In this document: positions 1 through 33,649 of the stretch, one piece after another
Layout of the letters: the number at the start of each line of letters is the position of its first letter
Position numbering within the stretch: position 1 is the stretch's first letter
Assembly (NCBI GenBank): GCA_016112465.1
Contig: JAEHON010000010.1
Span: forward strand, 42,133-75,781
From: Candidatus Saccharimonadota bacterium
Lineage (GTDB): Bacteria > Patescibacteriota > Saccharimonadia > Saccharimonadales > Saccharimonadaceae
DNA: 33,649 nt
Direction: 5' to 3'
Notes under the pieces: model-generated
Seen by the model: the letters and a program-made list of their open reading frames with translations, nothing else
What the model was told of the DNA's origin: nothing
Databases searched by the model: none
Program-made: the position numbers and the translations under genes

Positions 1-1
1 T

Positions 2-46
2 TTTGTTGAAATAGAAGAGATTGATTCAGTTAAACCGAGCAGATGA
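2..46 (+). CDS. 3' end of an upstream CDS cut by the window edge (FVEIEEIDSVKPSR*)
   Basis: Open frame from position 2 ending in TGA TAA, just before the SD of the next gene; product unknown. Confidence 0.4.
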   Translation, partial: FVEIEEIDSVKPSR

Positions 47-68
47 TAAAAAATAAAGGAGGAAGTAT

Positions 69-521
69 ATGTTTGAATTAGAGAGTAAGAATCCTAATGA
101 AATTACTATAAGGACTGCGACAAAAAATATTGTGATCGATTTTGTTAATGGAATAATTTCTGCTGATTTGCCAGTGGGGAATATTGAGGGGCCTGGAGAA
201 TATGAAATTGGTGAAGCTGCAATTCGCGGAATTAGTGTTGCTAAGCATACTAAGACTATTTATGACGTAGAAGTTTCTGGTATACACATCGGAATTATTG
301 GTGACTTTGATGAAAGCTTGGATGAGCTTGGAATCTCAGATATTCTATGTACTAGCTCCGTTAGGGCGATTAAGGAAATTAGTCCAAAATTAATTATTGC
401 CACCGGAAACATTGATGGTATGGTGTCTGACTTAAAACTTTCTGCTAAGGTGGAGAAGAAAATTAAAATTAAGAAGATAGAAGATCTTCCTTCTACACAA
501 GAAGTAATCGCATTGAATTAG
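69..521 (+). CDS. Degenerate MBL-fold hydrolase-like protein (GPGEYE family)
   Basis: 150 aa ORF with AGGAGG SD; GPGEYEI motif typical of this family; no HxHxDH metal motif visible. Confidence 0.6.
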   Translation: MFELESKNPNEITIRTATKNIVIDFVNGIISADLPVGNIEGPGEYEIGEAAIRGISVAKHTKTIYDVEVSGIHIGIIGDFDESLDELGISDILCTSSVRAIKEISPKLIIATGNIDGMVSDLKLSAKVEKKIKIKKIEDLPSTQEVIALN

Positions 522-610
522 AAAAGTTATAAATAAAATAGACACATATAGGTGTCGATGAAAAAATAGAGTTTTATTAATAATAAGAAATAAAGAAATT
601 AGACATAGGT

Positions 611-644
611 AAAAATAGAGTTCAGGGAACTGGACTCTATTTTT
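611..644. terminator. Intrinsic terminator-like hairpin
   Basis: AAAAATAGAGTTCAG-GGAA-CTGGACTCTATTTTT inverted repeat followed by T-rich sequence. Confidence 0.7.
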
Positions 645-828
645 GTGTTTTTGTTAGAAGGATTCAATTTATATAAAAAAGTTATTCAACGATTCAAAGA
701 ATTTTACTCAAAAAATGACAGATTAGTGATCAAATATTTTATTGAATAAATTATTTGTTCAAAGGCGAGTGACGCTTAGTCGTTGGGTGATAGGAGAATG
801 TACATAGGGTTTATGTTATAATTATTGT

Positions 829-1473
829 ATGAATTTTGATCTATTTGCGATAGCAATTGTATTTGTTATTATTCTTTTTTCGATGGTATTACACGAGATG
901 GCTCATGCGTACGTGGCATATTTTCTTGGTGACACTACGGCAAAGGAAGAAGGACGGCTATCAATTAATCCTCTAGTGCATATCGATCCTCTAATGTCAA
1001 TTGCAATACCATTACTATTATTTATCTTAGGAGGTCCAATTTTTGGTGGGGCGAAACCTGTCCCCGTATCGAAGAGGAGATTAAAAGGCGGGGAGTGGGG
1101 GATGGCTCTGGTAGCAATTGCTGGTCCATTAACGAATTTTCTTTTAGCTCTTCTAGGGTTTTTAATTGGCTATTTTTCTGGTTTTTTGACACAGGGGGGA
1201 TACCTGGGGCTGTTTTTTAAACAGATGGTATTAGCAAATCTAGGTTTTATGATTTTTAATTTGATCCCAATCCCACCGTTAGACGGTTCGCGTGTCTTGT
1301 ACGCGATTGCTCCTGATGGTGTGAGAAGTATTTTAGGAAAACTTGAGGGGAGTTTTGGGGTATTTTTGGTAATGGGACTAGTTTACATTTTTGGTGGATA
1401 TCTTTCGGTTTTTACCTCAAGTATGATGACATCAATTCTTAAGTTCTTTTACTTTATTGTTGGCATACACTAA
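829..1473 (+). CDS. Site-2 protease (peptidase M50) membrane metalloprotease
   Basis: HEMAH zinc motif, AGPxxN, NLIPIPPLDG motif, several hydrophobic segments. Confidence 0.93.
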   Translation: MNFDLFAIAIVFVIILFSMVLHEMAHAYVAYFLGDTTAKEEGRLSINPLVHIDPLMSIAIPLLLFILGGPIFGGAKPVPVSKRRLKGGEWGMALVAIAGPLTNFLLALLGFLIGYFSGFLTQGGYLGLFFKQMVLANLGFMIFNLIPIPPLDGSRVLYAIAPDGVRSILGKLEGSFGVFLVMGLVYIFGGYLSVFTSSMMTSILKFFYFIVGIH

Positions 1474-1493
1474 GGTATGCTATAATTAAGGTA

Positions 1494-1618
1494 CCCTAGT
1501 GGCGGCATGATTTTCCTGAATAGTCATGTTTTAGGGGTTTCGCGGTGTTATCTCCGTGGAGATACGCATAAGAATCTACCCACCTGTAGTTATTACAGGG
1601 AAAAACAGGTCACTAGGG
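1494..1618 (+). ncRNA. Candidate ~125 nt structured RNA (possibly 6S-like, or a cis leader)
   Basis: TGCTATAAT extended -10 at 1478-1486; terminal stem CCCTAGTGGC/GTCACTAGGG; inner stems TTTTCCTG/CAGGGAAA and TATCTCC/GGAGATA. Confidence 0.55.
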
Positions 1619-1644
1619 ATTATGAATTTTTGGAAATTGTGGGC

Positions 1645-2520
1645 ATGAAACAGAAAGTAAAAATTGTAGGAATGATTCGGAAAGCGGATCATTTTTTAGT
1701 GCTCAAGAAAAACAAAGGTAGGATTGAGGATGCTCCGGTTTGGGAGTTGCCAGCTAGTAAAATTCGTTTTGGAGAGCAACCAGAAGAAGCGATGGCGAGA
1801 CTGGTTGATGAAGAATTATCTATTAGTGTGAAGAAAATTAAGTTGAGAGACGTCATTACCTTTACAGAATATGTGGATTCATCGAAGATCTATAACTTAT
1901 ATATCATATTTGATATTGAAATTGATGAAAATGGCAATGAAAAGATAAAACTTGGTGAAAAATATTCAGCATACAAATTTTTAGGATTTAATGATGATAT
2001 ATTTGCGAGTGTAAATCTTAGTAATGCGACAGCGTCTGTGCTTGAAATTGAGTTAGGAAGAACAAGTAGCCGCAGGGGTGGGGAGGTGACTATTGGTTTG
2101 CGAGGAGCGGCGAGTGCGCCAACAATTTACATCGATGGGGCTTCAAGAGGGAATCCTGGGCCTTCTGGTATTGGTTATGTGATAGTAGATGAAAATGGAA
2201 TGGAGATTAAAAGAGGTGGTGAATTTATTGGTTTTGCGACCTCGAGAGTTGCAGAGTATTTTGCTTTGAAAGAGGGGTGTGAGCAGGCGATTGAGCTAGG
2301 ATATAAAACTGTGAGATTCGTATCAGATAATCTAATGATGGTAAACCAGATGAATGGGGTGTATCAAATAAAAAATAGTGATATTTTGCAAATTTACAAT
2401 GATATAAATAATTTAATTTTGAAGTTTGAAGCAGTAGCTTTTGTACATGTAAGACGAGAGCAGAATGAGGTAGCGGATGCAGAAGCTAATATGGCAATTG
2501 ATCAGCACTATGCAAAATAG
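1645..2520 (+). CDS. Nudix-like domain fused to ribonuclease HI (RVT_3/RNase_HI-like)
   Basis: Start moved to MKQKVK because the ORF-track extension reads through the structured RNA. Degenerate Nudix box WELPASKIRFGEQPEEAMARLVDEELS; RNase HI motifs IDGASRGNPG, AEY, SD, HVRREQNEVAD. Confidence 0.85.
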   Translation: MKQKVKIVGMIRKADHFLVLKKNKGRIEDAPVWELPASKIRFGEQPEEAMARLVDEELSISVKKIKLRDVITFTEYVDSSKIYNLYIIFDIEIDENGNEKIKLGEKYSAYKFLGFNDDIFASVNLSNATASVLEIELGRTSSRRGGEVTIGLRGAASAPTIYIDGASRGNPGPSGIGYVIVDENGMEIKRGGEFIGFATSRVAEYFALKEGCEQAIELGYKTVRFVSDNLMMVNQMNGVYQIKNSDILQIYNDINNLILKFEAVAFVHVRREQNEVADAEANMAIDQHYAK

Positions 2521-2611
2521 CTTCCTATTGAGAAAGTGTTTTGTTAGAAAAATAACTCTATAAACCTAATCTAAACTGGATTTTAGGGGATTGTTGTGAT
2601 AGGATAAAAGA

Positions 2612-3018
2612 AGTCTGAAAGACAATCGCTTAGCTTACTAAGAGGAAAGTCCGGGCAGCACAGAACACAGTAGTCGTTAACGGCGACCGTTCGAACATTT
2701 AGAAGTGTAGCAATATACCGAAAAAATCTAAGAATAGGGAAAGTACCACAGAGACAATACCGCCTTCGGGTAAGGGTGAAAAGTGTGAGGTAAGAGCTCA
2801 CGGCGCGCTATGGTGACATAGGCGAGGGCAAACCCTACTGGCTGCAAGGAGTGCTAGAGAAACCTTTGTTCGAGGATGCACGCTCACCGCTTGAGTATTC
2901 TGGTAACAGAATATCTAGATAGATGATTGTCGGTCTACCTAAGGTCTCTTTCATTATGGTTATCTTGTGGTGAAGGAGTAGCTGATCGTAGATTACAGAA
3001 CCCGGCTTATCGAAGACT
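2612..3018 (+). ncRNA. rnpB: RNase P RNA (type A-like)
   Basis: GAGGAAAGTCCGGG and ACAGAACCCGGCTTA (P4), AGGGTGAAA, GCAAACCC, TAGATAGATG; P1 AGTCT/AGACT; P2 GACAATC/GATTGTC. Confidence 0.95.
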
Positions 3019-3046
3019 AAAAAAATAGGCTTTTGGCCTATTTTTT
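3019..3046. terminator. Bidirectional terminator between rnpB and rpmB
   Basis: A-tract-TAGGC TTTTG GCCTA-T-tract between convergent genes. Confidence 0.8.
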
Positions 3047-3071
3047 ATTGTGCTATCAAATATTTGATAGA

Positions 3072-3263
3072 TTAGTTAAGAAAACCTTTTTTCTTTAGAG
3101 TGCGAATTGCAGCTGCACTAACATTGAGGCGGATTTTCTTACCGTTAATAATCAAAGTTTTCTTCTGAATGTTTGGTTTAAAAACTTTTCTGGTCTTGTG
3201 CTGAGAGAAGGAAACATTGTGTCCATACATCTTGCCTTTACCAGTGATTTCACAGATTGCCAT
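3072..3263 (-). CDS. rpmB: 50S ribosomal protein L28
   Basis: MAICEITGK...GHNVSFS..KTRKVFKPNIQ. Confidence 0.95.
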   Translation of the reverse strand: MAICEITGKGKMYGHNVSFSQHKTRKVFKPNIQKKTLIINGKKIRLNVSAAAIRTLKKKGFLN

Positions 3264-3616
3264 TATTTATTCTCCTGTTTAGCTTGTTCGACAATGGCTT
3301 TGAAGGCAGCAGGTTGATTGACGGCGAGTTCAGCAAGAATTTTGCGGTCAATATTGATGTTTTGCTTCTTCATGAGACTAATAAGCTGAGAGTAGCTTAA
3401 TCCGAGTTCACGGGAAGCATTGTTAATACGAGTGATCCATAATGCGCGGAGATCGCGTTTGCGATTGCGGCGGTCACGGTAAGCATAGCGTAGAGCCTTG
3501 ATAACACCTTGTTTAGCAAGACGGAAGCTACGAGTGCGATAATGTTGCATACCCTTAGCGGCAGCTAGGATTTTTTTGTGTTTTGCGCGTGCAGCGACAC
3601 CTCTTTTGATTCTCAT
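3263..3616 (-). CDS. rplT: 50S ribosomal protein L20
   Basis: [38 protein letters not shown]. Confidence 0.98.
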
Positions 3617-3618
3617 GA

Positions 3619-3813
3619 TTAAACTCCTAATGCACTCTTAATGTTTTTTGCAATTTTACCTTCAACTGCGCCAGCAGTCTTCATATTGCGTTTCCTGGCT
3701 TTTGATTTTTTAGCAAGGATATGGTTGCCAAAGGCGCGTTCGCGGATCAATTTACCGGTACCGGAAATCTTAATGCGTTTTGCAGTGCCTTTGTGAGTTT
3801 TTAACTTAGGCAT
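3619..3813 (-). CDS. rpmI: 50S ribosomal protein L35
   Basis: [13 protein letters not shown]...HILAKK; position between infC and rplT. Confidence 0.97.
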
Positions 3814-3918
3814 AGGTTTTCCTTTTAGTTATGGTTAATATTTGTATTCAGGAAATAAATTTTTAAAGATTATTTTCTGAAATAGAGGTACGATCAGGGA
3901 ACCTTGGAAGTAAGGAAA

Positions 3919-4440
3919 TTACTTCTTTCGTACTCCAACTGATAGGTTACGTCCTGCAAATTGAGGTTTTCCTTCGACAATTGCTACTTCAGCTAGCTCT
4001 GCTAGGATCCGGTCAAGCAAAGTTGACCCAAGCTCCTTATGTGCGAGTTCACGTCCGCGGAAGGTGATCATGATTTTACAATGATCCCCATCGTCGAGAA
4101 AACTTTTAATTTTGCGGATTTTAATATTGAGGTCATTGTCGCTAATCTTGAGGCCAATCTTCATTTGTTTAAGCTCGGATTGCTTTTCACGAGCCTTCTT
4201 ACGGTTTTTGGCTTCTTCTTTCATCTTCTGATATTGGAATTTACCCCAGTCGATGATGCGAACTACAGGAGGATTTGCATTGCCAGCAATTTCTACTAAA
4301 TCAACGCCATTTTCTCTTGCAAGGAGCTGAGCTTCACGACTTGACATGATGCCAAGTTGCTCTCCATTAGTTCCAATAACTCGCACAGATTCATAACGGA
4401 TTTCTCCATTGATTTTTGTACGTGAATTTTTGATGCTAAT
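3919..4440 (-). CDS. infC: Translation initiation factor IF-3 with non-canonical ATT start
   Basis: IF3 motifs (DLVEI, PPVVRIIDWGKF, FRGRE). The frame is open upstream of the tracked GTG to AGAAAGGA-N5-ATT at 4440, adding ISIKNSRTKINGEIRYES. Confidence 0.93.
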   Translation of the reverse strand: MSIKNSRTKINGEIRYESVRVIGTNGEQLGIMSSREAQLLARENGVDLVEIAGNANPPVVRIIDWGKFQYQKMKEEAKNRKKAREKQSELKQMKIGLKISDNDLNIKIRKIKSFLDDGDHCKIMITFRGRELAHKELGSTLLDRILAELAEVAIVEGKPQFAGRNLSVGVRKK

Positions 4441-4472
4441 GGTAGTCCTTTCTTTTAACCTTAATAATCTGC

Positions 4473-4501
4473 ATTATATCAAAATTAACGGGGATAATCA
4501 A
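4473..4501 (-). promoter_or_regulatory. Sigma70 promoter of the infC operon
   Basis: TTGATT-N17-TATAAT with TG extension on the minus strand. Confidence 0.75.
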
Positions 4502-4520
4502 GGGATTCAGTGCTTTATTC

Positions 4521-4600
4521 GGTTATTTTTTCTAGGTGGATTAATGGTTTTCTAGGTGAAGTTATGTTTTATGGTTGGATCATGATTTTCTAGGTGGAGC
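4521..4600. repeat. Degenerate ~20 bp tandem repeat with core TTTTCTAGGTG
   Basis: Exact core at 4528, 4548 and 4586; degenerate copy at ~4567. Confidence 0.7.
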
Positions 4601-4626
4601 TATAGATGCGAACGGAAGAGACTAAT

Positions 4627-6198
4627 TTATGGTTGATTAAAACTGATAGCTTCAGAGATGTGTTGAATTTTTATCTCAGGCGAGGCATCAAGGTCGGCTA
4701 TGGTTCTTGCGAGGCGGACAATTTTTAGTAAAGAGCGGGCGGAGAGTTGAAGTTTTTCAGAGGCAAGTTCAAGGTGCTTTTTAACAGAGGTGGATAGGTG
4801 GATATAATCTTTGATTTGGCTGGAATTTAGACAGCCGTTAAATAGATGGTTGGAATGATAGCGGGAATTCTGAACTTTTATCGCAGTAGTAATATTATTT
4901 TTTACAACCGCTTGAGTGTAAAATTGAGTACAATTTTTACTAACTGGGGTGGAAGGGGGTTGAATAGGTTTTTTGTTACTGCAAAGTTTATCGATAATTT
5001 TTTGGTTACCAAGATAGGGAACATAAAGTTTAATATCAATACGGTCGAGGATGGGGCCACTAATACGTTTTTGGTATCTTAAGACTTCTTGGTTCGTGCA
5101 GGTGCATTCGCGGACATGACTACCATGAAAGCCGCATGGACAGGGGTTCATGGTAGCGACGAGGATAAAATTTGCGGGGAAGGTAACTTTTTCTTTTGCC
5201 CGAGAGATGGTGATTTGGCGATCTTCAAGGGGCTGACGAAGTGATTCAAGTACTTGATGAGAGAATTCTGGGAGCTCATCGAGAAAAAGAACGCCACAAT
5301 GCGATAAAGATATTTCACCAGGAATAATGGGGTTACCGCCACCAATAATTGCGCAGCTGGAACTACTGTGATGCGGAGAACGAAAGGGGCGAATAATATT
5401 TTTACTCGGACTATGAGAGAGTTCGTGGAGCTTTGCAATGGCAAGTATTTCTTCTTCTGACGGAGGAGGCAATAAAGAAGGGATGGTCTTTGCGAGTAAT
5501 GTTTTGCCACTACCTGGTGGGCCAACGAGAAGAAGGTTGTGATGACCAGCAAGGGCTAATAGGATCGCACGTTTGGCAAAGTCTAGACCATAGACATCAT
5601 CAAAAGTTGGCTCAGTATTCTGAATTGCGTTTCTACATGGAATAATGGGCGGATTCAAGGCCGATTCGGTTGCTGGTGGAATTAATTTTTGGTGCTTTAG
5701 GTGAAGAAATAATTGTTTTAGATTGCTAACTGGGTAGAGTGTGATGCCATGAATAATGGAAGCGGAATAGAGATTCTCGGCTGGTATGAATACTTCTGTA
5801 AAACCAGCGGCTTTGGCGGTCTCAATAATATTGATGATGCCGTAAACAGGGCGTATTTCACCACTGAGCGACAGTTCGCCGACAAAGATTTTTTGGCTTA
5901 TATCTGAGGGGGTGAGTTGTCTACTGGCAACAAGAATAGAGATCGTAATGGGAAGATCGAGAGATGAACCTGTCTTAATGAGATTTGCAGGAGCTAGATT
6001 AACTGTTGTTTTATGAATGGGAAATGAAAGGTCTGAATTTTGGATTGCGTTACGAACGCGATCTTTTGACTCGAAGATAGTCTTGTCGCCCATACCAACA
6101 ATGTTAAACGCTGGAAGTCCCTTATTAATGCTAGTTTCAACTTCGATGAGCTTACCAGCGTATCCGTGTGGAATAGCAGAATATACTTTTGTTATCAT
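4627..6198 (-). CDS. comM: ComM/YifB family Mg-chelatase-like AAA+ ATPase
   Basis: GLPAFNIVG, NLAPA..K.G...DL, GELSLSG, Walker A GPPGSGKT, FRSPHHS, LFLDELPEF, MNPCPCG, RLARTIADL. Confidence 0.95.
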   Translation of the reverse strand: MITKVYSAIPHGYAGKLIEVETSINKGLPAFNIVGMGDKTIFESKDRVRNAIQNSDLSFPIHKTTVNLAPANLIKTGSSLDLPITISILVASRQLTPSDISQKIFVGELSLSGEIRPVYGIINIIETAKAAGFTEVFIPAENLYSASIIHGITLYPVSNLKQLFLHLKHQKLIPPATESALNPPIIPCRNAIQNTEPTFDDVYGLDFAKRAILLALAGHHNLLLVGPPGSGKTLLAKTIPSLLPPPSEEEILAIAKLHELSHSPSKNIIRPFRSPHHSSSSCAIIGGGNPIIPGEISLSHCGVLFLDELPEFSHQVLESLRQPLEDRQITISRAKEKVTFPANFILVATMNPCPCGFHGSHVRECTCTNQEVLRYQKRISGPILDRIDIKLYVPYLGNQKIIDKLCSNKKPIQPPSTPVSKNCTQFYTQAVVKNNITTAIKVQNSRYHSNHLFNGCLNSSQIKDYIHLSTSVKKHLELASEKLQLSARSLLKIVRLARTIADLDASPEIKIQHISEAISFNQP

Positions 6199-6294
6199 AG
6201 TTTAACTATAGGAAGGGAATGCAGATAAAGCAAAGAAATATGCAAAAAATGAATAAAATTGCTGAATACTAATTGGACTAACAGGGGAGAATTT

Positions 6295-6328
6295 ATATCT
6301 TGCTTATGCTGGATATCTTGCTTATGCT
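6295..6328. repeat. Direct repeat pair ATATCTTGCTTATGCT
   Basis: Two exact 16-mers at 6295 and 6313, between the divergent comM and ssrA promoters. Confidence 0.8.
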
Positions 6329-6335
6329 CTATAAA

Positions 6336-6364
6336 TTGAAGATAAAAGAGAAATATGATAGAAT
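6336..6364 (+). promoter_or_regulatory. ssrA promoter
   Basis: TTGAAG-N17-TAGAAT with TG extension, 9 nt before the tmRNA 5' end. Confidence 0.7.
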
Positions 6365-6373
6365 ATTGGTATC

Positions 6374-6726
6374 GGGGCTGACAAAGCTTAGACGGATTAT
6401 TAACAGATATCAGGCATGACGATTGATACCGTAAGTATTGAATAAGTGAAGAAACAACTTCAAAGCACGTGCTTTACGCACCTGTTTACGCCTAATTATT
6501 TATAGGCCGGTTTAGATATAGTTTTCCGGATGATCTAAATTGTTATAAAATAGGAAATAGGGGTAGTCCATTGACGGGGACTACTTAGAAAAATTAGTCA
6601 TGACGACTAGTAGTTTTGTTCCGTTGCCGCTACTAGTGTAAGTCGAGATGAAACAAGGAACTATGCATGTAGAATGATATCATGGAGATTTTTCGGACCC
6701 GGAGGCAGTATCCGGCAGCTCCACCA
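6374..6726 (+). ncRNA. ssrA: tmRNA (one-piece); predicted tag (A)EETTSKHVLYAPVYA at 6448-6495
   Basis: Ala acceptor stem GGGGCTG/CAGCTCC-ACCA with G3.U; T-stem CCGGA/TCCGG; GCATG/CATGT helix; ATAAGT before the resume codon; 353 nt. Confidence 0.92.
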
Positions 6727-6740
6727 GAATTTAAAAATGA

Positions 6741-6760
6741 CCCCCTCTGGGGGATTTTTT
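6741..6760 (+). terminator. ssrA terminator
   Basis: CCCCC-TCT-GGGGG followed by a T-tract. Confidence 0.65.
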
Positions 6761-6830
6761 ATGACAGATGGCAGGAAAATATTCCACATGTGGAAAACAA
6801 AAAAACATAAAAATTGTATTCAAAAACATG

Positions 6831-6859
6831 TTGACATAAGCGATTTAGCGCGGTAATAT
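6831..6859 (+). promoter_or_regulatory. Sigma70 promoter with no downstream ORF
   Basis: TTGACA-N17-TAATAT, A-rich UP-like region upstream. Confidence 0.65.
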
Positions 6860-6864
6860 AGAGG

Positions 6865-6978
6865 TAGCTTTTGAATAAAAAAATTATTCAAAGCCAAAAA
6901 CAAACAATATAGCCAAAAAACTCCACACTCTATAAGAAAAGTCAGTATTCCTCGCAGTTTAGCTGACTTTTCTTTTTT
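6865..6978 (+). ncRNA. Candidate ~115 nt small RNA
   Basis: Promoter, 5' hairpin (6867-6894), C/A-rich unpaired linker, 13 bp terminator stem AAGAAAAGTCAGT/GCTGACTTTTCTT plus T-tract; no ATG ORF. Confidence 0.55.
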
Positions 6979-6990
6979 GGTATTTTTTCT

Positions 6991-7019
6991 AAAAAAGACT
7001 TTTGGATAGAAGTCTTTTT
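6991..7019. terminator. Second, bidirectional terminator-like hairpin
   Basis: AAAAAGACTTT-loop-GAAGTCTTTTT. Confidence 0.6.
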
Positions 7020-7589
7020 AATAATATTTGGGATTTTAGACTTGTTTGTATTTTGATGTCGTAGATCAATGATTGGCGGATAGTTGCAGGTAAGATTTAT
7101 TATGAATGGCAAACAAAAAACTGGGTTGAGCTGATTGTGCGGGGGCGCTGTGATAATATGTGGGGATGAAAAACAAATAATAGTTGAATAGGCTTTTTGA
7201 GTAAAATAAGCGTGCAAATAATAAGCAATAACGGAATGAAAATAAAAAATAAGCAAAGTATTATGGAAGAAGCTTTAGCTTACTTTTTTATAGGTTTATC
7301 TCTATAAAATTAATTGAAGTATAAACTGTTTATGTTATGAGCAGTGGTTGGATGAGTTTGAAATGATATTGGAAAAATATATAAAGAAGTAATAAGAGGT
7401 GCGAAGAAATATATCATGTAAAAGTATGGATGACCTACGTGGGGCTGGAATAGCCTTATATAGGAAATTGCGAAGGTGGGTGGTATCGCGGCCAGCTTTT
7501 TGCAGGATCTATAAGCTTATGGTAAATAAAGAATGGGCGTATTCTAGATGCTAAGAAACAATAAGTGGATGGCTTAATTAATATTGTAA

Positions 7590-7950
7590 ATGTCTATGTT
7601 TATCCGTAGTTTATGTTCAATCATAATTGAACTATGTTGCGGAATTTTTGAAAAATATTAGTTTCTCGTAAATGTTTGGTGTTCTATATTTTTTAGTGTT
7701 TTATATTTTTTGTATAGATCGCAATTTAAAAACTTGGATCCTCAAAAGAAGAGGGAAGCTAAATTAATGTAACAGTTGTAAAAAATAATAATTGTAAATT
7801 ACGGCTTATGTTGTAGTTTATGTAGATAAGAATTACAACAATATTAAAAATAATATAATATTGTTGTTATAAATACTACACTATTTGTAACGCAATTATT
7901 AACTATGTAACAGTTGTGATTGATAATAGATATTGCGTATGTTGTAATAA
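7590..7950. repeat. Cluster of operator-like direct and inverted repeats (TATGT/GTTGT boxes)
   Basis: ATGTAACAGTTGT x2 (7767, 7905); GTAGTTTATGT x2 (7606, 7813); TATGTTG x3 (7633, 7807, 7938); 12 bp inverted repeat 7835-7867. Confidence 0.55.
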
Positions 7951-7976
7951 TAACTATATAATTCCAGTAAAAATGC

Positions 7977-8005
7977 TTGCAATAATATAATGGTTATGTT
8001 AGTAT
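7977..8005 (+). promoter_or_regulatory. Sigma70 promoter of the candidate large RNA
   Basis: TTGCAA-N17-TAGTAT with TG extension; predicted start at ~8011 coincides with the first hairpin. Confidence 0.6.
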
Positions 8006-8010
8006 AAGAG

Positions 8011-8494
8011 TGTCGAAAGACAAACATAAAAATCAACAAATAAAAGGATTGTGAAATCAAATGTAAATTAAAAAGTTGGTTTTAAAGTCTTAATAATATG
8101 AAAATATAATTAAGACAAAAACTGTGGAGGGGAACAGAAAAACGGATGCCCCACTATACGTGGAGCGGTCAAAATCTAGGTGGAGATGGTTGCGGTATAT
8201 ATTTATTGTTTTAGCGCCGGATAACCACCCACCTGGATTCAGGATATAAAAGGGGAGAGCACATTATTTAGATATACCAGACGTCTGGGATATAGAGGTG
8301 TTTAGATTAATAAAATCGATAGAAAATTATATATGATGGTTGAGGCTGTCGCATATTTCTATAGCGATTTCTAGAATCCAATGAGCATCAGTTATTTATT
8401 GCTAAAACAATTGTACATTATTGCTTAAAATGAGCCCTGAAGTGATTTACAGATATGGATGGGGGATCACTCGAGAATAATATAAACACAGTTT
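8011..8494 (+). ncRNA. Candidate ~490 nt multi-helix non-coding RNA of unrecognised family
   Basis: About nine consecutive stems, three GNRA tetraloops, many G.U pairs, long-range closing stem AAACTGTG (8119)/CACAGTTT (8487), no ORF of 60 aa or more. Confidence 0.55.
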
Positions 8495-8638
8495 ATGACT
8501 AATTCGAGTTTTCTATTGCTGTTTATTTCTAGATTAACGGAAATATATAAAGAGGTTTTCGTAATGAAGAGGTGGTGGTTATTTTACTTTTTAGGGTTTT
8601 GAACAATTATTTTACATAAAATAGCGTATAATATTTTT

Positions 8639-8998
8639 ATGATTAATCGGCTTATTCTTATTTTGTCGTTGATTGTATTTGCTATTATCTTAGCTATTTT
8701 ATTTTTGACTTCGCCAGCAGTAATTGGACCGGTAGGGATTTTGTTTTTCTTTGTAATGGTCTATTTTTTATCGTTTGGTGTGGTTACTTTTTTTATGTAT
8801 TTTTTTGTTATGATCTTTTTTTCAAGAAAGAATATGATCAAAAAAGATTATATAAAATCTGGTATTATTGCAATATTGCCTATTACGGTTTTGGTATTGA
8901 TTGCGTCTGGAGTGCGAAATCCAGTGATTTTAGTGGCGGGACCACTTTTCTTGGTTAGCTTGAATGTATTTTTGTTTAGCAAAATTAATGAGAATTAG
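8639..8998 (+). CDS. Hypothetical four-TM membrane protein
   Basis: 119 aa, four hydrophobic segments, TATAAT 6 nt before ATG. Confidence 0.8.
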   Translation: MINRLILILSLIVFAIILAILFLTSPAVIGPVGILFFFVMVYFLSFGVVTFFMYFFVMIFFSRKNMIKKDYIKSGIIAILPITVLVLIASGVRNPVILVAGPLFLVSLNVFLFSKINEN

Positions 8999-9057
8999 GA
9001 TATTTTTTATTTGGCAAAAATCATTAAAACTCAAAGTGGATATGGTAAAATATTAGT

Positions 9058-9570
9058 ATGAATAATGGTAATGTTGGGCCAGGTCAAATGATGGGGCAGC
9101 GGAATAATTTTGAGGCGCAGAATTATACCCCTGAGTACAAAAATTTAGATCCAGCATTAACTAAGACCGAGAATTCTTTTGAGCAAAATATTGAACAAAA
9201 AGTTGAACAATTTTCTAAAAATGTGGATCGTGTAAATGAATCGACAAGAGATGCTTATGGAAATACTGCAATTTTGGGAAATGCCAGTATTAATGCAATG
9301 GGCTTTCAGCAGCAGCCGAGTGTGGGGACAGCACCATTAGGCGAGGTGGTTACATCAGAAACTTTACGTACAGATAAAAAAGAAGACGTTTTGGGAACTG
9401 ATTTGCCAAAGGCGAAGGATATCGATGGCTTGGAGCCGGAATTCGTGAAGGCAGTGGACTCAGTGATTGCTATAAAAGATCCCGTGAATAAATATAAAGG
9501 GATGCGTGTGCTCAAAAGAAGATTTTTGGAAGATAGGTATGGTCGAATATTGGGACAAGGAAATGGGTAG
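9058..9570 (+). CDS. Hypothetical protein
   Basis: 170 aa, N/Q-rich N-terminus, helical-looking C-terminus; ends 9 nt before the ATPase start. Confidence 0.75.
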   Translation: MNNGNVGPGQMMGQRNNFEAQNYTPEYKNLDPALTKTENSFEQNIEQKVEQFSKNVDRVNESTRDAYGNTAILGNASINAMGFQQQPSVGTAPLGEVVTSETLRTDKKEDVLGTDLPKAKDIDGLEPEFVKAVDSVIAIKDPVNKYKGMRVLKRRFLEDRYGRILGQGNG

Positions 9571-9579
9571 GAAAGAAAA

Positions 9580-12500
9580 ATGAACGGAAATCGAATAGAA
9601 GAATTGATCCAGGGTGGAGACCATCGAACCAATGATGAAGTTGAACAAAATAATTCTACATCCGAGAACAAGGTGAATAATAAGACTGCGGAAATAGCGC
9701 AACCTGAAATAAATAGGATGGTCCAGAAAAAAATGAGCCCAGGTATGGGTGTGGGGATATTAGCTTTTTTTGTAATTCTTTTGGTAATAACCGTTGTGAC
9801 GGTGAGATTTTTAAGAAAAAAACGTAAGGCAAAGGAATATGAGCGTTCACTAAAATTAATTCCTATGTTAATTCATTTGCCTCCATCAACAGATGATATT
9901 CAAGGTGGTGGTCGTGACGAGCGTGACGTTAATGATGAGGCGATCTCGCAGGCAACAATTATGTATACGATTATTTCCTCAACTTTGAAGAAGGAGGGAA
10001 TTAAGACGCATGTGTATGGACAGAAATATTTCTCATTTGAAATTGTGGCGGTTGATGGATTCGTTAAATATTATGCAGTGGTACCAGCAGTCCTAACCGA
10101 GACCGTCAAACAGGCAGTCCTGACATCCTATCCTACGGCTAGGTTGGAAGAGACTGATGTAGAAGATATTTTTAGTAGTGATGGGATGGATGAAACAACT
10201 AGTGCGCAGATAGCTAGTTTGGGTGTTGAAAATACGGTTTCTGGTGGCGAACTGGTGATGAAAAAAGAGGTTGAATATCCAATTATGACCTTCCAGGATA
10301 TGAAGTGGGATGCACAACTTGCTCTACTTAACGCGTTTTCAAAGGTAAAAAAAGGCGAGGGGATGGGGCTTCAGGTCATGTTTAGACCACTACCTTCTAG
10401 TTGGACAAAAAACGCAGAACAAAAAATTAAGAATATTAAATCTGGTAAGAAAAGTTGGGGAAGTGGTGGCACTTATTTACCGCTCCGAGTACTAAATTTA
10501 TTTCTAGATGTACTCAAAGCTCCATTTGAAGTGCCAGATGAACACAAATATGACAAAAATGAACAAGAAAAAGAAGAATTAACGCAAAAGAAACAGGAAG
10601 AGATTCAGGCAATTGATAATAAGTCAAAATATCCAGCTTTTGAATGTTTAATCCGAATTGTGGCTCACTCAAGCTCAAAGGCGCGTAGTGAAGGGCTGGT
10701 TGGCGGTGTAGTTGCAGCATTCTCCCAGTTTGATTCGCCAAATTCAAATGGTTTTAAATACGATTTGAATAAAAAAGTTGATCAGTTGGTAACAGACTAC
10801 ATTTTTAGGTTTTTCCCAATTTCGAATAAAAAAATTGTTCTAAATACTCAAGAGTTAGCATCGATTTTTCATTTACCATCTCAGGCTTCAATTCCATCAA
10901 GTGGCGTTGAAAGGCAAATGACAAAACAGGTCGATGGCCCGACTGCTTTAATCACTGATGGTGTTTTGATCGGGAATAACGTCTATCGTGGTGCTATAAA
11001 AGAGATTAGACTAAGTGTTAACGACCGCAGGCGTCACATGTACGTAATTGGTTCTTCTGGTATGGGTAAATCTGTATTTTTGAAGAATATTGCATACCAG
11101 GATATGTTAGCTGGGAAGGGTTTTTGTTTTATTGATCCACATGGAGACGTAACGGAAGAGCTGCTTTCGATGGTACCAGAGAATCGAATTGATGATGTGA
11201 TTTATTTTGATCCTTCAGATATGGAATTCCCAATCGGAATGAATATGTTGGAGGCAAAGACGCCTGAAGAGAAAGATTTTATCGTACAAGAGGGGATTAA
11301 TATGCTTTACTCACTTTATGACCCTGGACATACTGGTATTTTTGGTCCGCGCGGTGAGCAGATGTTTAGGAATGCGGCGCTACTTCTGATGAGCGATCCG
11401 AAGGGGGCGACCTTCTTGGATATTCCAAGTCCTTTTATCAATGCAGATTTGGTGATGGATAAATTGAAGTATGTAACAGATAGAGATCTGTACGATTACT
11501 GGACTAAGGAATTTCCAGCTTCACAGAAGTCAAATGATGCAGGTGAAGTGATCACGTGGTTTGCTTCAAAATGGAGTCCGTTTAAGCAAAATACAATGAT
11601 GAAGCGGGTGCTTGGTCAGGTAAAATCGGGCTTTAATATTCGCGAAATTATGGATCAGCAGAAGATTTTACTGGTTAACCTTTCGAAAGGTAAACTTGGT
11701 GAGCTTAACTCAAAACTTCTTGGTATGATTTTCGTAATGAAATTCCAGACTGCCGCTATGTCGCGTGTGGATACACCAGAGAATGATCGTAAAGATTTTT
11801 GTCTATTTGTGGATGAGTTCCAGAACTTTTCAACAGAATCATTTGAGTCAATTCTCTCTGAGGCTAGGAAATTCCGCCTGAATTTGATTGTGGCAAACCA
11901 GTTTATGACGCAGTTGACTGATAAGATTCGAGAAGGTGTATTAGGTAACGTAGGTACGATTGTAGCTGGCCGTGTTGGTGTAACAGATGCAGAAATGCTT
12001 GAAAAAGTATTCACGCCAGTTTTTAAGGCCGAAGATTTGCATAAACAGCCAAATTATCATGCAATTACAACGGTTTTGATGAATGGTATGCCGTCTTCGC
12101 CATTTACGATGGAGTTGTTGGCGCCAATCGGAAAAGAAGATCGCAATGTGTTTGAATCGCTCAGGGAATACTCTGCAAAGAAATACGGTCGTCCGGGGGC
12201 GGAAGTGGATAAAGAGATTGATCAGAGATTAAGTGTTAATGAAGGGGAAGATGACGATCAAGGTTTAGCTGGCGGTGATTTTGTTGAGAATGAGAATGGA
12301 ATAGGGATTGATCTTGGGGTGGCTAGAGTTCCTGCAGATCAGGCAATTCCAGGTTCAAGAGAAGCTGAGCGCTTAATTCAGCAGCAGCGAGCTGGGAGTG
12401 CTAATACACCTGAGCGAGAATTAACACTTGAGGAGATCGATGCGGAACTTGCAAGGATGTCGAATGAGGCTAATGAAGATTCTGCAAGGATGTCAAGTGA

Positions 12501-12636
12501 AGCTAATGAGGATCTTAGCATATCTCAGGATAATACTAACCAAAATGCGGGTCAGAATAGCTTAAAACAGGGATTAAACCTTCGTCATGGAAACAGCGGC
12601 AATACTCAGTCCGGTAATATGATTAGTTTACGATAG
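9580..12636 (+). CDS. Membrane-anchored VirB4/VirD4(TraG)-HerA-like P-loop ATPase, CPR type
   Basis: N-terminal TM helix plus basic patch; DRRRHMYVIGSSGMGKS (Walker A), IDPHGD, LFVDEFQNF (Walker B), LSEARKF, ANQ. Confidence 0.88.
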   Translation: MNGNRIEELIQGGDHRTNDEVEQNNSTSENKVNNKTAEIAQPEINRMVQKKMSPGMGVGILAFFVILLVITVVTVRFLRKKRKAKEYERSLKLIPMLIHLPPSTDDIQGGGRDERDVNDEAISQATIMYTIISSTLKKEGIKTHVYGQKYFSFEIVAVDGFVKYYAVVPAVLTETVKQAVLTSYPTARLEETDVEDIFSSDGMDETTSAQIASLGVENTVSGGELVMKKEVEYPIMTFQDMKWDAQLALLNAFSKVKKGEGMGLQVMFRPLPSSWTKNAEQKIKNIKSGKKSWGSGGTYLPLRVLNLFLDVLKAPFEVPDEHKYDKNEQEKEELTQKKQEEIQAIDNKSKYPAFECLIRIVAHSSSKARSEGLVGGVVAAFSQFDSPNSNGFKYDLNKKVDQLVTDYIFRFFPISNKKIVLNTQELASIFHLPSQASIPSSGVERQMTKQVDGPTALITDGVLIGNNVYRGAIKEIRLSVNDRRRHMYVIGSSGMGKSVFLKNIAYQDMLAGKGFCFIDPHGDVTEELLSMVPENRIDDVIYFDPSDMEFPIGMNMLEAKTPEEKDFIVQEGINMLYSLYDPGHTGIFGPRGEQMFRNAALLLMSDPKGATFLDIPSPFINADLVMDKLKYVTDRDLYDYWTKEFPASQKSNDAGEVITWFASKWSPFKQNTMMKRVLGQVKSGFNIREIMDQQKILLVNLSKGKLGELNSKLLGMIFVMKFQTAAMSRVDTPENDRKDFCLFVDEFQNFSTESFESILSEARKFRLNLIVANQFMTQLTDKIREGVLGNVGTIVAGRVGVTDAEMLEKVFTPVFKAEDLHKQPNYHAITTVLMNGMPSSPFTMELLAPIGKEDRNVFESLREYSAKKYGRPGAEVDKEIDQRLSVNEGEDDDQGLAGGDFVENENGIGIDLGVARVPADQAIPGSREAERLIQQQRAGSANTPERELTLEEIDAELARMSNEANEDSARMSSEANEDLSISQDNTNQNAGQNSLKQGLNLRHGNSGNTQSGNMISLR
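12451..12516 (+). repeat. 33 bp in-frame tandem duplication in the ATPase tail
   Basis: ARMSNEANEDS / ARMSSEANEDL. Confidence 0.8.
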
Positions 12637-12738
12637 TGCTGAAAAATGGCTTAAATTTGTTCTAAATATAAAATTATAGCCATAAACGCAATAAGTGGGC
12701 TTAAAACGGCTGAGAATGCGTCTAAAGGGCGATTTATC

Positions 12739-12767
12739 TTGACAGCCATAAGCGCTCGGAGTAAACT
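12739..12767 (+). promoter_or_regulatory. gyrBA promoter
   Basis: TTGACA-N17-TAAACT. Confidence 0.7.
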
Positions 12768-12850
12768 AGAAACAGATATCGAGTGAGGTGAACGGTTTAG
12801 TAAGTGAGTCTTAGGTATCAGCGATAAAAACTTAATGAGGTATTTGTTTG

Positions 12851-14839
12851 ATGGCTGAAAAACAAAAAGTTGAAGAGTACGACAGTTCTGAAATTCAAGT
12901 TCTAGAGGGGCTAGAGCCAGTTCGTGTGCGTCCTGGTATGTATATTGGTTCAACTGGGTATGATGGACTTCATCATCTGGTAAAAGAGATTGCCGATAAC
13001 TCTATTGATGAGGCAATCGCGGGATATGCGACAAAGGTAATGATTACTTTGCAGCAAGATGGTGGGGTGAAGGTCGAGGATAATGGTCGTGGTATCCCTG
13101 TGGATATTCATCCAAAAACTCATAAATCTACACTTGAAACCGTTCTAACTGTGCTACATGCCGGTGGTAAATTCGGTGGTGGTGGATATAAAGTTTCTTC
13201 AGGTCTTCACGGTGTGGGCTCTTCCGTAGTGAACGCACTTTCGACAAAAATGATTGCTGAAGTTTATCGTGATAAGAAGGTCCATCACATTGAGTTTGAA
13301 ACTGGTAAGCCAACCATGGCGCTCGATGCTTCAAAGAAGACCGATAAACAGGGTACCTGCATTACTTTTTATCCTGATCCAACAATTTTTAAAGAAACAA
13401 CGACCTTTGATTATGATTGGGTTTCACATTATGCGAGGCATCAAGCTTATCTTACGAAAGGTATTTTGATTTCAGTTTTTGACGAGAGGACCGGTGAAAA
13501 GGAGTCATTCTATTTTGAAGGTGGAATCAAGAGTTATGTGAAGCGTTTGAATGAAAGTAAGGAAGTACTTTCTGATGATATCTTCTATGTTGATAAACAG
13601 ATTGAAGAGGCAGAGGTTGAAATTGCAGTGCAATACAACGATACCTATGCAGAGACGATGAAGCCATTTGCAAATAACGTGTTAACACCTGAAGGTGGTA
13701 CGCACGTGGTTGGATTTAGGACGGCATTAAATCGTACGATTAATGACTATGCAAGGCGAAATAACTTATTGAAAGAGAAGGAAGATAACCTGACTGGTGA
13801 TGACATCAAGGAAGGTTTGACCGCTGTAATTTCGGTAAAGATCCCGAATCCGGAATTTGAAGGACAGACAAAGAATAAGCTTGGTAACCCTGAGGTGCGC
13901 GGCTATGTCGATAAGGTAATGTCTGAATATTTTGGCTATTATCTTGAGGAAAATCCAGCAATTGCCAAGAAGATTGTTGGAAAAGCTACTTTGGCAGCAC
14001 GTGCGCGAAAGGCAGCAAGGGCGGCACGTGATAATGTTATTCGTAAAGGTGCATTTGAGGGGCTGAACTTACCTTCAAAATTGGCGGACTGTTCATCAAG
14101 AGACCGTACTGAATGTGAATTATTTATCGTCGAGGGTAACTCAGCTGCAGGTTCCGCAAAGGAAGGCCGTAATTCGAAGATTCAGGCAATCTTGCCACTA
14201 CGTGGTAAAGTTTTGAATACTGAACGTGCCAGATTGGACAAGATGTATGCTAATGCGGAGCTAGTCTCCCTAATTAAGGCTCTAGGTGTAGGAATCGGCG
14301 ATCAATTTGATCTATCTGGTTTACGTTATTATAAGATCGTATTTATGACCGATGCTGATGTCGATGGTGCGCATATTTCGACATTGCTGCTTACTTTCTT
14401 CTTCCGCTATATGCCAGAGGTGGTAAAGGGTGGACATGTTTATCTTGCAAAGCCACCGCTATTTGGTCTGATTAAGGGTACTGGATCGAATAGAAAGATT
14501 GATTATATTTATGACGAGGAGGCGTTAGAGGCAAAGATTGCTTCGAAAATTGAGGAGCGTAAAAAAGAAGGATTGAAGATTAATCCTGAGGATGAGAGAT
14601 TCAAACAGGCTGGATATACCGCACAGCAGCGCTTTAAGGGTCTTGGCGAGATGAACGCTCAACAGCTTTGGGATACAACAATGAATCCAGATAATCGTGT
14701 CTTGGTAAGAGTAAATATTGAAGATGCAGAAAAGGCAGATGCAATCTTTACAAAGCTGATGGGTCAGGAAGTGGAGTTGCGTAAAAACTTTATTCAGTCG
14801 AGAGCTTCAACCGTTAAAATTGATGATTTGGACTTCTAG
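12851..14839 (+). CDS. gyrB: DNA gyrase subunit B
   Basis: IQVLEGLEPVRVRPGMYIG, LHAGGKF, GLHGVG, VEGNSA.GS, PLRGK, TDADVDG, RFKGLGEM; ATG at 12851 chosen over TTG at 12848. Confidence 0.97.
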   Translation: MAEKQKVEEYDSSEIQVLEGLEPVRVRPGMYIGSTGYDGLHHLVKEIADNSIDEAIAGYATKVMITLQQDGGVKVEDNGRGIPVDIHPKTHKSTLETVLTVLHAGGKFGGGGYKVSSGLHGVGSSVVNALSTKMIAEVYRDKKVHHIEFETGKPTMALDASKKTDKQGTCITFYPDPTIFKETTTFDYDWVSHYARHQAYLTKGILISVFDERTGEKESFYFEGGIKSYVKRLNESKEVLSDDIFYVDKQIEEAEVEIAVQYNDTYAETMKPFANNVLTPEGGTHVVGFRTALNRTINDYARRNNLLKEKEDNLTGDDIKEGLTAVISVKIPNPEFEGQTKNKLGNPEVRGYVDKVMSEYFGYYLEENPAIAKKIVGKATLAARARKAARAARDNVIRKGAFEGLNLPSKLADCSSRDRTECELFIVEGNSAAGSAKEGRNSKIQAILPLRGKVLNTERARLDKMYANAELVSLIKALGVGIGDQFDLSGLRYYKIVFMTDADVDGAHISTLLLTFFFRYMPEVVKGGHVYLAKPPLFGLIKGTGSNRKIDYIYDEEALEAKIASKIEERKKEGLKINPEDERFKQAGYTAQQRFKGLGEMNAQQLWDTTMNPDNRVLVRVNIEDAEKADAIFTKLMGQEVELRKNFIQSRASTVKIDDLDF

Positions 14840-14853
14840 TCTAGAAAGGAACG

Positions 14854-17529
14854 ATGATGAAAGATAATATAAATAATCCAGAGAATCTAGACAATGAGAA
14901 AGTCAGCAAGAATGGTGGCGTACCAGATGCGGCGGACGAAAAAGGCGTAGACGAGACGATGGGGAAAATTCCAGATTTGAAGGAAAAAAGACTGGAAGCT
15001 GACGGGAATGAAGCTAGTGAAGTAGAAGCTGATGATGAGGATGTTCATATTGGTGGACTAACTGCCAGACGTGCTGAAGACGGGATTGAGGAATTGACGG
15101 TCGAGAATGTAATGGAGGATTCCTTCTTACGTTATTCAATGTCAGTGATTATTGATCGTGCTCTTCCAGATGTGAGAGATGGTTTGAAACCGGTGCATCG
15201 TCGAATTCTTTATGCGATGTATAAAAATGGTTGGAAAGCACCACATGCAACAGTAAAGTCAGCGCGTATCGTTGGTGAAGTAATGGGTAAATATCACCCA
15301 CACGGTGACTCATCGATTTATGATGCAATGGTAAACTTGGCACAACCTTGGAAGATGCGTTATACGCTGGTAGAAGGTCAGGGTAACTTTGGTTCAATGG
15401 ATGGGGATGATCCAGCGGCCTCTCGTTACACCGAGGCTCGTATGGACAAGGTGGGAGCCGAGCTCCTCTCCGATATTGAGAAGGAGACTGTTGACTTTCG
15501 TGATAACTTCGATGGAACAGAGAAGGAACCTGTAGTTCTTCCTGCAGCGGTGCCAAATATTCTTCTGAATGGACAGATGGGTATTGCAGTTGGTATGGCA
15601 ACAAATATTCCACCACACAACCTGGGGGAAGTAGTTGATGCAACTGTGGCCTTGATTGATAATCCTGAAGCAACGCTAGAAGATTTGATGAAGCATGTTA
15701 AGGGGCCAGATTTTCCTACCGGAGCGGAGGTTTATGGCGGTGCGCCAATGAAGCAGGCCTATGCAACCGGTAAAGGTTCGGTAACAATTCGTGCTGTAGC
15801 AAATATTGAAGAGCGTAAAAATGGACGCTTCAATATCGTGGTGACAGAGGTACCTTATGGAATGAGTAAAGAATCTTTTATCGAAAAAGTTCGACAACTT
15901 GTATTGGATAAAAAATTGACTCATATTGCGGATGCCAGGGATGAATCTGCTCGTGGTAAGATTCGAGTGGTGGTGGAACTTAAAAAGGATGCTTATCCAA
16001 AGAAGATCTTAAATCAACTGTATAAGATGACTGATTTGCAGACGACCTTCCATTATAATGTGCTGGCGCTTGTGAACGGAATTCAACCAAGGATTATGGG
16101 GCTGAAAGAAATTTTGGCAGAGTTTATTAAGCATCGCCAAAAAGTAATTCGCCGACGTACTGAATATGACCTCAGAAAAGCAAAAGAGCGTGCTCACATT
16201 CTTGAAGGCTTGAAAATTGCTTTAGATAATATTGACGAAGTGATTAAGACGATTCGCGAGTCGTATGATGATGCGGATAAACGCTTGATGGAAAGGTTTG
16301 GTCTGTCAGAGATTCAGGCTGCAGCAATTTTGGCGATGCAGCTTCGTCGTCTACAAGGACTTGAGCGTGACAAGATTGAAGCCGAGTTGCAAGAATTAAT
16401 GGCGATGATTGCGAAATATGAGGAAATCTTGGCAGACGAAGCAAAGGTGCTTGCGGTTGTAAAAGATGAACTTCTTGCGATGAAAGAGAAATATGGCGAT
16501 AAGCGTCGTAGTAAGATCTTTAACCATGAACTTGGTAAGTTTTCAGAGGAAGAGTTAATTCCAGAAGAGGAAAGCGTAGTGCTTTTGACAGTTGAGAATT
16601 ACATTAAGCGGGTTTCTCAGACTGATTTCCGTCGTCAAAACAGGGGTGGAAAAGGAAAACGTGGAATGACGACTAAGGAAGAGGATGTGATTTCTCAGAT
16701 TATTACTGCAAATTCACATGATTTTCTATACTTCTTTACTTCACAAGGTCGTATTTTTAGGATGAAGGCGTATGAGGTGCCACAGGCTTCGCTAACTGCA
16801 AAGGGGACCGCTGCGGTAAATCTTTTAAACATGCATCCAGATGAGAAGATTACTGAGATCATTAAGCATAATGACGAAATTGACCCAGAGACTGGCTACC
16901 TCTTTATGGCAACCAAGAAGGGTACGATTAAGAAGACGGCCGCAAAGAACTATATGAACGTGCGTTCAAACGGTTTGATAACGATTAAATTGGATCCAGG
17001 AGACGAGTTGAAGTGGGTGAAGGCAACGACTGGTAAGGACGATATTATTATCTCAACTTCGGCTGGTCAGGCAATTCGCTTTAACGAGGAAGATGTTAGG
17101 GCCATGGGTCGCTCAGCAATGGGAGTCCGTGGCATTAGATTGAGACCAAAGGATGAAGTTGTGGGTATGGACGTTGTGACTGATCCAAATCAGACTTTGA
17201 TTGCAGTCTCTGCCAATGGATATGGAAAGGCAACTCTAGTGTCGAACTTCCCAACTCATAAGCGTGGTGGCGTAGGAATTAAAGTGGCTTCTGTGACAGA
17301 AAAGACTGGTCCAATTGTGGCAGTACATACATTGGATCCAGAAGCATCAGAGGTGATTATGATGTCTAGCCTTGGTCAAGCAATCCGTGTAGCCGTGAAG
17401 GATATTCCAGTACTTGGACGTGCAACGCAAGGGGTGAGGATTATGCGTCTTGCTGATGATGATACGGTAGCTTCCTTAGGAATCGTGCTTCCTGAAGAAA
17501 AAGACGATATTGAAGAATCGGAAGAATAA
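14854..17529 (+). CDS. gyrA: DNA gyrase subunit A with acidic N-terminal extension
   Basis: [30 protein letters not shown] (catalytic Tyr), GyrA-box QNRGGKG, C-terminal pinwheel repeats. Confidence 0.97.
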
Positions 17530-17538
17530 AAGCTTAAG

Positions 17539-17567
17539 AAAAATACTCCGGAAACGGAGTATTTTTT
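17539..17567 (+). terminator. gyrA terminator
   Basis: AAAAATACTCCG-GAAA-CGGAGTATTTTT. Confidence 0.85.
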
Positions 17568-17620
17568 GTGGTTGTTTTTTGTGTTTTTTTGAGTGTAAAT
17601 TTTTATAGATTTTTTAGCTG

Positions 17621-17657
17621 ATATCTAGCTTATGCTCCAGAATATCCTGCTTATGCT
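17621..17657. repeat. Second pair of the ATATCYWGCTTATGCT motif
   Basis: ATATCTAGCTTATGCT at 17621 and ATATCCTGCTTATGCT at 17642, each one mismatch from the 6295/6313 copies. Confidence 0.75.
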
Positions 17658-17776
17658 AGCAGGGAAAAATGAGATTTTTATCTCTGTTAATTAAAAAAGT
17701 AAAATTGTTATGGTTGCGTATTTTTGGAACTTGGTGGTATGGTGCAGGCAAATGAAAAATTAAATGAGGAAAACAA

Positions 17777-19309
17777 ATGAGTAAACATAATAGAAAAGTT
17801 CAATTAGAAGCCACGACAGTTGCCACAGAGCGAGTTAGTGCAAGAATGAGGATTGGCGCAATTACAATGGCTACAAGCGCCGTGATGGCATTGAGCTTCG
17901 CATCTCCAATATCTGCACTTGGTAAGGCCACAACAACGAGTACTGAAAATAAGGGCAGTAAAAAGGTAGTTTATCCAGAACACCCAAACGCACCGGAAGG
18001 TGATTATGAAATAGCACCAATGAAGATTGCGCCACCTAGCTATGAAGGTCATGTGCATATGCCAATGCCATTTGTGAATGGTAAGTTAGCAATGAGTCTT
18101 GATAGGATTGACCGTACAAACAGTGAGATTGAGTTTTCAGTAGATAAAAGCTGGCTGGGAAATAGAAAAATAAAACGTCTCGGCGTAGCTTCTATTAGGT
18201 GGTATGGATTTGCGATTGATAATTCGGGCTTATATGAAGCTAATACTTTTGACGATGAATGGACCACAAAGATGTTTGCAAGTAAGGCGGACTACGAGGG
18301 GTTATCAGACCGCCACGAATCGAAGGATAGATATTTCTGGGTTAGACCAACTTTTGATTTATTCTATGAATGGTCAAACGATGTCGTATTTGTATTGCAG
18401 CTTGATGATAATACTTATTATAATGGGCGTGTTTATTTCAAAGAAGACTGTTTGTTGCATTGGATTGAGGGGAGGAACTGTGTAGTGGACAAATACGATC
18501 AGTCAAAAACGATGCGTAATGTATCTTATAAGGCAGTGGCGGCGCCAAAGAAAAAATACACCATTGGTATGATACCTAGGGAAGTTGATGGGTATGCGAA
18601 TACTGACATAAATGCAGTAGAGCCAGAAAAACCGGTAACTCCAGAGAAGCCGGTTACACCTGAAAAGCCAGTAATTCCAGAAAAACCAGTAGTCCCAGAG
18701 AAGCCAGTGATTCCTGAGAAGCCGGTTACGCCAGAAAAACCAGTGACTCCTGAGAATCCGGTAATTCCAGAGAAACCGGTTACGCCAGAAAAACCAGAGG
18801 AGAAGAATAAAACTGAGGATGAAACCTCTATTGAAGTAGGTAAGTCAGAGGAAACTAAAAAGACTACAGAATCAGAGAATGAGCCAGAAGATAAATCTGA
18901 TGAGAAAAATAAAGAGAAAACCGAGGTTGAACCAAAGACTCAGAATGTTGAAAAATCTAGCATATATAATAATCTCCCAAGAAAATCACTAGGCGTGGTG
19001 ACAGCTCAGAGTATTACTGAGAACCCAAAAGATGATACAGAAAACACGGGAGCTGACAGTATTGATTCGACGGAAATTGAATCTTCTGATAGTGCAGAGG
19101 AAAAGGTTGAAAAAGATGAACAGTCTGAGGATAAAGAAAAGACTGATCAGGAAGCAACTGAAGTTCCTAAGCTCGGTGAAGTTAAAAAAGAATTTAATAT
19201 CTTTAGTCAATGGTGGACATGGCTTATCGCAGGCACGATTGTCGGTGCTATATTACACAAGATCTTTCTCTCAATACGTTCTAAAAAACATGAAACTATT
19301 TCAGATTAG
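17777..19309 (+). CDS. Surface-exposed protein: signal peptide, globular domain, Pro-rich and acidic stalk, C-terminal anchor
   Basis: GAGG SD; hydrophobic signal ending ISA; PEKPV repeats; E/K/D/T-rich stalk; VPKLG, then a TM segment and basic tail. Confidence 0.85.
   Translation: MSKHNRKVQLEATTVATERVSARMRIGAITMATSAVMALSFASPISALGKATTTSTENKGSKKVVYPEHPNAPEGDYEIAPMKIAPPSYEGHVHMPMPFVNGKLAMSLDRIDRTNSEIEFSVDKSWLGNRKIKRLGVASIRWYGFAIDNSGLYEANTFDDEWTTKMFASKADYEGLSDRHESKDRYFWVRPTFDLFYEWSNDVVFVLQLDDNTYYNGRVYFKEDCLLHWIEGRNCVVDKYDQSKTMRNVSYKAVAAPKKKYTIGMIPREVDGYANTDINAVEPEKPVTPEKPVTPEKPVIPEKPVVPEKPVIPEKPVTPEKPVTPENPVIPEKPVTPEKPEEKNKTEDETSIEVGKSEETKKTTESENEPEDKSDEKNKEKTEVEPKTQNVEKSSIYNNLPRKSLGVVTAQSITENPKDDTENTGADSIDSTEIESSDSAEEKVEKDEQSEDKEKTDQEATEVPKLGEVKKEFNIFSQWWTWLIAGTIVGAILHKIFLSIRSKKHETISD
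18623..18796 (+). repeat. 18 bp coding tandem repeat, PE(K/N)PV(T/I/V) x9 plus a partial unit
   Basis: Read directly; codons vary synonymously between units. Confidence 0.95.
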
Positions 19310-19466
19310 ATAGAACATCGGCGGTAGCTCTCTCAAGAAAGAAAAATCTCTCAACAATATCGCCGACACTGAGGGAAAGCGTACATTAAAAAATGTCTAT
19401 AATATCCTATAGAATATAGATATGATAGCTACCTTAGCTTAATATCTATAACTTTTAAAATAGACG

Positions 19467-19500
19467 CTATAGCCGTCCTCGCGACGGCTATAGTTATTTT
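19467..19500 (+). terminator. Terminator-like hairpin
   Basis: CTATAGCCGTC-CTCGC-GACGGCTATAG then TTATTTT. Confidence 0.7.
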
Positions 19501-19531
19501 ATATATAAATATAATGTGATAAAATGGATTT

Positions 19532-19984
19532 ATGGAAAGCCTTTATGTTTTTTTAGCATTTGTTATGGGCTGGCTTGTAGCACAAGCTTTAAAGCTGATT
19601 TTCTTTATTGTTAAAAAGCGTGGCAAGACTACAATTCGTGATGTTATATATTATGCAGTAAAGTCTGGTGGCATGCCCTCTGGCCATACCGCGAGTTTCA
19701 TGGCGATGACTATGACAATAGGATATATTAGTGGTTTTAATTCAGTGGTTTTTGCGTTAGCCGCATGTAATACATTAATTATTGTATATGATGCAACGAA
19801 TGTGCGTTATTCGGTTGGTGAGCACGGAAAGTTATTAAATAAGATTATTGATGATAAAAATAAAAGCGAAGGAACTAGACTAAGTAAACTTCGCGTGGTC
19901 GAGGGGCATACAATAGCAGAAGTAATTGCAGGTTTTTGGATTGGGATTTTTATTGCAACATTGATAAAAATCGTGTGTTTATAG
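19532..19984 (+). CDS. Divergent PAP2 family (DUF212) membrane protein
   Basis: AQALK, SGGMPSGHTA, YDA..VR..VG.H, GHT..EV..G. Confidence 0.92.
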   Translation: MESLYVFLAFVMGWLVAQALKLIFFIVKKRGKTTIRDVIYYAVKSGGMPSGHTASFMAMTMTIGYISGFNSVVFALAACNTLIIVYDATNVRYSVGEHGKLLNKIIDDKNKSEGTRLSKLRVVEGHTIAEVIAGFWIGIFIATLIKIVCL

Positions 19985-20056
19985 AAGGGAAAGGCGTTTT
20001 TACAGGCATAATTGAAAAAAAGTTTCAAAAAAAGTAAAAAAAGTCCAAGAAATGTA

Positions 20057-20085
20057 TTGACAGTTTTGTTTAAGTAAACTATTAT
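20057..20085 (+). promoter_or_regulatory. 16S rRNA promoter with UP-like A-tracts
   Basis: TTGACA-N17-TATTAT. Confidence 0.8.
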
Positions 20086-20273
20086 TAGAGCATACAAAAG
20101 CTGCGACATACATAAAGATGACTGTGCGCTTTTGGAAATTGAAATTTAACAATTCAGTTGTGCAATTTGAAATGGTAATATGTGTGGTTTTATAATCATA
20201 CGAATCCATTTCTTTCATCGTCAGTTTTATTTTATTTGAGTTTTCAAATTTAAAATTCAAGGTCTTAGGACCT

Positions 20274-21801
<1,528 letters not shown>

Positions 21802-21962
21802 CTAGAGAAGGATTTGATGAGCATTAAATAGCAATATTTAATGTATCTAGGTCGGTCGTAATTGTGTTAATTAAGCTTAGAACACAATATAGCTTACGAG
21901 AGTAAGATACGATTTACAGCTTACATTGACTTTCGATGAATTGCACAACTGAGTTGTTAAGG

Positions 21963-21988
21963 AAGACCCTGGTAGGGGTCTTTTTTTT
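21963..21988 (+). terminator. Terminator directly after the 16S trailer
   Basis: AAGACCCT-GGTA-GGGGTCTT plus T-tract. Confidence 0.85.
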
Positions 21989-22046
21989 AGTCTAAATTTA
22001 GTTCTAGACGGTCTTCTCGCAGTTATCGATATGATATACTCGATTT

Positions 22047-22874
22047 ATGAAGAAAAAGACACTGCTTGATTTGGAAGATTTTATTTATGAATTTTATGGA
22101 GAGGAAAATAAAGAACTCTCTGTAGCGGTGCTTACGACTATACTGGGTGTATTTGTGGGAATTAAGCCGGCGGGGCTTTTAACAAACGATGTCATGAATA
22201 ACGGAGATGTGCTACTGGACGGCGGCAAATTTGTAGATTTTTTAAGTGACCTAGGGATTTATATTCTGATTGGTGAAAATAGAATATCTCATGAAGGTGA
22301 GCCTTATATGACAAAAGCGGAAGAAAATGAAATTTATGATAATGATTTGGATGTGATTAACTTGACTGGAGACGCTCCGGATATCAATGATTTAGATATA
22401 GTAAAGTTGGATGTAAGTAAACTTGGTTTGGATGGCGGTGAAGTTTTAAAGTTTAATCTGGAATGTTTAGGAAATTATAGGGGTGGGGAATTTTTATACA
22501 TCTCATTTCAAAAAAGAATTTGTCGGGAATTGAAGTCGGCGTATGAGCAAATGATGAATTCGATGCGAAATGGCTTTGTGATGGATGGAAAGGAGGATGA
22601 ATGGACTGTGGCTACATTTAAGATTGGTGACTTGCTAGGCTATCCTGAGACTGCGATTATTGAATATGTTTCTAAAAATAAGAATGAACTATATATAAAC
22701 AGTGAAGAACATCTAGCGAGAATTAGAAGAAATCGTTACTATGCACATAGTGAAGTTTTTGAGGAAGCTGAATTTAAGGAGTATGATCTGCCAATGAATT
22801 TGGCAATTAAGAAGTATTTGCCACGTACTGAAACGATTATGGCGGCAGACTCAACAAAGAGATGGTTAGACTAA
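22047..22874 (+). CDS. Hypothetical protein with GxLLGYP motif
   Basis: 275 aa ORF; GIKPA and IGDLLGYP motifs recall some DUF families, but no confident assignment. Confidence 0.75.
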   Translation: MKKKTLLDLEDFIYEFYGEENKELSVAVLTTILGVFVGIKPAGLLTNDVMNNGDVLLDGGKFVDFLSDLGIYILIGENRISHEGEPYMTKAEENEIYDNDLDVINLTGDAPDINDLDIVKLDVSKLGLDGGEVLKFNLECLGNYRGGEFLYISFQKRICRELKSAYEQMMNSMRNGFVMDGKEDEWTVATFKIGDLLGYPETAIIEYVSKNKNELYINSEEHLARIRRNRYYAHSEVFEEAEFKEYDLPMNLAIKKYLPRTETIMAADSTKRWLD

Positions 22875-22927
22875 TCTAATTTTCTTGTGATAAAATAGAA
22901 AGAGTTTAATGGAGAATAAAAAATAAA

Positions 22928-24016
22928 ATGGGTCTTTTGATCAATCTAGCGTTGCTGCTTGTGGGCTTCGTTTTTCTAATTAAGGGTGCAGATATTTTTG
23001 TGGATGGTGCAAGCGATACGGCACGTAAATTTCGTGTACCAAAGATGCTGATTGGTTTAACTATTGTTTCTTTTGGTACAAGTGCGCCAGAACTTGCAGT
23101 GAGTATCCAGTCGATTCTCTCTGGTAAGGGTGATATTTTGCTAGGAAACGTGATTGGTAGCAATATTCTTAATATCTTGCTAATTTTGGGGCTTTCAGCA
23201 CTGGTGGGAACGCTTCATGTTAATACGGCGACAGTGAAGAAGGAAATTCCAGTACTTATTTTGATAACTATAGCGTTTACAGTGGTGCTTTCTGATAAGA
23301 TTTTTGGATTGGGCGAGAATTTATTTACTAGACAAGATGGCATTATTTTACTCTTGTTTTTCTGTGTTTTTATCTATTATCTTTTTGGTATGGCGAATCG
23401 GAAGACTGGTGCTGAGAATGAGGTGACTGAGAAAAAATCTGTAAAAAAGGAGACTTCTAAGACGGAAAAAGTTACTGAGGTTAAGACAGAAAAGGTTACT
23501 GAGGTTAAGACAGAAAAAGTTGCTGAGACTAAGAAGGAAACAGATGAAGAAGGGGAAGTTAACTTAGTTAAGGCAGTTTTGATGGTGGTATTTGGCCTGG
23601 TTGGAATTGTATTCGGTAGTGATCTAGTTGTAAAAGGTGCGTCAGAAATTGCGGCGACCTTTGGTGTAAGTCAAAGAATTATTTCTCTTACCATTGTGGC
23701 GCTGGGTACTTCATTGCCAGAATTGGTAACTTCTGTGATCGCGACTCGTAAGGGTGAATATGATATAGCCATTGGAAATATCGTTGGATCGGATATCTTT
23801 AATATTGGTATTGTGGCGGGACTTCCAGTTGCTTTGTTAGGTGGGGTCGGTGGCAGTGCTTTCTCAGTTGTTGATATTGCTGCGTTAGTAATTTCACCAA
23901 TTGTTCTTTACTTCTTTGCAAGGCGAGGACATCGAATTGGATTTAAGAAGGGGATCGCTTTCTTATTGATGTTCGTGGTCTACTATGGCTACGTAATTAT
24001 GGGAAGTTTTGCATAA
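22928..24016 (+). CDS. Calcium/sodium antiporter (CaCA, YrbG-like)
   Basis: Alpha repeats GTSAPE and GTSLPE, GNVIGSN and GNIVGSD, two TM bundles. Confidence 0.93.
   Translation: MGLLINLALLLVGFVFLIKGADIFVDGASDTARKFRVPKMLIGLTIVSFGTSAPELAVSIQSILSGKGDILLGNVIGSNILNILLILGLSALVGTLHVNTATVKKEIPVLILITIAFTVVLSDKIFGLGENLFTRQDGIILLLFFCVFIYYLFGMANRKTGAENEVTEKKSVKKETSKTEKVTEVKTEKVTEVKTEKVAETKKETDEEGEVNLVKAVLMVVFGLVGIVFGSDLVVKGASEIAATFGVSQRIISLTIVALGTSLPELVTSVIATRKGEYDIAIGNIVGSDIFNIGIVAGLPVALLGGVGGSAFSVVDIAALVISPIVLYFFARRGHRIGFKKGIAFLLMFVVYYGYVIMGSFA
23459..23530 (+). repeat. 24 bp coding tandem repeat (KTEKVTEV x3) in the antiporter loop
   Basis: Read directly. Confidence 0.9.
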
Positions 24017-24583
24017 ATGAATGATTTTGTGATCGAACCGGAACTGGACACAAGAAATCTTGTGGATGAGTTTAAGGGGAAGTCTAATGAACAGGTAAAA
24101 GCTGAGCTAGGCGAGAGACGAAATAGTCTTGAGGTCGCAATTGAGAACGTGGAACATGACTTTAATGTGGGGACGATCGTGCGTTCAGCGAATAATTTCA
24201 ACGTCAACATGGTACACATAATTGGGCGTAAGAAATATAACAGACGTGGTGCGATGTGTACAGATAAGTATCTGGAGATTAAATACTGGACTGATTTTGA
24301 GAGCTTTGTGGTTGACCAGAGGGCGCGTGGTCGCGAGATTGTAGCGATTGAAAATAATACGGAACGCGCTAAGCCGATCCATCAAAAGATTTTTTCTAAA
24401 AATACAACTCTGGTTTTTGGAAGTGAAGGGAACGGAATTAGCGCGGAACTAACAGCGGCGGCGGATGATGTACGTTTTATTGAGTCATTTGGCTCAACAA
24501 GGTCGCTAAATGTTGGTGTGGCGGCGGGAGTGGCGATGTATGAATGGGTTAGGCAAGTAGTATTATCGCTTGAAGACAATTGA
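24017..24583 (+). CDS. TrmH/SpoU family RNA methyltransferase
   Basis: NVGTIVRSA, LVFGSEGNG, SLNVGVAA. Confidence 0.9.
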   Translation: MNDFVIEPELDTRNLVDEFKGKSNEQVKAELGERRNSLEVAIENVEHDFNVGTIVRSANNFNVNMVHIIGRKKYNRRGAMCTDKYLEIKYWTDFESFVVDQRARGREIVAIENNTERAKPIHQKIFSKNTTLVFGSEGNGISAELTAAADDVRFIESFGSTRSLNVGVAAGVAMYEWVRQVVLSLEDN

Positions 24584-24796
24584 TACTAAAAGCGATAAGA
24601 AAAGAGTATGAAGGTTGGCGGTAACAGCTAGGCCGAGACCGACGCCAATGAGTCCCCAAAATTTGACGCGATCATAAGACGAAACGCCGCTTAACATATT
24701 ATCAGAGATGATTTGATATTTGGAGATAATAAGGCCACTGATGGCAGTGATTAATAAGCCAATTATCATCCAACCGAAACTAAAATTCCATTGCAT
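24563..24796 (-). CDS. Small membrane protein (77 aa, start MQWNFS)
   Basis: Two to three hydrophobic segments; TGCTATAAT 6 nt before the ATG at 24796; 21 nt convergent overlap with the TrmH gene. Confidence 0.7.
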   Translation of the reverse strand: MQWNFSFGWMIIGLLITAISGLIISKYQIISDNMLSGVSSYDRVKFWGLIGVGLGLAVTANLHTLFLSLLVSIVFKR

Positions 24797-24885
24797 GAAT
24801 AAATTATAGCACAATAAAAATGTGAATATAAAAAGTGTAGTGGTTCTTGATTTTTATAAATAGATAGAGTAAAATAATTGAAGAC

Positions 24886-24962
24886 GGGGATATAGCTCAG
24901 CTGGTTAGAGCGCGTCACTGATAATGACGAGGTCTGTGGTTCAAGTCCACATATCCCCACCA
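24886..24962 (+). tRNA. tRNA-Ile(GAT)
   Basis: Full cloverleaf, anticodon arm CGTCA-CTGATAA-TGACG, encoded CCA; own promoter TTGATT-N17-TAAAAT. Confidence 0.97.
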
Positions 24963-24981
24963 CCTGAAAATATGTTTGTTT

Positions 24982-25006
24982 AAGCCGCTAGAAGTAGCGG
25001 CTTTTT
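24982..25006 (+). terminator. tRNA-Ile terminator
   Basis: AAGCCGCTA-GAAG-TAGCGGCTTTTT. Confidence 0.8.
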
Positions 25007-25115
25007 GTTGGATGGGATATAAAAACTATAATCCTGGAGGATGTGTTGTGAAGAAAAAGGAAAGTTTCGGGTGGACGAGAAAAAGAATATAAAGAGGGGT
25101 ATAGATAAAAACAAG

Positions 25116-25138
25116 AAAAAAGACCTTTTGGGTCTTTT
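25116..25138 (-). terminator. tRNA-Ala terminator
   Basis: AAAAGACC/GGTCTTTT stem with T-tract on the minus strand. Confidence 0.65.
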
Positions 25139-25198
25139 GTTGGTGGAGTATCTAGCGGGGGGACGCTAAATACCCCATGGCTGATTTTATCAGAAAAA

Positions 25199-25275
25199 TG
25201 GTGGAGTAACAGGGATTCAAACCCTGGACCTCTGCCTTGCAAAGGCAGCGCTCTAATCAGCTGAGCTATTACCCC
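25199..25275 (-). tRNA. tRNA-Ala(TGC)
   Basis: Cloverleaf with G3.U70, anticodon arm CTGCC-TTTGCAA-GGCAG, CCA; own promoter TTGACA-N17-TAATAT. Confidence 0.95.
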
Positions 25276-25432
25276 AGTGGAATTATATTAGCAAAGAATA
25301 AGTTTAATGTCAATAAAAAAGATAGAGTGACTAATAAATATTAATGAGGATGGAGGAGTGGGTATAGTGATAGATATAAATGACAGCATAGGCATTAAAA
25401 TATATTATAAAATAATAATTAACTTTAGCATA

Positions 25433-25461
25433 TTGACAAAGTGCTTCTGTTATTGTATAAT
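25433..25461 (+). promoter_or_regulatory. Consensus sigma70 promoter of the KGG gene
   Basis: TTGACA-N17-TATAAT. Confidence 0.85.
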
Positions 25462-25562
25462 ACAAGACATAAGCCAAAAGGTGCGTTAGAGAGAGACACT
25501 TTGAGGTGGTGAGGGGAACAATAACAATTATTAATATTTCTGGTGGGCAGAAAGAGAATTAA

Positions 25563-25769
25563 ATGGCAGGAACTAAACAAGGTGGCCTTAAGGCTGCAGC
25601 AACTAACCGTGAGAAATACGGTAAAGACTTTTACGCAAAGATCGGCCAAAAAGGTGGACGATTAGGTTGTACTGGTGGATTTGCAGCAAACCCTGCACTT
25701 GCAAAAATTGCCGGTGCTAAAGGTGGTCGTATTTCACGACGTGGCCCAGCTAAGAAAAATGTTGCTTAA
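25563..25769 (+). CDS. KGG-motif general stress-type small basic protein
   Basis: YGKDFYAKIGQKGG and AGAKGG motifs. Confidence 0.85.
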   Translation: MAGTKQGGLKAAATNREKYGKDFYAKIGQKGGRLGCTGGFAANPALAKIAGAKGGRISRRGPAKKNVA

Positions 25770-25824
25770 TTTAAAGATTAATAACTTATTAGCTTAAAAT
25801 ATTAGCTAGATCCATCTAGAAATT

Positions 25825-25852
25825 GACGAACCCAGAAATGGGTTCGTTTTTT
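25825..25852 (+). terminator. Terminator after the KGG gene
   Basis: GACGAACCCA-GAAA-TGGGTTCGTT plus T-tract. Confidence 0.85.
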
Positions 25853-25932
25853 ATGATGTTCGGATTTTTATTAAAAGAGGTTATGGATAAATAACTTAAA
25901 TATGATATATTATAGAGAGAAAAGGAGGTGAT

Positions 25933-26292
25933 ATGAATTTTAATGAATACCAAGAAAGTGCACGAAAATACGACACTTTCTCTTATGAAGATTTTGTAAG
26001 GGCGGGATCAAAAGTGTCCGATGTTGGCGTTTTGGAGAAGGTATTAGGGATTGCTGGCGAGGCTGGCGAAGCATGTGACAAAATTAAAAAGATTATTCGT
26101 GACAACGATGGCGTAGTAACAGATGAGAAGCGCCTAGAGATCATAAAAGAATTTGGTGATGTCTTATGGTATCTTGCAATGGTTTCGCGATATCTTGGAG
26201 TGGAATTTAATGAGGTGGCAGAGATAAATCTAAAGAAGCTTGAAGATCGATTTCAGAGAAACCAGATTCATGGGGCGGGCGATAATCGCTAG
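25933..26292 (+). CDS. MazG-like NTP pyrophosphohydrolase
   Basis: AGGAGGT SD; LGIAGEAGE..DKIKK..RD, KEFGDVLWY, N..KL..R, G.GDNR. Confidence 0.9.
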   Translation: MNFNEYQESARKYDTFSYEDFVRAGSKVSDVGVLEKVLGIAGEAGEACDKIKKIIRDNDGVVTDEKRLEIIKEFGDVLWYLAMVSRYLGVEFNEVAEINLKKLEDRFQRNQIHGAGDNR

Positions 26293-26368
26293 AGGTTTGA
26301 ATTTGAGATTTTAGATTCTAAACATCTAGAAAAATTAGGTGTTGAGAGTTTTTTGGTGCCTTTCGGGC

Positions 26369-26863
26369 TTAGATTAAATCGCAGTGGGGGCAATACCAGG
26401 TTTGGTTTTTATCCTGAAACATGGTAAGGCCGCATTTTTTGCAGGTAGTTTTTTGGTGGAGCCAACGACGGTAGGTGTCAAGATGAGCTTCAGTAAAATC
26501 TTGGTTGAAAAATAGGTGATATTTTGTTTGTAGATTAGGGTGATTCTCGAGAATTGTTTGGGCCGCATGCCAGGCTTCGGTTTCAATCTTGATACGATCG
26601 ATGGAAAGCTGAAAATTACGATGACCAGAAACGGCGTGACCTAGTTCGTGGAGCAGTTGGAGGGCAAAATCTTGAAAAGAACTGTTTGTATCATTTGGGT
26701 TACTAGGCTCGTAAAAAATAGTGTTTGGCGGGCGGAAGAGGAAGCGGGGGCCGGGTTGAAAGCAAAAATCAGGATAGAGGGATTTTAGGTCAGCAAGAAA
26801 ATTGGAGAACGGACTGTTTGGTGACTGATTTTTTATCTGATTAGAAGAATTTGCCTGACTCAT
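26369..26863 (-). CDS. Hypothetical HExxH protein with C-terminal Cys4 zinc ribbon
   Basis: Start moved to MSQANS (TATAAT 7 nt upstream); LLHELGH...E..AW; CKKC...CPHC. Confidence 0.8.
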   Translation of the reverse strand: MSQANSSNQIKNQSPNSPFSNFLADLKSLYPDFCFQPGPRFLFRPPNTIFYEPSNPNDTNSSFQDFALQLLHELGHAVSGHRNFQLSIDRIKIETEAWHAAQTILENHPNLQTKYHLFFNQDFTEAHLDTYRRWLHQKTTCKKCGLTMFQDKNQTWYCPHCDLI

Positions 26864-27006
26864 TAAAAATATTATAGGTGGAGGTGGAGAAAATAAAAAG
26901 AATAAGAGGGAAGGAGGGTGAGTAGTGAATGTAAGAGATGGATGGTGAGTGAGCCATAGACGCACGCTTTACAAACAGGGGTGGATTTGGTATATTAAAA
27001 GGTAGA

Positions 27007-27088
27007 TTCGGGTTCGTTCATTTGGGGAAAATAGCTCAGAGGTATAAATATTAAGTGAGAAGATTTTTCTTAAGTGAACGGGCCTGAA
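27007..27088 (+). promoter_or_regulatory. Long hairpin in the rpsA 5' leader
   Basis: ~26 bp continuous stem rich in G.U, between promoter TTTACA-N17-TATATT (26968-26996) and SD AGAAAGGA. Confidence 0.7.
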
Positions 27089-27106
27089 GAAAGGAAAATA
27101 TAAGTA

Positions 27107-28174
27107 ATGGCTGATGCCAAAAAAATCACAATGGACGAATTGCTTGCTTCTGCTAGTGATTCAGTCAAAAAAGTAGTCGCTGGAGATACTGTTTCTGGTG
27201 TAGTACTTTCAGTAAAGAAACACGAGATTTTGATTGATCTCGGTGCACAGGGTGTTGGTTTAGTACCACGCCGTGAAGCTTCTTTTGCTCGCAACCTTGA
27301 GGTTGGCCAGGAAGTTTCTGCTTCAGTTATCGATCCAGAAATGGAAGACGGTACTGTACTTCTTTCACTCCGTAAGGCTGTGAAGGATAAGGGCTGGGAT
27401 GAAATCCAGGCTAAGATGGACGCTGCGGAAATCGTGGAGGTTACTCCATTTGATGCCAATCGTGGTGGTCTTTTGGTCGAATATGAAGGAATTCGTGGTT
27501 TCTTGCCAGTATCACAACTTTCTGCAGAGCACTACCCACGCGTAGGTTCAGCAGATAAGGATGAGATTTTGCAACGTCTTAACTCTCTTGTTGGTAAGGG
27601 AATTAAGGTGAGAATTCTTGATGCTAACAAGAAAGATAACAAGCTTATTTTCTCTGAGAAGGAAGCTGTTAAGGATGGTCTTGCTGCTCGCTTTGCTGAG
27701 CTTCACGTTGGTGATGTAATCAAGGGTGTTGTGACTGGTGTAGTCGATTTTGGCGTTTTCGTAAATGTTGAAGGTATTGAAGGTTTGATTCATATCTCTG
27801 AAATTTCTTGGGAACGTGTAAATAATCCTTCTGACTACGTGAAAGTTGGTGATGAAATCGAGGCAAAGATTATTGCTATCGACAAGGAGCGTTTGAGCCT
27901 CTCAATGAAGCAGCTCGTTGCTGATCCATGGCTTTCAGAAGTTGAGAACCTAAAGAAAGGTTCAAAAGTTGAGGGAACTGTAACTCGTATCACTCCATTT
28001 GGTGCATTTGTACAGATTTCACCAGCTGTTGAAGCTTTGGTCCACGTCTCTGAACTTGGTGAAGGTAATGATGTCGACCCTGAAAAGATCTTTACTCTTA
28101 ATGAGCGCAAGAGCTTTAAGGTACTTGACATTGATCGTGAAGGTCGCAAGATTTCACTTTCAGTCGCTAAATAA
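27107..28174 (+). CDS. rpsA: 30S ribosomal protein S1 (short four-domain form)
   Basis: Four S1 repeats (GFLPVSQL, DFGVFV..EGLIHISEISW, PFGAFV..ALVHVSEL). Confidence 0.92.
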   Translation: MADAKKITMDELLASASDSVKKVVAGDTVSGVVLSVKKHEILIDLGAQGVGLVPRREASFARNLEVGQEVSASVIDPEMEDGTVLLSLRKAVKDKGWDEIQAKMDAAEIVEVTPFDANRGGLLVEYEGIRGFLPVSQLSAEHYPRVGSADKDEILQRLNSLVGKGIKVRILDANKKDNKLIFSEKEAVKDGLAARFAELHVGDVIKGVVTGVVDFGVFVNVEGIEGLIHISEISWERVNNPSDYVKVGDEIEAKIIAIDKERLSLSMKQLVADPWLSEVENLKKGSKVEGTVTRITPFGAFVQISPAVEALVHVSELGEGNDVDPEKIFTLNERKSFKVLDIDREGRKISLSVAK

Positions 28175-28184
28175 TTAGAAGACT

Positions 28185-28217
28185 AAAAAAAAGAACCCCG
28201 TAACAGGGGTTCTTTTT
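28185..28217. terminator. Bidirectional terminator between rpsA and the peroxiredoxin gene
   Basis: AAAAAGAACCCC-GTAACA-GGGGTTCTTTTT. Confidence 0.88.
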
Positions 28218-28230
28218 GTGGTTGAATAAA

Positions 28231-28908
28231 TTATTTATTCAATGGTTTGTGACAGAGCCACCAATCTTCACAGGTAAATTCGCCGGCTTTTGCTGCGGCA
28301 AAACGTTCCTTGACAGTGGCAATGTCTTTGGCTGGAGGGACAATAACGTCGGCACCGAAGAGTTCGTTGTTTGGCCAGTTGGCAGGAAGAGCAACTTTGT
28401 GTTCTTCTGAAGTCTGAAGGCCTTTAACCATACGTAAGATTTCATCCATGTTGCGACCAAGCTCTTGTGGGTAGTAAAGAATAGCGCGAACTTTGCCTTC
28501 TGGGTCGATGATAAAGACGGCACGGACGGTGTTAGTGTCATGGTTTTTACCTGGATGGATGAAACCAAGCTTGCCGGAAACGAGGCCAGTGTCAGCAATG
28601 ATTGGGAACTCGATTTCAACATCGAAGTGCTCCTTGATCCATTCAGTCCACTTGATGTGGGAGAAGACCTGGTCAACGGAAAGACCGAGAAGTTCAGTAT
28701 TCATCTCACGGAATTTAGTGTAATTCTTTTGGAAAGAAACGAATTCGGTGGTACAGACTGGAGTGAAGTCGGCTGGATGGCTAAAAAGAACAAGCCATTT
28801 GCCAGCGTAGTCGCCAGGTAAAGTTTTTGGACCATGAGTGGTTTGAACTTGCATGGTTGGCAGCATTTCACCAATAAGAGGGATATGCTGAATTTCATTA
28901 TCGTTCAT
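28231..28908 (-). CDS. Peroxiredoxin, Prx6 subfamily
   Basis: [19 protein letters not shown]...SH..W, YYP...GRN, C-terminal CEDWWLC; AAGGAG SD. Confidence 0.95.
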
Positions 28909-29112
28909 AAAAATCTCCTTGTTAAGGTTTGTGTATTTTTTGGTCGGGAAGACCCCTAATTTTTTATCAAAGTTGTGTTATTAAAACACAGTTAATCAAT
29001 TTCAAGGTCGTATGCGACCATTTCTATTCTAACATAGAAACAAATTATGGGAAGAGTAATGTGATAGAATGGAGTTAATAAAAAATGAGCAGAATTGGGG
29101 AAATGATTAGCG

Positions 29113-29775
29113 ATGTTAGGTAATGATAGCCTGGAAAGATGGAAGAAGATAATATATTTTATATTTGTTCTTTTATTTTTGGTTATAATAACACTGATAT
29201 TATATATGTTTAACGTGATACCCCATCGGCAATTTACTAATGAGGATTTTGGGATTGAAACTTATAAAAGCTCTGTTGATAAGGATGGGGATGGGATTGA
29301 TGACCAGACAGATTTTTTACAAAGCGTGCGGAGTTATATTGCAACAAAACCGAAATATAAAAGTAAATATTATAGGACAGGTTATCCAGATGACGGGTTT
29401 GGGGTTTGTACGGATGTGATTGCTTTTGGACTTAGGGGAGCTGGATATGATTTGATGGAGCTGGTGGATGCTGATATTAGAGCGAATAAGAAAATGTATC
29501 AGCTGGACGTAGTGGATAAAAATATTGATTTTCGCCGAGTAAATAATTTAAGAATATTTTTTGAACGTAATGCGAAGTCTTTAACGACAGATCTAACAGA
29601 TATAAAAGAATGGCAGGGTGGAGATATAATTGTGTTCAAGACGCACATTGGTGTAGTATCGGACAAAAGAAATTGGCGAGGAATACCTTTTATTATTCAT
29701 AATGGTGGACTTCATTTTGAAGAAGATATATTGGAGTATCGGACGGATATTGTGGGGCATTTTAGGATGAGCTAG
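29113..29775 (+). CDS. DUF1287 (YijF-like) protein with N-terminal membrane anchor
   Basis: GYP....GVCTDV, NIDFRRV.NL, WQGGDI, HIG.VSD, IHN. Confidence 0.85.
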   Translation: MLGNDSLERWKKIIYFIFVLLFLVIITLILYMFNVIPHRQFTNEDFGIETYKSSVDKDGDGIDDQTDFLQSVRSYIATKPKYKSKYYRTGYPDDGFGVCTDVIAFGLRGAGYDLMELVDADIRANKKMYQLDVVDKNIDFRRVNNLRIFFERNAKSLTTDLTDIKEWQGGDIIVFKTHIGVVSDKRNWRGIPFIIHNGGLHFEEDILEYRTDIVGHFRMS

Positions 29776-29833
29776 GTTTTAATACGTGATTTATGGTATT
29801 AAACAATAATCCTAAAAATTTAAGAGGAGAAAG

Positions 29834-30427
29834 ATGGATAATCTTACATATAAATATTACAGAAAAAGTGGCGGGAAAAAAGTATTCATTATCTTGCATG
29901 GTAGTGGACCAGTTGGCGTAGAGACTAGTTTTATTGCATCTATTTTTGACGCTATCGCAACAACGAAGAATAGTGTCATCGGTTTTAATTTCCCATTCTG
30001 TGATCGCGAAGAAGTTAACTCGAGTGGATCAGAACTAAAAGAAGAAGTGGGCGCACTAAAGTGTGTGATAGATTTTGTCCACTCAGAGGGCTATGAAGAA
30101 ATTAGGATTATAGCAAAATCTCTTGGTGGTATTATCGCTAGTTACTATCTAGAACAATATCCAGATAGCGAAATAGATTTAGCAATTTTAGGATACATCC
30201 CAAATGAGATTAGACAAAATGCGATCATAAATAATTTAAGTCTTGTTATTCAAGGTGAAAATGACCGTTTCGCATTGCCGTCTAAAATTAAAGAACTTGT
30301 TAATGAATCAGTTGAGGTCGTTGCCATAAAAAATGCAGATCATAGTTATAGGAATGAGAAAAAAGAACCTATATATCAGGGTCTTGTAACTAAAGAATTA
30401 CTTGAATGGATAAAGAGAAAAAAGTAA
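29834..30427 (+). CDS. Alpha/beta hydrolase fold protein
   Basis: AGGAG SD; LHG, AKSLGG nucleophile elbow, QGEND, ADHS. Confidence 0.85.
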   Translation: MDNLTYKYYRKSGGKKVFIILHGSGPVGVETSFIASIFDAIATTKNSVIGFNFPFCDREEVNSSGSELKEEVGALKCVIDFVHSEGYEEIRIIAKSLGGIIASYYLEQYPDSEIDLAILGYIPNEIRQNAIINNLSLVIQGENDRFALPSKIKELVNESVEVVAIKNADHSYRNEKKEPIYQGLVTKELLEWIKRKK

Positions 30428-30496
30428 GGTTGTTTATAGTTTTAAGTTTTACAGAATTATATAGTGTTTTAATATAACTTAGGAGAGGTAGTATAA

Positions 30497-30520
30497 CAAA
30501 AAACAGACCTTTAGGGTCTG
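30497..30520 (-). terminator. tRNA-Asn terminator
   Basis: CAGACC/GGTCTG stem with T-tract on the minus strand. Confidence 0.65.
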
Positions 30521-30532
30521 AATTTTTCATAG

Positions 30533-30607
30533 TGGCTCCCCCGGTCAGGCTCGAACTGACAACCTCGAAGTTAACAGCTTCTTGCTCCACCATTGAGCTA
30601 CAGGGGA
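30533..30607 (-). tRNA. tRNA-Asn(GTT)
   Basis: TCCCCTG/CGGGGGA-GCCA acceptor, anticodon loop CTGTTAA, GTTCGAG T-loop. Confidence 0.96.
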
Positions 30608-30715
30608 ATCTATGAAGAGATTATAACGCAACCGGCGCGGCAATGCAAGGGGTTTTGAAACGAGATAGTTGATGCAAAATGATATAATAGTTTTTAGAGA
30701 TTAGTAGAGGTTAAA

Positions 30716-31462
30716 ATGAAACAGCTTGAGAAATTGTTGAAAATCCAGGATATTATCGTTGAGACAGAAAAGGAACAGAAAAAGATTATTAATGGCATTT
30801 CTTTTGAGGTTAATGAGGGTGAGACGGTAGTGATTTTGGGGCCGAATGGGGCGGGAAAATCGACTCTAGGTGCAGCCTTGATGGGGGATAGGAGGTATAA
30901 AATTACGAGGGGAAAGATTGAGTTTTGCGGGCAAGAGGTTAGTATGATGGATACTGACAAACGCGCCTTGCTTGGGATGATGATGACAATGCAGAGTCCA
31001 GTAGAGATCCCAGGGATTTCTACAACTGAGGTGATTCGAAATGCTTTGATGGCTAGGGGTGAGAGGTTGCCACTTGATACGGTTCGGGAGCGAATTTCGA
31101 CAGTGTGTAAAAAGTTAAAAACAAATATTTTCTTTGCGGAAAGAGACTTAAATGTGCAGTTTTCTGGAGGTGAGAAGAAGAAGAATGAAATTTTGCAAGC
31201 GATGGTTTTAAAACCAAAGCTTTTGATTTTGGACGAGATAGATTCAGGACTTGATGTGGATGCGACAGAGAAAATTTCAGAAATGTTGGCGGAACTTGCA
31301 AAAGAAACTAGAGCTGCATTTTTGGTGATTACGCACAATATGCGGGTCTTAAAACATTTATCTGTGGATAAGGTGTTGATTTTGAAAGATGGAAAAATAG
31401 TGCGAACGGGTGGAGATGAGCTCATAAGAGAAGTAGAGACTGAGGGGTTTCAGAATTTATGA
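30716..31462 (+). CDS. sufC: Fe-S cluster assembly ATPase SufC
   Basis: GPNGAGKST, Q.P.EIPG, RDLN..FSGGEKKKNEILQ, LDEIDSGLDVDA. Confidence 0.95.
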   Translation: MKQLEKLLKIQDIIVETEKEQKKIINGISFEVNEGETVVILGPNGAGKSTLGAALMGDRRYKITRGKIEFCGQEVSMMDTDKRALLGMMMTMQSPVEIPGISTTEVIRNALMARGERLPLDTVRERISTVCKKLKTNIFFAERDLNVQFSGGEKKKNEILQAMVLKPKLLILDEIDSGLDVDATEKISEMLAELAKETRAAFLVITHNMRVLKHLSVDKVLILKDGKIVRTGGDELIREVETEGFQNL

Positions 31463-32880
31463 CAGAAGGATTCAGAAATGATAGTGGTGAAAAAATGATG
31501 AAGGAGATAAAGAAAAATAGAGGTTTAACTACGGAATATATCCGGGAGCTTTCTGCGCGAAAAAAAGAGCCAAAATGGATGTTGGATCTCAGACTTTTAG
31601 GGCTTTCATATTGGGAAAAATTGAAGATGCCAGCATGGGCGCCGGATATTACAGAACTAAAGCTTGATGATATTTTAATGTATGTGGAGCCGAAGAAAGA
31701 GATGGTGGGTAGCTGGGATGAGGTGCCGGCGGAGATCCGGGAAACTTTTGAGCAGCTTGGGATTCCAGAGGCTGAACGTGAGCATTTGGCTGGGGTGGGG
31801 GCACAATATGATTCGGAAGTGATTTACCATAATCTGAAGGAGCAGATTGCGAAGAAGGGTGTAGTGTATTTGCCGATGGAAGAGGCGGTGGCAACAACTC
31901 AGAAACCTAGGGAAGAGGTGATTCGCCAATATGGTGTGGATGTAGCGGAGATTTTAAAGAAGCATTTTATGAAATTAATTTCTGAATCTGACCATAAATT
32001 TGCGGCTTTGCATGCGGCAGTTTGGAGTGGTGGTTCGTTTATTTATGTACCCAAAAATGTCAGTGTAGAAATTCCAATTCAGAGTTATTATCGTTTAAAT
32101 GCACCGGGGGCAGGGCAGTTTGAACATACTTTGATTATTGTCGATGAGGGATCGGACTTGCATTTTATCGAAGGCTGTTCGGCACCAAAATACACAGTCT
32201 CAAATTTACATGCAGGTAGCGTGGAGCTTTATGTGAAGAAAAATAGTAGACTAAAATTTTCGACCGTAGAAAGCTGGTCAAAAAATGTATTCAATTTGAA
32301 TACAAAAAGAGCATATGTTGAGGAAGATGGGGCAATTGAATGGGTTACTGGATCATTTGGGTCGCGAATTTCAATGCTTTATCCAATGGGAATTTTGGCT
32401 GGGGCTAGAGCAAAAATGGAGTACACCGGTGTAACTTTTGCGGGTGCTGAACAAAATCTTGATACAGGTGCAAAAGTTGTTCATATCGGACCGAATACTT
32501 ATTCAATGATGATGGCAAAATCTTTAAGTAAAGATGGTGGAATTTCAACTACACGAACATTGGCTAAAATTTGCAAAACGGCAGTGGGGGCAAAGTCGTA
32601 TACGGACTGTAAATCACTGATTTTGGATAGTAAATCAATCTCAAACGCGATTCCGGAAGTGAAGGTGGAATGTGACGATGCGGAGGTCTCACATGAGGCC
32701 AGTGTGGGGAAAATTTCAGATGAGGCAATTTACTATTTAAAGACTCGAGGAATTTCTGAGGATGAGGCGAGGGCTATGATCGTGCGGGGATTTACGGGGG
32801 ATATATCGAAAGAATTACCAATTGAGTATGCAATGGAAATGAATAATTTAATTAAGATGGAAATGGAAGGAACCGCATAA
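31459..32880 (+). CDS. sufB: Fe-S cluster assembly protein SufB
   Basis: LAGVGAQYDSE, AVWSGGSFIYVP, GQFEHTLI, EGCSAP, HEASVGKI, ELPIEYA; exact start uncertain. Confidence 0.95.
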   Translation: MTEGFRNDSGEKMMKEIKKNRGLTTEYIRELSARKKEPKWMLDLRLLGLSYWEKLKMPAWAPDITELKLDDILMYVEPKKEMVGSWDEVPAEIRETFEQLGIPEAEREHLAGVGAQYDSEVIYHNLKEQIAKKGVVYLPMEEAVATTQKPREEVIRQYGVDVAEILKKHFMKLISESDHKFAALHAAVWSGGSFIYVPKNVSVEIPIQSYYRLNAPGAGQFEHTLIIVDEGSDLHFIEGCSAPKYTVSNLHAGSVELYVKKNSRLKFSTVESWSKNVFNLNTKRAYVEEDGAIEWVTGSFGSRISMLYPMGILAGARAKMEYTGVTFAGAEQNLDTGAKVVHIGPNTYSMMMAKSLSKDGGISTTRTLAKICKTAVGAKSYTDCKSLILDSKSISNAIPEVKVECDDAEVSHEASVGKISDEAIYYLKTRGISEDEARAMIVRGFTGDISKELPIEYAMEMNNLIKMEMEGTA

Positions 32881-33649
32881 TGTATCGGGAGGAATTTGAG
32901 ATTTTTGAATTAGCGCCGGAATTAATTGATCCAATGATGCCTTTTGTATATTTAGATAGTGCGGCAACTATGCAGAGACCGAAACAGGTGATCGAGAAAG
33001 TTTCTGAATACTATAAAACATTGAACGCTAATCCACTGAGGGGGCTGTATAAAATTAGTGAACAGTCTACGAGATTACTAAACCAGACTCGTACTAAGGT
33101 GGCTGAGTATATAGGTACTGGAGCTGATGAGGTGATTTTTACTAAGAATGCAACTGAGGCAATAAATTTGGTTGCAAATGGAGTAAAAGAGTTGATTGGG
33201 GATGGAAAAATCTTGATTAGTCTAGATTCACACCATAGTAATATATTGCCATTCACCGAGAGATATGGCGAACAGGTTTTGATCTGTGAAGATGTAGTGG
33301 CGGAATATAAGAGATTGATGCCGGATGAAACCGAGGGTTCGGATGTAAGATTTGTGGCGCTGACAGGACTTTCAAATGTTACTGGCGAGGAACAGATTGA
33401 GACGGTGCAAGAATTAAGAAAGTCAGGGTTTAACGGATTGATCTTGCTTGATGCAGCACAGTTGATTGCGCATCAAAAAATTAACCTTGAGATGCTCGAT
33501 GTAGATTTTTTGGCGTTTTCTGGCCATAAGATTGGTGCACCAATGGGCATAGGAGTGCTTTATATGCGTCGAGAGCTTATGGAAAAGATTAAACCATTAA
33601 ATTATGGCGGGGAGATGGTGGATGCCGTAGAAATTGCTGAGAATGCGCG
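32880..33649 (+). CDS. sufS: Cysteine desulfurase SufS (partial, runs off the window; absent from the ORF track)
   Basis: TAATG overlap with the sufB stop; translation gives YLDSAAT, FTKNATEAIN, HHSN, SNVTG, DAAQ, DFLAFSGHK (PLP Lys), GGEMV. Confidence 0.93.
   Translation, partial: MYREEFEIFELAPELIDPMMPFVYLDSAATMQRPKQVIEKVSEYYKTLNANPLRGLYKISEQSTRLLNQTRTKVAEYIGTGADEVIFTKNATEAINLVANGVKELIGDGKILISLDSHHSNILPFTERYGEQVLICEDVVAEYKRLMPDETEGSDVRFVALTGLSNVTGEEQIETVQELRKSGFNGLILLDAAQLIAHQKINLEMLDVDFLAFSGHKIGAPMGIGVLYMRRELMEKIKPLNYGGEMVDAVEIAENA

Follow-up and report, generated by a model that had tools for sequence, protein, structure and literature searches.

The window analyzed here, that is, the whole stretch of DNA of 33,649 nucleotides, belongs to a member of the Saccharibacteria, a group of ultra-small epibionts whose genomes measure 0.6-1 Mb and contain very little non-coding DNA. 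Between a promoter and a leaderless gene for a small membrane protein, it carries a stretch for which the first-pass annotation had proposed a promoter-driven RNA with many helices, and every stem and promoter box listed there was found in the sequence at its coordinates. Elsewhere, the window also encodes tmRNA and RNase P RNA. The features of the locus are given below, where G103, G166 and G116 are the nearest three relatives apart from any near-identical to the window, and G018 is a sister of the window's genome.

7977..7982, + strand: -35 box TTGCAA; TTGATT at the same site in the nearest relatives
8000..8005, + strand: -10 box TAGTAT, with a 17-nt spacer from the -35 box; identical in G103 and G166, GATAGTAT in G116
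8006..8626, + strand: whole RNA gene, as inferred; 7966-8638 is only 1.0% different from G018
about 8010-8013, + strand: predicted transcription start, placed from the -10 box
8011..8022, + strand: 5' hairpin TGTC-GAAA-GACA; at the same place in 3/3 subclade relatives
8023..8083, + strand: A/C-rich stretch and predicted helix AAAATCAAC (8029-8037) / GTTGGTTTT (8075-8083) (sequence, folding)
8047-8058, + strand: hairpin GATT-GTGA-AATC inside the AAAATCAAC/GTTGGTTTT helix (sequence)
8087..8116, + strand: hairpin GTCTTAAT..GAAA..ATTAAGAC (folding)
8119-8126/8487-8494, + strand: candidate long-range stem AAACTGTG / CACAGTTT (sequence; unsupported in relatives)
8122..8137, + strand: small hairpin CTGT (8122-8125) / ACAG (8134-8137) with conserved loop GGAGGGGA (covariation in relatives)
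8147..8167, + strand: core hairpin Pa, TGCCCCAC / GTGGAGCG (covariation, 44 sequences)
8165..8172, + strand: single-stranded word GCGGTCAA (GCGGUCAG in other families), invariant in 13/13 sequences
8173..8239, + strand: long core hairpin, 67 nt (covariation, 44 sequences), made up of the next four features
8173-8183/8229-8239, + strand: Pb, AATCTAGGTGG / CCACCTGGATT
8187-8191/8223-8227, + strand: Pc
8192/8222, + strand: G.U pair with GA bulge 8220-8221
8193-8196/8216-8219, + strand: Pd, with loop 8197-8215
8250..8303, + strand: AGGGGA motif (8251-8256), then a hairpin (sequence, relatives)
8257-8262/8298-8303, + strand: hairpin GAGCAC / GTGTTT (sequence)
8277-8280/8285-8288, + strand: inner hairpin CCAG-ACGT-CTGG (relatives)
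8313-8325/8356-8370, + strand: predicted stem AAATCGATAGAAA / TTTCTAT..CGATTT (sequence)
8317..8566, + strand: insertion of ~250 nt, absent from G103, G166 and G116, present here and in G018 only
8382-8387/8423-8428, + strand: predicted stem TGAGCA / TGCTTA (sequence)
8441-8447/8465-8471, + strand: predicted stem AGTGATT / GATCACT (sequence)
8627-8632, + strand: -10 box TATAAT of the next gene, an arrangement common to the genus loci
8639-8998, + strand: leaderless gene for a 119-aa membrane protein (ORF list, relatives)

Several properties of the stretch point to a structured RNA. Its longest + strand ORF is at most 41 aa, and the G+C content is 0.45 at 8125-8274 versus 0.20-0.25 just upstream (7750-8124). 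For 8005-8500, the + strand has a folding energy of -114.4 kcal/mol, compared with -94.5 +/- 5.6 for shuffles (n=100; z -3.55), and a single shuffle (1/100) folded as well. The - strand of the same stretch has a z of -3.45. As both values lie near -3.5, the strand is not given by folding energy alone, and we rejected this measure as a guide to it; the assignment to the + strand rests instead on a G.U pair that is invariant in 44/44 sequences and on U.G pairs. The strand proposed in the first-pass annotation is thus upheld, by the pairs and not by the energy. The nearly equal folding of the two strands would also suit a feature acting at the DNA level, whether a palindrome bound by protein, a decayed gene or the remnant of an integration site beside tmRNA. 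Genes for tmRNA are known to serve as integration sites, and 6979-7993, next to the RNA, is an indel between strains. However, the invariant G.U and the frequent U.G pairs would not match in duplex DNA or on the opposite strand, the helices keep pairing while their sequence changes, there is no open frame, and in 20/20 loci of other families the RNA lies away from tmRNA, all of which makes a DNA-level feature extremely unlikely.

The conserved core occupies 8147-8239 and consists of a short hairpin, the word GCGGTCAA and the 67-nt hairpin. In an alignment of 44 sequences (A4), helix 1 (Pa) has 7 pairs, 4 of them changing on both sides, with 98.9% of cells paired; all pairs of helix 2 (Pb) change on both sides (7/7), with only 73.9% paired; and helix 3 has 10 pairs, 8 changing on both sides, with 99.8% paired. 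For the core as a whole, 91.9% of cells are paired versus 68.0% after shuffling (0/500 shuffles as high), a share inflated by the fitting of A4 to the structure of the model, while slid controls are 29-46% paired. Changes on both sides affect 19/24 core pairs and 259 cells, compared with 86 cells in shuffles. RNAalifold, run on a structure-blind MAFFT alignment, predicted 22 pairs and compensatory changes in 11. None of the 44 rows of A4 departs from the word GCGGTCA. The covariation, together with the invariant G.U pair, supports the reading that a structured RNA is encoded on the + strand.

Outside the core, relatives inform on the remaining helices to different degrees. The region 8023..8083 is nearly invariant in the subclade and thus uninformative for covariation, so its helix remains a predicted one; an ACAAAAA-type motif recurs in the 5' part of the relatives' RNAs. 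At the site of the 8087..8116 hairpin, G103/G166 and G116 have hairpins of very different sequence, structure being kept there and sequence not. The inner hairpin at 8277-8288 is replaced by ATCTAG/CTAGAT in G103/G166 and by TTAGC/GCTAA in G116. Most genus members carry a G-rich motif, CTTGGGGG, 3' of the core. The first-pass annotation had closed an architecture of about 490 nt with the long-range stem 8119-8126/8487-8494, and this part of the proposal is not supported. What covaries is the local stem 8122-8125/8134-8137, which is CTGT/ACAG here, AGCT/AGCT in G103/G166 and TCGA/TCGA in G116, with a loop that keeps GAGGGGA across these three relatives. This local hairpin would compete with the long-range stem and present the GGAGGGGA loop; moreover, its 3' partner strand (8487-8494) sits in the 8317-8566 insertion, which is limited to this genome and G018 and also holds the last three stems listed in the first-pass annotation.

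The search for homologues suggested by the first-pass annotation was productive. A genus-level model, R1, found the core in 134/151 genomes of the genus (97/101 of the good-quality ones), mostly once each, and the window's own genome has one copy. R1 is too genus-specific for use across the order, where it matched 8/151 genomes only, and it was replaced there by a second model, R2, which matched 116/151 genomes of the order, 102/130 good ones and 91/120 genera. Over the full model length, the score of the window copy is 93.1 bits for R1 and 83.8 bits for R2. In the class, the filtered RNA model recovered 35/151 genomes versus 147/151 for the family of the adjoining membrane protein, and weaker copies of the RNA were found upstream of the same gene in further orders. 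In 20 genomes missed by the filtered search, 11 regions upstream of that gene match R2 at E <= 1, and these matches are on the gene's strand in 11/11 cases. The RNA is kept across at least an order, and probably across the class. As a working definition, the family comprises Pa, GCGGUCA, the long hairpin with its G.U pair and GA bulge, and a gene for the four-helix membrane protein 3' of it; the window copy has all of these.

The first-pass annotation had recognized no known family, and comparison with Rfam agrees. With the 4227 models of Rfam 15 and the family gathering cut-offs, nothing matched at the locus, whether in the window, in 12 genus loci or in 20 loci of other families. In the permissive E-value mode, the best match within the RNA of the window reached 25.5 bits against a cut-off of 50, a chance-level score, and four relatives gave tmRNA only. 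The literature searched (supplements and subscription journals excluded) held neither a description of the RNA nor a statement on SRP loss in Saccharibacteria, and the family is apparently undescribed. We consider it highly probable that 8006 to ~8626 (+) is a constrained RNA gene specifying a structured non-coding RNA of a family absent from Rfam.

A single-copy RNA that is near-universal in its group might still be a very divergent SRP RNA or 6S RNA missed by the Rfam models, the more so as neither was found in the window's genome: at E <= 10 there was no match anywhere in it to the SRP RNA models (RF00169 / RF01854) or to the 6S RNA model (RF00013). The SRP RNA models also found 0/31 relatives above cut-off. 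An SRP identity was rejected, as the core has no helix-8-like hairpin, the Pa loop is variable and without conserved internal loops, and the Ffh M domain (PF02978) was found in 0/41 relatives and 0/151 genomes of the class. In the window's own genome, no Ffh or FtsY GTPase domain (PF00448) was found, and the best E in tblastn was 0.19 when an FtsY-like fragment served as query. The SRP pathway thus appears to be lacking in the class, to judge from these searches. A weak SRP-like match in G038 was set aside as a separate locus that R1 does not match; its helix-8 word is absent in 56/61 relatives with one mismatch allowed, and the match may come from contamination. A 6S identity was likewise rejected: the short forms are rows of consecutive separate hairpins, with no end-closing rod and no central bubble. 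A divergent housekeeping RNA of either kind is therefore very unlikely.

The promoter proposed by the first-pass annotation, TTGCAA-N17-TAGTAT, holds up in that both boxes are conserved in position among relatives. Its support comes from this conserved position and not from a simple promoter scan, which needs 9/12 consensus positions and leaves the window promoter, with 8/12, unlisted. Relatives at the level of the order have a TTGAC-type box 17 nt from a TAnnnT box upstream of the RNA. A strain without 6979-7993 still has TTGATT-N17-TAGTAT. By regular expression, a GTC-GARA/GAAT-GAC 5' hairpin is present in 7/13 genus loci; other families have a GTAAG..CTTAC 5' hairpin with an A-rich loop. 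A 200-nt contig covering 7936-8134, from the single true RNA library that holds the stretch, begins ~70 nt 5' of the predicted start and may stem from carried-over DNA, so that it would fit transcription and its absence alike; all the sequencing matches are assembled contigs.

Outside the genus, the RNA has a short form of 170-200 nt, with a promoter, hairpins and often a terminator, and the leaderless gene follows directly 3'. Its elements are, in order, a sigma-70-type promoter, the 5' hairpin with the A-rich loop, a small hairpin and the conserved core, followed by a CUCC word and usually an intrinsic terminator. The core is made up of Pa, single-stranded GCGGUCA(G/A), and the long hairpin with an invariant G.U beside a GA bulge and a AAUAGUAAU-like loop. 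Terminator-like sites occur 3' of the core in 22/30 loci of other families versus 12/30 on the reverse complement. We infer that the ancestral form was an independent unit of ~170-200 nt, the form that most of the order's families have. The RNA reaches 400-900 nt in the genus of the window, where 100-480 nt of extra RNA, without a terminator, lie between core and gene; in the window copy, no + strand terminator was found in 7850-8700.

The window copy is a further expanded variant with a private insertion, shared with its sister G018. The two differ at 7 positions in the 673 nt of 7966-8638 (1.0%) and at 3 in the 250 nt of the insertion (8317-8566), compared with 14.7% in the upstream flank (6979-7965) and 14.0% in the following ORF; their tmRNA differs by 0.4%. 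This low divergence speaks for constraint on the whole window copy, although it might also stem from a recent recombination tract. The window copy lacks TCTAGCCATAAATTAC, a 16-mer invariant in the other genus members. The idea of a split RNA was rejected, as the 16-mer was matched elsewhere in the window's genome only at chance level, with 3 mismatches. A tiny K/R-rich ORF behind AAAGGA in genus members was also rejected as a candidate, its length and sequence being unconserved; it is absent in other families and has no clear counterpart in the window.

An independent unit of 170-200 nt with its own promoter and terminator, together with the conserved unpaired words GCGGUCAG, CUCC and ACAAAAA, would fit a small RNA acting in trans. 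Such an RNA would pair with messages through its single-stranded words, namely the CUCC that follows the long hairpin, the 5' loop rich in A and C and, in the genus, the G-rich motifs, and its synteny would be merely inherited. However, base-pairing small RNAs are seldom conserved order-wide in both sequence and structure and seldom grow structured expansions of hundreds of nucleotides, as is the case here, and the conserved parts of the RNA are for the most part helices with their junctions. This reading is distinctly improbable.

The RNA keeps its position: in a large group of Saccharibacteria, it is present in one copy per genome, constantly just 5' of one small membrane-protein gene. The first-pass annotation had suggested a check of synteny with ssrA. 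tmRNA is indeed a neighbor in 7/12 genus loci, but in 0/20 loci of other families, and it is the membrane-protein gene that stays constant, being on the same side and the same strand in the genus loci and in 29/31 loci of other families. The gene is leaderless and encodes a four-helix membrane protein of ~117 aa. Neither Pfam nor NCBIfam has a family for it, and the protein atlas holds it as 'hypothetical protein' clusters of Candidatus Saccharimonadota only.

This linkage raises the question of a cis-acting leader, riboswitch-like or a protein-binding attenuator, whose core would sense a ligand or protein and gate passage of the terminator into the gene. The RNA lies immediately 5' of the same gene, on the same strand, in every lineage examined, while other neighbors vary; a terminator-like hairpin stands between core and gene in the 22/30 loci mentioned above, and the highly conserved junction and loop nucleotides are aptamer-like. 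On the other hand, the gene looks independently transcribed and leaderless, as its ATG is preceded at 6-7 nt by a -10 box both in the genus and in many families outside it. The interval that should hold no promoter in a leader contains a TATAAT-like box, though not uniformly, as a few loci of other families have no room for a promoter between terminator and ATG. In several loci the terminator hairpin contains the gene's -10 box and start codon, so that read-through RNA would hide the start. The extra RNA without a terminator separates core from gene in the genus, and no anti-terminator pairing was seen by eye in the loci of other families. The first-pass annotation had judged a leader less likely from the next gene's own -10 box; that box is confirmed (TATAAT), and its judgment stands on this side, while the constant adjacency speaks against it. 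We regard a leader as unlikely, if still deserving of attention.

We prefer to read the locus as the gene of a new-family RNA, which we judge, including the proposed mode of action, to be the best overall explanation, with a probability of roughly 0.55. The RNA would be transcribed as a separate stable transcript, would work as a folded, protein-binding molecule and not as a message, and would have as its partner the four-helix membrane protein encoded 3' of it, as OLE RNA has OapA. This combination of steps, drawn by analogy, is tentative, and we put its chances somewhat below even. A bolder extension, suggested by the finding of no Ffh or FtsY domains and no SRP RNA in the genomes searched from the class, is that the RNA and the membrane protein might form a membrane-bound ribonucleoprotein peculiar to Saccharibacteria that does part of the SRP job by delivering ribosomes or nascent membrane proteins to their target membrane. 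This is highly speculative, and we give it little credence.

A single-copy RNA that is kept across at least an order and tied to one universal membrane-protein gene likely has a central role in the cell, and it is conserved far better than the neighboring protein genes. In a class that apparently lacks the SRP pathway, a membrane-linked RNA is of particular interest. Small RNAs with large lineage-specific expansion, here from 170 nt to beyond 600 nt, are also rare, and this one offers a natural series for structure/function work. Cultivated strains of Saccharibacteria exist. According to a preprint on the TM7x transcriptome (10.1101/2022.03.25.485537), that genome had no validated small RNA.

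Among known systems, riboswitches and other leaders resemble the new RNA in having a conserved fold, then a terminator-like hairpin, directly 5' of one gene family; they differ in that here a -10 box of its own mostly precedes the downstream gene at leaderless distance, and no Rfam riboswitch matches. Housekeeping RNAs (SRP RNA, 6S RNA, tmRNA and RNase P RNA) share with it the presence of one copy in nearly all members, conservation far beyond that of neighboring protein genes and the gain of lineage-specific expansion segments. In contrast, the defining features of SRP and 6S RNA are lacking here, and the new RNA is confined to one class by the present models. The orphan RNAs raiA, ROOL, GOLLD and HEARO were likewise found through conservation and covariation, with complex folds and a function obscure at discovery. 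However, their models match nothing at the locus, and they are patchy or linked to mobile elements, while the new RNA occurs once per genome, in nearly all members of its group and at a fixed position. In arrangement, it resembles OLE RNA, which binds OapA at the membrane. The OLE model (RF01071) matches neither the window nor its relatives; OLE is ~600 nt long and belongs to Firmicutes, whereas the ancestral form of the new RNA would be 170-200 nt and belongs to Saccharibacteria; and the membrane protein here matches nothing in Pfam or NCBIfam. Both are large structured orphan RNAs, each restricted to one bacterial lineage, with a gene directly 5' of that of a small multi-helix membrane protein, and this shared adjacency is the analogy from which we propose that the new RNA, too, may bind the membrane protein encoded beside it.

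The RNA lies immediately upstream of a membrane-protein gene, and we consider it, with a probability of about 0.9, to be a genuine RNA gene belonging to a new family.

Features of the locus and of the remainder of the window
2610-3024: RNase P RNA, Rfam match; 415 nt against a 367-position model, with a large insertion close to the 3' end
6374-6726: tmRNA, Rfam match
6942-7256, - strand: 104-aa ORF in the spacer region, without a Pfam match
about 8006-8626, + strand: RNA gene, with its core (hairpin Pa, a single-stranded word and a long hairpin made of Pb, Pc and Pd) at 8147-8239
8639-8998, + strand: membrane-protein gene, 119 aa, four-helix
9580-12636, + strand: 1018-aa protein, two genes downstream of the RNA, with weak matches to TrwB/TraG ATPase domains (type IV secretion coupling proteins)
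20274-21801: 16S rRNA gene, Rfam match; no 23S rRNA match follows it within the window

The first-pass annotation had proposed a promoter-driven RNA of about 490 nt at 7977-8494 that belonged to no recognised family, and every sequence element it described is present at its coordinates. Rfam 15 at gathering scores gives no match at 7977-8494; its matches in the window are the RNase P RNA, tmRNA and 16S rRNA listed and three tRNAs. In a permissive search the feature's best match, to a snoRNA model, scores 25.5 bits where the cut-off is 50, and is a chance one. No ORF longer than 41 aa was found on the + strand of the RNA stretch, and no + strand terminator in 7850-8700. The G+C content peaks at 0.45 in 8125-8274, compared with 0.20-0.25 just upstream (7750-8124). 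For the + strand of 8005-8500 the folding energy is -114.4 kcal/mol, against -94.5 +/- 5.6 for 100 dinucleotide shuffles (z = -3.55); the - strand reaches z = -3.45, and thus folding energy alone does not give the strand.

The window's own assembly (718 kb, 85% complete) contains a single copy. In a BLAST comparison with 60 relatives, the copy in the close relative G018 is 99% identical, while about 12 other genomes of the genus match only in an 85-nt piece, at 70-77% identity, that corresponds to window 8146-8232. These pieces have in common the word GCGGTCAA, with a short hairpin before it and, after it, a long one that still pairs although its arms differ in sequence. A covariance model made from this conserved core (R1) matches 134/151 genomes of the genus, and 97 of the 101 that are at least 90% complete, mostly once per genome; beyond the genus it gives only six weak matches (8/151 genomes counting the genus), whose alignments show the same architecture. 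The model was rebuilt from 31 sequences, these weak matches among them, with helix Pb added. This broader model (R2) matches 116/151 genomes of the order (102/130 good ones; 91 of 120 genera), and here too most matching genomes have a single hit. Across a phylum sample it matches 4/151 genomes, all four from the same order, and across a class sample 35/151, to which other orders contribute only 2/105, as counted from the tallies.

With its filters off, R2 was run on the 700-800 nt upstream of the membrane-protein gene in 20 genomes negative in the filtered search; 16 belong to other orders and four to the window's family, in genera other than its own. Eleven of these regions match at E <= 1, eight of them at E < 0.05, and all 11 matches lie on the gene's strand. 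In upstream regions from the filtered-search negatives the same long hairpin, with its GCGC..GGCGG(A/U)UUU junction, precedes a terminator and a leaderless promoter; four related genera have a shortened version of this hairpin and keep Pa and GCGGUCAG. Because the core is thus seen upstream of this gene in filtered-search negatives, the RNA family probably spans the class, and R1 and R2 probably under-detect it.

Covariation among homologues was found in a plain MAFFT alignment of 13 sequences, for which RNAalifold gives 22 pairs, 11 with compensatory changes. Pair counts over 44 distinct sequences, taken from an alignment fitted to R2 and thus biased toward pairing, agree with this independently made result: 91.9% of cells hold a standard pair against 68.0% with partners shuffled (0/500 shuffles reach 91.9%), and sliding the partners by 1-3 columns leaves 29-46% of cells paired. 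Both sides have changed in 259 cells, against 86 in shuffles, and in 19 of 24 pairs, against 16.8 (6/500 shuffles reach 19). By helix, the paired cells amount to 98.9% in Pa, 99.8% in Pc/Pd and 73.9% in Pb, where 7/7 pairs covary. One G.U pair in the core is invariant (44/44) and U.G pairs are frequent elsewhere; on the opposite strand these would be C-A mismatches, and the RNA is therefore read from the + strand, as had been proposed. The element is folded and constrained at the RNA level on that strand, with one copy per genome.

A signal recognition particle (SRP) RNA or 6S RNA in disguise is very improbable. The small and large SRP RNA models have no match in the window's genome at E <= 10, and none of 31 relatives passes the cut-off. 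The one weak match, in a single relative (G038), has a convincing helix-8 word; R1 does not match at that locus, and 56/61 genomes lack the word even when one mismatch is tolerated. The protein partner is missing as well, which disfavours the SRP identity: 0/41 relatives and 0/151 class genomes have a match to the Ffh M domain (PF02978), with 14/14 control genomes positive. For the SRP GTPase domain, the 41 relatives gave only generic P-loop matches, apart from one strong exception, whose contig is small and comes from an incomplete genome, and neither profile nor tblastn (best E 0.19) found it in the window's own genome. Judging from these genomes, the whole class seems to lack the SRP pathway, a loss of which we found no statement in print. 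The 6S model has no match anywhere in the window's genome, and a row of hairpins is not the 6S rod.

In other families of the order the RNA takes a short form of about 170-200 nt in total.

Parts of the short form, 5' to 3'
1: TTGAC-type box, 17 nt, TAnnnT box
2: GTAAG..CTTAC hairpin with an A-rich loop (AAAACAAAAA)
3: small CGG..CCG hairpin
4: letters AUA
5: hairpin Pa (CGCUCUC..GAGAGCG)
6: GGUCAGUCAA
7: long hairpin
8: CUCC word

The promoter boxes are conserved and terminator-like hairpins follow the short forms: a G+C-rich hairpin with a T run is present at 22/30 loci, against 12/30 when these stretches are reverse-complemented. Upstream of the promoter, a palindrome GTTGTA-N5-TACAAC occurs at 36/57 loci, against 8/57 control stretches; it is often doubled, about 59 nt apart, with a degenerate copy in the window at 7863-7879, and may serve a regulator of the RNA as its operator.

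Most members of the genus have enlarged the RNA to 400-900 nt. In the genus loci examined, a 16-mer, TCTAGCCATAAATTAC, lies 140-800 nt upstream of the core with at most three mismatches, mostly none; the exceptions are the window, G018 and three further relatives (G103, G166 and G116), and the window's genome has no copy anywhere. These five genomes make up one subclade. Outside it, at L003, L005, L008, L014 and other genus loci, the 16-mer sits within a GGTAATT/AATTACC helix, and between the 5' hairpin and this module lies AAAGGA followed by a K/R-rich ORF of 4-12 codons whose sequence is not conserved.

Alignment of the five subclade genomes bears on the individual stems of the first-pass annotation. 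Sequence hardly varies in the promoter, in the 5' hairpin (8011-8022) or in the helix 8029-8037/8075-8083, and is therefore uninformative for pairing. At the position of the hairpin 8087-8116 the relatives have hairpins of unrelated sequence. Around a conserved GAGGGGA loop, CTGT 8122-8125/ACAG 8134-8137 is replaced by AGCT/AGCT and TCGA/TCGA; the hairpin 8277-8288 has ATCTAG/CTAGAT and TTAGC/GCTAA in place of CCAG/CTGG, and AGGGGA 8251-8256 is kept. The proposed long-range closing stem 8119-8126/8487-8494 lacks support: the local CTGT/ACAG hairpin competes with it, and its 3' half lies in a block (8317-8566) private to the window and G018, which contains three of the proposed stems; these, like the proposed TTCAGG/CCTGAA pair, remain candidates.

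Divergence between the window and the close relative G018
6486-6726, tmRNA part: 1/241 differences, 0.4%
6979-7965, spacer: 145/987 differences, 14.7%
7966-8638, RNA gene: 7/673 differences, 1.0%
8317-8566, private insertion (within the RNA gene): 3/250 differences, 1.2%
8639-8988, membrane-protein ORF: 49/350 differences, 14.0%
9058-9570, next ORF: 38/513 differences, 7.4%

Such values suggest that the whole RNA gene is under unusual constraint. The low divergence could also reflect a recent recombination tract, although the only other stretch as conserved is the tmRNA. The A+T-rich spacer of about 1 kb between the two genes (6979-7993) is an indel between strains, since the contig of one public sequencing run joins 6978 to 7994 and in a third the sequence ahead of 7994 differs; the strain without it retains TTGATT, 17 nt and TAGTAT. 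The spacer may be the remnant of an element integrated next to the tmRNA gene.

Fifteen public runs contain part of the stretch, one of them on record as RNA. Over 6300-9600, this metatranscriptome contributes one contig of 200 nt (7936-8134) and tmRNA pieces that come from other organisms, and nothing on the protein genes flanking the RNA. The contig starts about 70 nt upstream of the predicted RNA start and could be DNA, and so counts neither for nor against transcription.

The downstream neighbour of the RNA is the same membrane-protein gene in all lineages examined, an unbroken positional link. It follows the RNA in every listed genus locus (about 117 aa); in other families an ORF of 111-132 aa lies within about 100 nt downstream at 29/31 loci, 28 of the 29 strongly hydrophobic. 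The proteins align as one four-helix family with an invariant proline after the first helix, single-copy in 147/151 class genomes (123/124 good ones). This family has no Pfam or NCBIfam match, and its nearest clusters in a protein atlas are labelled 'hypothetical protein', Candidatus Saccharimonadota. The suggested synteny with ssrA stands in the genus only, where tmRNA lies within 1.5 kb at 7/12 loci in either orientation; in other families the count is 0/20.

The -10 box that had been assigned to the next gene recurs in genus loci as a TATAAT-like box 6-7 nt before the ATG, the mark of a leaderless message. The two genes that follow the RNA (8627-8641 and 9044-9060), and their counterparts in relatives, lack a Shine-Dalgarno sequence and have a TGnTAnAAT-like -10 box 6-7 nt ahead of the ATG; leaderless messages seem common in the lineage. 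Given this separate leaderless promoter of the next gene, the RNA would be made as a stable transcript of its own. A cis-acting leader of the membrane-protein gene would suit the unbroken linkage and is unlikely; in several lineages the promoter and start codon of that gene lie inside the terminator hairpin, and read-through RNA would therefore hide the start. A stand-alone transcript whose mechanism is linked to the membrane protein is the reading that we favour, tentatively. Since conservation falls on helices, junctions and one loop, and large expansion segments are tolerated, the RNA may act as a folded, protein-binding RNA; set against this pattern, a regulator that acts by base pairing appears improbable.

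The accessible part of the full-text literature, outside subscription journals, supplements and genome annotation records, yielded no description of such an RNA, and a passage of the TM7x transcriptome preprint (10.1101/2022.03.25.485537) credits that genome with no small RNAs validated to date. OLE, raiA, ROOL, GOLLD, HEARO and riboswitch classes are all in Rfam, and none matches the RNA. We regard it as new as a family, because it fits no curated family and has no family's defining features; orphan structured RNAs restricted to one lineage are, as a kind of object, not without precedent. Like housekeeping RNAs, it tolerates large expansion segments, and the analogy with OLE RNA and OapA makes the adjacent membrane protein its probable partner.
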